A DNA stretch of 14,562 nucleotides from a virus (taxonomy: Duplodnaviria; Heunggongvirae; Uroviricota; Caudoviricetes). The number at the start of each line of letters is the position of its first letter. Positions within the stretch are counted from its first letter, which is position 1. Shown one piece after another: positions 1 through 14,562 of this stretch. The stretch is taken from the IMG/VR virus record IMGVR_UViG_2695420651_000023, positions 1 to 14,562 of that record. The stretch is one strand, 5' to 3'. Position numbers and translations under genes: made by a program. The notes beneath the pieces were generated by a model. It saw only the letters and a program-made list of their open reading frames with translations, was not told the origin of the DNA and did not search any database.

Positions 1-23
1 GGCAGAAGCAGAAAAAGCTTATT

Positions 24-701
24 ATGCTTCCATCAGAAACGATGATCTGGCAGCCTGAGTTCACAGATAAAACACTCTCCAGGAAAACCGGGGCGGTTCA
101 TTTTGCTGCTCTACTTCCGGGGTTTTTGGCACTCAATAATTCTGTATGGGCAAGTGATTTGCCTGGTATGACTCTTAATGAACATGATTTAGTGATAGCC
201 CCACTTAACACCGAAGTTCCATTCTACATTGCAGGGCATCGCAGTCATAGCTCCCATCGGAGCCATAGTTCTCACCGTTCATCATCAGGTGGCGGGTACT
301 ATGGTGGCAGCACTCCCTATTATCCAAAAACATACAGCTCACCAAGTTCATCTGGGTCTTCAAGTTCAGGAACAAGTCCCTCATCGTCCTCTTCCTCTGT
401 GCGTTCGCTTCGTTCTAACGACAATAACAACTCTACTACTACGAATTCTGTTGGAACTACAGAAGCTAACCGTGCAAGTAATGGGCTGACTTCTGGTACA
501 GAGAAGCGTAAGCGCTTAATCATGCGGGTTCAATTCGCTTTGCTGGACAAAGATTATTACAACGGGAATATTGACGGCATAATGGGGCCTTCCACAAGGC
601 AGTCAATAAAAAATTATCGCATTGCGAACGGACTACCAGTGCCCTCAAGTGAAACCTTGGATATACAGTTGTTAAATTCATTAAGTATTTTAGCTCGATA
701 A
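24..701 (+). CDS. secreted His-Xaa-Ser-repeat protein with Ser-rich linker and C-terminal peptidoglycan-binding (PG_binding_1-like) domain
   Basis: N-terminal hydrophobic stretch AVHFAALLPGFLALNNSVWA followed by SD (signal-peptide-like, AXA-type site). Repeat HRSHSSHRSHSSHRSSS. Long S/T/G/N-rich low-complexity linker. C-terminus DGIMGPSTRQSIKNYRIANGLPV resembles PG-binding domain. Reading frame is open upstream to the window edge, so the true start could be 24, 42, or outside the window. Confidence 0.6.
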   Translation: MLPSETMIWQPEFTDKTLSRKTGAVHFAALLPGFLALNNSVWASDLPGMTLNEHDLVIAPLNTEVPFYIAGHRSHSSHRSHSSHRSSSGGGYYGGSTPYYPKTYSSPSSSGSSSSGTSPSSSSSSVRSLRSNDNNNSTTTNSVGTTEANRASNGLTSGTEKRKRLIMRVQFALLDKDYYNGNIDGIMGPSTRQSIKNYRIANGLPVPSSETLDIQLLNSLSILAR

Positions 702-769
702 ATTAAGTATATTAAAAATTTTTCACTTTAACATTAACTTGTATGAATATATATTTCAGAGGCGATTAA

Positions 770-2581
770 ATGTCAGTCAGCTATAACATATATAGAATGC
801 CATATAAGAGTCTTCCAGAATTGACAAAAAAAATCATTAAAGAAGGGCTTGTCGAACAAAAAACTATTCTACATCAATCTTATCAACTCAAATTTTATTT
901 TTCTGATAAATTAAAAGGAAATGAAGTATGGTGGTGGGATGTTTTTAGTGATTTCTTCAATGAAGAAATTGAAAAGCCTCATAATATATTCTATTTTGGC
1001 CTGCTAATAGGATTTAAAGAAAAGGACCCTGAGAATTGCTATCTTATCAGTCTTGGTAAATCACATTTTTATCTCAGCAAGTTTATTGAAGCAGACTTTG
1101 GGCTGAATGTGGCAATGCGTATAGCTAATGATGAAAATATTTTACTCAAGAAAAGCAGATTCTTTTGTGGGGGAAAGAGTCAGGAGGCATCCTCATACTC
1201 ACAGTTTGTTCAAGGAGCATATTTTCCTGGCGAATCCATCGAGCATCTCAAAACAAAAGCCAAAGAAACTGACAAGTGGGGATGTAATAATATAACTTTT
1301 TCTGATTCAATTCAGCTAAGTTTGGATGGTGCTCCTACTGCATTAGTCGATGTTTTCAATGATATTGATTCTTCGTTGGCAACCAAAGAGAAAATCGAAT
1401 TTCCTAAATCGGAAAAAATCACTGACGAGTCAAAGATAGATGAGCTTGATAATTGTCTACTTCAATCGATCATTACAGATGATGCAAAAGTTATTATTGA
1501 TGAGATTCAATCTTTTGGTGCCTCTATTGTAATTAATAATTCTTTGACATTTTTTAAATTGCACACAAAAGTTGAGGGGAGTGGAAAGTATCTTCAATCA
1601 TCAGATAAAATTAATGACATAAAAATAGCAGATGTAAAGAAATTCATAAAAAATAACAACATAAAAGATGTCAATAAAGTTTTTGTTAAGATAACTAATG
1701 AAAATAACAGTGGTCATACAGCCTCGTTAAAAGAAATATTGAGCATTACTTATAGCGAGGGCAGCGAGCACTTCTTCCTTAAGAGGGGAGGATGGAGTCG
1801 ATTTAACTCTGCTTTTATGAAGTATTTGTCTACTTCTTTAGCCAGTATAAAATTTGAGGTTAAAGATGCTCTTAAGGAAGACGACTTCAAAGTATGGCAA
1901 GCTGAAAAAATAAAACAAATCGCAGAAGGAACTTCTAAAGACAAATTAGAATATAGAGAATATTATTTTAATGAAAAGATGTCTGATGAGAAAGGTTATA
2001 TACTTCTAGATCGCCAGCTAAAAAAAATACCATCCTTACGTGATAATGGCAAGGACTACAATGTTGAAGTTGCAGATCTTTATAAAAATGGAGAGATTAT
2101 TGCTGTAAAGATATCAGATAAACCGCATGATCTAATTTATAATATTGAACAGTCAAAAACCACAATTCAAACTATAGTAAGAGGAGTAGTAAAATTTGAA
2201 GAGACAATTACTGATGTGGTTTTATGGATCTCAACTACTACAAAAGCTAAAAAATTAATTGACATCAATTCTATTCAATTTTTATTAGCGGTTCAAACTT
2301 GGAAGGAAGTTGTTGAAGGATTTAATCTGAAACCAAAGATATATTATTCACATCACGATAAACCCCAAAAGAAAAAGGGAAAGAAAAAAACGCATCTTAA
2401 ATCTGAACTTAGAATTGGTTATGGAGAAAGATATCAGGTTATAGCGTCTCAGTATCGCTCCAATATTTGTGTGGATTATGTATCACCGATACTACCAAAA
2501 TTATTATGTTTTAGGTATGGTGATTTACCGCCATACCTCTTTTGTATTTATCTCGCAATGATGTTGTTTACTTTTGTTTAA
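770..2581 (+). CDS. hypothetical protein, 603 aa, AT-rich orphan; candidate defence/abortive-infection protein
   Basis: Long uninterrupted ORF with SD GAGG 7 nt before the ATG. K/N/I-rich composition and very low GC. No TM segments and no catalytic motif (Walker A, HNH, RT YxDD) recognisable by eye. Confidence 0.7.
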   Translation: MSVSYNIYRMPYKSLPELTKKIIKEGLVEQKTILHQSYQLKFYFSDKLKGNEVWWWDVFSDFFNEEIEKPHNIFYFGLLIGFKEKDPENCYLISLGKSHFYLSKFIEADFGLNVAMRIANDENILLKKSRFFCGGKSQEASSYSQFVQGAYFPGESIEHLKTKAKETDKWGCNNITFSDSIQLSLDGAPTALVDVFNDIDSSLATKEKIEFPKSEKITDESKIDELDNCLLQSIITDDAKVIIDEIQSFGASIVINNSLTFFKLHTKVEGSGKYLQSSDKINDIKIADVKKFIKNNNIKDVNKVFVKITNENNSGHTASLKEILSITYSEGSEHFFLKRGGWSRFNSAFMKYLSTSLASIKFEVKDALKEDDFKVWQAEKIKQIAEGTSKDKLEYREYYFNEKMSDEKGYILLDRQLKKIPSLRDNGKDYNVEVADLYKNGEIIAVKISDKPHDLIYNIEQSKTTIQTIVRGVVKFEETITDVVLWISTTTKAKKLIDINSIQFLLAVQTWKEVVEGFNLKPKIYYSHHDKPQKKKGKKKTHLKSELRIGYGERYQVIASQYRSNICVDYVSPILPKLLCFRYGDLPPYLFCIYLAMMLFTFV

Positions 2582-2984
2582 GTCTTCTAAGCTTCATACT
2601 TTCTAATGAGAATAATAATAGAGTTGTGCTGTATATAAAACCAGAGTTAGTTAATAACTTTAAATTTAATGCTTCAGGATTTTCACTGAGAAAATGAAAG
2701 GCATAAACTAAGTATACAGCTAAAGCAGCCGTTCCAATTGTTGGTCCAATATCGCCTTGATCATGAGGTTCAAGGTTTACATTGAATTTAAAGATTAGCC
2801 ATTCAAATCCCCAAGTAAAAAAAACAACTAATATCATGGCTGCGAATAATTTCGCGATGTTATCTGCTGATGGATTCATCAGAACAGATTGTTTCTGAAA
2901 AAATTCACAAAGTGAGAGTCCGAAAAAAATAAAAAAAAGTGGTCTGGAACTAAATTTTTCAAAAACTTTGAATAGGGTTTCCAT
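2568..2984 (-). CDS. small integral membrane protein, 138 aa, about 4 predicted TM helices
   Basis: Four hydrophobic stretches (LFFIFFGLSLCEFF, AAMILVVFFTWGFEWLIF, IGTAALAVYLVYAFHFL, IYSTTLLLFSL). Starts 38 bp downstream of the int stop on the same strand. Its 3' end overlaps the convergent 603-aa gene by 14 bp. Confidence 0.55.
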   Translation of the reverse strand: METLFKVFEKFSSRPLFFIFFGLSLCEFFQKQSVLMNPSADNIAKLFAAMILVVFFTWGFEWLIFKFNVNLEPHDQGDIGPTIGTAALAVYLVYAFHFLSENPEALNLKLLTNSGFIYSTTLLLFSLESMKLRRLKQK

Positions 2985-3022
2985 TTTCTTTACCTTCAGG
3001 ATTATATTAGCTATTCTGATAC

Positions 3023-4252
3023 TTAGGCTACCAGAGCATTTGATCTTTGAGCTTGAACGTAATCACTCCACCATTGCATCAAACTCTGTCGCTCTATCAG
3101 ATATTCTGCACGATTGTATGCTGCGATAATTTCATCTTTTTTCGAGTGGGCAAGCGCTGCCTCAAGAACTTCAGCTCTGAATTTACCAGACTCCTCTGCC
3201 GCTGTTCGCGCAATAGAACGCATACCGTGAGCTACAAGCTCGCCTCCGAACCCCATTCGGATGATAGCTGCGTTGGCTGTTTGTTCATGCATATGATTAA
3301 GAGGCGCTTTAATGCTGGGGAAAACCCATTCTCTATGCCCACTTATTGATTTCATTAATTCAAGGATGCGCAAAGCTTCTTTACTCAAAGGAACTTTGTG
3401 AGGCTTTTTCATTTTCATGAAATCAGCAGGAATGTTCCAAATGCTGTTGGTTGTATCAATATCAGACCATCTTGCGCGAACGGCTTCACCCGGACGAACC
3501 CATGTCAACAATTGCCATTCAATTAGCATACGTGTTTCCAACCGGATTGACGCATTCGTCAAAGATTCCATAAACCTTGGCAATTCGCTTGGGGGAAGGG
3601 CAGGCATATTTTGCTTTTTTGGTTTACTGAATCTTTGACCAAGGTTGTCAGCCGGGTTGAACTCAATAAGTTCTTCAGTAGCTGCCCACCTGAAGATTTC
3701 ATTCAGACGTGAAATGATACGGCGTAGAGTTTCCAATACGCCTCGTTGCTTAATAGGATCAAGGTGTTGTTTTAAGAGCTTAGGCCGGATCTCATTGATA
3801 GGGACATTACCCAGACCAGGAAAGACATTTCTCTCTAAGCTGCGCCAGATGTCTGCTGCATGGTCTTGTGAGATACCTGATGTCTTTACCTTCTCATCTA
3901 ACCATTTCCGCGCTACGGCTTGGAGAGTGTGCTCAGTAGCACTCTTTAATGCCTTCGCCTTATCGTTGTTATGGATTTGTGGATCAACACCATTTGCCAG
4001 AAAGGAAAGATATTCATCACGTAAGGCTCTGGCTCTTGCCAGTGTAAGGTGAGGATAGGTCCCAAGGCTCATTTTGGTTCTTTTTTTACTCACTGGCACT
4101 GCATACCTGAAATACCAATTCTTCTTTCCTCCTTTCGAGAGGGGAGCGATTCGTAGTATCAAACCATCTCCGTCAAACAAGTTGATTTCTTTGTCGGCTG
4201 GCTTGGTGCTTTTGATTTCAGTGTCAGTGAGCTTCTTAGCGATTTTTGCCAT
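3023..4252 (-). CDS. int: tyrosine recombinase, P4-family integrase (N-terminal arm-binding domain)
   Basis: N-terminus MAKIAKKLTDTEIKSTKPADKEINLFDGDGLILRI...WYFRY is typical of P4/CP4-57 IntA-type integrases. Start moved from 4294 to the ATG at 4252, which has SD GAGGG 7 nt upstream. C-terminal catalytic region contains R...H..R and a Tyr-containing segment. Confidence 0.9.
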   Translation of the reverse strand: MAKIAKKLTDTEIKSTKPADKEINLFDGDGLILRIAPLSKGGKKNWYFRYAVPVSKKRTKMSLGTYPHLTLARARALRDEYLSFLANGVDPQIHNNDKAKALKSATEHTLQAVARKWLDEKVKTSGISQDHAADIWRSLERNVFPGLGNVPINEIRPKLLKQHLDPIKQRGVLETLRRIISRLNEIFRWAATEELIEFNPADNLGQRFSKPKKQNMPALPPSELPRFMESLTNASIRLETRMLIEWQLLTWVRPGEAVRARWSDIDTTNSIWNIPADFMKMKKPHKVPLSKEALRILELMKSISGHREWVFPSIKAPLNHMHEQTANAAIIRMGFGGELVAHGMRSIARTAAEESGKFRAEVLEAALAHSKKDEIIAAYNRAEYLIERQSLMQWWSDYVQAQRSNALVA

Positions 4253-4349
4253 TTTGGGACCCTCGGTTTTTGGACCCTTCTTAGTGGGTCTCATTCAGGG
4301 TGCCATAACTCGTAGTTCTCAGCAATTCTCACTGGACGACAATAGACGT

Positions 4350-4381
4350 AAAAAAGCCCGCAGAGCTTGTGCTGTGCGGGC
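4350..4381 (-). terminator. rho-independent terminator on the minus strand, between the ssrA fragment and int
   Basis: Plus strand reads AAAAAA + GCCCGCAGAGC + TTGT + GCTGTGCGGGC (11-bp stem, one mismatch). On the minus strand this is hairpin followed by TTTTTT. Confidence 0.5.
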
Positions 4382-4417
4382 TTAGTAGACTTCATTGTAC
4401 TTCAAACAACTAAAAAG

Positions 4418-4464
4418 TGGTGGAGCTGGCGGGAGTTGAACCCGCGTCCGAAATTCCTACATAC
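4418..4464 (-). repeat. ssrA: 3'-terminal ~47 nt of ssrA (tmRNA), att core repeat; not a complete tmRNA gene
   Basis: Reverse complement reads ATGTAGGAATTTCGGACGCGGGTTCAACTCCCGCCAGCTCCACCA, the acceptor/T-arm end of enterobacterial tmRNA as I recall it. Sequence further upstream (4465 onward) is unrelated to tmRNA. Confidence 0.8.
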
Positions 4465-4612
4465 CATTTTTACCATAACAAAAACATTAAGTTTCGTTTA
4501 AAATCAGTCTGTTATTGTTATTTTGTGTTTGTCCGTTTTACGCTTTTTTAATGTTCTGCCGCCAAAATGCCGCCACATTGTAGGTATTAAGTCTGCTATT
4601 TATCACCTGTTG

Positions 4613-5509
4613 TTAAGACACGCGGGCATCGTACCCATACAAGTCTTGAAAGCATGAGTAAAACAATTCTTGATTGTTGAGTTCGCCCTTTGTTTCCGGT
4701 ATTTCACTCTGTAGAAAATTTTTATTAATTGTCCACTCAATAGCTAAAGTATTAGTGTAGTTTGTTGAACTACTAATTTTAGCATTATTAGGATGAAAAA
4801 GTTGCTGTATAAATTCAATATCTGAATCAAGTGAAATAAAATGTATGTTTGCATTATCTTTTAATCTATCATCAAATCTAAGTTGGATAGTGGTTTTGTA
4901 ATGATTAAAATCAGCAATTGGGTTATAAGATGAAAAATTTTTACTTTTAAATTTTAATATCTTCTCAGCTCGTTGGCTTCCAAAGATATACATCAGAGCT
5001 ACAATTGTAAACGGTTGGTTTTTAAATTCATTAAACTCGTTTACTATCTCTTTAAACTCATAATATGTATTCTCTCGTTGTTCTACTTTCTTTGTTTCCC
5101 CTATTTTTTCTTGTAGCTTATCAAGGAATTTTGTTTTTTTATCTATTAATCTGTCAGTTTCTTTTTCATATATTATTTTTGATAGTTTATTTACATTGGA
5201 TGTTAGGAAATCATAATCAGTGTTAGCTTCTTTAATAAATGATTTTACAATTTCACTATCCTCTATAATTAATTTTCTTATTTTTTTATTAGGTGTTTTT
5301 ATGATTTCTAATTTGCCGTTACTGTCAAGTTTTTTATGGGTTTTTCCTTCTATTATTGATAGTAAAGGTGAGAAAGTATTTCCTTTGATATCTAATGCTT
5401 TTAATTTATTAAGCATATCAATTCTATTAGGTTCTGGGATATTAGAAGAATTGTTGTGCTTATTCATTAGATCAATTATGTTTCGATCTAAAAGGTAGAG
5501 CTCTGTCAT
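4613..5509 (-). CDS. hypothetical protein, 298 aa, AT-rich moron between prophage int and att
   Basis: ORF begins 12 bp downstream of the int stop on the same strand. K/N/I/E-rich, very low GC. No TM segments or recognisable motifs. Confidence 0.7.
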   Translation of the reverse strand: MTELYLLDRNIIDLMNKHNNSSNIPEPNRIDMLNKLKALDIKGNTFSPLLSIIEGKTHKKLDSNGKLEIIKTPNKKIRKLIIEDSEIVKSFIKEANTDYDFLTSNVNKLSKIIYEKETDRLIDKKTKFLDKLQEKIGETKKVEQRENTYYEFKEIVNEFNEFKNQPFTIVALMYIFGSQRAEKILKFKSKNFSSYNPIADFNHYKTTIQLRFDDRLKDNANIHFISLDSDIEFIQQLFHPNNAKISSSTNYTNTLAIEWTINKNFLQSEIPETKGELNNQELFYSCFQDLYGYDARVS

Positions 5510-5521
5510 AATAATTACCTT

Positions 5522-6547
5522 TTAATTAGTAGAAAAAAGAGTGGCTAAAGGATTTTTTGTCACCGCATCTTCAAGATGCTCTGGTGCGAAATGAGCATAA
5601 ATCATGGTCATTTTTATATCGGTATGGCCTAAAATTTCTTTAAGCACAAGTATATTACCGCCATTCATCATAAAGTGGCTGGCGAATGTATGGCGTAGCA
5701 CGTGGGTGCATTGTCCTTCTGGCAGTTCGATACCGGCCCGCTTTACTGCCCGCTCAAAGGCTTTTCTGCATGGTGTGAATAATTTCCCTCTATTTTTGGG
5801 AAGTTCGTCATACAGATCCTGAGATATTGGCACGGTACGGTTTTTCTTGCCCTTCGTCTTGGTGTATGTGATGCGGTATTTTGACAACTGGTGTCCCTGC
5901 AGATTTTCTGCTTCACTCCAGCGTGCTCCGGTGGCCAGGCATATTTTTGCAATCATCAGCAGGCTGGGGCTTTGAGAATCTGCGCAGGCATCCAACAGGC
6001 GCTTGATTTCGTCCATGGAAAGAAAGGCCAGCTCACCTTCAGCAATTTTAAATGTAGGAAGTCCTGCCAGTGGGTTTGGTGCTGACCAGTGTCCCAGCTT
6101 TTTCAGTGTGCCAAAAACCGATGACAGGTTGCGTTGTTCAAGATTTACCGTGCGGGGCTTAACAGGCGACATAAGCGCGCCATCTTCATTTCGCACTTCA
6201 CCCTTTAGCCGTGCTTCCCGGTATTTCGTAAAATCACCGGCGGTCAGTTCTGAAGCGATGGGATCGCCCAGACCATTACAGATAATTTTAAGTTTCGCCA
6301 TCAGGCGTTTGGGGTCAGCAAGCGTCTGCCCGTAAAGTGAGTACCATTGTTCAATCACTTCTGACAAATGTCGCCGATCTTCCTTTTCCCCCAGCCACGG
6401 TTTTTTGTTCACTTCTTCCATTGTGAAACGTTCAAACGCAATGGCTTCGCCTTTTGTCGCAAATTGTTTACGTACGCGTTTGCCATCTCGCCCGTTTGGG
6501 TAGCATTCACACAACCACTTTCCGTTCGGCTGTTTTCTGATCGTCAT
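5522..6547 (-). CDS. int: tyrosine integrase, P2/186 family
   Basis: N-terminus MTIRKQPNGKWLCECYPNGRDGKRVRKQFATKGEAIAFE resembles P2 Int. C-terminal HVLRHTFAS...GH...IYAH catalytic box. Start lies 2 bp after the cI stop. Confidence 0.9.
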   Translation of the reverse strand: MTIRKQPNGKWLCECYPNGRDGKRVRKQFATKGEAIAFERFTMEEVNKKPWLGEKEDRRHLSEVIEQWYSLYGQTLADPKRLMAKLKIICNGLGDPIASELTAGDFTKYREARLKGEVRNEDGALMSPVKPRTVNLEQRNLSSVFGTLKKLGHWSAPNPLAGLPTFKIAEGELAFLSMDEIKRLLDACADSQSPSLLMIAKICLATGARWSEAENLQGHQLSKYRITYTKTKGKKNRTVPISQDLYDELPKNRGKLFTPCRKAFERAVKRAGIELPEGQCTHVLRHTFASHFMMNGGNILVLKEILGHTDIKMTMIYAHFAPEHLEDAVTKNPLATLFSTN

Positions 6548-6549
6548 TA

Positions 6550-7182
6550 TTAGATGCTCTTAATCACTTTTACCACACGCCCTACAACGGCTACGTCATC
6601 AACTGCACATTCAAAGGTTGTTTCTTCCTGATGAACAACAAGCTTATTTCCGGGAATTCGAGCTACTTTTACGATGCTTTTCACTCCATCAATATCAACA
6701 AGCCAAGAGCCATTACTGATCTGTTTTACAGATACATCAACAATAAAACTTTCTGTTGTCGTTTGTATGAATAGATAGTTTGACGAATCGCCCTCAACCA
6801 ACCTGCTATCTAATAAAATTTCGTCATATGATTGAAGTTCACCATTTCTTAATTCTGTGTATTTGATACTGGGAGCTACGATTTTAGAAAGTGGTCTAAT
6901 TGTGACGTCATTATCATTTTTGAGAATGTTTGAGTCACAGTTATCTGCATACATATCACCCTGTCCGGTTGCCAACCAAAGAAGCGAGATCCCGGTTTCT
7001 AGAGCACATTGAATTACCCACTCTGCTGGAAAGCTATCTCTTAAGTATCTGTTTGCCATGGTGCTTTTAGATACTTTTAAGTGTTCGCAGAGTTGTTGGC
7101 GTGAGCTGAAATTGTAGGCTTTTATCAGCCTGTTGATGGCATCACGCCCCCCACTATCGTTTCCACCCTTGATTAGACTCAT
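6550..7182 (-). CDS. cI: CI-type immunity repressor (186-like), N-terminal HTH
   Basis: Start moved from 7314 to the ATG at 7182 (MSLIKGGN...), which has a G-rich SD. HTH-like segment QQLCEHLKVSKSTMANRYL. Sits immediately upstream of int and divergent from the apl-like gene. Confidence 0.75.
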   Translation of the reverse strand: MSLIKGGNDSGGRDAINRLIKAYNFSSRQQLCEHLKVSKSTMANRYLRDSFPAEWVIQCALETGISLLWLATGQGDMYADNCDSNILKNDNDVTIRPLSKIVAPSIKYTELRNGELQSYDEILLDSRLVEGDSSNYLFIQTTTESFIVDVSVKQISNGSWLVDIDGVKSIVKVARIPGNKLVVHQEETTFECAVDDVAVVGRVVKVIKSI

Positions 7183-7300
7183 AATCAAACCCCCCCTGAC
7201 GCATATAAAATGAGATCTTAATATCCATTCATGGTTTGAAAAGCAAAACCAAACCACATAAAACGAGATGATACGATTACAAACTAAGAGATACTGCACT
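7183..7300. promoter_or_regulatory. lysis/lysogeny switch region between cI and the apl-like gene (promoters and operators)
   Basis: 118-bp AT-rich divergent intergenic region. Inverted repeat TGGTTT-N8-AAACCA at 7232..7251. TTGAAA hexamer at 7236..7241. Confidence 0.4.
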
Positions 7301-7549
7301 ATGAGCAACGACATTTCAATTCGTGTACCAAAAGTGATGGCGACACCAGCTGAGTTCGCGGAATGGGAAGGCCGCTCTCGCGGTTCGGTATATCAAATGA
7401 TTCATAATGGAAAACTCGCTAAATTCTTGGAAAGAAAAGAAAAACCGAAAGACAGAGTATGTATACGTTACCTTGAGTACAAAAAGGAACAAGTCAGGAA
7501 AAACATGGGCCAATCCAATTTCAACTTTAATGTCATCGTTGGTGACTAA
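7301..7549 (+). CDS. Apl/Cox-like small HTH protein (excisionase/transcriptional repressor)
   Basis: 82 aa; HTH-like segment ATPAEFAEWEGRSRGSVYQMIHNGKL. First rightward gene opposite cI. Start choice (7301 versus 7268 or 7337) is uncertain. Confidence 0.55.
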   Translation: MSNDISIRVPKVMATPAEFAEWEGRSRGSVYQMIHNGKLAKFLERKEKPKDRVCIRYLEYKKEQVRKNMGQSNFNFNVIVGD

Positions 7550-7581
7550 GTTCAATTATGAGAACTTTCTAAGGGGGCAGC

Positions 7582-8091
7582 ATGTTTGATTACAAGATTT
7601 CCAAACATCCGCATTTTGATGAAGCCTGTAGAGCTTTTGCACTACGTCACAATATGGCGAAGCTGGCAGAACGTGCAGGAATGAATGTTCAGACACTGCG
7701 AAACAAACTCAACCCAGATCAACCGCATCAGCTCACCGCATCAGAAATCTGGCTGCTTACCGATCTGACTGAAGATTCAACGCTGGTAGATGGTTTTCTG
7801 GCACAGATTCACTGCCTGCCATGTGTACCGATTAATGAGGTAGCAAAAGAGAAACTGCCGCATTACGTCATGAGTGCAACCGCAGAGATCGGGCGTGTTG
7901 CTGCAGGTGCGGTATCTGGCGATGTAAAAACCAGTGCAGGTCGTCGTGATGCTATCAGCAGCATTAACTCTGTAACACGACTGATGGCGCTGGCTGCTGT
8001 TTCATTGCAGGCCCGTTTACAGGCTAACCCTGCGATGGCGAGTGCAGTTGATACCGTGACTGGCCTCGGTGCTTCATTCGGATTGCTGTGA
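7582..8091 (+). CDS. cII: CII-like regulatory protein (186 CP76 family)
   Basis: 169 aa, the same length as 186 CII as I recall it. Sits immediately after the apl-like gene with a G-rich SD. Confidence 0.55.
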   Translation: MFDYKISKHPHFDEACRAFALRHNMAKLAERAGMNVQTLRNKLNPDQPHQLTASEIWLLTDLTEDSTLVDGFLAQIHCLPCVPINEVAKEKLPHYVMSATAEIGRVAAGAVSGDVKTSAGRRDAISSINSVTRLMALAAVSLQARLQANPAMASAVDTVTGLGASFGLL

Positions 8092-8265
8092 GGTGCTTAT
8101 GCTGACGAAAGAACCATCATTTGCATCGCTGCTGGTAAAACAAAGTCCGGCAATGCACTACGGTCACGGCTGGATCATGGGTGAGGATGGTAAACGCTGG
8201 CATCCATGTCATTCACAAGATGAATTGCTGTCTGAATTGACCACGAGGAAACGGAGAAAGTCAAA

Positions 8266-8490
8266 ATGTATGCAGCGGAAAGTGAAGTGGTTTATCAGTT
8301 TCGTTACAGAGGGGAGAGTTATTCAGTACCTGAAGATGATTTGCTCTGTTGTTATCCGTCGTTGTCGGGCGATGGCAGTTACTTTTTCACGCTAAAGGAT
8401 GGGACGTTTTTACGGGGAGAGCAGGTTAAAGAGACGATACGAAAAAATGTATCTCCTCTTGAACGTTACCGTAAGAACAAAGAACGATAG
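8266..8490 (+). CDS. hypothetical early protein, 74 aa
   Basis: Good SD (GGAG, about 9-nt spacer). Protein-like composition. Overlaps an alternative ORF at 8099..8395 in another frame. Confidence 0.45.
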   Translation: MYAAESEVVYQFRYRGESYSVPEDDLLCCYPSLSGDGSYFFTLKDGTFLRGEQVKETIRKNVSPLERYRKNKER

Positions 8491-8512
8491 TTGCGTTTTG
8501 GGGATATGAATT

Positions 8513-8854
8513 ATGGCAATTAATGGCGCTGCGGCGACTGTTCCATTAAGCCCCGGTGAACGCCTGAATGGACTTAATCATATTGCGGAATTAAGGGCGA
8601 AAGTTTTTGGCCTGAATATTGAGTCAGAGCTTGAGCGGTTTATTAAAGATATGCGTGATCCACGGGATATCAATAATGAACAAAATAAACGGGCACTGGC
8701 TGCTATATTCTTTATGGCAAAAATTCCAGCTGAACGTCATAGCATCAGCATTAATGAGCTGACCACTGACGAAAAGCGGGAGCTGATTAAAGCAATGAAT
8801 CATTTTCGTGCGGTGGTGAGCTTATTTCCCAGACGGCTAACCATGCCGAATTAA
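8513..8854 (+). CDS. hypothetical phage early protein, 113 aa
   Basis: ATG with GGGGA SD. Balanced composition. Sits in the early operon. Confidence 0.55.
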   Translation: MAINGAAATVPLSPGERLNGLNHIAELRAKVFGLNIESELERFIKDMRDPRDINNEQNKRALAAIFFMAKIPAERHSISINELTTDEKRELIKAMNHFRAVVSLFPRRLTMPN

Positions 8855-8921
8855 CCAACTAATGAAATTAATGGCGTAAACCCGCCGGGCATCCCTTTAT
8901 CTAAATTCAGGAGAATTGATT

Positions 8922-9155
8922 ATGCGTAATATTGAAATCCTCACGACTAAAACCGGACCGGATGATGCAGGGCTTAATATTTTACTGACAGAGGCTCGTC
9001 TGGAAGAACGCCGGGCAAGGGCTGAAGCAATGGCAGCTCGCCTTGATAGCCTGGCGTGTCATATCTCATCCCGTCAGCTAAACCACGTGGAAGCGGCAGA
9101 ACTGCTGCGTGTGACTGCTGAAGCAATCCAGAACGAAGCGCAGGAGATCCACTAA
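8922..9155 (+). CDS. hypothetical phage early protein, 77 aa
   Basis: Start taken at the ATG at 8922 (SD CAGGAG, 8-nt spacer) rather than the TTG at 8916. Stop overlaps the next gene's start (TAATG). Confidence 0.55.
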   Translation: MRNIEILTTKTGPDDAGLNILLTEARLEERRARAEAMAARLDSLACHISSRQLNHVEAAELLRVTAEAIQNEAQEIH

Positions 9156-9382
9156 TGGCTGATGCAATGGATCTCGTACAGCAGCGCGTTGAAGAAGAAC
9201 GCCAGCGCTATATCCGTGCTGCCCGTGCCAAAACACCGGGCGTGTCTCGTGTGCTTTGTATTGAATGTGAAGCGCCAATTCCGCCAGCACGACGCCGCGC
9301 CATTCCTGGAGTGCAGCTTTGCATTACCTGTCAGGAAATCGCAGAGCTGAAAGGCAAACATTACAACGGAGGTGTTGTATGA
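9155..9382 (+). CDS. TraR/DksA-family C4 zinc-finger protein
   Basis: CIECEAPIPPARRRAIPGVQLCITC gives Cys-x2-Cys-x17-Cys-x2-Cys. Translationally coupled to both neighbours. Confidence 0.75.
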   Translation: MADAMDLVQQRVEEERQRYIRAARAKTPGVSRVLCIECEAPIPPARRRAIPGVQLCITCQEIAELKGKHYNGGVV

Positions 9383-10236
9383 GTACCATCCTGAAATGGG
9401 CGGGAAATAAAACCGCCATTATGTCCGAACTGAAAAAACATCTTCCTGCTGGCCCGCGACTGGTTGAACCTTTCGCGGGTTCCTGTGCTGTGATGATGGA
9501 GACGGATTACCCCAGCTATCTTGTTGCGGATATTAATCCTGATTTAATCAACCTCTATAAAAAGGTTGCTGCTGATTGCGAGGCGTTTATATCTCGTGCC
9601 AGAGCTTTATTTGAGGAAGCAAACAGGGAGGTGGCTTATTACAACATAAGGCAGGAGTTTAATTACTCCACTGAAATTACTGATTTCATGAAAGCGGTAT
9701 ATTTCCTGTATCTCAATCGTCATGGTTACCGTGGGTTATGTCGCTATAACAAGAGCGGGCATTTCAACATTCCGTACGGTAATTATAAAAATCCGTATTT
9801 CCCTGAAAAAGAAATTCGCGCATTTGCAGAGAAAGCCCAGCGGGCAACGTTTATCTGCGCCAGCTTTGATGAAACGCTGGCGATGTTGAAGGCGGGGGAT
9901 GTGGTGTATTGCGATCCGCCTTATGACGGTATGTTTTCCGGCTATCACACTGACGGCTTCACTGAAGATGACCAGTATCACCTGGCATCCGTTCTTGAAC
10001 ATCGGTCATCAGAAGGACATCCGGTCATTGTTTCTAACAGTGACACATCCCTGATCCGTTCGCTGTATCGCAATTTTACTCACCACTACATCAAGGCAAA
10101 ACGCAGCATCGGCGTGGCAGCTGGTGAGAGTAAATCTGCAACAGAAATCATCGCTGTTTCCGGGCCGCGCTGCTGGGTAGGATTTGATCCTTCGCGTGGC
10201 GTGGATTGTTCCGTCGTGTACGGAGTGCGTGCATGA
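9379..10236 (+). CDS. dam: DNA adenine methyltransferase (Dam-like, N6-adenine, GATC-type)
   Basis: Strong similarity to E. coli Dam as I recall it: [37 protein letters not shown] (motif IV DPPY). Start at 9379 (SD GGAGGTG) overlaps the upstream stop (ATGA). Confidence 0.9.
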
Positions 10237-12647
10237 GCCATGCTGATATGAACAACTGCAGCGGCTTTAACGAGTTCGCCGCAGCATTCTCATGGAACAG
10301 CCCGAAAAAGGCCATTAACCCTTATCTGGACCCGGCGGAAGTTGCGCCGGTTTCTGCGCTTTCAAACCTGATCACTCTGTACGCTGCCGATAACGAGCAG
10401 GAACAACTGCGCCGCGAGGCACTGAGTGATCAGGTCTGGGAGCGTTATTTCTTTAATGAATCCCGTGATCCTGTCCAGCGCGAAATGGAACAGGATAAGC
10501 TCATTAGTCGGGCAAAGCTGGCGCATGAGCAGCAGCGTTTTAATCCGGATATGGTCATTCTGGCGGACGTCAACGCCCAGCCTTCCCATATCAGCAAGCC
10601 GCTGATGCAACGTATTGAATACTTCAGCAGCCAGGGCAGGCCAAAGGCTTATTCCCGCTATTTACGTGAGACGATTAAGCCATGTCTGGAACGGCTGGAG
10701 CATGTACGCGACAGTCAGCTATCCACTTCTTTTCGCTTTATGGCAAGCCATGAAGGGCTGGACGGCCTGCTGATTCTGCCTGAAATGAGTCAGGATCAGG
10801 TGAAACGCCTGTCCACCCTTGTTGCTGCGCATATGAGCATGTGCCTTGATGCAGCTTGTGGCGATTTGTATGCCACCGATGACGTTAAGCCAGAAGAAAT
10901 CCGCAAGACATGGGAAAGGGTGGCGGCGGAAACCCTGCGTCTGGATGTCATCCCACCTGCGTTTGAGCAACTCCGCCGGAAAAGAAACCGCCGTAAACCC
11001 GTGCCCTATGAACTCATTCCGGGTTCGCTGGCGCGTATGTTGTGCGCCGACTGGTGGTATCGGAAATTATGGAAGATGCGTTGCGAATGGCGGGAGGAGC
11101 AGTTGCGCGCTGTCTGCCTGGTTAGCAAAAAAGCATCTCCTTATGTCAGCTATGAAGCCGTGATGCATAAACGTGAGCAGCGCCGTAAGTCGCTGGAGTT
11201 TTTCCGTTCTCATGAACTGGTGAACGAAGACGGCGACACGCTGGACATGGAGGATGTGGTAAACGCCAGCAGCAGCAACCCTGCGCATCGCCGCAATGAG
11301 ATGATGGCCTGTGTTAAAGGTCTGGAGCTTATCGCGGAAATGCGCGGTGACTGCGCCGTTTTCTACACCATCACCTGTCCGTCACGTTTCCATTCCACGC
11401 TAAATAACGGCAGGCCCAACCCAACCTGGACAAATGCGACGGTAAGACAAAGTAGTGATTATCTGGTCGGCATGTTTGCTGCATTTCGTAAGGCGATGCA
11501 CAAAGCCGGATTGCGCTGGTATGGCGTGCGGGTGGCTGAGCCGCATCATGACGGTACAGTTCACTGGCACCTGTTGTGTTTTATGCGCAAAAAAGACCGC
11601 CGCGCCATCACTGCATTACTGCGTAAGTTTGCCATCCGTGAAGACCGCGATGAGCTGGGCAATAACACTGGGCCGCGCTTTAAGTCTGAGTTGATTAACC
11701 CGCGCAAAGGTACGCCAACAAGCTACATCGCGAAATACATCAGTAAGAACATTGACGGGCGTGGTCTGACTGGCGAGATCAGCAAGGAAACGGGGAAATC
11801 CCTGCGTGATAATGCTGAATACGTTAATGCCTGGGCGTCTCTGCATCGTGTTCAGCAATTCCGCTTCTTTGGCATTCCGGGGCGTCAGGCTTACCGTGAA
11901 CTGCGATTGCTGGCTGGTCAGGCGGCAAGGCAACAGGGGGACAAAAAAGCAGGTGCGCCGGTACTGGATAACCCGCGCCTTGATGCAATCCTGGCTGCTG
12001 CTGATGCTGGTTGTTTTGCCACCTACATCATGAAGCAGGGCGGCGTACTGGTTCCCCGCAAATATCACCTGATCAGAACCGCTTATGAAATCAACGAAGA
12101 GCCGACCGCCTATGGCGATCACGGCATTCGTATTTATGGCATCTGGTCACCCATTGCAGAGGGCAAGATCTGCACTCATGCGGTGAAGTGGAAAATGGTT
12201 CGTAAGGCCGTTGACGTTCAGGAGGCGGCAGCCGACCAGGGCGCTTGCGCCCCTTGGACTCGTGGCAATAACTGTCCCCTTGCTGAAAATTTGAACCAAC
12301 AAGGGAAAGACAAATCAGCTGATGGGGATACCAGAACGGAAATCACCCGCATGGATGACAAGGAATTGCACGATTACCTGCACAGTATGAGCAAAAAAGA
12401 GCGCCGGGAACTGGCAGCAAGGTTACGCCTGGTTAAACCGAAACGGCGTAAAGACTACAAACAGCGAATTACAGATCATCAGCGACAGCAGCTCGTCTAT
12501 GAACTGAAGTCCAGAGGATTTGATGGCAGCGAGAAAGAGGTCGATTTACTCCTTCGCGGCGGCAGTATTCCGTCAGGAGCAGGCCTGCGTATCTTCTATC
12601 GGAACCAGCGTCTGCAGGAGGATGATAAATGGCGGAACCTGTATTAA
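10233..12647 (+). CDS. replication initiation endonuclease, P2/186 gene A family (rolling-circle, HUH-type)
   Basis: HUH-like motif [13 protein letters not shown] and twin-tyrosine motif [10 protein letters not shown] (phiX174 gpA / P2 A type YxxKY). Start at 10233 overlaps the dam stop (ATGA). 804 aa. Confidence 0.85.
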
Positions 12648-12741
12648 TTACGCAGGTTAACAATTCGTGCTCTTAATAATACCAGGCATATCAGGCTGAT
12701 GAGCGTAAAAAAACGTTTTACATCAGTAAGATTATTATATG

Positions 12742-12757
12742 CTGTAAATATAAACAG
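12742..12757. promoter_or_regulatory. LexA (SOS) box upstream of the tum/dinI-like operon
   Basis: CTGTAAATATAAACAG matches the CTGT-N8-ACAG consensus. Lies 43 bp upstream of the ATG at 12800, with a TATACA -10-like hexamer just downstream. Confidence 0.6.
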
Positions 12758-12799
12758 TGGTTATGTATACAGTGTTGCTTTGGTGTCATAGGAGGAAAG

Positions 12800-12988
12800 A
12801 TGCAGGACTATTTTTTGGAGTCTTTGAAGCTCCAGCGCATTGATTTTTTTCTTAAGCTTGTAGCGGCTAGTGAGTGTAGTGATGAAGAGAAGGGGCTGGC
12901 CCTGCAGTGGGTTTCTGAACTGACAGATGAACTCATGGCAAAAATCAGAACCCACGAATACAACCGCTCAATGGATGTCATCAGCTGA
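12800..12988 (+). CDS. small SOS-operon protein, 62 aa; candidate Tum-like antirepressor (N-terminal part)
   Basis: AGGAGG SD 6 nt upstream. First gene after the LexA box. Position corresponds to 186 tum. Confidence 0.5.
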   Translation: MQDYFLESLKLQRIDFFLKLVAASECSDEEKGLALQWVSELTDELMAKIRTHEYNRSMDVIS

Positions 12989-12998
12989 GGTGACTTTT

Positions 12999-13232
12999 AT
13001 GCGCATTGAAATAATGATCGATAAAGAGCAGAAGATTAGCCAGTCTACCCTGGACGCTCTGGAGTCAGAGCTTTACCGCAACCTGCAACCCATCTATCCC
13101 AAGACAGCTATCCGCATCCGTAAAGGGTCGGCAAACGGCGTTGAGCTGAGTGGCTTAAAGCTTGATGAAGACAAAAAGCGGGTGATGGAAATTATGCAGC
13201 AGGTTTGGGAAGACGACAGCTGGCTGCACTAA
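12999..13232 (+). CDS. DinI-family protein, 77 aa
   Basis: MRIEIMIDK...LDALESEL...DEDKKRVMEIMQQVWEDDSW aligns by eye with E. coli DinI (MRIEVTIAK...IDALAGEL...KEDKQRISEILQETWESADDW). Start at the ATG at 12999 with SD GAGGTG. Confidence 0.8.
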   Translation: MRIEIMIDKEQKISQSTLDALESELYRNLQPIYPKTAIRIRKGSANGVELSGLKLDEDKKRVMEIMQQVWEDDSWLH

Positions 13233-13305
13233 GGAACGTTCCTGATGTAAGAACTTGATTCTGACGTCAGCAAGGTTGAACAACGAGAGTAGCGAGGCGT
13301 TAGCC

Positions 13306-13566
13306 ATGGGTAAAAAAGACAGTAATCACCAGATTATTTATCGGGGCCAGGTGCTGGAACGGTTTACCCCTGGCGGCTGGGTCTTCTTTCAACGCCCAAA
13401 GGAGTGTGGCGGAGGTTTTTGGTTGGGCCGCACCTATGAAGACTGCTTCTGGCTTGAGCTGGAATTCCCCGTTTCGCTATATGACGGCCTGGAGTTTTTG
13501 ATGGAAGTCACCAGGGTAGAGCAGAGAAGTGATGAGGTTGACGCGAATTATTCCCTGTTTGATTAA
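13306..13566 (+). CDS. hypothetical protein, 86 aa
   Basis: ATG at 13306 with GAGG SD; the track's upstream extension uses a TTG start. No recognisable motifs. Confidence 0.5.
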   Translation: MGKKDSNHQIIYRGQVLERFTPGGWVFFQRPKECGGGFWLGRTYEDCFWLELEFPVSLYDGLEFLMEVTRVEQRSDEVDANYSLFD

Positions 13567-13585
13567 AAATGTATTAGCTTATAAT
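13559..13585 (+). promoter_or_regulatory. sigma70-like promoter for the 203-aa gene
   Basis: -35 TTGATT (13559..13564), 15-bp spacer, perfect -10 TATAAT (13580..13585), about 30 bp upstream of the ATG at 13615. Confidence 0.45.
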
Positions 13586-13614
13586 GGAATACTATTTTTG
13601 CAGGTGGGGGCGCA

Positions 13615-14226
13615 ATGGATTTAGTCTTTAAAATTCTGGCTTCGTTGGGTGGGGTGTCTTTTGTTGCATCTGGCATATTTGTTTGGATCGGGAAAGTTTA
13701 TTTAGAAAGATATAAGTCGCGGCTAAACAAAGATATTGCTGAATTTCAATCACAACTGAGTGCAACTAATGAAAGAATAAAGGCTAAGTTAGACAATTCT
13801 GTTTATGTAACGAAAGCGTATTTTGATAAGGAGTTATCAGCATATAGTCTCATTTGGAATTCGATGTTTGAAACCAGAGAAAGCGTGCTTAAGCTGAGGC
13901 CTGCGCTGGATCATTTTGACCCCAACGAACCATTTGAAGAGAGAAAATTTAGAAGGTTGAAAGTTTTTTTCGATGCATTTAATACTTTTGTTACAAGTGT
14001 TGAGTCTAACAAACCGTTCATCTCACCAGAGGTTTATATAATCTTGGACCGTTTCCGGAAGGAATGCCTTTCAGAGTCAATATCGTTTCAGCATGGCGAT
14101 CCAGAATTTGACTGGCAAAATTATTGGAAAGAGGCAGAGTTGAACCGTACAACCATCACCAAGCTTTTTGATGAGACGTGTGATGCAATTCGAGACAGGA
14201 TGCACACATTAACTGTGGTTACGTAG
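13615..14226 (+). CDS. membrane-anchored hypothetical protein, 203 aa (single N-terminal TM helix); candidate defence moron
   Basis: N-terminal hydrophobic helix ILASLGGVSFVASGIFVWIG, then a charged/coiled-coil-like region. Own promoter and strong SD AGGTGGGGG. Lower GC than the phage core. Confidence 0.7.
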   Translation: MDLVFKILASLGGVSFVASGIFVWIGKVYLERYKSRLNKDIAEFQSQLSATNERIKAKLDNSVYVTKAYFDKELSAYSLIWNSMFETRESVLKLRPALDHFDPNEPFEERKFRRLKVFFDAFNTFVTSVESNKPFISPEVYIILDRFRKECLSESISFQHGDPEFDWQNYWKEAELNRTTITKLFDETCDAIRDRMHTLTVVT

Positions 14227-14317
14227 TTTTCCAAAAAGTCTCGATGCCCGCTTTGGCGATTGTGCATGTCTATGCCGCATGAATCCGCATGATCGTTTGA
14301 GGATCGTTTTAGCTGAG

Positions 14318-14341
14318 GCCCGCTAGGAATGGCGGGCTTTT
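14318..14341 (+). terminator. rho-independent terminator
   Basis: GCCCGC + 8-nt loop TAGGAATG + GCGGGC, followed by TTTT. Confidence 0.55.
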
Positions 14342-14386
14342 GCTTATGTCATGCAGGCGCATGAAAACCACTACATAAAGCGGGCA

Positions 14387-14405
14387 GGCGTGGCGGGGAT
14401 ACGAG
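14387..14405. other. cos-like site (P2/186-type cohesive end)
   Basis: GGCGTGGCGGGGATACGAG resembles the 19-nt P2/186 cohesive end (GGCG[A/T]GGCGGGGA...) as recalled from memory. Position between the early region and the expected late genes fits the P2 map. Confidence 0.35.
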
Positions 14406-14562
14406 CGCGCGCTCATGGTTGAATTAATGAAATTATGGTGTTAAATAGGCTAGCTTTTGGTGATGCTGCCAACTTACTGATTTAGTGTATGATGGTGTTT
14501 TTGAGGTGCTCCAGTGGCTTCTGTTTCTATCAGCTGTCCCTCCTGTTCAGCTACTGACGGGG

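Follow-up and report, generated by a model that had tools for sequence, protein, structure and literature searches.

An hxsA gene with an IS629-derived 5' end that is probably a recent, non-functional remnant of the HXS anti-phage defence system

We analysed a stretch of 14,562 nucleotides (positions 1 to 14,562 of IMG/VR virus record IMGVR_UViG_2695420651_000023, hereafter the window) and found that the open reading frame (ORF) near its left end is hxsA with its native 5' end replaced by the end of an IS629 element; hxsA encodes the effector of the HXS (His-Xaa-Ser) anti-phage system hxsD-hxsB-hxsC-hxsA. The same allele closes a complete hxsDBCA operon in sister strains, and in E. coli O55:H7 DEC5E, which has the identical junction, the upstream genes are deleted. 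We consider it probable that the copy in the window is a leftover of a known defence system, recently orphaned and no longer functional: hxsA has most likely lost its function, and hxsD, hxsB and hxsC are most likely gone from the window's own genome. The protein family, the system and the insertion sequence (IS)-mediated decay are all of known kinds.

The HXS operon was described as an anti-phage defence system by Li et al. (Nat Commun 2026, PMC13128918), who reported that, of 113 coliphages tested, it restricts 110, with neither abortive infection nor a block to adsorption, that it blocks phage DNA entry, with entry of T7 DNA being delayed, and that all four hxs genes are needed for defence. 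HxsA carries a signal peptide (residues 1-22), five HxS repeats and a peptidoglycan-binding domain; replacement of the signal peptide or mutation of the peptidoglycan-binding domain abolishes defence, residues 23-47 are required, with the mature protein beginning near residue 48, and residues 114-139 are dispensable (PMC13128918). HxsB, HxsC and HxsD must be present for processing of the N-terminus, for a +8 Da modification of the SHRSS motif and for periplasmic accumulation, and when hxsB, hxsC or hxsD is mutated, HxsA is left unprocessed and does not build up in the periplasm (PMC13128918). Likewise, truncated HxsA targeted by Sec or Tat is inactive without the other Hxs proteins, and HxsA expressed alone forms inclusion bodies, with no phenotype and no export (PMC13128918). 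Periplasmic HxsA binds DNA, the block probably operating via electrostatic DNA binding, and 99.8% of surveyed HXS systems carry all four genes (PMC13128918).

Profile searches placed the ORF product in NCBIfam TIGR03979 'His-Xaa-Ser repeat protein HxsA', an equivalog model, with 151.9 bits against a cutoff of 121.65 and with residues 27-223 aligned to profile positions 6-189 of 190. The Pfam PG_binding_1 match (PF01471, residues 169-206, window 528-641) reached 23.6 bits against a gathering score of 23, and the same match is precomputed on most homologues. An earlier note, made from the letters of this DNA and a list of its ORFs, had described a secreted protein with tandem HRS/HSS repeats, a Ser/Thr/Gly/Asn-rich linker and a C-terminus with PG_binding_1 spacing, and had suggested these searches; the ORF, the repeats, the linker and the domain are all present (Table 1). 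Compared with published HxsA (TIGR03979; PMC13128918), the gene shares the five HxS repeats ending in SHRSS-SGGG, the Ser-rich linker, the C-terminal PG_binding_1 domain and the AALLPGFL core of the signal peptide, and it differs in that the IS629 end stands in for its first 14 nt, start codon included, and hxsC is not adjacent.

Table 1. Coordinates of features in the window, with the hxsA region above and the rest of the window below.
Feature	Position	Strand	Remarks
Right end of IS629	1..100	+	Last codons of transposase orfB and right inverted repeat
hxsA ORF as listed	24..701	+	225 aa; residues 1-25 IS629-derived, then hxsA in frame, beginning with native codon 6
Genuine hxsA sequence	101..701	+	Third base of native codon 5 to stop codon 699-701
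Surviving signal peptide, h-region and c-region	102..152	+	FAALLPGFLALNNSVWA; native, with VWA cleavage motif
Pro-region, signal peptide to repeats	153..236	+	SDLPGMTLNEHDLVIAPLNTEVPFYIAG
Five tandem His-Xaa-Ser repeats	237..281	+	HRSHSSHRSHSSHRS; HRS HSS HRS HSS HRS
Ser/Gly/Thr/Asn-rich low-complexity linker, predicted disordered	about 282..485	+	pLDDT <50 over most of aa 82-148
C-terminal peptidoglycan-binding domain	486..698	+	PG_binding_1 three-helix fold; Pfam, AlphaFold2, Foldseek
DUF6119 / TIGR04141 'sporadically distributed' protein gene	770-2581	+	603 aa; directly downstream of hxsA
138-aa ORF	2568-2984	-	Hydrophobic-looking; converges on and overlaps the DUF6119 gene end
Island integrase	3023-4294		423 aa
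ssrA (tmRNA)	4418-4462	-	3' end only, about 45 nt, beside the island integrase
298-aa ORF	4613-5509	-	AT-rich; between prophage end and its integrase
Prophage int	5522-6547		P2/186-like prophage from 4461
Prophage gpA replication endonuclease	10206-12647		
DinI-like (186 Tum-like) ORF	12927-13232	+	PF06183; downstream of prophage gpA
ORF	13255-13566	+	
ORF	13615-14226	+	

In the ORF the repeat array is followed by SS (window 237-287), and its last repeat sits within an SHRSS motif (270-284) that is the site of the published +8 Da, radical-SAM-dependent modification; the array thereby has the form expected of HxsA, four to six copies ending in SHRSS. The pro-region ahead of it is the counterpart of the segment cut off during HxsBCD-dependent N-terminal processing of the published homologue. 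The His-Xaa-Ser columns were nearly invariant in an alignment of 81 homologues, and the number of repeats among 110 full-length homologues was five in 64, six in 30 and four in 11. With a modal number of five, and five or six copies in 94 of the 110, repeat number is not strongly variable among homologues, a comparison that the earlier note had proposed. Tandem Repeats Finder found no DNA-level repeat in window 1-760, because the repeat codons differ and the repetition exists at the protein level only, and slipped-strand length variation of the HxS array or of the linker is therefore unlikely.

The earlier note had also supposed that the low-complexity tract might vary in length between strains. 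Among homologues the Ser-rich linker shows little conservation of either sequence or length, and it does vary between genera, but the length difference within E. coli, where hxsA alleles differ by 18-21 nt, lies elsewhere, and length variability is a minor feature. Native O55:H7 HxsA has 204 aa against 206-212 aa in its closest aligned homologues, and relative to these the O55:H7/O157 allele is without seven residues (ASDSSTG) just after the signal-peptide cleavage site (window 153-170, alignment A1) and not in the Ser-rich tract. The missing residues are apparently one copy of an ASD-containing duplication. This gap falls in residues 23-47 of the published protein, the segment reported as required for defence (PMC13128918); the published experiments were carried out with a different allele, that of E. 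coli strain MEM, and not with the 204-aa O55:H7 allele.

An AlphaFold2 model of the ORF product, built on 81 homologues, had a full-length mean pLDDT of 65 and was confident for the C-terminal domain only (pLDDT >90 over residues 155-225, with helices at 155-175, 189-202 and 214-219), the repeat region being structurally uninformative. The top Foldseek matches to this domain in the PDB were the peptidoglycan-binding domains of the SleB N-domain, SltB3, CtpB and AP3 endolysin; the short length of the domain (about 60 residues) keeps the E-values weak (0.085 and above), and the hits were mutually consistent. The SleB N-domain (6tci) superposed with an rmsd of 1.1 Å over 56 columns, and SleB, SltB3 (5anz) and the phage AP3 endolysin (5nm7) together showed the same three-helix fold at 1.1-2.0 Å over 55-59 columns. 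However, sequence identity to these PG_binding_1 cell-wall enzymes was only 16-26%, and whereas in SleB, SltB3 and AP3 endolysin the domain sits on a hydrolase, in HxsA it is carried by a non-enzymatic repeat effector.

The first 100 bases of the window could be traced to an insertion sequence. Over window 1-3000 the match to E. coli O55:H7 DEC5E is 100%, and window 1-4460 is 99.98% identical to the DEC5E locus (L001 9001-13460), in which an IS3-family transposase CDS ends at window position 58; the orfB stop codon, TGA at 56-58, is in a different frame from the hxsA ORF. The DEC5E element (L001 7791-9100) has the 1310 bp and the terminal TG...CA inverted repeats of IS629, an IS3-family element, and is 100% identical to the annotated IS629 of phage JLK-2012 (JQ347801), with the window holding its last 100 bp only. 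The right inverted repeat of IS629 occupies about 76-100, ending ...GGTTCA, and the reverse complement of window 76-100, TGAACCGCCCCGGTTTTCCTGGAGA, agrees with the IS629 left end in DEC5E, TGAACCGCCCCGGGAATCCTGGAGA. Bases 1-96 match thousands of E. coli records, and 23 other complete genomes match only from base 97/100. IS629 ends at base 100, and genuine hxsA begins at base 101, inside native codon 5. IS629 insertions and IS-mediated deletions are a known trait of the O55:H7/O157:H7 lineage, and IS629 normally duplicates 3-4 bp of its target site and has low target specificity (Rump et al. 2011, PMC3271280). In the literature examined we found no description of an IS629 junction at hxsA codon 5.

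We used the hxsA gene of strain USDA5905 (L002 8991-9605) as the reference for the native gene. It opens with ATG AAA AAA TTT AAT TTT GCT... (written ATGAAAAAATTTAATTTTGCT), its ATG shares bases with the stop codon of hxsC in the sequence ATGA, and its product has the N-terminus MKKFNFAALLPGFLALNNSVWA followed by SD. The first 14 nt, ATGAAAAAATTTAA, are absent from the window; in the ORF, residues MLPSETMIWQPEFTDKTLSRKTGAV and two bases of the next His codon (codon 26) are read from IS629 DNA (window 24..100), and these IS629-derived residues stand in place of native MKKFN. The signal-peptide-like N-terminus that the earlier note had recognised is thus of mixed origin, its hydrophobic core and VWA motif being native and its residues 1-25 coming from IS629. 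The expected cleavage site lies after A43 of the ORF (native A22), and the AALLPGFL motif is conserved across genera. The chimeric N-terminus (...SRKTGAVHFAALLPGFLALNNSVWA) retains positive charges, a hydrophobic core and the cleavage motif, and chimeric HxsA could still be exported if the ORF were translated. Read-through transcription of hxsA from IS629 also appears plausible.

The frame of the hxsA ORF has no stop codon back to the start of the window and in DEC5E is open to 108 nt upstream of it; the caution in the earlier note that the true start might lie upstream applies in that the native start, MKKFN, has been lost and the frame runs open past the window's edge. No Shine-Dalgarno-like sequence was read in the window before the in-frame ATGs at 24, 42 or 168. 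The RefSeq annotation pipeline PGAP calls the CDS from the ATG at 42 (window 42..701; L001 9042-9701 in DEC5E) as a 219-aa 'His-Xaa-Ser repeat protein HxsA' (WP_001419985.1), intact and not a pseudogene, and this CDS overlaps that of the transposase by 17 nt. Since the IS end provides an in-frame open stretch with ATGs at 24 and 42, ORF finders and PGAP alike report an apparently intact gene. The exact protein is carried only by DEC5E and one other strain.

In HXS loci hxsA lies directly behind hxsD and two radical-SAM (rSAM) maturase genes. This arrangement is not found in the window, where IS629 abuts hxsA, and it is found in sister strains and in three other genera. The same hxsA allele follows intact hxsD-hxsB-hxsC, with hxsC overlapping its start, in nine of 11 sister O55:H7/O157 genomes (USDA5905, where hxsDBC occupy NZ_CP039837.1 1301099-1303864, and eight others), and what lies upstream of it in DEC5B and LSU61, the remaining two, are remnants of the hxsDBC operon. 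These two operons were truncated independently: DEC5B carries an IS3-family element of its own and has lost hxsD, hxsB and the 5' part of hxsC, and in LSU61 hxsB is cut off against phage DNA. Furthermore, the order hxsD, rSAM, rSAM, hxsA, with a 4-nt hxsC/hxsA overlap, recurs in Providencia, Vibrio splendidus and Halomonas. The Vibrio splendidus locus has two extra genes in the same orientation after hxsA (L011 6522-8114), encoding a PF27798 'His-Xaa-Ser_sys' protein and a CCP_MauG di-haem peroxidase, and looks like an extended HXS variant unseen in the enterobacterial loci.

Across 5426 complete E. coli genomes, hxsA was present in 155 and hxsDBC in 153; at 99% identity or above the counts were 12 and 11 genomes, respectively, with nine of the 11 hxsDBC hits listed at full coverage. 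Elements of the IS2, IS3, ISSen4 or ISVsa5 type interrupt hxsB or hxsC in at least six further E. coli genomes (H53, H56, H66, H78, H84 and H94). Together with DEC5E, DEC5B and LSU61, these interrupted operons suggest that HXS loci have been lost repeatedly and frequently in E. coli. A search with PADLOC-DB v2 (2023), which holds no Hxs models, gave no hits for HxsA, HxsD or the products of neighbouring genes, and only weak pVip (radical-SAM) matches for HxsB and HxsC. The HxsC protein that represents its 90% identity cluster was only 95% identical to the O55 allele.

DEC5E is the only complete genome with the identical IS629/hxsA junction. Its element is flanked on the left by GTCGATTA (...ATTA) and on the right by TTTTGCT, with no target-site duplication of 3-4 bp at these flanks, which points to deletion or recombination and not to simple insertion. 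The left flank maps to USDA5905 just past ypjA, the ypjA-proximal junction running from GTCGATTA into TGAACCGCC (also given as GTCGATTA into TGAACCGCCCCGGG). The implied loss covers USDA5905 record positions 1283750-1303874, about 20.1 kb replaced by one IS copy, and takes in two recombinase genes, a relaxase gene, an ABC-three-component system, hxsD, hxsB, hxsC and 14 nt of hxsA. The radical-SAM partner that the earlier note had advised seeking in the flanking sequence is therefore to be found in sister genomes, intact in the nine named above, and has been deleted in DEC5E. The partial hxsDBC hits at 99% identity or above are most likely, by elimination, DEC5B and LSU61, and DEC5E would then be without hxsDBC anywhere in its genome. 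The 601 surviving nucleotides of hxsA are 100% identical to those of strains with intact operons, and the event is therefore recent.

The window comes from a relative of DEC5E rather than from DEC5E itself. Identity with DEC5E stops at window 4460, inside the ssrA 3' end, after which comes a P2/186-like prophage that is missing at this DEC5E site and that includes int, a CI-type repressor, CP76, Fil, a Dam methylase and gpA; island and prophage are integrated in tandem at ssrA. No complete E. coli genome covers at least 80% of the window, and a draft contig (GCA_001286625.1 CYGQ01000042.1) that begins inside IS629 is 100% identical to window 37-10701. No RNA gene was detected in the window by ARAGORN or by Rfam at the gathering threshold; positions 4350-4493 gave a partial match to an IsrM-like sRNA.

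Several other regions of the window were noted in passing. The DUF6119 gene downstream of hxsA, which has a promoter-like site ahead of it at 728-755, is intact in the window and in DEC5E and is annotated as frameshifted in USDA5905, DEC5B and LSU61. In strain H6 a TIGR04141 gene follows an hxsA allele of only 77% identity, and none follows hxsA in the O26:H11, Providencia, Vibrio and Halomonas loci; PADLOC gave no match, and the gene may be separate island cargo or a defence gene. The 138-aa ORF had no family match in Pfam, NCBIfam or PADLOC and is hypothetical in all sister genomes. Likewise, the 298-aa ORF had no significant Pfam, NCBIfam or PADLOC match; related prophages elsewhere list other genes, such as gapS1 and one for a PAPS-reductase-domain protein, and this interval may be a hotspot where the P2-like phage carries variable cargo or defence genes. 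The last two ORFs of Table 1 had no family matches, and matches to related prophages end at about 14310-14360 of the window, such that the window end past gpA may be another variable region.

A different history, to which we give a small but real probability, is that IS629 simply inserted into hxsA, that hxsD-hxsB-hxsC still lie upstream in the source genome, and that their loss in DEC5E came later, through an adjacent deletion. The left junction would then be expected to run from ...ATGAAAAAATTTAATTT into TGAACCGCCCCGGG, and the system would be interrupted rather than orphaned, with some activity possible if IS629 read-through expresses chimeric HxsA. This would fit the matching draft contig, which starts inside IS629 with nothing assembled upstream, the P2/186-like prophage at ssrA of the source strain, by which its genome differs from that of DEC5E, and the IS-interrupted but otherwise complete hxs operons of other E. 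coli described above. However, the same junction nucleotide in DEC5E suggests one ancestral event and, together with the low target specificity of IS629, argues for a shared event in the source and DEC5E, and in DEC5E the left flank is deleted. Furthermore, even with hxsDBC kept, hxsA is still without its native start codon, its coupling to hxsC and its signal-peptide n-region, neither the ATG at 24 nor that at 42 has a Shine-Dalgarno-like sequence, and signal-peptide replacement abolished defence in the published system (PMC13128918).

The earlier note had taken the absence of a maturase gene from the 14.5-kb window as the mark of a naturally stand-alone secreted protein, possibly binding metal at the cell wall, and His-rich motifs can indeed chelate metals. 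We regard this as exceedingly improbable, for the IS629 boundary at base 100 explains the missing maturases, the same allele lies within hxsDBCA operons directly downstream of hxsDBC in sister strains, and the protein is an equivalog-level HxsA, a family whose member alone had no phenotype or export and whose systems almost always carry all four genes; the published data point to DNA binding, in a mechanism that does not call for metal (PMC13128918). That the fusion has been exapted, being expressed by orfB read-through and exported unmodified for a new maturase-independent role, is also highly improbable. The ORF is open and in frame, the orfB stop overlaps it, the h-region and VWA cleavage site are preserved, there is no sequence decay and PGAP annotates an intact hxsA; however, a very recent event fits the 100% identity equally, the protein occurs in DEC5E and one other strain only, and in the published system unmodified periplasm-targeted variants gave no defence and HxsA expressed alone formed inclusion bodies (PMC13128918). 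There is, by our estimate, only a very slim chance that the IS629 end has rebuilt a translatable hxsA, with new in-frame start codons and a new, positively charged n-region ahead of the intact hydrophobic core and cleavage site, and that its unmodified orphan product is made by read-through from the transposase gene, is exported to the peptidoglycan and either has some activity independent of maturases or is re-armed in trans by a second hxsBCD.

The reading we prefer, a recent orphan remnant, takes its HXS mechanism from the literature on the system of strain MEM (PMC13128918). When that system is complete, HxsB and HxsC, both radical-SAM enzymes, work with HxsD to process the HxsA N-terminus and to add +8 Da in the last repeat (SHRSS); mature HxsA is exported and held on peptidoglycan by its C-terminal domain, and its basic HxS array hinders the passage of phage DNA through the periplasm. 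At the IS629 junction hxsA has lost its native start codon, its MKKFN n-region and the ATGA overlap by which its translation is coupled to hxsC, and the IS629 end by chance provides two ATGs (24 and 42) in an open stretch that is in frame. Because the native start and n-region are gone and the maturases are probably gone, hxsA in the window should, by the published criteria, be inactive, and this is the most likely state of the copy.

An ORF that resembles a new stand-alone protein, and that PGAP annotates as intact, is thus a known defence effector with an IS-derived 5' end, and censuses of defence systems that count hxsA alone would misscore such strains. The locus is one more case of IS629-driven gene loss in the O55:H7/O157:H7 lineage, and the repeated loss of HXS may have some modest value for studies of what HXS defence costs or how it turns over.

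Follow-up and report, generated by a model that had tools for sequence, protein, structure and literature searches.

The large open reading frame of the window (the 14,562-nucleotide stretch of viral DNA analysed here) encodes a member of the DUF6119 family that we interpret, with a probability of roughly 0.55, as a stand-alone, auto-inhibited anti-phage defence nuclease. We infer the nuclease activity, the defence role and the auto-inhibition alike. The protein would be cytoplasmic and natively 543 aa long, combining β-rich N-terminal domains with a C-terminal nuclease of the PD-(D/E)xK type; the N-terminal domains would keep the nuclease inactive until infection is sensed, whereupon the freed C-terminal domain would cleave nucleic acid, either phage DNA or, in an abortive-infection mode, host DNA. 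The gene would act as modular, single-gene cargo of defence hotspots: in Enterobacterales it directly follows hxsDBCA, both on islands and on mobilisable elements, and in other phyla it lies within operons for type III or type I restriction-modification. This reading would offer the DUF6119/TIGR04141 family, which lacks an assigned function, a specific role open to experiment, that of an anti-phage gene of the nuclease type. The proposal of the initial annotation that the 603-aa gene alone is a credible uncharacterised defence candidate holds up, on the strength of its genomic context and nuclease-like fold.

The three genes described initially are real: the ORF call of 603 aa with an ATG start (770..2581, plus strand), the 138-aa ORF (2568..2984, minus strand) and the P4-family tyrosine integrase of an ssrA island (3023..4294, minus strand; Arm-DNA-bind_3, Phage_int_M and Phage_integrase domains), which matches NF007246 (441.5 bits, cutoff 434). 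So is the reported fall in GC content, to 0.321 over 770..2984 as against 0.448 in the integrase, 0.448 in hxsA and 0.486 in the prophage core. The description of the large gene as an orphan, and of both proteins as lacking an assignable motif, did not survive. The 603-aa protein belongs to Pfam DUF6119 (PF19614; E 5e-27, 95.1 bits, cutoff 27) and NCBIfam TIGR04141 (“sporadically distributed protein”; 76.6 bits, cutoff 35), an assignment that RefSeq annotation already carries, and the 138-aa protein is phrog_6556 (E 1e-68; a PHROG family of unknown function). The family matches define a native-frame coding sequence of residues 1-540 (770..2389, plus strand), 99% identical over 540 aa to WP_001718712.1 (543 aa). 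Comparison with homologues of 81–89% identity gives dN/dS of 0.06–0.07, and purifying selection is strong across the whole 540 aa.

The family is rare (541 representatives in 1.84 billion) and its spread over phyla is wide, sporadic and patchy. Full-length members are uniform in length (~500–560 aa) and share a single architecture, long fusion forms being absent. The sub-branch of the window protein aligns to the 524-position Pfam model from position 40 to 433 only, in contrast to the E. coli alleles of loci L072 and L074, which match it over the full length (~420 bits). Neither a signal peptide nor a membrane segment is predicted in the native part of the protein. A PADLOC v2.0.0 scan of the 603- and 138-aa proteins, and of a 298-aa protein of the prophage, gave zero matches at E<=0.1, and the searchable literature on DUF6119, TIGR04141 and PF19614 holds incidental mentions only and nothing on function. 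A phage structural or housekeeping protein, the identity that the initial annotation had named as counting against a defence gene, was rejected: confident phage homology is absent, with only 3 weak tblastn matches (23% identity) in 50,697 phage records. Foldseek against viral structures gave none at E<=0.001, and the PHROG match is marginal (E 3e-4, function not assigned in PHROG).

The length of 603 aa first given for the protein is that of a frameshift product, the native size being 543 aa. An A7 homopolymer at 2384..2390 (plus strand), which is A8 in most relatives (5/7 near-identical loci), forms a -1 frameshift site that turns the 543-aa protein into the 603-aa ORF. Read with A8, the protein ends in ...KKKGKKKN(A/V)S* at the native stop TAA (2398-2400), which is out of frame in the window, and the resulting length fits that of its homologues, nearly all of which are ~515–555 aa among the matches listed. 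The frameshifted tail of 63 aa (2391..2581, plus strand) comes from reading on into the 3' untranslated region, including an intrinsic-terminator-like hairpin 3' of the native stop (2513..2538, plus strand; a stem of 10 bp with a T-rich tract after it), and was present in none of the homologues in which it was sought. The exact 603-aa sequence occurs on 21 public contigs and a 594-aa annotated form on 9, as compared with >340 contigs for the 543-/544-aa forms; the A7 allele is thus a real and recurrent minority form. The 603- and 594-aa models of E. coli O55:H7/O157:H7 are poly-A slip products, and the 543-aa form should serve as the reference. The frameshift falls beyond the last conserved residue, H529, and alters only the final 3 native residues, leaving the conserved core of the window copy intact.

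That core includes a C-terminal domain (residues 388-540; 1931..2389, plus strand) that models as a PD-(D/E)xK nuclease, the α-β-β-β-α-β core fold of the superfamily being present in the model, while the preceding N-terminal domains are β-rich. Five residues on the plus strand, E397 (1958-1960), E433 (2066-2068), D436 (2075-2077), K447 (2108-2110) and Q461 (2150-2152), are invariant in 23/23 sequences ranging from E. coli to candidate-phyla-radiation bacteria, Cyanobacteria and Firmicutes. D436 and K447 are accompanied by Ser or Ala at the canonical acidic position of the (D/E)xK motif (445), and therefore the active site would need to be of a variant type; E433, E397 and Q461 could complete it together with D436 and K447. 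Variant active sites of the SxK type are known from Cfr10I and NgoMIV. Set against PD-(D/E)xK nucleases of defence and restriction (the cleavage domains of FokI and N.BspD6I, NucS, Cfr10I/NgoMIV-type enzymes, Shedu SduA, Hachiman HamA and CdiA-CT EC869), DUF6119 differs in the Ser/Ala at the middle acid, with E433 and E397 as the conserved acids instead, in an N-terminal region of ~390 aa that resembles none of theirs, and in that no helicase, methylase or immunity partner is seen across the family. Searched against Protein Data Bank sequences, the family profile gave a best match no lower than E 0.18, and a Pfam scan of the isolated C-terminal domain gave none at E<=10. Structure matches to the abortive-infection toxins RnlA/LsoA have high rmsd and do not indicate homology; the RnlA nuclease differs in being a HEPN RNase with a cognate antitoxin, RnlB. 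E433, D436 and K447 are the residues we would target by mutation.

Upstream, the gene adjoins the wreckage of another defence system. Positions 1..99 (plus strand) are the end of an IS3-family element, which has taken the place of hxsD, hxsB, hxsC and codons 1–5 of hxsA; the window aligns to the intact locus of strain USDA5905 only from about position 100, and in DEC5E, identical to the window, an IS3 transposase is annotated at this place. The hxsA remnant (100..701, plus strand), encoding the His-Xaa-Ser repeat effector of the HXS system, matches NCBIfam TIGR03979 at 151.9 bits (cutoff 121.65) but no longer has the original start codon or the beginning of the signal peptide, its open frame (24..701) entering from the IS end. 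The HXS operon in the window has thus been destroyed by the IS3 insertion. The initial annotation was silent on this insertion, on the adjoining hxsA remnant and on the frameshift. Just 5' of the DUF6119 start codon lies a σ70-like promoter match (TTAACA, 16 nt, TATATT; 10/12; 728..755, plus strand), which is a consensus match only, from a scan that gave 22 sites as against 13.2 expected from shuffles.

The association with HXS extends well beyond this island. HXS (HxsD, HxsB, HxsC and HxsA) is an experimentally demonstrated anti-phage system that requires all four genes (Nat Commun 2026, PMC13128918). In ~100 of the 155 hxs-bearing E. coli genomes (~65%), hxsA is followed at a distance of 18–130 bp by a same-strand gene of the DUF6119 family, and 31/63 evaluable metagenomic HXS loci (49%) have the same order. 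DUF6119 is the immediate same-strand 3' neighbour in about half to two-thirds of enterobacterial loci, among them the intact form of the island in the window; at least half of enterobacterial HXS loci, in other words, have DUF6119 as a fifth same-strand gene. Where it is missing, the slot holds Gabija, QatAB, PDC-S06, a SIR2/ThsA-like protein or an ATP-grasp pair, and the position 3' of hxsA is a hotspot for the swapping of defence genes. Occupation of the same slot by Gabija, Qat, PDC-S06 and SIR2 rules out an obligatory five-gene hxs-DUF6119 operon. The accessible part of the HXS paper mentions neither the hxsA-DUF6119 arrangement nor the swap slot (PMC13128918).

Elsewhere DUF6119 occurs widely without HXS. 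It is found in three unrelated phyla as Mod-DUF6119-Res within type III systems and in two further phyla directly 3' of the type I HsdR. Over all its contexts, including the HXS islands, other neighbours are PD-Lambda-2, Lamassu-like genes and a set of TerB, BrxC-like ATPase and helicase. Against a defence role, many pseudomonad and betaproteobacterial copies lie amid ordinary genes, with obvious defence neighbours absent. No conserved small partner ORF accompanies the gene across the contexts examined. Stand-alone nucleases embedded in restriction-modification loci are familiar from PrrC and RloC, PrrC itself, from the EcoprrI restriction locus, being a fusion of an ABC-ATPase and an anticodon nuclease. 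The placement of DUF6119 between Mod and Res resembles theirs, a nuclease gene inside a restriction-modification operon, although DUF6119 is related to PrrC neither in sequence nor in fold.

Such tight linkage raises the possibility that DUF6119 works as a fifth component of HXS, or as its back-up, and serves restriction-modification systems elsewhere in the same way, either acting as a cytoplasmic nuclease on DNA that escapes the periplasmic HxsA block or firing upon inhibition of the first-line system, as PrrC does. The close same-strand spacing to hxsA argues for this, as does its persistence over several DUF6119 alleles, some mutually undetectable by BLASTP and others 42% identical, among loci whose Hxs proteins are 71–96% identical; for the restriction systems, gaps of only 5–12 bp on either side of DUF6119 point the same way. 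HXS itself acts in the periplasm, and the native part of DUF6119 carries no predicted export or membrane signal. Against a partnership, the four hxs genes alone, when cloned, protected against 110/113 phages (PMC13128918), which, with the presence of DUF6119 in only part of the E. coli and metagenomic loci and its replacement by other defence systems elsewhere, led us to discard it as a constant or required part of HXS. An HXS locus on a P2-like prophage is without it, most non-Enterobacterales DUF6119 genes have no hxs within 10 kb, and the autonomous systems found in the same slot (Gabija, Qat, the SIR2 protein) are better accommodated by a cargo hotspot, so that we regard a dedicated HXS or restriction component as unlikely. 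A further idea, that DUF6119 is a “rider” nuclease attached specifically to first-line, entry-level defences (HXS in Enterobacterales, type III or type I restriction-modification in other phyla), a cytoplasmic back-up or guardian that would be triggered once phage DNA passes the first-line system or that system is inhibited, is speculative and in our estimate quite unlikely; if true, it would extend PrrC-like logic to a new fold and a periplasmic partner. DUF6119 might instead serve the mobile element rather than the host, whether as a nuclease of selfish or homing type or as a factor by which integrative elements process or maintain their DNA, and its position in defence loci would then be incidental. 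The patchy distribution, the precise insertion between Mod and Res and the relaxase, ParB and recombinase genes near copies on mobilisable islands would suit such a role. We nevertheless judge it improbable: the purifying selection described above spans the protein, the gene lies throughout on the same strand as the adjoining defence genes in an operon-like position, the other occupants of the slot are defence systems rather than mobility genes, and many copies have no mobility gene nearby.

Two further readings concern the window itself. The large and 138-aa genes adjoin convergently, are both AT-rich (GC 0.32 and 0.31, respectively) and share 14 bp of overlap, features in favour of a two-gene module of the abortive-infection or toxin-antitoxin kind, the pairing having been raised by the initial annotation. 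The overlap exists because of the A7 frameshift, A8 alleles having 168 bp between the two genes, and the pairing dissolves on comparison: the 138-aa gene follows the integrase by 39 bp in 7 loci with unrelated cargo, none of which carries DUF6119 or hxs (0/7); of 49 DUF6119 loci only 3 contain it, and these three are near-identical islands; an Enterobacter island has hxs-DUF6119 and no 138-aa gene; and the 138-aa family is limited to Enterobacterales, while DUF6119 reaches many phyla. A two-gene module is accordingly very improbable. The gene for the putative stand-alone nuclease may have decayed in this particular copy. That the locus is a remnant in which DUF6119 is inactivated or impaired and nothing is functional finds support in the hydrophobic character of the appended tail, the removal of hxsDBC and the start of hxsA by IS3, and the inconsistency of PGAP (NCBI) between strains as to which allele is “frameshifted”. 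Against it stand the position of the frameshift past H529, the promoter-like site directly 5' of the gene, and the maintenance of the allele on ~30 contigs, with the 603-aa form found in Klebsiella variicola too. We consider such decay of the whole locus doubtful though a serious prospect, and the window copy may be impaired by its foreign tail and the loss of hxs upstream.

The 138-aa gene instead belongs to the integrase backbone of the ssrA island, with the integrase 39 bp upstream of it, and is, on our reading, functionally unrelated to DUF6119. The initial description of its product as a four-TM protein stands in so far as there are four hydrophobic segments (residues ~14-30, 44-66, 81-99 and 112-127), of which only two score above 1.4 on the Kyte-Doolittle scale when averaged over 19 residues. 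The island lies at ssrA (tmRNA), whose last ~45 nt at the 3' end form the attachment-site repeat (4418..4462, minus strand; identified by reading the sequence); ARAGORN and Rfam found no tRNA and no complete tmRNA over the window, this 45-nt fragment being the sole trace. Likeness to prophage-free strains, of which the reference strains have a complete ssrA at this site, stops at 4460-4462, past which a P2/186-like prophage lies within ssrA. The 298-aa ORF of that prophage gave zero matches by tblastn against phage genomes.

P4-like satellites and ssrA islands such as CP4-57 have cargo hotspots next to their integrases. The present island is like them in having a P4-family integrase at ssrA with variable, mostly defence-type cargo beyond it. 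It differs in being a genomic island rather than a satellite, and in that the first gene past the integrase, that for the 138-aa protein, is conserved backbone instead of variable cargo. The P4-like satellite with which it was compared at first finds no counterpart in the intact USDA5905 island, where, the integrase aside, no P4 genes are annotated: over ~12 kb beyond the integrase, the replication, capsid-size (psu/sid/delta), primase/helicase and cos functions of P4 are all missing from an annotation that lists only the integrase, the 138-aa gene, DUF6119, hxsDBCA, a partial integrase and Lamassu-like genes. A variable cargo slot near the integrase, also proposed initially, is borne out, as islands with 90%-identical integrases differ in their cargo, one carrying PD-Lambda-2 and another a Response_reg_2 protein, a GHKL ATPase and a C5 methylase.

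Both open reading frames of the AT-rich segment lie where the initial annotation had placed them, the larger at 770-2581 (+, 603 aa) and the smaller at 2568-2984 (-, 138 aa), and the reported drop in GC content is borne out (0.321 over 770..2984 versus 0.448 in each flanking gene). The statement that no motif could be assigned fails for the large protein, which matches Pfam DUF6119 at 95.1 bits (cutoff 27) and NCBIfam TIGR04141 at 76.6 bits (cutoff 35) and is already labelled 'DUF6119 family protein' in RefSeq. The sole match of the 138-aa protein is to phrog_6556, a family without assigned function. The large gene belongs to a catalogued, uncharacterised family, and it does not represent a system of a categorically new type.

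The window covers the ssrA (tmRNA) integration site of a chromosome of the E. coli O55:H7/O157:H7 type. The end of an IS3-family element (1-99, +) is followed by a remnant of hxsA (100-701, +; open frame from 24), the DUF6119 gene, the 138-aa gene, a P4-family integrase (3023-4294, -), the final ~45 nt of ssrA (4418-4462, -) and, from 4463, a P2/186-like prophage with a 298-aa AT-rich ORF, a P2-type integrase, CI, CII and later genes. The window contains neither a tRNA nor a tmRNA in complete form, and prophage-free strains carry a complete ssrA at the point where window similarity to them stops. The ssrA site is doubly occupied, the P2/186-like prophage in its 3' end adjoining an older island with a P4-type integrase, and only the 45-nt ssrA 3' repeat is left between the two elements.

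The hxsA remnant upstream of the DUF6119 gene belongs to HXS (hxsDBCA). HXS was demonstrated in 2026 to be an anti-phage system of four genes that keeps phage DNA from entering; all four are needed, and together they protected against 110 of 113 coliphages (PMC13128918). The excerpted text of that report makes no mention of a fifth HXS gene. The IS3 insertion took out hxsD, hxsB, hxsC and the first five hxsA codons including the start codon, a structure shared with O55:H7 strain DEC5E, and given the published need for all four genes HXS is inactivated in the window strain as in DEC5E. The 225-aa ORF at 24..701 is the IS end fused to hxsA.

Among representative genomes, hxsDBCA lies directly upstream of DUF6119 in 12 of 49 loci; in Dryocola and Photorhabdus the DUF6119 protein is only 42% identical to that of the window, against 71-82% for the Hxs proteins. 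Complete E. coli genomes carry hxs in 155 of 5,426 cases, 28 of them with the window-type DUF6119 allele and 72 further ones with a different DUF6119 gene at the same position, which scores ~420 bits against the Pfam model yet shows no link to the window protein by BLASTP. The combined total is ~100 of 155 E. coli loci, with adjacency to hxsA confirmed by coordinates for the listed entries and assumed for the remainder. An independent sample of metagenomic HXS loci (L077-L154) has a DUF6119-family ORF after hxsA, starting -200 to +400 bp from the hxsA end, in 31 of 63 evaluable cases. An HXS locus inside a P2-like prophage lacks DUF6119. Where DUF6119 is missing, the same tight slot downstream of hxsA is occupied by Gabija (GajA 911 bits, GajB 680 bits), by QatA and QatB, by PDC-S06, by a 919-aa SIR2/ThsA-like protein or by an unassigned 153-aa gene paired with an ATP-grasp gene; several more metagenomic loci have no same-strand gene there. 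Defence genes are thus exchanged at a hotspot right after hxsA, and this replacement, which among the contextual evidence speaks most strongly for a role in defence, argues that DUF6119 is interchangeable defence cargo rather than an obligatory HXS subunit.

The 138-aa gene follows a different element. The protein is restricted to Enterobacterales; in Serratia and metagenomic loci 39 bp separate its gene from an upstream integrase that shares 90.7% identity with that of the window, and in a Salmonella locus carrying it the integrase is truncated. Past it, those loci have unrelated cargo (Response_reg_2, a GHKL-type ATPase of ~1000 aa, a C5 DNA methylase), and none of these seven loci contains DUF6119 or hxs. 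Only 3 of the 49 DUF6119 loci, the three near-identical islands, carry the 138-aa gene, and in Enterobacter roggenkampii an ssrA island carries hxsDBCA-DUF6119 and lacks the small gene, PD-Lambda-2 (A, B, C) adjoining the integrase instead. This pattern of co-occurrence therefore assigns the 138-aa gene to the integrase backbone, and the single module that the initial annotation had considered for the two convergent neighbours is very improbable.

The phrog_6556 match spans only residues 36-138 of the 138-aa protein (2568..2984, -), from Met36, whereas homologues in other genera conserve all 138 residues; the start codon is thus provisional. In a Serratia ssrA island (L005 8508-14491; also L004, L006-L010) a conserved trio lies past the integrase and the 138-aa gene, made up of Response_reg_2 (581 aa), a protein of HATPase_c type (~1000 aa) and a C5 DNA methylase. 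PADLOC gave no match for the first two, and the trio may be an uncharacterised methylase-linked defence system.

The DUF6119 family is rare (541 representatives at 50% identity among 1.84 billion proteins), with full-length members of ~500-560 aa and no long fusion forms. The gene is under selection (dN/dS 0.06-0.07 versus homologues 81-89% identical). AlphaFold2 modelled the full-length protein at a mean pLDDT of 77.5, with a disordered loop at 125-158; residues 388-540 modelled separately (pLDDT 83.2) adopt an alpha-beta-beta-beta-alpha-beta-alpha-beta layout. Fold-match figures are 7.7 for N.BspD6I, 7.5 for CdiA-CT EC869, 7.4 for an XisH-like protein and 7.3 each for NucS, FokI and SfsA, followed by LlaBIII, BamHI, Shedu SduA, NgoMIV, McrC and HamA. 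Residues invariant in 23 sequences, from E. coli to candidate-phyla-radiation bacteria, Cyanobacteria and Firmicutes, include E397 (helix 1), E433 and D436 (strand 2), K447 (strand 3) and Q461 (helix 2). In place of the customary middle acidic residue the family has Ser or Ala, which would resemble the SxK variant of Cfr10I/NgoMIV. Fold matches of the N-terminal ~390 residues are too weak and inconsistent for an assignment, no solved structure matches at sequence level, no PADLOC model matches the protein, and phage homologues are essentially absent.

DUF6119 also lies between type III Mod and Res, with gaps of 5-12 bp, in one genome each of Saccharicenans, Paceibacterota and Zixibacteria (L055 7512-14429, L061 1722-8738, L068 7492-14426; all metagenome-assembled, from unrelated phyla), and in Legionella and Thermobacillus it immediately follows type I HsdR (L049, L051). 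Such placements would suit a coupled back-up of HXS or restriction-modification systems, if true a more interesting reading than stand-alone cargo; set beside the replaceable occupants of the hxsA slot, we consider it unlikely. Elsewhere the gene is accompanied by a TerB / BrxC-like ATPase / helicase set (on an integrative element of Pectobacterium), by an SLFN/AlbA_2 protein (in Pseudomonas) and, further along the E. coli island, by Lamassu-like genes; the neighbours of many pseudomonad copies are unremarkable. A function serving the mobile element itself appears more improbable still. Our best reading, with a probability of roughly 0.55, is that DUF6119 would be a stand-alone nuclease-type defence gene, inactive until infection, that moves as cargo among defence hotspots. 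The defence candidacy proposed earlier finds support and the orphan pair does not, and the gene is a good, cheap experimental target.

The large ORF owes its 603 aa to a frameshift. At 2384-2390 the alignment shows A7 in the window, versus A8 in an ETEC strain (97% identical) and O55:H7 USDA5905; five of seven near-identical loci have A8, and the other two, the window and DEC5E, have A7. The A8 reading ends ...KKKGKKKN(A/V)S* after 543 aa, 168 bp from the 138-aa gene, consistent with the ~515-555 aa of nearly all of the 120 homologues listed. Many homologues end in a lysine-rich tail, and this accounts for the slippery poly-A run. A terminator-like hairpin (10-bp stem, 2513-2538) falls within the 63 additional codons, so that the tail is 3' UTR that has come to be translated. 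Though real, the A7 allele is in the minority (603-aa form on 21 contigs, 594-aa form on 9, 543/544-aa forms on >340), and Klebsiella variicola also has a 603-aa version. The tail frameshift may impair the window's particular copy, though this is less likely than not: the site lies beyond the last conserved residue (H529), only three native residues are replaced, and a promoter-like site upstream (728-755) is kept. PGAP (NCBI annotation pipeline) is inconsistent here, flagging the A8 copy of USDA5905 (L001 9674-11486), the native 543-aa frame, as 'frameshifted' and annotating the A7 copy of DEC5E (L003 6797-8581) as intact at 594 aa; the frameshifted form seems to serve as its reference protein model.

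Within the prophage, the 298-aa ORF (4613..5509, -; GC 0.276) is a second AT-rich ORF, flanked by the ssrA attachment repeat on one side and the P2/186-type integrase on the other. It has no significant match in Pfam, NCBIfam, PADLOC or PHROGs, nor by tblastn in 50,697 phage genomes, which makes it orphan cargo in the attachment-site-to-integrase slot of the prophage. The CI repressor ORF (6550..7314, -), listed at 254 aa, carries ~45 surplus N-terminal residues, with the Pfam CI domains beginning at residue 58, and its true start is probably an internal Met near residue 45.

Follow-up and report, generated by a model that had tools for sequence, protein, structure and literature searches.

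The DNA analysed here, referred to as the window, is a stretch of 14,562 nucleotides recorded as viral (positions 1 to 14,562 of the IMG/VR record IMGVR_UViG_2695420651_000023). It carries two sets of genes, each with its own tyrosine integrase, on either side of a short copy of the 3'-end of the tmRNA gene (ssrA). Its features, from left to right, are the following.

1..96, plus strand: right end of an IS3-family insertion sequence (the island-complete contigs L011-L014 match the window from position 97 only)
97..701, plus strand: hxsA, His-Xaa-Ser repeat protein, cargo (NCBIfam TIGR03979, 151.9 bits)
770..2581, plus strand: DUF6119/TIGR04141 protein of 603 aa, cargo (Pfam PF19614, 5e-27; NCBIfam TIGR04141)
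2568..2984, minus strand: hypothetical protein of 138 aa, conserved beside the integrase (phrog_6556, 1e-68; the same neighbour in loci L001, L002, L017 and L034)
3023..4252, minus strand: P4/CP4-57-type tyrosine integrase, 409 aa as called in RefSeq relatives, the furthest start of its open reading frame being at 4294 (Pfam, NCBIfam)
4350..4383, minus strand: predicted intrinsic terminator in the int-proximal att arm of the island (fold and consensus terminator scan)
4384..4417, minus strand: spacer of the island att arm, from the CCA end to the terminator (CTTTTTAGTTGTTTGAAGTACAATGAAGTCTACT, also found after intact ssrA in L011, L017 and L020-L029)
4418..4462, minus strand: displaced ssrA 3'-end, the putative attR core of the prophage and former 3'-end of the attL of the island (match to K-12 ssrA; attP of phage Cartapus)
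4463..4612, minus strand: int-side (P) arm of the prophage att, 150 nt, AT-rich (aligns with the attP arm of Cartapus and the attR arms of L004 and L034)
4613..5509, minus strand: cargo gene of 298 aa, GC 27.6%, in the variable spot between int and att (open reading frame; different genes in relatives)
5522..6547, minus strand: prophage tyrosine integrase of P2/186 type, 341 aa (Pfam Int_N, Phage_integrase)
6550..7182, minus strand: 186-type CI repressor, 210 aa as called in L015, with the open reading frame extending to 7314 (Pfam Phage_CI_repr, Phage_CI_C)
7582..8091, plus strand: CII (CP76) early-operon regulator (Pfam PF06892, 2.6e-44)
10206..12647, plus strand: replication endonuclease gpA (Pfam Phage_GPA, 5.5e-128; 94% DNA identity to Cartapus over the region)

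The minus strand of 4418-4462 reads ATGTAGGAATTTCGGACGCGGGTTCAACTCCCGCCAGCTCCACCA and is identical at 45 of 45 positions to the final 45 nt of the Escherichia coli K-12 ssrA (positions 319-363). This match is unique in the window and was obtained in none of 200 dinucleotide-preserving shuffles, and the search for a second copy of the core within the window returned chance matches of 10 nt or less. The first-pass annotation of this DNA, which had been made from the letters of the sequence, described the fragment as the last ~47 nt of the tmRNA with the gene itself absent. The alignment of the core to the ssrA 3'-end that it proposed as a check trims the length to 45 nt of clean identity, as extending the alignment with the K-12 gene to 4464 (~47 nt) requires a 1-nt gap for the last two bases. 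With the O55:H7/O157:H7 allele of ssrA, the unbroken identity covers 43 nt (4418-4460). The absence of the gene, on the other hand, was borne out: ARAGORN run over the whole window detected neither a tmRNA nor a tRNA gene, and hence no complete ssrA adjoins position 4464. The Rfam model of tmRNA (RF00023) matches with 31.5 bits (gathering score 47) and aligns confidently at the 3'-end only (model positions ~325-374), and a full tRNA-like domain, tag frame and pseudoknots scoring at the gathering level are lacking in the window. The immediate surroundings of the fragment are also as described earlier, with the P4-type integrase gene exactly 165 bp away on one side (gap 4253-4417), and the int-proximal end of a 186-like prophage on the other, where Pfam identifies int, CI, CII, DUF5347 and replication protein A.

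The gene order to the right of the fragment is that of the early region of 186/Fels-2-type phages, i.e., int, CI and a divergent operon with CII (CP76), DUF5347 and Phage_GPA. The integrase shares 90-95% identity with those encoded in 29 phage records and 39% with P2 Int. The P2-type late genes (the Q-L capsid operon, tail genes and ogr) are present in the related loci L004-L010 and L034, and the window stops before them. It ends in the variable region between gpA and portal (12648-14562), which we take to be the main defence hotspot of P2, and which here contains small open reading frames and a 203-aa protein (phrog_26391) of a widespread type, found in 2,135 blocks of the contig collection. 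At its other end, the P arm of the prophage att has a consensus that runs ...GTTTTTGTTAT(A/G)GTAAAAATGGT up to the core. The 298-aa cargo protein encoded between this arm and int has no match in Pfam (above threshold), PADLOC, PHROGs, NCBIfam or the PDB, and its single-sequence AlphaFold2 model is unusable (pLDDT 40.6). In relatives, the same slot is occupied by genes for RES-domain, dCMP-deaminase-domain and HNH proteins, gapS1, and uncharacterised proteins of 408 and 506 aa. The slot matches in position a minor defence hotspot between int and att that has been described in P2-like phages (PMC13586616), and the 298-aa cargo gene could be considered a candidate anti-phage gene.

On the left side of the fragment, the island integrase is composed of the Arm-DNA-bind_3 (PF13356), Phage_int_M (PF22022) and Phage_integrase (PF00589) domains, matches NCBIfam PRK09692 with 441.7 bits (cut-off 434) and is 48% identical to IntA of K-12. 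The left border of the window is the right end of the insertion sequence, which has replaced the first codons of hxsA, and the hxsBCD partners of this gene are absent. In L011, HxsD and two radical-SAM genes are found upstream of hxsA, and the fuller island of this contig includes a relaxase, the Hxs radical-SAM cluster, MComp1/CTD1 and DUF6119. The E. coli O55:H7 strain DEC5E (L017), in contrast, matches from position 1 of the window with the same IS/hxsA junction, at which RefSeq annotates an IS3 family transposase. The IS3-associated deletion appears to have removed hxsBCD, the MComp1/CTD1 genes and the relaxase, leaving an orphan HxsA and the DUF6119 gene. We also considered whether the island is a P4 satellite and rejected this identification, for psu, delta, sid, alpA and alpha are absent from the window as well as from the L011 island, and the integrase alone is of P4 type.

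Relatives of the two elements provide the other att configurations with which this junction could be compared. The free Escherichia phage Cartapus has an attP made of the P arm, the identical 45 nt and a P' arm with a terminator of its own. It is located between the int-adjacent cargo gene and the ogr-side gene and reads ...GTTTTTGTTATAGTAAAAATGGT, the 45-nt core and AATAAATCAAGGGGTTACGTGAAAGCGTAGCCCCTTTTTC. The left arm of this attP aligns with 4463-4520 of the window, the right arm contains a strong terminator (-19.8 kcal/mol, z = -4.4), and the start of its core, as delimited by the attP identity block, coincides exactly with the start of the ssrA fragment. The attB configuration is seen in DEC5E, in GCA_000249495.2 and in contigs L011-L014, in which the same island abuts an intact ssrA-smpB with no prophage in between. 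These genomes are 99.9-100% identical to the window from 1 or 97 up to 4460, encode the identical 603-aa DUF6119 protein, and run thereafter into the complete ssrA and smpB; the unoccupied site can be read directly in DEC5E, L011 and L012, and the arm expected to follow ssrA in a restored attB is CTTTTTAGTTG... The window itself represents attR, i.e., phage arm, core and island arm. Lastly, two complete E. coli genomes (NZ_AP022036.1 and NZ_CP114592.1) have the same attR junction followed by a P2-like prophage of 33-35.5 kb, whose P2-type capsid, lysis and tail genes lead to ogr, a 160-aa gene, a perfect 363-nt ssrA and smpB. In both, the ssrA CCA is followed by a Cartapus-type P' arm with its terminator (AATAAATCAAGGGGTTACG...), which constitutes attL.

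Of 5,426 complete E. coli genomes, 82 contain the full junction, comprising the island terminator, the core and the phage arm. Together with the attP, attB and attL configurations, this recurrence is as expected if a phage integrates site-specifically into an ssrA that already holds another element. We therefore consider it highly likely that 4350-4612 joins two integrative elements inserted one after the other at the tmRNA gene of E. coli. Their boundaries can be given at base resolution, the prophage ending at 4462/4463 and the island arm starting at 4417. Tandem integration at ssrA, with the prophage beside the intact gene past the right edge of the window and the island with the P4-type integrase pushed downstream, had been proposed in the first-pass annotation and is supported by every comparator examined, be it of attP, attB or attL. 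The comparison predicts an intact ssrA ~33 kb to the right of the fragment, i.e., ~23 kb past the window edge, a position that is carried over to this genome from its relatives. The far-end architecture is drawn from prophages that are 82-97% identical in their common parts, rather than from the window's own genome, and the exact prophage with the 298-aa cargo gene is carried by none of the complete E. coli genomes in the collection. The closest public match to the locus is a 31.4-kb contig of a draft E. coli genome (GCA_001284785.1, CYAH01000040.1), which is 99.98% identical to 1-12582 of the window and should end within the prophage. Because of this identity, and since the left 4.3 kb of the window is 100% identical to DEC5E, the window DNA is assigned to E. 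coli, from or near the O55:H7/O157:H7 lineage.

A further observation concerns the annotation of this site in public genomes. In NZ_AP022036.1, RefSeq/PGAP annotates a 177-nt 'ssrA transfer-messenger RNA' (1140562-1140738; L001, 9419-9595), which covers the displaced fragment and the phage arm and overlaps the adjacent CDS. It is an attR remnant misannotated as a tmRNA gene, as seen in some genomes, and the attR reading accounts for the spurious short 'ssrA' that PGAP sometimes places here.

From the observed identities and the architecture of the relatives, we infer the following order of events. An island with a P4/CP4-57-type integrase would have entered the 3'-end of ssrA, its int-proximal arm supplying the sequence after the CCA, including a terminator for ssrA. 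A temperate phage of the Peduoviridae, with 186-type CI/CII and an integrase of the P2/186 family, likely recombined subsequently with the island-occupied ssrA through an attP that bears a 45-nt copy of the ssrA 3'-end; Cartapus is its nearest relative. This integration would have restored a complete ssrA, now with the terminator of the phage, at the remote (ogr) prophage end, and displaced the original last 45 nt of ssrA, along with the island terminator and the island int, ~33-35 kb downstream. That the island came first and the prophage later is indicated by prophage-free relatives, which carry the identical island, inclusive of the IS junction at its truncated end. The fragment would now be the attR core of the prophage, an otherwise inert gene remnant at which excision or further integration could take place by recombination, and the former ssrA terminator would close the cI-int-cargo transcription unit of the prophage. 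The order of acquisition may help in typing of O55:H7/O157:H7-related lineages.

A single polymorphism places a bound on where the strands were exchanged. The ssrA alleles differ by one base, 44 nt from the 3'-end, where O55:H7/O157:H7 has GACGTAGG and both K-12 and the phage attP have GATGTAGG. Position 4461 of the window has the base of the phage/K-12 allele (T in the ssrA sense), whereas the prophage-free relatives of the lineage have C. Since the fragment has the phage base at this position, strand exchange would have taken place 3' of 4461, within 4418-4460, if the parental ssrA had the O55:H7 allele. The polymorphism (around 13690 in L011) could serve as a marker for mapping the crossover if the attL of the same strain is sequenced.

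The two elements differ in the length of ssrA that they duplicate. The prophage has its own distal tDNA fragment in the window (4418-4462), and the corresponding end of the island lies past the IS and is read from DEC5E and K-12 only. The distal island junction of DEC5E, beyond the IS, is ...AGTTACAGGGACGCCAGC followed by AATCATGATTGG..., in which CGCCAGC and adjacent bases, ~7-10 nt in all, are left of the ssrA end. In K-12, the distal remnant of CP4-57 is the 14-nt psaA, CCGCCAGCCCACCA, located beside the same host flank as the distal junction of DEC5E. The sequence at the extreme 3'-end of ssrA over which P4-type integrases recombine thus appears to be much shorter than that used by the phage integrase. 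The first-pass annotation had anticipated a further copy of a 47-bp core at the outer end of the island, and this expectation does not agree with the 14 and ~7-10 nt found in the relatives. As the exchange stretch of the island is short and its distal copy has decayed, a third 47-bp copy is not to be expected, and its lack does not count against the tandem model. Since its body is truncated and its distal site decayed, the island has probably lost the capacity for autonomous excision.

The hairpin beside the fragment merits separate consideration, for it bears on the relationship between the two elements. On the minus strand (4383-4350), a GC-rich stem of 9+3 bp is followed by TTTTTT (UUUUUU in the transcript), with a minimum free energy of -22.9 kcal/mol (z = -2.6 against shuffles), and is predicted to be an intrinsic terminator. 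It begins 34 bases from the CCA end and has a homologue inside CP4-57, in the terminator that follows the ssrA of K-12. The first-pass annotation was right in placing a minus-strand terminator between the repeat and int, at 4350-4381 (4350-4383 here), and it further held that the hairpin would insulate int from the prophage operon, a purpose for which it does not appear to be there. Selection of the terminator for insulating the island int from prophage cI-int read-through is an unlikely explanation: read-through from the prophage int operon would indeed reach the hairpin before int, but the arm and the hairpin are unchanged in prophage-free L011 and L017, directly after the intact ssrA. The same hairpin is conserved after intact ssrA in other genera. 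A scan with one genome per species found the island arm in 13 other species, 10 of which have an intact tmRNA gene, detected by ARAGORN, ending just upstream; these include Citrobacter, Kluyvera, Enterobacter, Raoultella, Klebsiella oxytoca and Xenorhabdus. Because the terminator is identical where there is no prophage and is conserved after intact ssrA across genera, it likely predates the prophage and serves ssrA, and we regard it as the ssrA terminator supplied by the island family. The terminator in the P' arm of the phage would be carried to the same end. Phage integration would then have swapped the clients of the two terminators, such that the phage hairpin ends ssrA and the island hairpin ends the prophage cI-int-cargo transcripts. 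No other terminator-like site was detected in the scan between the cargo stop (4613) and the island int, and a block of read-through from the prophage int operon is therefore plausible as an incidental by-product of the hairpin.

One locus from the same scan differs from the others. In Photorhabdus heterorhabditis (NZ_RCWA01000024.1; L030, ~2700-2760), only the final 29-30 nt of ssrA stand before the arm and the terminator, and the DNA farther upstream is AT-rich and unrelated. The locus appears to be an independent tandem array, with a different upstream element that has a shorter core.

The best Rfam match at the junction is IsrM (RF02763; 4350-4493, minus strand, 67.1 bits, E = 9e-17), a virulence sRNA of Salmonella that is expressed as a 329-nt transcript (PMC3174252). 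It is conceivable on this basis that the junction is a functional IsrM-like sRNA gene, running from the phage arm through the tmRNA remnant to the terminator, and that the region is kept for that reason; a weak sigma-70-like site is also found upstream (4606-4577). We consider this extremely improbable. The score is far below the gathering score of 376 bits, with 214 of the 329 model positions replaced by 39 nt, on account of which the junction was rejected as an IsrM gene. Moreover, the matched part is the att arm and terminator of the island, which follow an intact tmRNA gene in most species, and recombination of attP with attB fully accounts for the sequence. The likeness is confined to the 3'-terminal ~70 nt of the model with its terminator, which are near-identical to 4417-4350 of the window; further upstream, IsrM has GGACGCCAGCCAC, a decayed ssrA-end motif, where the window has a clean 45-nt ssrA end. 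The consensus of IsrM upstream of the island arm and terminator (aauuaCaagGACGCCAGCCAC) resembles the distal arm and decayed core of DEC5E (AGTTACAGGGACGCCAGC; L017, 3640-3720). When judged from the Rfam consensus by itself, this resemblance suggests that the Salmonella IsrM may be located where two islands meet, or on a junction resembling attP, with a decayed ssrA att site. Salmonella was not among the 13 species recovered in the arm scan (one genome per species), and the scan of viral contigs returned a single chance match and no IsrM. It is also very unlikely, if slightly less so, that the int-cargo operon of the prophage yields a stable 3' RNA made of the phage arm, the tmRNA T-arm remnant and the swapped terminator, analogous to IsrM. 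If transcripts across such att junctions were made regularly and were active as sRNAs, new regulatory RNAs could arise through tandem integration at ssrA.

A pseudogene truncated by insertion or deletion, with a functional ssrA elsewhere or lost, is the least credible reading of the fragment and was rejected: just 45 nt of the gene are present, none is detected by ARAGORN, and an IS element did make a deletion in the adjacent island, but the attP core of a free phage has exactly the boundary of the fragment, down to the base, 82 complete genomes show this boundary as well, and both genomes examined for it have a perfect 363-nt ssrA at the opposite prophage end. The preferred reading, i.e., a prophage attR in a tandem array at ssrA, describes an arrangement that is ordinary and already known, at a locus already in public genomes, and leaves the understanding of integration at the tmRNA gene unchanged. 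The result serves mainly as annotation.

The prophage belongs with the P2-like phages of this site, of which Fels-2 and SopEPhi have been reported to integrate into ssrA (PMC3448106). It resembles Fels-2, SopEPhi and Cartapus in its P2-like gene order and 186-type CI/CII, the likeness to Fels-2 being drawn from sources other than a direct comparison, and also in having a long core that restores the ssrA 3'-end and an int at the end away from the intact ssrA. The prophage part of the window is matched by Cartapus (Peduoviridae, Elveevirus) across 79% of its length with 94% DNA identity, and the 45-nt core is common to both. However, the immunity/int region of the prophage is only ~82-90% identical to that of its relatives, and Cartapus has a RES-domain gene between int and att in place of the 298-aa open reading frame.

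CP4-57 at the ssrA of K-12 is the textbook example of an island with a P4-type integrase at this locus. The island of the window shares with it the locus, the integrase family (48% identity), an int oriented like ssrA and located ~200 bp downstream of it, the homologous terminator after the CCA and the host flank (ATCATGATTGG...) past the distal att. The two differ in cargo, which is alpA, yfj and ypj in CP4-57 and HxsA and DUF6119 in the window, and in the arm between the CCA and the terminator, and the window has a prophage between the island and ssrA.

Tandem islands at the tmRNA gene were reportedly described by Williams in 2003, in 'Traffic at the tmRNA gene'. The Islander survey found the tmRNA gene to be the most enriched tDNA target and defines as a category those tandem arrays whose islands each come with a separate integrase and fragment (PMC4383910). 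By the features that Islander uses, the fragment equals the tmRNA 3'-end without a full gene, the window encodes two full-length tyrosine integrases with catalytic domains (P4-type, 3023-4252; P2/186-type, 5522-6547), and an intact tmRNA gene in the same orientation is seen at the other end in two of the complete E. coli genomes that share this junction. The departures from other tandem tDNA arrays are in detail only, viz., the truncation of the island by an IS3-family element and, in its relatives, the decay of the distal att to 7-14 nt, because of which an automatic search might find one clean fragment only. In all other respects, the locus is like such arrays. One end would carry the regenerated target gene, a displaced 3' piece of it in matching orientation separates the two elements, both elements encode a tyrosine integrase of their own, and the element that came later would be closest to the complete gene.

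Follow-up and report, generated by a model that had tools for sequence, protein, structure and literature searches.

An AT-rich cargo gene between a P2/186-type int and its attachment site: a candidate anti-phage protein with a possible PIN-like core

Organization of the locus

The window (the whole stretch of DNA analysed, 14,562 nucleotides of IMG/VR record IMGVR_UViG_2695420651_000023) carries on its minus strand a repressor gene, an integrase gene, a cargo gene and an attachment site, in that order. The 186-type cI repressor (6550–7182, minus strand; Phage_CI_repr and Phage_CI_C domains, 210 aa) has its probable start at 7182. The mechanical cI open reading frame covers 6550–7314 on the same strand (254 aa); a GGGGGG-ATG start at 7182 agrees with the 210-aa cI of relatives, and the 44 codons upstream of it are probably not translated. 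The P2/186-type tyrosine integrase gene, int (5522–6547, minus strand), has Int_N and Phage_integrase domains and ends in a TAA stop at 5522–5524. It is separated by a 12-nt spacer (5510–5521, minus strand), which contains an AAGG Shine-Dalgarno sequence (5518–5521), from the cargo gene, denoted ORF298 (4613–5509, minus strand; ATG at 5507–5509), whose 298 codons specify a soluble 298-aa protein of an unannotated family.

ORF298 is a genuine gene under purifying selection, because its stop-free run is improbable and its dN/dS is low. The chance of no stop across 298 codons is about 1e-12 at its base composition, the longest stop-free stretch at this position is 302 codons (the maximum in 2000 shuffles of the segment is 149), and dN/dS against homologues is 0.14–0.23. 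The GC content is 27.6% (GC3 22%), compared with 47.3% in int and 43% in the whole window. The 35 kDa product has a GRAVY of −0.64 and no transmembrane helix, the highest 19-residue Kyte–Doolittle mean being 0.94. A reading of this DNA from sequence only had described a very AT-rich 298-aa gene between int and att, starting 12 bp past the int stop on the same strand and encoding a protein without a transmembrane helix, and was right on each count. A hidden RNA gene was looked for inside the cassette and none was found.

The end of ORF298 lies about 150 nt from the att core (4418–4462, minus strand), the 45-nt 3′ end of ssrA (tmRNA). We regard this element as the displaced host copy at the prophage boundary because only the 3′ end of ssrA is present, ARAGORN finds no complete tmRNA in the window, and the host ssrA terminator (4354–4368, minus strand) and a second integrase follow. 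Rfam gives a partial tmRNA match at 4418–4509 (E = 1.4e-10), ssrA is annotated at the corresponding position in relatives from E. coli, and the same 45-nt core is present in 17 of the related loci searched as well as in two IMG/VR contigs described below. Rfam also gives a partial match to IsrM, a Salmonella island sRNA (4350–4493, minus strand; 67 bits, E = 8e-18, with the gathering score far higher at 376). This match overlaps the 3′ fragment of ssrA and its terminator; common ssrA-derived sequence is the probable cause. Direct repeats GTGGCGGCATTTTGGCGGCAG (4556–4576, minus strand), conserved in all sister prophages, are putative arm-type binding sites of Int.

Exchange of cassettes between int and att

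Complete E. coli genomes contain a sister prophage at ssrA that is 96% identical to the window until 4585 and 88% identical from 5549, with the 963 bp in between (4586–5548) replaced. Homology resumes only at 5549, therefore the last approximately nine int codons are part of the swapped segment. In an empty-slot relative (locus L013) direct repeats ATGGCGGCACTTTGGCGGCAG begin 3 nt past the int stop; the same repeats in the window (4556–4576) come after ORF298. The cassette therefore sits between the last approximately nine codons of int and the P arm, and att normally abuts int, as the sequence-only reading had stated for phages of this type.

That reading had also proposed a comparison of int–att spacing across related prophages. 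Among the best 60 E. coli matches the distance falls into discrete size classes, one of which is the empty slot. The contents, read from fetched examples of each distance class, are the following: no gene (L013); GapS1 (L012; NCBIfam NF047931, 428 bits); an HNH endonuclease; and members of phrog_7835 (400–420 aa), phrog_17460 (309–352 aa) and phrog_21256 (197–222 aa), three PHROG families without assigned function. At least six unrelated cargo families have been seen in the slot in addition to the empty state, GapS1 being the only named defence gene among them. Comparison of ORF298 with the other slot cargos revealed no kinship. The flanks of sister prophages whose slot is empty or holds unrelated genes are 82–88% identical. 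By these genome comparisons the int–att slot is shown to be a site of cassette exchange.

ORF298 lies within the element, flanked by the integrase and the att core, and has the position of a hotspot cargo gene. It had been called a moron, that is an inserted accessory and not a core phage gene, and the empty and alternatively filled slots between conserved flanks support this. Nor is it a standard gene of 186-like phages with a phage function, a finding that would have told against the moron reading: of 5426 complete E. coli genomes 186 have a related int, and neither variant of ORF298 occurs in any.

The sequenced isolate Cartapus (Peduoviridae) has the order cI–int–401-aa gene–[att]–exonuclease–ogr; the gene in its slot is therefore carried along in the virion genome. 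The phrog_7835-type gene of Cartapus is annotated as a putative RES/NAD+-binding protein. Between ogr and att, Cartapus has a 160-aa ‘putative exonuclease’ (L033, 2314–2796) with a weak match to the PADLOC candidate PDC-S48 (E = 1.7e-7), a hint that the flank of att towards ogr is a cargo slot too.

Transcription of ORF298

The 12-nt spacer between int and ORF298 leaves no room for a promoter. No terminator was found between cI, int and ORF298, the host ssrA terminator being the sole terminator-like site on this strand from cI to the next island. Most other cargo genes of the slot likewise start 1–13 nt past int. Because of the short spacer, the lack of an intervening terminator and the similar spacing of most sister cargos, we infer that ORF298 is co-transcribed with cI and int in the lysogen, which is plausible from this arrangement. 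The sequence-only reading had suggested the same, and with it a possible role in lysogenic conversion or superinfection exclusion. In the sense of Hendrix, ORF298 resembles a moron in its atypical composition (27.6% versus 47% GC) and in its presence or absence between conserved neighbours, as judged from empty-slot relatives. The promoter and terminator of its own that mark a classical Hendrix moron were not found: there is no specific promoter, and no terminator before that of host ssrA. Judged by this layout, ORF298 appears to be fused to the cI–int operon, unlike a classical moron.

Sequence and predicted structure of the ORF298 protein

The ORF298 protein has nothing above threshold in Pfam, PADLOC 2.0, NCBIfam (including its antiphage models) or PHROGs. 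Sequence and profile searches of the PDB with the ORF298 alignments returned noise only, and a Foldseek search of the PDB found nothing. The sequence-only reading recognized no motif and had suggested remote homology searches and structure prediction; its negative stands for the family libraries, and can be refined to a weak PIN-like signal. AlphaFold models are confident for the window protein (pLDDT 88, pTM 0.80) and for a Photorhabdus relative of about 22% identity (pLDDT 92.5). Both share an N-terminal strand–helix–helix–strand–helix unit, a long helical insert, and a helix–strand–helix unit with a β hairpin.

E54, G55, D200 and D228 do not vary across 60 sequences (18–46% identity), and L7-D8-R9-N10 is almost invariant. 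In the models D8 comes right after strand 1, E54 is in the helix after strand 2, D200 is at the start of the helix preceding the next core strand and D228 is just past that strand. So placed, D8, E54, D200 and D228 would follow the order of the four catalytic positions of PIN nucleases, which in Shigella VapC we take to be D7, E42, D98 and E119. The profile comparisons do not bring out this likeness. A Pfam scan of 60 relatives gave a single sub-threshold PIN_4 match, and scans of the family consensus and of five insert-deleted constructs gave no PIN match. With hhalign, the family profile scored a probability of <1% against Shigella VapC (sequence verified against 3tnd) and against a 20-sequence VapC alignment, the latter being a weak negative as that alignment is narrow (≥ 73% identity). 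ORF298 has no significant sequence or profile match to the PIN superfamily, and we do not file it as a member. A PIN-like core is nevertheless the most likely reading of the models, which we put forward tentatively. A Toprim (DxD) reading was rejected, as conservation of D230 does not extend to the wider family.

Occurrence of ORF298 homologues

A search of 5.8 billion proteins identified 12 close relatives, including an identical one from an E. coli draft genome. The cI–int–gene–ssrA core layout recurs, with relatives of 46–69% identity, in Klebsiella variicola, several Logan assemblies and two IMG/VR viral contigs. In these two contigs (L039, 3961–5891; L040, 1598–3528) Int is 94–95% identical to that of the window and the ORF298 homologue 68–69%; this sequence comparison suggests either allele swapping of ORF298-type cargo or divergence much faster than that of the neighbouring Int. 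ORF298 was not found in 50,697 phage records by tblastn, nor in 185,579 species-representative genomes (one per species) by a pattern scan from a narrow alignment.

Two other arrangements were observed. Several E. coli prophages (L003–L006, 6572–8897) carry two cargos in the slot, first a phrog_7835 gene (411 aa) that begins 9 nt past int and then, beyond a 193-nt gap, a 46%-identical ORF298 homologue. In L032 (1–1712) a 61%-identical homologue lies across the att core, on the ogr side, in the order tRNA-like 3′ end, terminator, TGGCAGCA repeats, about 300 bp of AT-rich DNA, the gene, and convergent ogr. The family can therefore fill either slot flanking att, and can have its own upstream region.

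An exhaustive profile search collects 195 clusters at 50% identity, nearly all of them stand-alone proteins of 260–300 aa and all unannotated. The family is sparse and proteobacterial, and is found on prophages, plasmids and small islets. In Photorhabdus the homologue is beside IS110, a RelB-like gene and SLATT_5/RVT_1; in Thauera it is amid the tra genes of a conjugative element; in Deefgea it adjoins putAbiC at the end of a P2-like prophage; and in Morganella it follows ssb as an orphan gene. Elsewhere homologues adjoin IS3 at the end of an AntA/DUF927 element, adjoin TacAT, are carried by Ralstonia and Paraburkholderia plasmids or form single-gene islets. The neighbours differ in every context examined, with no conserved partner gene and, in particular, no conserved small antitoxin gene adjoining the homologues as in VapBC-type modules.

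Other regions of the window

Past the ssrA fragment there is a second, tandem island (770–4294) with a P4/CP4-57-type integrase (3023–4294, minus strand), a 138-aa hydrophobic ORF (2568–2984, minus strand) and a 603-aa DUF6119 protein (770–2581, plus strand) that is AT-rich (32% GC) and has no PADLOC match. Homology of E. coli VG12A2 to the window begins only at 2396, and ATP-binding and response-regulator-receiver proteins replace DUF6119 there; from this comparison the island looks like another cargo-exchange site. Downstream of gpA (12927–14226) a DinI-like gene (12927–13232) is followed by a 103-aa ORF and a 203-aa ORF (13615–14226; approximately 38% GC). Both ORFs lack Pfam and PADLOC matches and are located where the main P2 gpA–portal defence hotspot is expected. 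A 225-aa protein (24–701, plus strand) that combines a long low-complexity region rich in Ser, Gly and His with a C-terminal peptidoglycan-binding domain (PG_binding_1, E = 6e-5) is probably the product of a host or island gene unconnected to ORF298.

Discussion

We propose that ORF298 is a horizontally acquired single-gene cargo of a P2-like (186/Fels-2-type, Peduoviridae) prophage in ssrA, where it fills the variable slot bounded by int and the attP arm. In the lysogen it would be transcribed with cI and int from the lysogenic promoter. Its product may have a PIN-like α/β core with D8, E54, D200 and D228, split by a helical insert of about 140 residues, a layout at which the structural models hint weakly; it could then be a metal-dependent nuclease with the insert as sensor or regulator. 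By association with GapS1, the product may be a stand-alone defence or abortive-infection protein that guards the lysogen from other phages. ORF298 is a reasonable candidate defence gene because sister prophages hold in the same slot a validated anti-phage gene, GapS1, a single-protein defence triggered by capsid protein (bioRxiv 10.1101/2023.03.28.534373). The explanation as a whole, from int–att cargo through lysogenic expression and a PIN-like nuclease to anti-phage defence, has in our analysis a little less than an even chance of being correct. A bolder version, that ORF298 typifies a new family of single-protein anti-phage nucleases with a diverged PIN-like core, a helical sensor, no antitoxin and cI–int expression that keeps defence on only in lysogeny, is somewhat unlikely.

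Cargo of the same slot could also serve other ends: counter-defence or inter-phage competition in lytic growth, addiction as a toxin-like selfish gene, or modulation of host physiology. Most genes of the int–att slot have no assigned function; one homologue sits amid tra genes on a conjugative element and others on plasmids, where anti-defence genes also occur; and the L032 copy on the ogr side of att, with some 300 bp of its own upstream DNA, means that expression need not follow lysogeny. However, ORF298 is tightly coupled to the lysogenic cI–int genes, the slot is shared with a validated defence gene, and the neighbours putAbiC, SLATT/RT and TacAT fit defence islands; no cognate antitoxin-like partner is present. 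We consider a non-defence role unlikely. The core might instead be Rossmann-like (HUP-type), binding nucleotides or aminoacyl-tRNA and modifying nucleotides or tRNA with no cleavage. This is improbable: the conserved columns are dominated by D, E and N and have no HIGH/KMSKS-like or glycine-rich nucleotide-binding motif, and PIN chains outnumber every other class and rank highest for the better model. A core function in integration or excision, as Int accessory or directionality factor, would suit a gene placed between int and the arm-type sites with operon-like coupling to int, but is nearly excluded by sister prophages that share this int and att yet leave the slot empty or carry unrelated genes there, and homologues outside prophages and absence from the 50,697 phage records and PHROGs speak against it as well.

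If ORF298 does defend the lysogen, the anti-phage repertoire gains another stand-alone family, and the little-studied P2-type int–att slot would hold mostly unrecognized systems. Its fusion to the cI–int operon would offer a simple model for defence genes expressed only in lysogeny, and the slot is a ready shortlist for functional screening. If it does not, ORF298 is an ordinary accessory gene in an already-described hotspot. Neither the hotspot nor the principle of single-gene defence carried by prophages is new; the gene family is unannotated and rare.

Comparison with known systems

The int–att interval has been reported as a minor P2 defence hotspot (NAR 2026; PMC13586616), accounting for 3% of P2 systems in a survey that counted recognizable systems only. 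ORF298 resembles the genes of this P2-like hotspot in lying inside the element, from int to att, with cargo that varies among related phages, and differs in matching no defence library.

The closest parallel in position is GapS1 (PD-(D/E)xK), which in sister prophages of E. coli (L012) fills the same slot and starts at the same 12-nt distance from int. It too is a stand-alone protein, presumed to combine its own sensor with a nuclease-type effector. However, GapS1 is 506 aa long versus 298 aa for ORF298, belongs to another fold class, and its model NF047931 does not match ORF298. From the PIN nucleases (VapC toxins; PF01850 and relatives) ORF298 is set apart by the lack of profile-level similarity, by the insert of about 140 residues that splits the core, by a predicted sheet that has no clear canonical β3 and ends in a hairpin, and by having no VapB-like antitoxin neighbour. 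The P2 exclusion genes old, tin and fun/Z are, like ORF298, AT-rich accessory genes, and are thought to act from the lysogen on other phages. They sit in the gpA–portal and tail-region hotspots and have their own promoters, whereas ORF298 lies beside att, apparently fused to cI–int.

Follow-up and report, generated by a model that had tools for sequence, protein, structure and literature searches.

Two small open reading frames (ORFs) follow the replication endonuclease gene gpA in the 14,562-nt stretch of viral DNA analysed here (the window), and they raise the question of how the phage that carries them is induced by DNA damage. An earlier note on this DNA had proposed a LexA-controlled operon consisting of a 62-aa Tum-like ORF and a DinI-like ORF, and had left two possibilities for their relationship: a naturally split antirepressor/DinI pair or a single tum gene broken by a frameshift. 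We argue below that the pair is very probably the SOS-induction module of a Fels-2/Cartapus-like P2-family prophage. Every feature by which the LexA-controlled Tum/TumA antirepressor family can be recognized in sequence was found, in the split Fels-2/DuoHS form, and the functional features of the family, demonstrated only in close relatives, would apply here by analogy. Modules of this kind are already known, and the antirepressor role has been tested genetically on a 98%-identical protein.

Escherichia phage Cartapus belongs to the Peduoviridae, is Fels-2-like and resides in E. coli LF82. When the region from 12600 to 13400 was compared with it, the two were 99.8% identical. Over the whole window the identity to Cartapus was only 94% and patchy, and the CI repressors of the two were 54% identical and of different immunity types, which indicates that the source of the window is a relative of Cartapus and not LF82 itself. 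The window corresponds to a Cartapus/Fels-2-like early region with the order int-CI-cox-cII-fil-...-dam-gpA-tum-dinI, in which genes for a Cox/Apl-like excisionase, CII, Fil, DUF5347 and DUF2732 proteins, a DksA-like zinc finger protein and a Dam methylase lie between CI and gpA (coordinates of the main features are given in the table). It had been pointed out that tum of coliphage 186 occupies the matching position after gene A, and the 186 record agrees, with a LexA-controlled promoter and a DinI-like C-terminal half of the protein. The position of the two ORFs after gene A of a P2-family phage is thus that of Tum/TumA genes, and the CI of the window is of the 186 type. This CI, 210 aa when counted from the MSLIKGG start by analogy with its relatives, gave no hit to Peptidase_S24 in Pfam. 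Since a 186-type CI gave no such hit, an antirepressor would be the expected route by which CI is coupled to the SOS response.

Table. Features of the SOS-induction module and of the genes related to it in the window
Feature	Position	Strand	Basis or remark
Integrase	5522-6547	-	Early-region gene
CI immunity repressor, 186-type, putative target of TumA	6550..7182	-	Pfam Phage_CI_repr and Phage_CI_C
Replication endonuclease gpA	ends at 12647		Directly before the two ORFs
-35 hexamer TTTACA of the tum (p95-like) promoter	12717..12722	+	Conserved geometry; match to 186 p95
Presumptive -10 hexamer TGCTGT	12740..12745	+	Overlaps left arm of box 1; analogy with 186 p95
LexA (SOS) box 1, CTGTAAATATAAACAG	12742..12757	+	Perfect CTGT-N8-ACAG
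LexA (SOS) box 2, GTGGTTATGTATACAG = GTGG-TTATGTAT-ACAG	12757..12772	+	Degenerate left arm
Ribosome-binding site AGGAGG of tumA	12790..12795	+	Read from sequence
tumA, 62-aa antirepressor, Fels-2/DuoHS-type Tum	12800..12988	+	Orthologue identity and profile homology
Ribosome-binding site GAGGTGA of the dinI-like gene	12987..12993	+	Overlaps tumA stop codon; read from sequence
dinI-like gene, 77 aa, tumB equivalent	12999..13232	+	Pfam DinI; phrog_189

The earlier note had described one near-consensus SOS box at the promoter of the 62-aa ORF. This box (box 1) is the sole perfect CTGT-N8-ACAG in the window. Taken alone, a single perfect box is weak evidence, because 0.12 such boxes are expected by chance and 22 of 200 shuffled sequences contained at least one. 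We compared the window with loci that each encode a relative of the 62-aa protein, 40 in all and each from a different species of Enterobacterales, spanning Escherichia, Citrobacter and Serratia to Pantoea, Erwinia, Tatumella and Izhakiella. A box was present at the corresponding place in all 40 loci with enough upstream sequence; 30 of these boxes, that of the window included, were perfect and 10 had a mismatch in one arm. The box itself was therefore well placed in the earlier description, and only its number has to be revised, as a second box abuts the first.

The two 16-bp boxes share G12757 and thus overlap by 1 bp, which is the arrangement of the colicin-type double operator. In the loci whose box lies 36-79 nt from the ATG (the long class), the ACAG arm of box 2 was found in exact register in 24 of 29, and the AT-rich N8 varied. 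A single box was found in the 11 loci of the short class (Pantoea/Erwinia type), and also in 186 and PSP3. When the 43-nt operator region was searched against plasmids with blastn, it matched many small Col plasmids at 85-89% identity. These matches lay directly upstream of colicin Y and cloacin genes and aligned base for base across both boxes, sharing with the window a 35-nt pattern, TGCTGT-N8-A/CCAG-TGG-N8-ACAGT, that includes the degenerate GTGG arm and the 1-bp overlap. The promoters differ in that the colicin TTGACA lies further upstream and the boxes come after the -10, whereas box 1 of the window overlaps the -10; further, the downstream genes are unrelated. Colicin operators are bound by two LexA dimers, which results in tight repression (PMC2994835). 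Binding of two dimers in the window is putative, and by analogy the threshold at which Fels-2-type phages are induced is probably higher, or reached later, than in 186. The double operator had not been seen in the earlier note, nor had the variant at 12741 and the lack of co-variation between TumA and CI that are described below. Another LexA-like site, at 2629-2644, was attributed to chance: four sites with one mismatch were found in comparison with 4.7 expected, and this one lies inside an ORF without a second box.

The -35 hexamer lies exactly 17 nt before T[A/G]CTGT, and in the 40 species loci the -35 was at least 90% conserved at this fixed distance, with a spacer whose sequence varied. 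The relative placing of LexA box, -35 and -10 was retained in 40 of 40 loci. The -35 was TTTACA in 26 of the 40 loci and TTCACA in five, and TACTGT was found in 36, its last four bases forming the left arm of the LexA box. The annotated p95 promoter of 186 is TTCACA-N18-TACTGT with a LexA site starting at the -10, and the geometry of the window matches it. Thus, as in other members of the Tum/TumA family, a LexA box overlaps the presumptive promoter directly upstream of tumA; the -10 is assigned by analogy with 186. A simple consensus promoter scan called no promoter at this site, because TACTGT is a poor -10. Poor -10 hexamers are usual for tightly controlled SOS promoters.

At position 12741 the window carries a private A to G change, so that it reads TGCTGT where Cartapus, HS, Fels-2, 186 and PSP3 read TACTGT. 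Among about 1,004 matching E. coli genomes, no copy of the exact 60-mer of the window was found; the best full-length hits each had one mismatch. If TACTGT is the -10, as annotated in 186, the change removes the critical -11 A, and the module could be attenuated or silent in this source, with all of its parts intact in a prophage that is poorly SOS-inducible. We regard this as possible but rather doubtful. The conservation of TACTGT in the species loci and the named phages and the absence of the 60-mer from the E. coli genomes speak for it, as does a precedent in Salmonella D23580, in which a single -10 SNP in the LexA-controlled PdinI-gfoA promoter of Gifsy-1 abolishes induction (PMC5322425). 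On the other hand, the position of the -10 in the Fels-2-type group is itself assigned by analogy, and if the hexamer instead began two bases upstream (TATACT, here TATGCT), the change would fall at a less critical position. TGCTGT also occurs in one other species locus (L007, Buttiauxella) and is used naturally by colicin operators, so that LexA binding is probably unaffected, and base 12741 could be a sequencing error. With G at the key second position of the hexamer and no call from the promoter scan, the tum promoter may be weak in this source. The variant was also considered as the cause of the non-induction of Cartapus by ciprofloxacin in LF82, and this was ruled out because Cartapus itself has TACTGT.

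We next consider the identity of the 62-aa protein, which had been called Tum-like with the proposal that it be aligned with 186 Tum. No pair among the 62-aa protein, 186 Tum and PSP3 TumA was matched by BLASTP; pairwise comparison is not sensitive enough when only about 45 residues are shared. With a profile of low diversity (Neff 1.5), hhalign reached a probability of just 14% (P 0.002), and this was resolved by adding divergent members. With the diverse profile, built from 44 divergent members that were collected by an exhaustive representative search, hhalign aligned TumA with the 186 Tum-N family at 96.9% probability (E 1.4e-10), ungapped, residues 4-44 with residues 4-44. Further, an HMM scored residues 6-43 of 186 Tum at 34.3 bits, and none of 1,000 shuffles exceeded 6.7 bits. 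In PHROGs, the N-terminal ~60 residues of 186 Tum and the TumA of the window both matched phrog_1993, phrog_8554 and phrog_698, and PSP3 TumA matched phrog_1993. PSP3 TumA is linked to the window protein via phrog_1993 only, its score of 3.4 bits with the HMM of the 62-aa ORF family being within the shuffle range. The shared core is E-x4-[QE]-R-[IV]-[DE]-x3-[RK]-L-x5-C-x3-[DE]-[KR]-x-[LI]-A-[LI]-x-[WL]-[IV]-[AS]-E-[LI]. These comparisons indicate that the 62-aa protein and the N-terminal half of 186 Tum are homologous, as is characteristic of Tum/TumA, and that the name Tum-like was apt.

A lack of conservation of the 62-aa ORF among related prophages had been named as grounds for abandoning the proposal. 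TumA was identical at 61 of 62 residues to ECHS_RS04495 of E. coli HS (tum of prophage DuoHS) and to STM2728 of Fels-2. Its amino acid identity was 100% in Klebsiella phages whose DNA is ~91% identical; for Fels-2 and RE2010 the value was 98%, and for SopEPhi and the Yersinia phages it was 84-89%. When the 40 loci were compared, tumA had a dN/dS of ~0.08, with 36, 24 and 58 variable columns at the first, second and third codon positions, respectively, and the gene is under purifying selection. The ORF antisense to tumA was broken in 18 of 35 relatives, and the ribosome-binding site of tumA was conserved as AGGAGG(G)AA in nearly all loci. The likeness to DuoHS and to Fels-2 (STM2728 and the dinI gene STM2726.1) extends beyond the protein, to the gene order gpA-tum-dinI, the -35, the double SOS operator and the ribosome-binding sites. 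The window differs from them in having TGCTGT instead of TACTGT at the -10 and left arm, and in the cargo genes after dinI; it differs from HS also in the immunity type of its CI.

In the AlphaFold prediction (pLDDT 90), TumA is a hairpin of two helices, residues 2-23 and 28-61, and the turn between them contains the conserved Cys. Foldseek comparison of this model with the PDB returned generic helical hairpins only, none at E <= 0.001, and a sequence relative of TumA was likewise not found in the PDB. The exhaustive profile search delineated a small family of 86 clusters at 50% identity, almost all of them stand-alone proteins of 50-100 aa.

The second ORF had been called a clear DinI homologue beginning 10 bp after the first. 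Its ATG lies 10 nt past the tumA stop codon in a different frame, and the product matched Pfam DinI (PF06183) at E 2e-24, with 86.1 bits against a cut-off of 24.2. The alignment with E. coli DinI (1GHH) gave E 2e-9 over residues 1-75 and included the C-terminal W-E-D...W motif. A profile score above the cut-off together with similarity over the full length places the product in the DinI family, in agreement with the earlier description. The same ORF was 43% identical to residues 71-145 of 186 Tum (E 2e-25).

In 186, the counterparts of the two ORFs are the halves of a single 146-aa Tum protein, and the ORFs of the window, only 10 nt apart, are in different frames. Both facts would fit a once-fused 186-like tum that has been frameshifted or pseudogenized by a sequencing error or a recent mutation, an explanation to which we give almost no credence. 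The split, always annotated as two genes, is present in 1,126 of 5,426 complete E. coli genomes and also in phages of Klebsiella, Salmonella and Yersinia, and in other species dinI lies 8-13 nt downstream in all three relative frames (0, 1 and 2). Each ORF has its own Shine-Dalgarno sequence, tumA is constrained by selection as described above, and ~25 residues of the linker of 186 Tum (45-70) have no counterpart in the window. Further, stand-alone proteins of 63-78 aa, some of them named "Tum protein" by NCBI, are common in the 186-type Tum-N family, and in 186 itself the DinI-like part is also made on its own, from an internal GTG start (186 record). A frameshifted pseudogene would be sporadic, under relaxed selection and of constant frame offset, and none of these was observed. 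Of the two relationships offered in the earlier note, the naturally split pair is thus the one that the genome comparisons favour, and the frameshifted tum can be set aside.

The split had already been described for Fels-2 and PSP3. According to PMC3121763, a stop codon divides tum of both phages into a gene for the antirepressor and a dinI gene, and in PSP3 the antirepressor is encoded by the upstream gene and the DinI homologue by the downstream one; the statement on split tum in that paper rests on Bunny 2002 together with a personal communication. In the PSP3 GenBank record the two genes are named tumA and tumB. From the split in E. coli genomes and the stand-alone Tum-N proteins, we infer that the fused Tum of 186 is the less common form. 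The pair is not obligatory, tumA being found without an adjacent dinI in 18 of the 40 species loci. A weak hairpin over the tumA stop codon and the dinI ribosome-binding site was flagged as terminator-like in a scan, and it was not statistically distinctive (z -1.2). No terminator stood out after dinI in the scan or the structure check, and the operon may therefore be longer than two genes.

The requirement for the antirepressor has been examined in E. coli HS. In the Phollow study, an in-frame deletion of tum in the P2-like prophage DuoHS abolished the lysis and viral foci induced by mitomycin C, and lexA(Ind-) had the same effect (PMC12055606). The supplementary primers of that study specify the gene: NHR24 and NHR28 fuse the ATG to the TGA of the orthologous 62-aa gene, NHR24 matching the window at 12780-12802 with one mismatch and NHR28 at 12986-13008 with none. 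This gene, ECHS_RS04495, is 189 nt long, annotated "hypothetical protein" and located between gpA and the DinI-like gene. Further, a lexA null mutation is lethal in Salmonella LT2, and this effect has been attributed to Fels-2 (PMC8072944, citing Bunny 2002). By analogy with the 98%-identical HS orthologue, tumA of the window would be required for SOS induction. Together with the absence of an S24 hit in CI, these results support the earlier proposal that induction proceeds through a LexA-dependent antirepressor and not through autocleavage of CI.

The HS phenotype could also be read in another way, namely that the DinI-like protein, alone or together with TumA, triggers induction and that deletion of tum abolished translationally coupled expression of dinI. 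The overlap of the tumA stop codon with the dinI Shine-Dalgarno sequence and the weak hairpin across it are compatible with such coupling, the text of PMC12055606 does not report complementation of the tum deletion, which leaves a small chance of a polar effect on dinI, and dinI and the antirepressor are co-transcribed in Gifsy phages (PMC3121763). We nevertheless consider this reading improbable. The HS deletion retains an ATG-TGA and the intact ribosome-binding site of dinI, the hairpin is not distinctive, and LexA-boxed tumA genes occur in those species loci that have no adjacent dinI. In the 186 record, only full-length Tum, with the N-terminal residues, is annotated as inhibiting CI binding, whereas the truncated DinI-like products are annotated only to 'modulate SOS induction'; in PSP3, it is the upstream gene that is reported to carry the antirepressor activity (PMC3121763).

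With TumA as the antirepressor, the module would work as follows. In the uninduced state, LexA bound to boxes 1 and 2 would cover the tum promoter at its -10 region and its start, and so keep it shut. Upon DNA damage, RecA would become active, LexA would cleave itself and the tum promoter would fire, giving one transcript that encodes TumA and the DinI-like protein as two separate proteins. TumA would inactivate the 186-type CI, in which no autocleavage domain was found, and lytic growth would follow. The DinI-like protein would probably modulate RecA filaments and thereby influence how the SOS signal develops, a role that its family membership suggests. Sequence conservation, the lexA(Ind-) result in HS and the lethal effect of the lexA null mutation in LT2 are the grounds for the LexA steps, and the inactivation of CI rests on the HS deletion, the homology to 186 Tum and the work on 186 and PSP3 cited in PMC3121763. 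Direct binding of TumA to CI, occupancy of both boxes by LexA, co-transcription of the two genes and the role of the DinI-like protein are predictions of this scheme.

In 186, Tum binds CI and keeps it off the operator, a mechanism known for 186 alone (Shearwin 1998, cited in PMC3121763). That TumA would likewise inactivate the CI of the window is a transfer from these relatives, because this CI is just 39% identical to HS CI and 33% identical to 186 CI. We observed that TumA does not co-vary with CI: TumA proteins that are 98-100% identical are paired with CIs that are only 36-54% identical to that of the window. When 24 CIs were compared with the window CI, residues 41-75, in the N-terminal DNA-binding domain, averaged 75% identity, compared with 22% in the linker and 40% in the C-terminal domain. 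The lack of co-variation suggests either a conserved docking surface together with broad specificity of TumA or free recombination between the modules. If TumA is of broad specificity, it may target the conserved N-terminal DNA-binding domain of CI. We offer, as a tentative conjecture that has less in its favour than against it, a joint reading of these observations, in which TumA of the Fels-2 group would be a broad-specificity antirepressor under colicin-style double-LexA control that cross-induces heteroimmune P2-like prophages or satellites, with the switch disarmed in this source by the -10 change.

The module can be placed among the known systems. The antirepressor mechanism is established for 186 (PMC3121763), and the window resembles 186 in the position after gene A, the LexA box that overlaps the -10 (TACTGT in 186) and a CI of the same Pfam type. 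The N-terminal ~45 residues of 186 Tum are homologous to TumA and its C-terminal 77 residues to the DinI-like ORF. Unlike in the window, the two parts are fused in 186 through the linker of ~25 residues, the single LexA box is close to the start codon, and orf97 follows downstream. PSP3 tumA/tumB shares with the window the split into an antirepressor gene and a dinI-like gene and an upstream LexA box, but PSP3 TumA belongs to the 186-like branch (phrog_1993, E 3e-32), there is just one LexA box, and the two genes lie 3 nt apart. The dinI-gfoA and dinI-gftA operons of Gifsy-1 and Gifsy-2 in Salmonella are likewise LexA-controlled and combine a DinI homologue with a small antirepressor that acts on a non-cleavable repressor (PMC3121763). 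In contrast to the window, dinI comes first in these operons, and their antirepressors and repressors are those of lambdoid prophages.

The module, found in about one in five complete E. coli genomes, decides whether a very common class of prophages of E. coli, Salmonella and Klebsiella responds to DNA-damaging antibiotics. Since its biology is already established, the present assignment is of practical value for annotation. In RefSeq, Pfam and PHROGs the antirepressor is listed as 'hypothetical' or as having an 'unknown function', and the inducibility of these prophages is therefore routinely missed in genome surveys. Further, the double operator, the missing co-variation of TumA with CI and the private promoter variant bear on the induction threshold and on cross-talk between co-resident prophages. 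If TumA is indeed of broad specificity, one SOS-derepressed tum could cross-induce other residents of its cell, namely heteroimmune P2-like prophages or satellites, and the double operator would delay this cross-induction until the damage is severe.

The putative antirepressor gene tumA (62 codons) is preceded by a double SOS box, the tum operator. Box 1 shares 1 bp with the second box, whose left arm is degenerate. The operator aligned base for base with those found on small Col plasmids upstream of the genes for colicin Y and cloacin, and by its sequence we classify it as a colicin-type double SOS box. In contrast, phage 186, PSP3 and the Pantoea/Erwinia relatives each possess a single box at tum.

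At window position 12741, in the presumptive -10 element and left flank of the LexA box, a private A->G change converts TACTGT to TGCTGT. The Fels-2-like phage Cartapus has A at the equivalent position, and the exact 60-mer of the window was absent from all of the approximately 1,004 matching complete E. coli genomes. The change may act as a promoter-down variant, or the base may have been misread in sequencing.

Downstream, a small hairpin (GTCATC/GGTGAC) covers the tumA stop codon and the Shine-Dalgarno sequence of the dinI-like gene. It was marked as terminator-like by the scan; its folding energy was not distinctive (z -1.2). In most relatives, homology stops shortly past the dinI stop codon, and query coverage ends near 13240 or 13304. 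In window 13233-14354, no terminator-like structure was found between dinI and the next two genes, and therefore these genes, which may be variable cargo, may be transcribed from the SOS promoter. At the other end, window 1-4418 was unlike Cartapus and encodes a second integrase together with DUF6119 and peptidoglycan-binding proteins, suggesting that another integrative element adjoins the prophage there.

Features of the window and their positions
Feature	Position	Strand	Remark
Protein with peptidoglycan-binding domain	24-701
DUF6119 protein	770-2581		603 aa
Second tyrosine integrase, P4-type	3023-4294	minus	Arm-DNA-bind_3 domain
tum operator	12740-12774
Hairpin	12977-12994
phrog_2100 gene	13306-13566		function unknown; after dinI
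phrog_26391 gene	13615-14226		function unknown; after dinI

Many members of the 186-like Tum-N family (among proteins P0121-P0240) are stand-alone proteins of 63-78 aa. Thus, the 146-aa fused Tum of 186 is not the sole form in its own branch. Separately, the TumA profile matched a 1,205-aa protein (P0281) in 10 separate stretches (E 5e-10); this is probably a repetitive helical protein.

We also compared TumA (encoded at 12800-12988, plus strand) with CI (encoded at 6550-7182, minus strand), the 186-type immunity repressor and its inferred target. The CI partners of near-identical TumA proteins (98-100%; loci L005, L001 and L006) were just 36-54% identical to the CI of the window, and CI conservation was high only in the N-terminal DNA-binding domain (residues 41-75). 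This mismatch between the compared sequences hints that TumA may be a broad-specificity antirepressor, or that the modules may be freely shuffled.

Follow-up and report, generated by a model that had tools for sequence, protein, structure and literature searches.

Several described phage systems resemble the gene considered here in genomic position, size, or architecture. In phage P2, old encodes an ABC-ATPase/TOPRIM nuclease, and tin encodes a soluble protein acting on gp32 of T-even phages. HK97 gp15, lactococcal Sie2009, and T4 Sp are small products of single genes, with one N-terminal transmembrane (TM) helix and a C-terminal domain located outside the cytoplasm; a small single-pass membrane architecture combined with a prophage position is typical of superinfection exclusion (Sie) proteins. 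In P2-like prophages, the region between the replication gene A (gpA) and the portal gene constitutes a hotspot, in which P2 itself carries old and tin; it houses many validated defense systems and also non-defense cargo, such as partition systems and the cytolethal distending toxin (Rousset et al. 2022, PMC9122126).

The window analyzed here, a stretch of 14,562 nucleotides, carries in this hotspot a gene for a protein of 203 amino acids, which is most safely described as a genuine, autonomous, lysogen-expressed P2-hotspot cargo. It occupies the same slot of a P2-family prophage as tin and old, and it shares with them an accessory nature, expression from the prophage, and a location that varies in content among relatives. 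Its product has no sequence or domain relation to Tin or Old; unlike these, it is membrane-anchored, all-helical by prediction, and devoid of a nuclease or ATPase motif. With HK97 gp15, Sie2009, and T4 Sp, the protein shares the small size, the single N-terminal TM helix, and the single-gene nature; however, its domain is predicted to be cytoplasmic, opposite to the location in those proteins, and there is no sequence similarity.

A P2/186-like (Peduoviridae) prophage makes up the right half of the window; among its genes are those for a P2-type integrase, a CI-type repressor, Cox/Apl, CII, Fil, and a Dam methylase, as well as gpA. After gpA, a short operon comprises orf62, a DinI/Tum-like gene (DinI domain match with an E-value of 3.9e-24), and a gene belonging to PHROG 2100; beyond it lie the 203-aa gene, cos, and the left end of an IS1, which breaks the cos-to-portal side of the hotspot. 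In Escherichia coli LF82, the portal gene comes next. Positions 13559-14458 are 100% identical to LF82 and to the record of phage Cartapus (NC_070909). The identity with LF82 stops at 14459, where the left end of IS1 starts, and the left part of the window contains cargo other than that in LF82/Cartapus. The features relevant to the 203-aa gene are the following (positions in the window):

10206-12647: replication gene A (gpA)
12742-12757, plus strand: perfect LexA box (CTGTAAATATAAACAG), preceding the operon of orf62, the DinI/Tum-like gene, and the PHROG 2100 gene
13306-13566, plus strand: gene for an 86-aa protein of PHROG 2100 (function not assigned in PHROG), directly 5' of the 203-aa gene
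13559-13585, plus strand: candidate promoter of the 203-aa gene, with TTGATT (13559-13564), a 15-bp spacer, and TATAAT (13580-13585)
13602-13607, plus strand: Shine-Dalgarno sequence AGGTGG, 7 nt before the ATG
13615-14226, plus strand: coding sequence of the 203-aa protein with an ATG start (open reading frame call and translation)
13633-13692, plus strand: TM helix, residues 7-26 (mean Kyte-Doolittle hydropathy 2.02)
13693-13809, plus strand: predicted basic juxtamembrane segment and coiled-coil-like helical stalk, residues 27-65 (AlphaFold, pLDDT 66-78)
13810-14220, plus strand: predicted C-terminal four-helix bundle, residues 66-202 (AlphaFold, pLDDT 85-96)
14315-14345, plus strand: intrinsic-terminator-like hairpin of 11 G+C-rich pairs (14315-14340), then TTTTGCTT
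14355-14413: cos region, with the core GGCGTGGCGGGG from 14387
14459-14562, plus strand: left end of IS1, within which the window ends

A sequence-only reading of this DNA had proposed an independently promoted gene with a strong Shine-Dalgarno sequence in the gene A-to-cos position (the tin/old slot of P2), followed by a terminator and a cos-like site. The open reading frame is present and evolves under purifying selection (dN/dS = 0.125 with respect to an 83%-identical Enterobacter allele), the ribosome-binding signal is in place, and the gene's location between gpA and the cos core falls within the hotspot delineated by Rousset et al. (PMC9122126). The order of terminator and cos also holds: the hairpin with TTTTGCTT precedes the core, which lies within the annotated site, as the first 59 bp of the Cartapus record are annotated as putative cos and the end of that record corresponds to position 14354 of the window. 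The cos block is kept in approximately 1,270 E. coli genomes. A simple terminator scan omitted the hairpin.

The promoter, which had been called near-consensus, deserves this description only in part. Its -10 hexamer is a perfect TATAAT; however, TTGATT, the sole -35-like hexamer, matches in four of six positions, and a consensus scan missed the promoter because the spacer is 15 bp long. The promoter block is kept in the homologous Enterobacter prophage and island loci (TATACT in the island version), and this conservation, together with RNA-seq data from LF82, argues for separate expression of the 203-aa gene. Independence of promotion has to be qualified in one respect: the terminator scan found no terminator between the LexA-box operon and the 203-aa gene, so read-through can add to the gene's own promoter. 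The base composition of the gene is foreign (GC content of 0.36-0.41 vs. 0.50-0.56 in gpA), and its own promoter, the AT-rich coding sequence, and the terminator would make up a self-contained accessory ('moron') cassette.

The protein is 100% identical to gp47 of Cartapus (LF82_789, WP_000366628), annotated as 'hypothetical protein', and the expression data refer to this identical allele in LF82 rather than to the window's own strain. RNA-seq data analyzed by Misson et al. (2023, PMC9928086) single out LF82_789 (2759532-2760143) and just one other Cartapus gene as 'morons'. In LB, it is expressed approximately 7-fold over the prophage background, with normalized counts of about 46, compared with about 9 for its immediate upstream neighbor (a ratio of roughly 5) and about 6 for gpA (PMC9928086). 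Its log2 expression amounts to 5.5 in overnight LB cultures, 7.2-8.6 in DMEM, and 9.0-10.5 in macrophages, with gpA remaining flat (PMC9928086). A similar climb in DMEM is seen for the repressor and for the second Cartapus moron, the upstream genes CARTA_44-46 climb along with CARTA_47 (the 203-aa gene) in macrophages, and CARTA_1 (DUF4145) has an expression profile similar to that of CARTA_47 (PMC9928086). Part of the macrophage rise of the 203-aa gene may thus reflect SOS-driven read-through from the LexA-box operon.

The slot proved to be variable, which was the check that the sequence-only reading had suggested. Its flanks are present in approximately 1,270 (1,269-1,278) complete E. coli genomes, and the 203-aa gene in only 40-52; a query that ran from the 3' end of gpA to cos matched the flanks in 1,269 complete genomes, of which only 40 keep the interior, while the gene with its downstream region occurs in 52 out of 5,426 E. 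coli genomes. About 97% of the prophages built on the same backbone of gpA, DinI, and cos lack the gene. Where the flanks are near-identical, the slot is empty or filled by a 141-aa gene in opposite orientation or by a GNAT gene; in further prophages, HNH, DUF4145, DUF2971, or other genes occupy it. Given its expression in the lysogen, the gene is not a conserved lytic-cycle gene, the alternative that the sequence-only reading had named as fatal to its proposal.

The gene is already catalogued twice, in both cases without a function: as the Cartapus moron LF82_789 and as the P2-hotspot 'System #39'. The latter is listed in Table S5B of Rousset et al. (PMC9122126) as a single gene without Pfam domains, with 103 occurrences and one TM helix according to Phobius; its representative differs from the 203-aa protein by two residues. 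System #39 is absent from the table of tested systems in the same work (Table S2, PMC9122126), and a literature search found no paper with the protein's name, accession, or motifs, and no published phage test. In view of this double cataloguing, the 203-aa gene constitutes a well-characterized candidate, not the discovery of a new kind of system. What the present analysis adds to these prior lists is a description of the family with its fold and topology, of the modular N-terminal module, and of the gene's independence from its neighbors.

As originally proposed, the 203-aa gene appears to act as a single gene. In six Enterobacter-type P2-like prophages with the 83%-identical allele, it keeps its position, and the cargo across cos differs in each case (AIPR; STM3845 with a retron reverse transcriptase; an OLD-like ATPase/TOPRIM; AAA with RloB; Schlafen/AlbA with HATPase; and an unknown gene). 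A frameshift disrupts the PHROG 2100 gene in the Enterobacter P2-like prophages, and no more than its last 25 codons are left in a non-P2 island beside smpB, where a 76%-identical allele of the 203-aa gene resides; the PHROG 2100 gene accompanies the cargo module but is dispensable.

More distant relatives occur in diverse surroundings, and four kinds of mobile element carry members of the family at accessory sites. One relative adjoins the immunity region of the Pseudomonas temperate phage Riah, another lies between terS and terL in the Clostridium phage Maintenon, and a third is located just past the integrase of a satellite-like Lactiplantibacillus element. Among the genes adjoining 29 chromosomal members are those for resolvases and integrases, along with phage structural genes and some for restriction-modification. 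Only about five out of 134 neighbors of distant homologs match a PADLOC model, and several distant chromosomal copies are orphans among housekeeping genes (e.g., recA, a tRNA synthetase gene, or the gene for SecA). The association with defense genes is strong within P2-like prophages and weak for distant homologs. These phage, satellite, and chromosomal contexts suggest an accessory family that is often found on mobile elements and, outside P2-like phages, shows no clear tie to defense islands. Tandem paralogs, suggested by the many neighbors of about 200 aa, are not present.

The protein had been described as having a single N-terminal TM helix and a coiled-coil-like soluble domain. The TM helix is corroborated by Phobius (one TM helix), and no second hydrophobic segment was detected in the 203-aa protein on the Kyte-Doolittle scale. 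The coiled-coil-like character applies to the stalk (residues ~27-65), but residues 66-202 are predicted to form a four-helix bundle. AlphaFold, supplied with an alignment of 65 sequences, yielded five concordant models (pLDDT 76-81), in which a single helix (residues 2-92) runs through the TM segment, the stalk, and the first helix of the bundle, followed by helices 107-131, 138-160, and 167-200. The TM helix is rich in small residues (G12, G13, S15, A18, S19, G20, and G26) and ends in a motif shared by the family; the small residues recur approximately every seven positions (G12/G13, S19/G20, and G26), a spacing that would fit tight helix-helix packing continuous with the stalk.

Five Lys and Arg residues of the 203-aa protein follow the TM helix and one precedes it. 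The same bias is present in 88 out of 91 family members, in which the 15 residues past the TM helix contain more Lys and Arg than the segment before it (means of 3.4 vs. 0.4). Given this bias, the positive-inside rule predicts an N-out, C-in orientation: the N-terminus, of about six residues, would be periplasmic and the bundle cytoplasmic.

In a Foldseek search against the PDB, FAT domains and the ligand-binding domain of Tar rank at the top, with a best E-value of 0.024 and 9-14% identity. A fold search against BFVD returned nothing below an E-value of 0.03, and a sequence-based profile search of the PDB returned no match. The likeness of the predicted structure to binding modules is one at the level of the fold, and a four-helix bundle is itself generic. 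The same applies to the 4HB_MCP sensors (Tar, Tsr, and TorS) and the FAT domain taken together (3-14% identity, Foldseek E-values of at least 0.024); in contrast to 4HB_MCP, the bundle of the 203-aa protein is predicted to be cytoplasmic, not periplasmic, and neither a second TM helix nor an output domain is present. No enzyme fold or catalytic motif emerged for the 203-aa protein, including nuclease and ATPase motifs. Its assignment to HEPN nucleases was rejected, as both the spacing and the conservation of the Rx4-6H motif fail.

Two further proteins were compared on account of their architecture or a structural match. The partner in the P4-hotspot system 'RT-nitrilase + 1TM' (pFR76; Rousset et al. 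2022, PMC9122126) is similar in its length of about 230 aa, N-terminal TM helix, charged helical stalk, helical domain, and cos-proximal hotspot; however, it requires a reverse-transcriptase partner, whereas the 203-aa gene stands alone. Homology of the two was rejected (hhalign probability of 1.8%). HP1 orf1, a protein of 205 aa from the int-cI region that was flagged by Foldseek, is unrelated (hhalign probability of 0.2%) and apparently contains two hydrophobic segments.

That no family could be recognized by eye is in agreement with the database scans. The 203-aa protein has no match in Pfam, NCBIfam, or PADLOC (PADLOC-DB v2, which includes Tin, Old, Abi, PD-T4/T7/lambda, and PDC candidates), and its sole PHROG match is PHROG 26391. 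Corresponding scans of 55 family members and 36 proteins sharing the N-terminal module gave only scattered coiled-coil noise, and no PADLOC model was matched by more than one protein of either set. A word-indexed search retrieved close relatives alone, with at least 67% identity and from Enterobacteriaceae. An exhaustive HMMER profile search retrieved 921 cluster representatives with E-values up to 1e-3, of which 386 have values of 1e-10 or less, so that the family, clustered at 50% identity, comprises at least 921 clusters. The representatives, none of which is named, are mostly 185-230 aa long and match over the full length. Conserved positions include F70, E73, W81, R95, P96, P134, F135, E154, I192, R193, and R195, as well as the TM-exit motif W-I/L-G-K-V-Y/W (WLGKVW-x-RI). 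The name 'valyl-tRNA synthetase', given to some alleles in RefSeq, is an artifact of a sub-threshold match to PF10458 (16.7 bits vs. a cut-off of 25.9 bits).

A scan of species-representative genomes identified 173 relatives in Proteobacteria, Firmicutes, Bacteroidota, Planctomycetota, Cyanobacteria, Nitrospirota, and candidate phyla; a scan of such genomes that was based on close homologs produced no confirmed locus. Approximately half of the 80 loci kept match the 203-aa protein over no more than its first 70-105 residues, i.e., over the TM helix, SSWLGKVWANRILE, and the start of the stalk. This TM/juxtamembrane module (SSWLGKVWANRILE) is common to proteins with at least six helical C-terminal regions, all of them similar in size and unannotated. 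A profile search with the N-terminal module alone returned short fragments and no informative fusions.

We consider single-gene phage exclusion or abortive infection the most likely function of the 203-aa protein, with a probability of about 45%. This reading draws on the expression in the lysogen, the location in a hotspot and in a variable slot, the pairing across cos with AIPR, retron, OLD-like, AAA/RloB, or Schlafen-like cargo, the independence from neighbors, the foreign composition, the purifying selection, and the accessory positions on mobile elements, as well as on the concordant structure models, the charge bias around the TM helix, and the sharing of the N-terminal module. Weighing against it are the lack of similarity to defense models, the orphan chromosomal homologs, the scarcity of defense genes among the neighbors, the non-defense cargo of the hotspot, and the generic fold. 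As an inner-membrane product with a TM helix, a basic interfacial motif, a helical stalk, and a cytoplasmic four-helix bundle, the protein could bind or sense a cytoplasmic phage-derived ligand through its variable four-helix head, and the highly conserved TM-stalk module would then be the effector. The latter might self-associate and compromise the membrane, leading to abortive infection, or else tether the bound target at the membrane. By analogy, a conserved module with swappable heads would follow a pattern familiar from immune sensors. A bolder and rather doubtful extension is that the TM helix, SSWLGKVWANRILE, and the stalk form a cross-phylum membrane effector module with interchangeable cytoplasmic helical sensor heads, which would define a new superfamily of one-protein abortive-infection switches, with the Cartapus/P2 gene as its first tractable E. 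coli member.

The expression profile and the distribution of the family might also reflect lysogenic conversion unrelated to phages, in which a membrane-tethered cytoplasmic protein would alter the envelope or stress physiology of the host, e.g., survival in stationary phase, in minimal medium, or in macrophages. The climb in expression from LB through DMEM to macrophages accords with such a role, as do the orphan chromosomal genes next to housekeeping genes in many phyla, the weak tie to known defense genes, and the presence of non-defense cargo in the hotspot. The rise in DMEM is not specific, though, being shared with the repressor and the second Cartapus moron, and that in macrophages runs in step with the upstream genes under SOS control, a sign of read-through; given, in addition, the sporadic occurrence of the gene among E. 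coli genomes (52/5,426) and its recurrence in accessory slots of phages and satellites, a role in host physiology seems somewhat unlikely. Superinfection exclusion at the inner membrane, blocking genome entry without cell death in the manner of HK97 gp15, P22 SieA, or T4 Imm, is suggested by the small, lysogen-expressed, presumably single-pass inner-membrane prophage protein. We regard it as unlikely, for the predicted topology exposes about six residues to the periplasm and leaves the bundle in the cytoplasm, the wrong side for periplasmic tape-measure or ejection proteins, and the conservation of the TM module across phyla would be unusual for phage-specific Sie proteins.

The position directly 3' of the LexA box, orf62, the DinI/Tum-like gene, and the PHROG 2100 gene, with no intervening terminator found, raises the question of a part in the prophage's own cycle, as an accessory factor in SOS/Tum induction or in the timing of lysis that is made as the LexA-controlled operon fires. 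The joint climb with the upstream operon genes in macrophages and the small-residue-rich TM helix, a property also of holins and antiholins, would agree with this idea. It is very unlikely, since most prophages with the same backbone do without the gene, the family is present outside prophages, the gene is expressed in the uninduced lysogen while its upstream neighbor stays at background, and Cartapus encodes holin, endolysin, and spanin in a complete cassette at another site. A two-gene system, consisting of the 203-aa gene and either the PHROG 2100 gene or the DUF4145 gene across cos, has hardly any probability and was rejected because the candidate partners decay or vary. The order DinI, PHROG 2100, 203-aa gene, cos, DUF4145 does recur in LF82 and in several entries of Table S5A of Rousset et al. 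(PMC9122126), and the profiles of CARTA_1 and CARTA_47 are alike; however, the first candidate is frameshifted in the Enterobacter prophages and truncated in the island copy, no two of the six Enterobacter-type loci have the same gene across cos, IS1 is inserted between cos and the portal side in the window, and the hotspot was curated with the 203-aa gene as a single-gene system (PMC9122126).

If the 203-aa protein does block phages, a function would be provided for a family of at least 900 clusters that is named in no database, and a very compact, membrane-based system encoded by a single gene would join the repertoire of the P2 hotspot. With its shared N-terminal module and swappable heads, the family would naturally lend itself to chimeras that tell sensor and effector apart. 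As the gene is highly expressed in the Crohn's-disease-associated strain LF82 inside macrophages, such an activity could affect phage therapy or prophage ecology in this pathogen. If it does not block phages, the gene would still belong to the only pair of accessory genes that Cartapus expresses in the lysogen and, as such, be a defined target for studies of LF82 physiology.

The module of the 203-aa protein that comprises its transmembrane (TM) helix and 'SSWLGKVWANRILE' is common to proteins of 180-280 aa, with 40-60% identity (loci L025-L096), e.g., in Vibrio cholerae (L081:7983-8537), Alteromonas (L029:8001-8603), and Shewanella (L080:8001-8690). The C-terminal domains of these proteins represent at least six helical types that appear unrelated, and none of them has a match in Pfam or in the PADLOC defence models. 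RefSeq labels ~98%-identical alleles of the 203-aa gene (E. coli genome hits H42-H50) as 'valyl-tRNA synthetase'. The misnaming stems from a match of the coiled stalk to PF10458, which at 16.7 bits is sub-threshold (cut-off 25.9), and this identity was rejected on that score.

Elsewhere in the window, the following features were distinguished:
24-701 (+), 225-aa ORF outside both mobile elements
770-2984 and 3023-4294, second integrative element, left of the prophage
4613-5509 (-), AT-rich 298-aa orphan gene, flanked by the P2-type integrase and the end of the prophage
12742-12757 and 12800-13232, perfect LexA box CTGTAAATATAAACAG (12742-12757) ahead of orf62 and a DinI/Tum-like gene
14459-14562, left end of IS1, 53 bp past the 19-nt core of the packaging site cos

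The LexA box, orf62, and the DinI/Tum-like gene constitute an SOS antirepressor arrangement of the 186 type. This agrees with the behaviour of Cartapus, the P2/186-like prophage of E. coli LF82, whose homologous genes are induced in macrophages while its replication gene gpA is not.

The 298-aa gene, matched by neither Pfam nor PADLOC, occupies a further, minor site at which P2-like phages are known to carry cargo; in Cartapus, its place is taken by a RES-like gene and an exonuclease. The second integrative element encodes a P4-type integrase (423 aa) and a 603-aa DUF6119 protein, with an overlapping 138-aa multi-TM ORF on the opposite strand; PADLOC gave no match for this element. The 225-aa ORF combines a long low-complexity region rich in Ser, His, and Gly with a peptidoglycan-binding domain at its C-terminus (PF01471, E 6e-5).

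At the point matching the IS1 insertion, LF82/Cartapus has a DUF4145 gene followed by the portal gene. As the last base of the window falls within IS1, the packaging side of the prophage may be disrupted or rearranged.

In the Enterobacter-type P2-like prophages (L003-L008, ~6870-8960), the same 203-aa gene flanks cos on one side, while the opposite side holds known or candidate defence cargo that differs per locus: AIPR; a retron-like RT with STM3845; an OLD-like gene; AAA with RloB; and Schlafen/AlbA with a HATPase. Such variation beside a constant 203-aa gene shows that the two flanks of cos exchange independently of each other.

Follow-up and report, generated by a model that had tools for sequence, protein, structure and literature searches.

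Introduction

When and how a prophage leaves its host is decided by SOS-controlled prophage genes, which couple the stress caused by antibiotics or macrophages to the production of phage and to gene transfer. Among the closest described systems is the SOS operon of phage 186, located between gene A and cos and transcribed from the p95 promoter, at which a LexA site is annotated. It contains tum and, downstream of it, orf97 (243 aa), with terminators after tum (t95a) and just before cos (t95b). In Fels-2 and PSP3 the tum gene is split in two, and the antirepressor activity of PSP3 resides in the upstream half (Lemire 2011, PMC3121763). In Gifsy-1, -2 and -3 (PMC3121763) a LexA box is followed by dinI, an ORF of ~70-90 aa and an ORF of ~200 aa, the small gene lying outside the immunity region. 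The gpA-gpQ region of P2-like phages is in turn a known variable hotspot, whose cargo comprises tin, old, and many defence systems (Rousset 2022, PMC9122126).

The DNA analysed here (the window, 14,562 nucleotides) is a Fels-2/186-like prophage of the P2 family, with 99.9% identity to the E. coli LF82 phage Cartapus. As in 186, the SOS operon is placed between gene A and cos, its promoter carries a LexA box, and it encodes a DinI-like domain (the C-terminal half of Tum is 43% identical). A conserved hairpin-plus-box element, a variable extra gene 3' of tum/dinI, and a terminator shortly before cos are likewise common to both. The differences lie in the first gene, hp62, for which no BLASTP alignment with the N-terminal half of Tum was obtained, in the lack of a t95a-type terminator after dinI, and in the order of the distal part: in 186 the hairpin-plus-box element is placed 3' of orf97, which is unrelated to the ORF considered here, while in the window the cargo follows the element.

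This ORF (ORF86) encodes a protein of 86 aa and is the first cargo gene of the hotspot. The original prediction, made from the sequence, suggested that it may be the last gene of the SOS operon or a partner of the following 203-aa gene. ORF86 is a real, selected gene under LexA/SOS control; it is induced together with hp62 and dinI and does not depend on the 203-aa gene. The explanation that we prefer as a whole, with a probability of about 80%, is that of a stand-alone LexA-controlled gene, operon-distal and 203-aa-independent, whose product would bind a host target shared by its diverse carriers.

Results and discussion

The SOS operon and LexA control

The features of the locus are listed in Table 1.

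Table 1. Coordinates of the features discussed in the text.
Feature	Position	Strand	Remarks
LexA box CTGTAAATATAAACAG, SOS operon promoter (186 p95 equivalent)	12742..12757	+	Predicted from sequence
hp62, operon gene 1; probable Fels-2/PSP3-type antirepressor (split tum, upstream half)	12800..12988	+	
dinI-like gene, 77 aa	12999..13232	+	Pfam DinI, E 2e-24
Conserved backbone RNA hairpin, 18 bp, 5-6 nt loop	13235..13277	+	Encloses both palindromes
Near-invariant box GTTGAACAACGAG-N4-GCGAGGCGTTAG	13275..13303	+	Contains Shine-Dalgarno GAGG; backbone/cargo junction
Cargo block (ORF86 + 203-aa gene)	13305..14261	+	Versus empty/other-cargo P2-like loci
ORF86	13306..13566	+	Intact PHROG 2100 member; small acidic SOS-regulated protein
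Dcm site CCAGG over codon 15 (CAG, 13348-13350)	13347..13351	+	C-to-T gives Q15*
Putative own promoter of 203-aa gene	13559..13585	+	TTGATT, 15 nt spacer, TATAAT; overlaps ORF86 stop
203-aa gene, independent moron, second cargo gene	13615..14226	+	N-terminal TM helix, coiled-coil-like
Intrinsic-terminator-like hairpin + U tract (186 t95b equivalent)	14315..14345	+	Conserved cos-proximal backbone block

The sequence CTGT-N8-ACAG occurs at a single site in the window, 43 nt 5' of hp62, and the annotated LexA site and p95 promoter of 186 are found at the equivalent relative place. The product of hp62 matches phrog_698 and is 98.4% identical to its Fels-2 counterpart, and from this similarity it is probably an antirepressor of the Fels-2/PSP3 type, corresponding to the upstream half of the split tum. 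No terminator-like site is present in the interval between dinI and ORF86. At the distal end, the terminator-like hairpin has a fold energy of -24.2 kcal/mol (z = -3.3), and t95b of 186 is found at the matching relative position. The single LexA box in front of hp62 and the terminator-free dinI-ORF86 interval bear out the placement of ORF86 as the last gene of the SOS operon, which is strengthened by the p95-tum-orf97 layout of 186, by the LexA boxes that ORF86 homologues possess themselves, and by co-induction in RNA-seq data.

In phages of the P2 type ORF86 generally lacks a box of its own and sits 3' of a LexA-boxed hp62-dinI operon. An exact LexA box is present 5' of the operon in 13 of 17 P2-like loci, mostly between -544 and -584 from the ATG of the ORF. 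The 21 non-P2 loci (SSU5-like phage-plasmids, P22-like and other prophages) show a different arrangement, with ORF86 preceded by its own exact CTGT-N8-ACAG at 26-74 nt 5' of the ATG in 18 cases; by our own calculation about 0.001 such boxes per locus would be expected by chance. Four P2-like and three non-P2 loci are without an exact box. At one P2-like locus (L014) ORF86 has its own box and is the sole LexA-boxed gene after gpA. On these predicted sites and the RNA-seq data, the ORF86 family is LexA-controlled wherever it is found.

The ORF86 protein and its family

The ORF was confirmed as originally described, with an ATG at 13306, a TAA ending at 13566, 86 aa, and the quoted translation. 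A Shine-Dalgarno sequence, GAGG (13294-13297), is located 8 nt 5' of the ATG. The protein (10.2 kDa, pI 4.7) contains 3 Trp, 2 Cys, and 8 Phe residues. It had been regarded as belonging to no identifiable family, which is correct for Pfam and NCBIfam, scans of which gave no match, and for the PADLOC 2.0 defence models, which match neither ORF86 nor the 203-aa protein, hp62, or DinI. The statement does not hold for PHROG, where residues 1-84 align with profile positions 1-84 of 85 of phrog_2100 (unknown function) with an E value of 4.8e-40. A Pfam scan of 36 family members gave no match to any family, and none of the 36 matched DinI (PF06183), even at E <= 10.

A sequence and profile search of the PDB with ORF86 was also negative. 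The AF2 model (pLDDT 82) predicts a fold of four strands and a C-terminal helix, for which Foldseek found nothing at E <= 0.001 in the PDB and BFVD (best TM ~0.4-0.5), so that neither sequence nor fold gave a relative of known function. The homologues form 64 clusters, and an exhaustive profile search of 1.84 billion representatives yielded 105 clusters at 50% identity. These proteins are nearly all <=130 aa long and include no credible fusion; in the exhaustive search none exceeded 128 aa apart from one weak match to a 2051-aa protein (E 1.7e-4), which was taken as spurious, so that domain context offers no clue to function. Our literature search for the accessions, phrog_2100, and SSU5_103 found no paper.

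Eight residues are invariant in the family: Y12, R13, F28, K32, G36, G37, G41, and F48. The pN values are 0.17-0.40 where synonymous sites are saturated, and dN/dS against the nearest intact relatives of ORF86 is 0.07-0.15. ORF86 is a real gene under purifying selection.

A conserved RNA element in front of ORF86

Two perfect palindromes upstream of ORF86 had been proposed as protein-binding sites or a small hairpin. The first, GGAACGTTCC, lies at 13233-13242 as described and extends to the 12-mer AGGAACGTTCCT (13232-13243). The second, TGACGTCA, is found at 13262-13269 and not at 13260-13267, and its full extent is the 10-mer CTGACGTCAG (13261-13270). The window contains 15 perfect 10-bp palindromes (14-16 expected), 38 perfect 8-mers (57-61 expected), and 2 perfect 12-mers (3.6 expected). 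In related phages neither the GGAACGTTCC nor the TGACGTCA site is conserved as a palindrome. This chance-level frequency, together with the lack of conservation, rules them out as significant sites. The palindromes themselves are therefore incidental; the hairpin does exist, as a larger RNA conserved in the phage backbone.

The hairpin is defined by comparison. Among 88 distinct P2-like sequences, 93.8% of the cells are paired, versus 31-48% when the partner strand is slid. Compensatory changes occur at 14 of the 18 pairs (260 cells), a value reached in none of 500 shuffles. G-U pairs are abundant, which indicates that the + strand is the folding strand. The z score of the single-sequence fold is only -0.64, so the support is comparative rather than thermodynamic. 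Matches to the covariance model are confined to P2/186-like loci, and an Rfam search of 12600-14460 gave no match at E <= 1. The box that follows, GTTGAACAACGAG-N4-GCGAGGCGTTAG, shows no variation in 11 of 12 loci identified independently, and it has more than 120 exact matches in IMG/VR.

Several other assignments of this element were rejected. It is not an intrinsic terminator, as the U tract is absent, nor is it a part of cos, from which it is separated by ~1.1 kb here and by ~0.25 kb in 186. A coding leader (a 103-aa ORF with a TTG start at 13255) is contradicted by the length of the N4 spacer, which varies between 3 and 5 nt, by the covariation of the stem as RNA, and by the presence of the element at sites with no ORF after it.

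When the window is compared by blastn with the empty or other-cargo P2-like loci L010, L002, and L003, homology of the backbone stops at 13303/13304 and restarts at 14262, and the block 14262-14412 is conserved in all P2-like loci. [quoted passage not shown]

Expression in LF82

The expression of the locus was taken from published LF82 RNA-seq data (PMC9928086, S1 Table, log2FPKM). The inducing condition in this set is macrophage infection, and we infer operon co-transcription from the per-gene counts. ORF86 rises from 3.27/3.06 in LB to ~5.0 after 1 h and 7.45/7.72 after 6 h in macrophages, i.e. ~20-fold at 6 h. Over the same interval (LB to 6 h) the phage dinI gene increases from 2.93/3.12 to 9.18/9.29, and hp62 starts at 4.16/4.55 and reaches 10.97/10.85; gpA is flat (2.4-2.9). 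The host genes dinI and sulA are up in the conditions where hp62, phage dinI, and ORF86 rise. In LB the three phage genes are silent; they are induced together in macrophages, in which the SOS response is on.

These observations can be put together as follows. ORF86 would be read as the distal gene of a LexA-repressed operon (hp62, dinI, hairpin, ORF86), and it is silent in the undamaged lysogen. DNA damage would inactivate LexA, the operon would be transcribed, and a fraction of the transcripts (~1/3, judging from the RNA-seq values) would pass the hairpin into ORF86. The protein would then bind a target common to all the phage backgrounds in which it occurs.

Independence of the 203-aa gene

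The sole family match of the 203-aa protein is phrog_26391; the curated families (Pfam, NCBIfam, PADLOC) gave no match. The gene is rare, being present in 52 of 5426 E. coli genomes. In the LF82 data its log2FPKM is 5.5 in LB, 8.6 in B6, and 10.5 in MB6, so it is transcribed without SOS, and the authors list it as a moron expressed 7x over background in LB (PMC9928086). Its promoter is probably the TTGATT/TATAAT motif that overlaps the 3' end of ORF86, missed by our consensus scanner because of the 15-nt spacer. The last ~70 bp of ORF86 and the promoter stretch always travel with the 203-aa gene, even where the other ORF86 sequence has been lost.

Pairing of the two genes in one system, such as a membrane effector with its regulator or antitoxin, would agree with the location of all E. 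coli ORF86 copies of >=90% identity, which sit 48 nt 5' of the 203-aa gene, and with a DNA-level linkage that extends even to Enterobacter and Citrobacter. Against it, ORF86 occurs without the 203-aa gene at 33 of 33 species-representative loci, in phages, and on 448 plasmids; in IMG/VR the 203-aa gene is found at none of 111 P2-like loci, 35 of which carry ORF86. Conversely, an intact 203-aa gene stands beside ORF86 copies with nonsense, frameshift, or truncating lesions, or beside the last 70-75 bp only, and the expression programmes of the two genes differ. Such a system is very improbable, and the original suggestion of a partnership fails on the frame-disrupted copies that have kept this neighbour. 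The 203-aa gene is a moron independent of ORF86, and its expression is probably constitutive.

Distribution and the defence hotspot

ORF86 is carried by about one third of the sampled IMG/VR P2-like loci. Most of the plasmid records with a homologue are phage-plasmids of the SSU5/pHCM2 type, from Klebsiella, Enterobacter, Salmonella, and E. coli. Family members occupy the gpA-cos region or prophage ends, and the conserved core is common to P2-like, P22-like, SSU5-like, and other backbones. In temperate enterobacterial phages, PHROG 2100 is an accessory gene that stands alone.

The location of ORF86 raises the question whether it is a defence (superinfection-exclusion) or anti-defence gene, with LexA merely timing its induction. 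The hotspot is a documented site of defence systems, in which ORF86 is listed as 'hypothetical' (PMC9122126 supplement; PMC13586616), and the exact arrangement of the window, hypothetical + DinI + WP_000516592 + WP_000366628 + DUF4145, is catalogued in the supplement of PMC9122126. In other phages it has neighbours of defence-like type, among them AAA+RloB, Abi_2, AIPR, TIR, and DUF4145. Small acidic early proteins often inhibit host immunity, which also counts for this possibility. However, ORF86 is off in the uninduced lysogen, whereas prophage defence genes are typically on there, as are the adjacent 203-aa and DUF4145 genes. It differs from the other gpA-gpQ cargo in matching no defence model and in occurring also outside P2-like phages, with its own LexA promoter. 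One UniRef cluster of homologues (P0057) bears the name Tad2/DUF2829, a label for which Pfam, the PDB profile search, and Foldseek gave no support. A role in defence or anti-defence is, on balance, quite unlikely.

A part of the P2 defence hotspot is embedded in a transcription unit of the SOS response, 3' of a structured RNA that is conserved, and this bears on the expression and exchange of the cargo.

Possible target of the ORF86 protein

A further alternative is that ORF86 is a LexA-controlled antirepressor, a functional analogue of Tum, GfoA/GfhA/GftA, N15 AntC, or SPC32H Ant, acting as the trigger of induction upon DNA damage and directed at a phage repressor, either the cognate one or that of a co-resident prophage. 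ORF86 has the traits published for the class (PMC3121763), in that the protein is small and its gene, directly controlled by LexA, is located away from the immunity region, and in many phages it possesses its own LexA box; at the L014 locus it is the only gene after gpA so equipped. The dinI-ORF86-203-aa order also parallels the Gifsy operon, where the LexA box and dinI are followed by a small antirepressor and the ~200-aa irsA. The parallel is limited to the arrangement: ORF86 shows no similarity to the Gifsy-1 antirepressor (BLASTP E 0.39, 13 residues aligned), nor does the irsA homologue resemble the 203-aa protein, whose gene has its own SOS-independent expression, and the Gifsy, 186, and N15 records are absent from the tblastn matches. 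Since known antirepressors are mutually unrelated in sequence, missing homology is weak evidence against the role. The distribution is a further difficulty, as one and the same conserved core is shared by phages whose immunity systems differ widely. One of them, the P22-like SE1, has by annotation a repressor of the LexA family (self-cleaving type) and should need no antirepressor. Cartapus, being Fels-2/186-like, is of the antirepressor-dependent type, but the role already has a Fels-2-type candidate in hp62. Finally, a nonsense allele is present in half of the E. coli genomes that carry the gene. We consider an antirepressor function unlikely.

A core shared by P2-, P22-, SSU5-like, and other backbones points to a host component rather than the cognate repressor, and the repressor type of SE1 and the presence of hp62 in this prophage likewise count for a host-directed target. 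Our best guess, based on this distribution, is that the ORF86 protein is induced by SOS and binds a conserved target in the host. By analogy, the candidates would include RecA, LexA, or a factor of repair, division, or defence, bound in the manner of DinI or PsiB. ORF86 resembles these proteins in being small, acidic, LexA-regulated, and encoded by mobile elements, and in P2-like phages it adjoins dinI; it differs in giving no Pfam DinI match and in its predicted fold.

A broader interpretation combines two proposals: PHROG 2100 would represent an unrecognised class of LexA-controlled effectors, common to P2-like phages, P22-like phages, and SSU5/pHCM2-type phage-plasmids and acting on a conserved host node of the SOS or induction pathway or as promiscuous trans-acting antirepressors, and the hairpin-box element would be a new cis-acting RNA that gates read-through into the hotspot and marks the joint at which cargo is swapped. 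We regard this combination as a possibility that is more doubtful than probable. A widespread uncharacterised family now has a clear and testable regulatory signature.

Decay of ORF86

ORF86 is disrupted at ~8 of 33 species loci, and outside E. coli every 203-aa locus examined contains a decayed ORF86 copy. Such frequent loss indicates that the gene is dispensable, and the intact ORF86 of the window could be on its way out. Even if it were just a dispensable accessory gene, it would remain useful to have it separated from the 203-aa moron and to have an explanation for the frequent Q15* allele. The sequence CCAGG is a hotspot of amber mutations through deamination of the 5-methylcytosine introduced by Dcm, and Q15* would be accounted for by mutation at the Dcm site that covers codon 15. 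The TAG allele is seen at locus L008, and over 84 bp this allele is 100% identical in 21 of 41 E. coli genomes, so that at least 21 of the 41 carry Q15*; the same TAG occurs in the Citrobacter loci L057-L059.

ORF86 and its family

ORF86 is a genuine, intact, SOS-regulated accessory gene. Its coordinates and description in the original prediction were exact, and the absence of an identifiable family held for Pfam, NCBIfam and PADLOC (none matched), but not for PHROG 2100, annotated as of unknown function, of which ORF86 is a full-length member (E 4.8e-40). Homologues form 64 clusters among 5.8 billion proteins searched; a search of 1.84 billion gave 105 clusters at the 50% identity level. Nearly all members are Enterobacterales proteins of ~85 aa that stand alone, with the core YRG...W-FFQRPKECGGG[YF]WLG[RK]. 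The window's copy keeps every invariant residue. Comparisons between homologues give pN of 0.17-0.40 and pS of 0.67-0.89 (synonymous sites are saturated), and dN/dS comes to 0.15 and 0.07 when ORF86 is compared with its nearest intact relatives, those of Citrobacter and Trabulsiella respectively. The protein is small and acidic (pI 4.7), and its AlphaFold2 model (pLDDT 82) is a confident small fold of four strands and a C-terminal helix, for which no relatives were found in the PDB or BFVD.

Members of the family sit at accessory positions in temperate phages of many unrelated kinds: immediately downstream of dinI in P2-like phages of Klebsiella, Citrobacter, Enterobacter, Raoultella and Pantoea, beside xis-int in Salmonella phages of the P22-like type, within the early-left operons of Serratia phages, at prophage ends after tail-fibre genes, and ahead of the small terminase gene. 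The family is also found in 448 records of plasmids, for the most part ~105-115 kb long and non-mobilisable, which fits SSU5/pHCM2-like phage-plasmids.

Features of the window around ORF86
Feature	Position	Remarks
gpA	10206-12647	
LexA box	12742-12757	only CTGT-N8-ACAG match in the window; 43 nt before hp62
hp62	12800-12988	62-aa gene, antirepressor candidate
dinI	12999-13232	
18-bp stem-loop	13235-13277	
Near-invariant box	13275-13303	GTTGAACAACGAG-N4-GCGAGGCGTTAG; ends 2 nt before the ATG; supplies the Shine-Dalgarno
Inserted block	13305-14261	compared with P2-like loci that are "empty" or hold other cargo
ORF86	13306-13566	+ strand
Dcm site CCAGG	13347-13351	contains codon 15 of ORF86
Candidate promoter of 203-aa gene	13559-13585	TTGATT-15-TATAAT, from sequence reading; overlaps ORF86 stop
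203-aa gene	13615-14226	+ strand
Conserved cos block	14262-14412	
Strong terminator hairpin	14315-14345	within the conserved cos-proximal block
cos	about 14354	
IS1 end	14459-14562	GGTGATGCTGCCAACTTACTG...; begins ~100 bp past cos; absent from LF82 reference

LexA control

ORF86 belongs to a known class of LexA-controlled prophage genes, and its family is LexA-controlled in every context. Outside P2-like phages, 18 of 21 loci carry, 26-74 nt before the ATG and mostly at -32 to -36, an exact CTGT-N8-ACAG whose spacer is AT-rich; by our calculation (4^-8 per position, about 60 nt), ~0.001 such boxes per locus are expected by chance. Several of these loci also have a -35-like TTGAC further upstream. 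In P2-like phages ORF86 has no LexA box of its own and lies downstream of a LexA-boxed operon. The same design is found in phage 186, annotated from experiments, with p95 and its LexA site, tum, one more gene and, ahead of cos, a terminator. The C-terminal half of 186 Tum is DinI-like and 43% identical to the window's dinI product, and hp62 (phrog_698) is 98% identical to its Fels-2 counterpart. In Fels-2 and PSP3 tum falls into two halves, an upstream one and one that is dinI; the Fels-2 counterpart of hp62 is described in the literature as the upstream half, and in PSP3 that half was assigned antirepressor activity (Lemire et al. 2011, PMC3121763).

In phage SSU5 (2501-3607 of its locus) and SSU5-like plasmids, a LexA-boxed ORF86 homologue is followed by a same-strand DUF1380 gene and further small ORFs. 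Judged from its layout, this stretch may be an SOS-inducible operon of SSU5/pHCM2-like phage-plasmids, for whose induction switch our literature search found no description.

Transcription in E. coli LF82

Expression of the Cartapus prophage (the P2/Fels-2-like prophage of E. coli LF82) was taken from published RNA-seq data (PMC9928086, S1 Table; GSE154648).

Expression of prophage genes in LF82 (log2FPKM, two replicates each; PMC9928086). BLB, stationary phase in LB; B6, given by table label only; MB1 and MB6, macrophage samples (prefix M), MB6 at 6 h after infection as the paper defines it and MB1 presumably at 1 h
Gene	BLB	B6	MB1	MB6
gpA	2.46/2.52	2.77/2.83	2.65/2.42	2.83/2.86
hp62	4.16/4.55	4.08/4.71	9.78/10.04	10.97/10.85
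dinI	2.93/3.12	3.61/3.76	7.93/7.88	9.18/9.29
ORF86	3.27/3.06	2.84/2.56	4.85/5.21	7.45/7.72
203-aa gene	5.42/5.61	8.62/8.53	8.99/9.04	10.53/10.52

The macrophage is a genotoxic, SOS-inducing environment according to the authors, and host dinI and sulA are up in the same samples (PMC9928086). That ORF86 is the last gene of the SOS operon, as had been proposed, is supported by its macrophage induction, shared with hp62 and dinI while gpA stays flat, by the LexA box before hp62, and by the finding of no terminator-like site between dinI and ORF86. By this pattern ORF86 acts like the operon's distal gene, attenuated about three-fold, and stands outside the lytic programme. In macrophages no Cartapus gene is induced more strongly than hp62, yet gpA and the late genes are silent, so that the antirepressor candidate is expressed without visible lytic transcription.

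Possible target of the protein

The target of ORF86 would be a host component of the damage or induction response, common to all the carrier phages. Such a host-type target is favoured because the family is LexA-controlled everywhere, small, acidic and never fused, and occurs in phages with unrelated immunity modules. The main rival, a cognate antirepressor, is less likely. The resemblance of the window operon to the dinI-antirepressor-irsA operon of Gifsy is striking, and known antirepressors are polyphyletic, so that missing similarity is no bar to this role; on the other hand, the P22-like phage SE1 bears a LexA-family repressor, the window prophage already has hp62, and ORF86 shows no similarity to the Gifsy-1 antirepressor (the tblastn matches include no 186, N15 or Gifsy record). 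A defence or anti-defence gene is possible from the hotspot location alone, but ORF86 is silent in the lysogen and matches no PADLOC defence model.

A conserved hairpin before ORF86

The two palindromes reported before ORF86, proposed as protein-binding sites or a small hairpin, are not meaningful in themselves. The first lies where it was placed and the second 2 nt further right, both being 1 bp longer on each side; palindromes of these lengths occur at chance frequency (15 perfect 10-mers in the window, 14-16 expected), and neither is conserved as a palindrome in related phages. They are accidents of this lineage's version of a larger, conserved stem-loop, so that the suggestion of a hairpin was partly right.

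The 73 nt from the dinI stop to the ORF86 ATG are phage backbone, not cargo. In 88 distinct sequences, collected using the invariant box as pattern (so that the invariance of the box, unlike the stem statistics, holds by construction), 93.8% of cells are paired, versus 31-48% with the partner slid by 1-3 columns; compensatory double changes occur at 14 of 18 pairs (260 cells), and the observed value was reached by none of 500 shuffles. G-U pairs are frequent in the stem, indicating that the sense strand folds. Taken by itself, the window sequence does not fold unusually well (z = -0.64). The element of hairpin and box is present in phage 186 (3839-3916 of its locus) and in more than 120 IMG/VR loci; its covariance model matches P2/186-like loci only, and Rfam gave no match. 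Covariation is strong in this structured RNA, a conserved and unannotated element with which the SOS operon of P2/186-like phages ends. Between dinI and ORF86 the RNA level falls three-fold, which is compatible with attenuation or processing. The element marks the edge of the P2 cargo slot: in 186 it lies after orf97 and before t95b, whereas in Cartapus-type phages the cargo follows it, and thus cargo can be inserted on either side.

Relation to the 203-aa gene

ORF86 and the 203-aa gene, suggested as partners, are not a functional pair. The 203-aa gene is absent from all 33 species-representative ORF86 loci and from all 111 usable IMG/VR P2-like loci, 35 of which carry ORF86. The nearest ORF86 relatives (80-86% identity) have other cargo downstream (Abi_2-like, AIPR or DUF4145), and several species loci, like Klebsiella phage ST13-OXA48phi12.1, have no gene but ORF86 between dinI and cos. 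Conversely, at all examined loci of 203-aa homologues outside E. coli, ORF86 is decayed: either it is frameshifted and contains stops, or only its last 75 bp are left.

In E. coli, at least 21 of the 41 genomes that have the locus carry a CAG-to-TAG change at codon 15 of ORF86 (Q15*) beside an intact dinI and an intact 203-aa gene, and 11 further genomes retain only the last 70 bp. Disruption between conserved flanks thus counts against the pairing and not against the gene itself. The Q15* allele differs from that of LF82 by 1 nonsense, 6 non-synonymous and 2 synonymous changes, a spectrum that indicates relaxed selection. Q15* is the inner C->T change of a Dcm site (CCAGG->CTAGG), a classical hotspot of amber mutations. 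The same TAG recurs in Citrobacter loci, which suggests that the hotspot was hit repeatedly and not just once in an ancestor.

Expression of the 203-aa gene is high even in B6, a sample in which the SOS operon is off, and rises further in macrophages; this, with the gene's listing as a moron (PMC9928086), points to a promoter of its own. In every case the last ~70 bp of ORF86 remain upstream of the gene, and this retained 3' end probably serves as its promoter. The gene is rare (52 of 5426 E. coli genomes) and encodes an N-terminal TM helix (phrog_26391, no curated family match); from the WP8-type allele it differs by 12 nt and 8 amino acids (dN/dS about 0.5).

The variable hotspot

The window is a P2-family prophage, 99.9% identical over 12650-14354 to Escherichia phage Cartapus, whose linear record ends there at the cos site. 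The ORF86 region is the variable hotspot that P2-like phages have between gpA and gpQ (Rousset et al. 2022, PMC9122126; a 2026 NAR study, PMC13586616); the 2022 supplement lists the exact arrangement, including WP_000516592 (ORF86) and WP_000366628 (203-aa protein), as "hypothetical". A second variable slot lies between the conserved cos block and the portal gene Q in the compared loci L002, L007, L010, L045, L046 and L050-L054, with TIR, SEFIR, DUF4145, AAA+RloB, AIPR or RVT_1 genes as cargo. The hotspot is thus really two slots with cos between them, and the SOS transcription unit includes only the first. The LF82 reference and strain WP8-S17-ESBL-05 carry a DUF4145 gene where the window has the IS1 end, which places the window in a close relative of the LF82 prophage, with IS1 inserted in the second slot (cos-gpQ).
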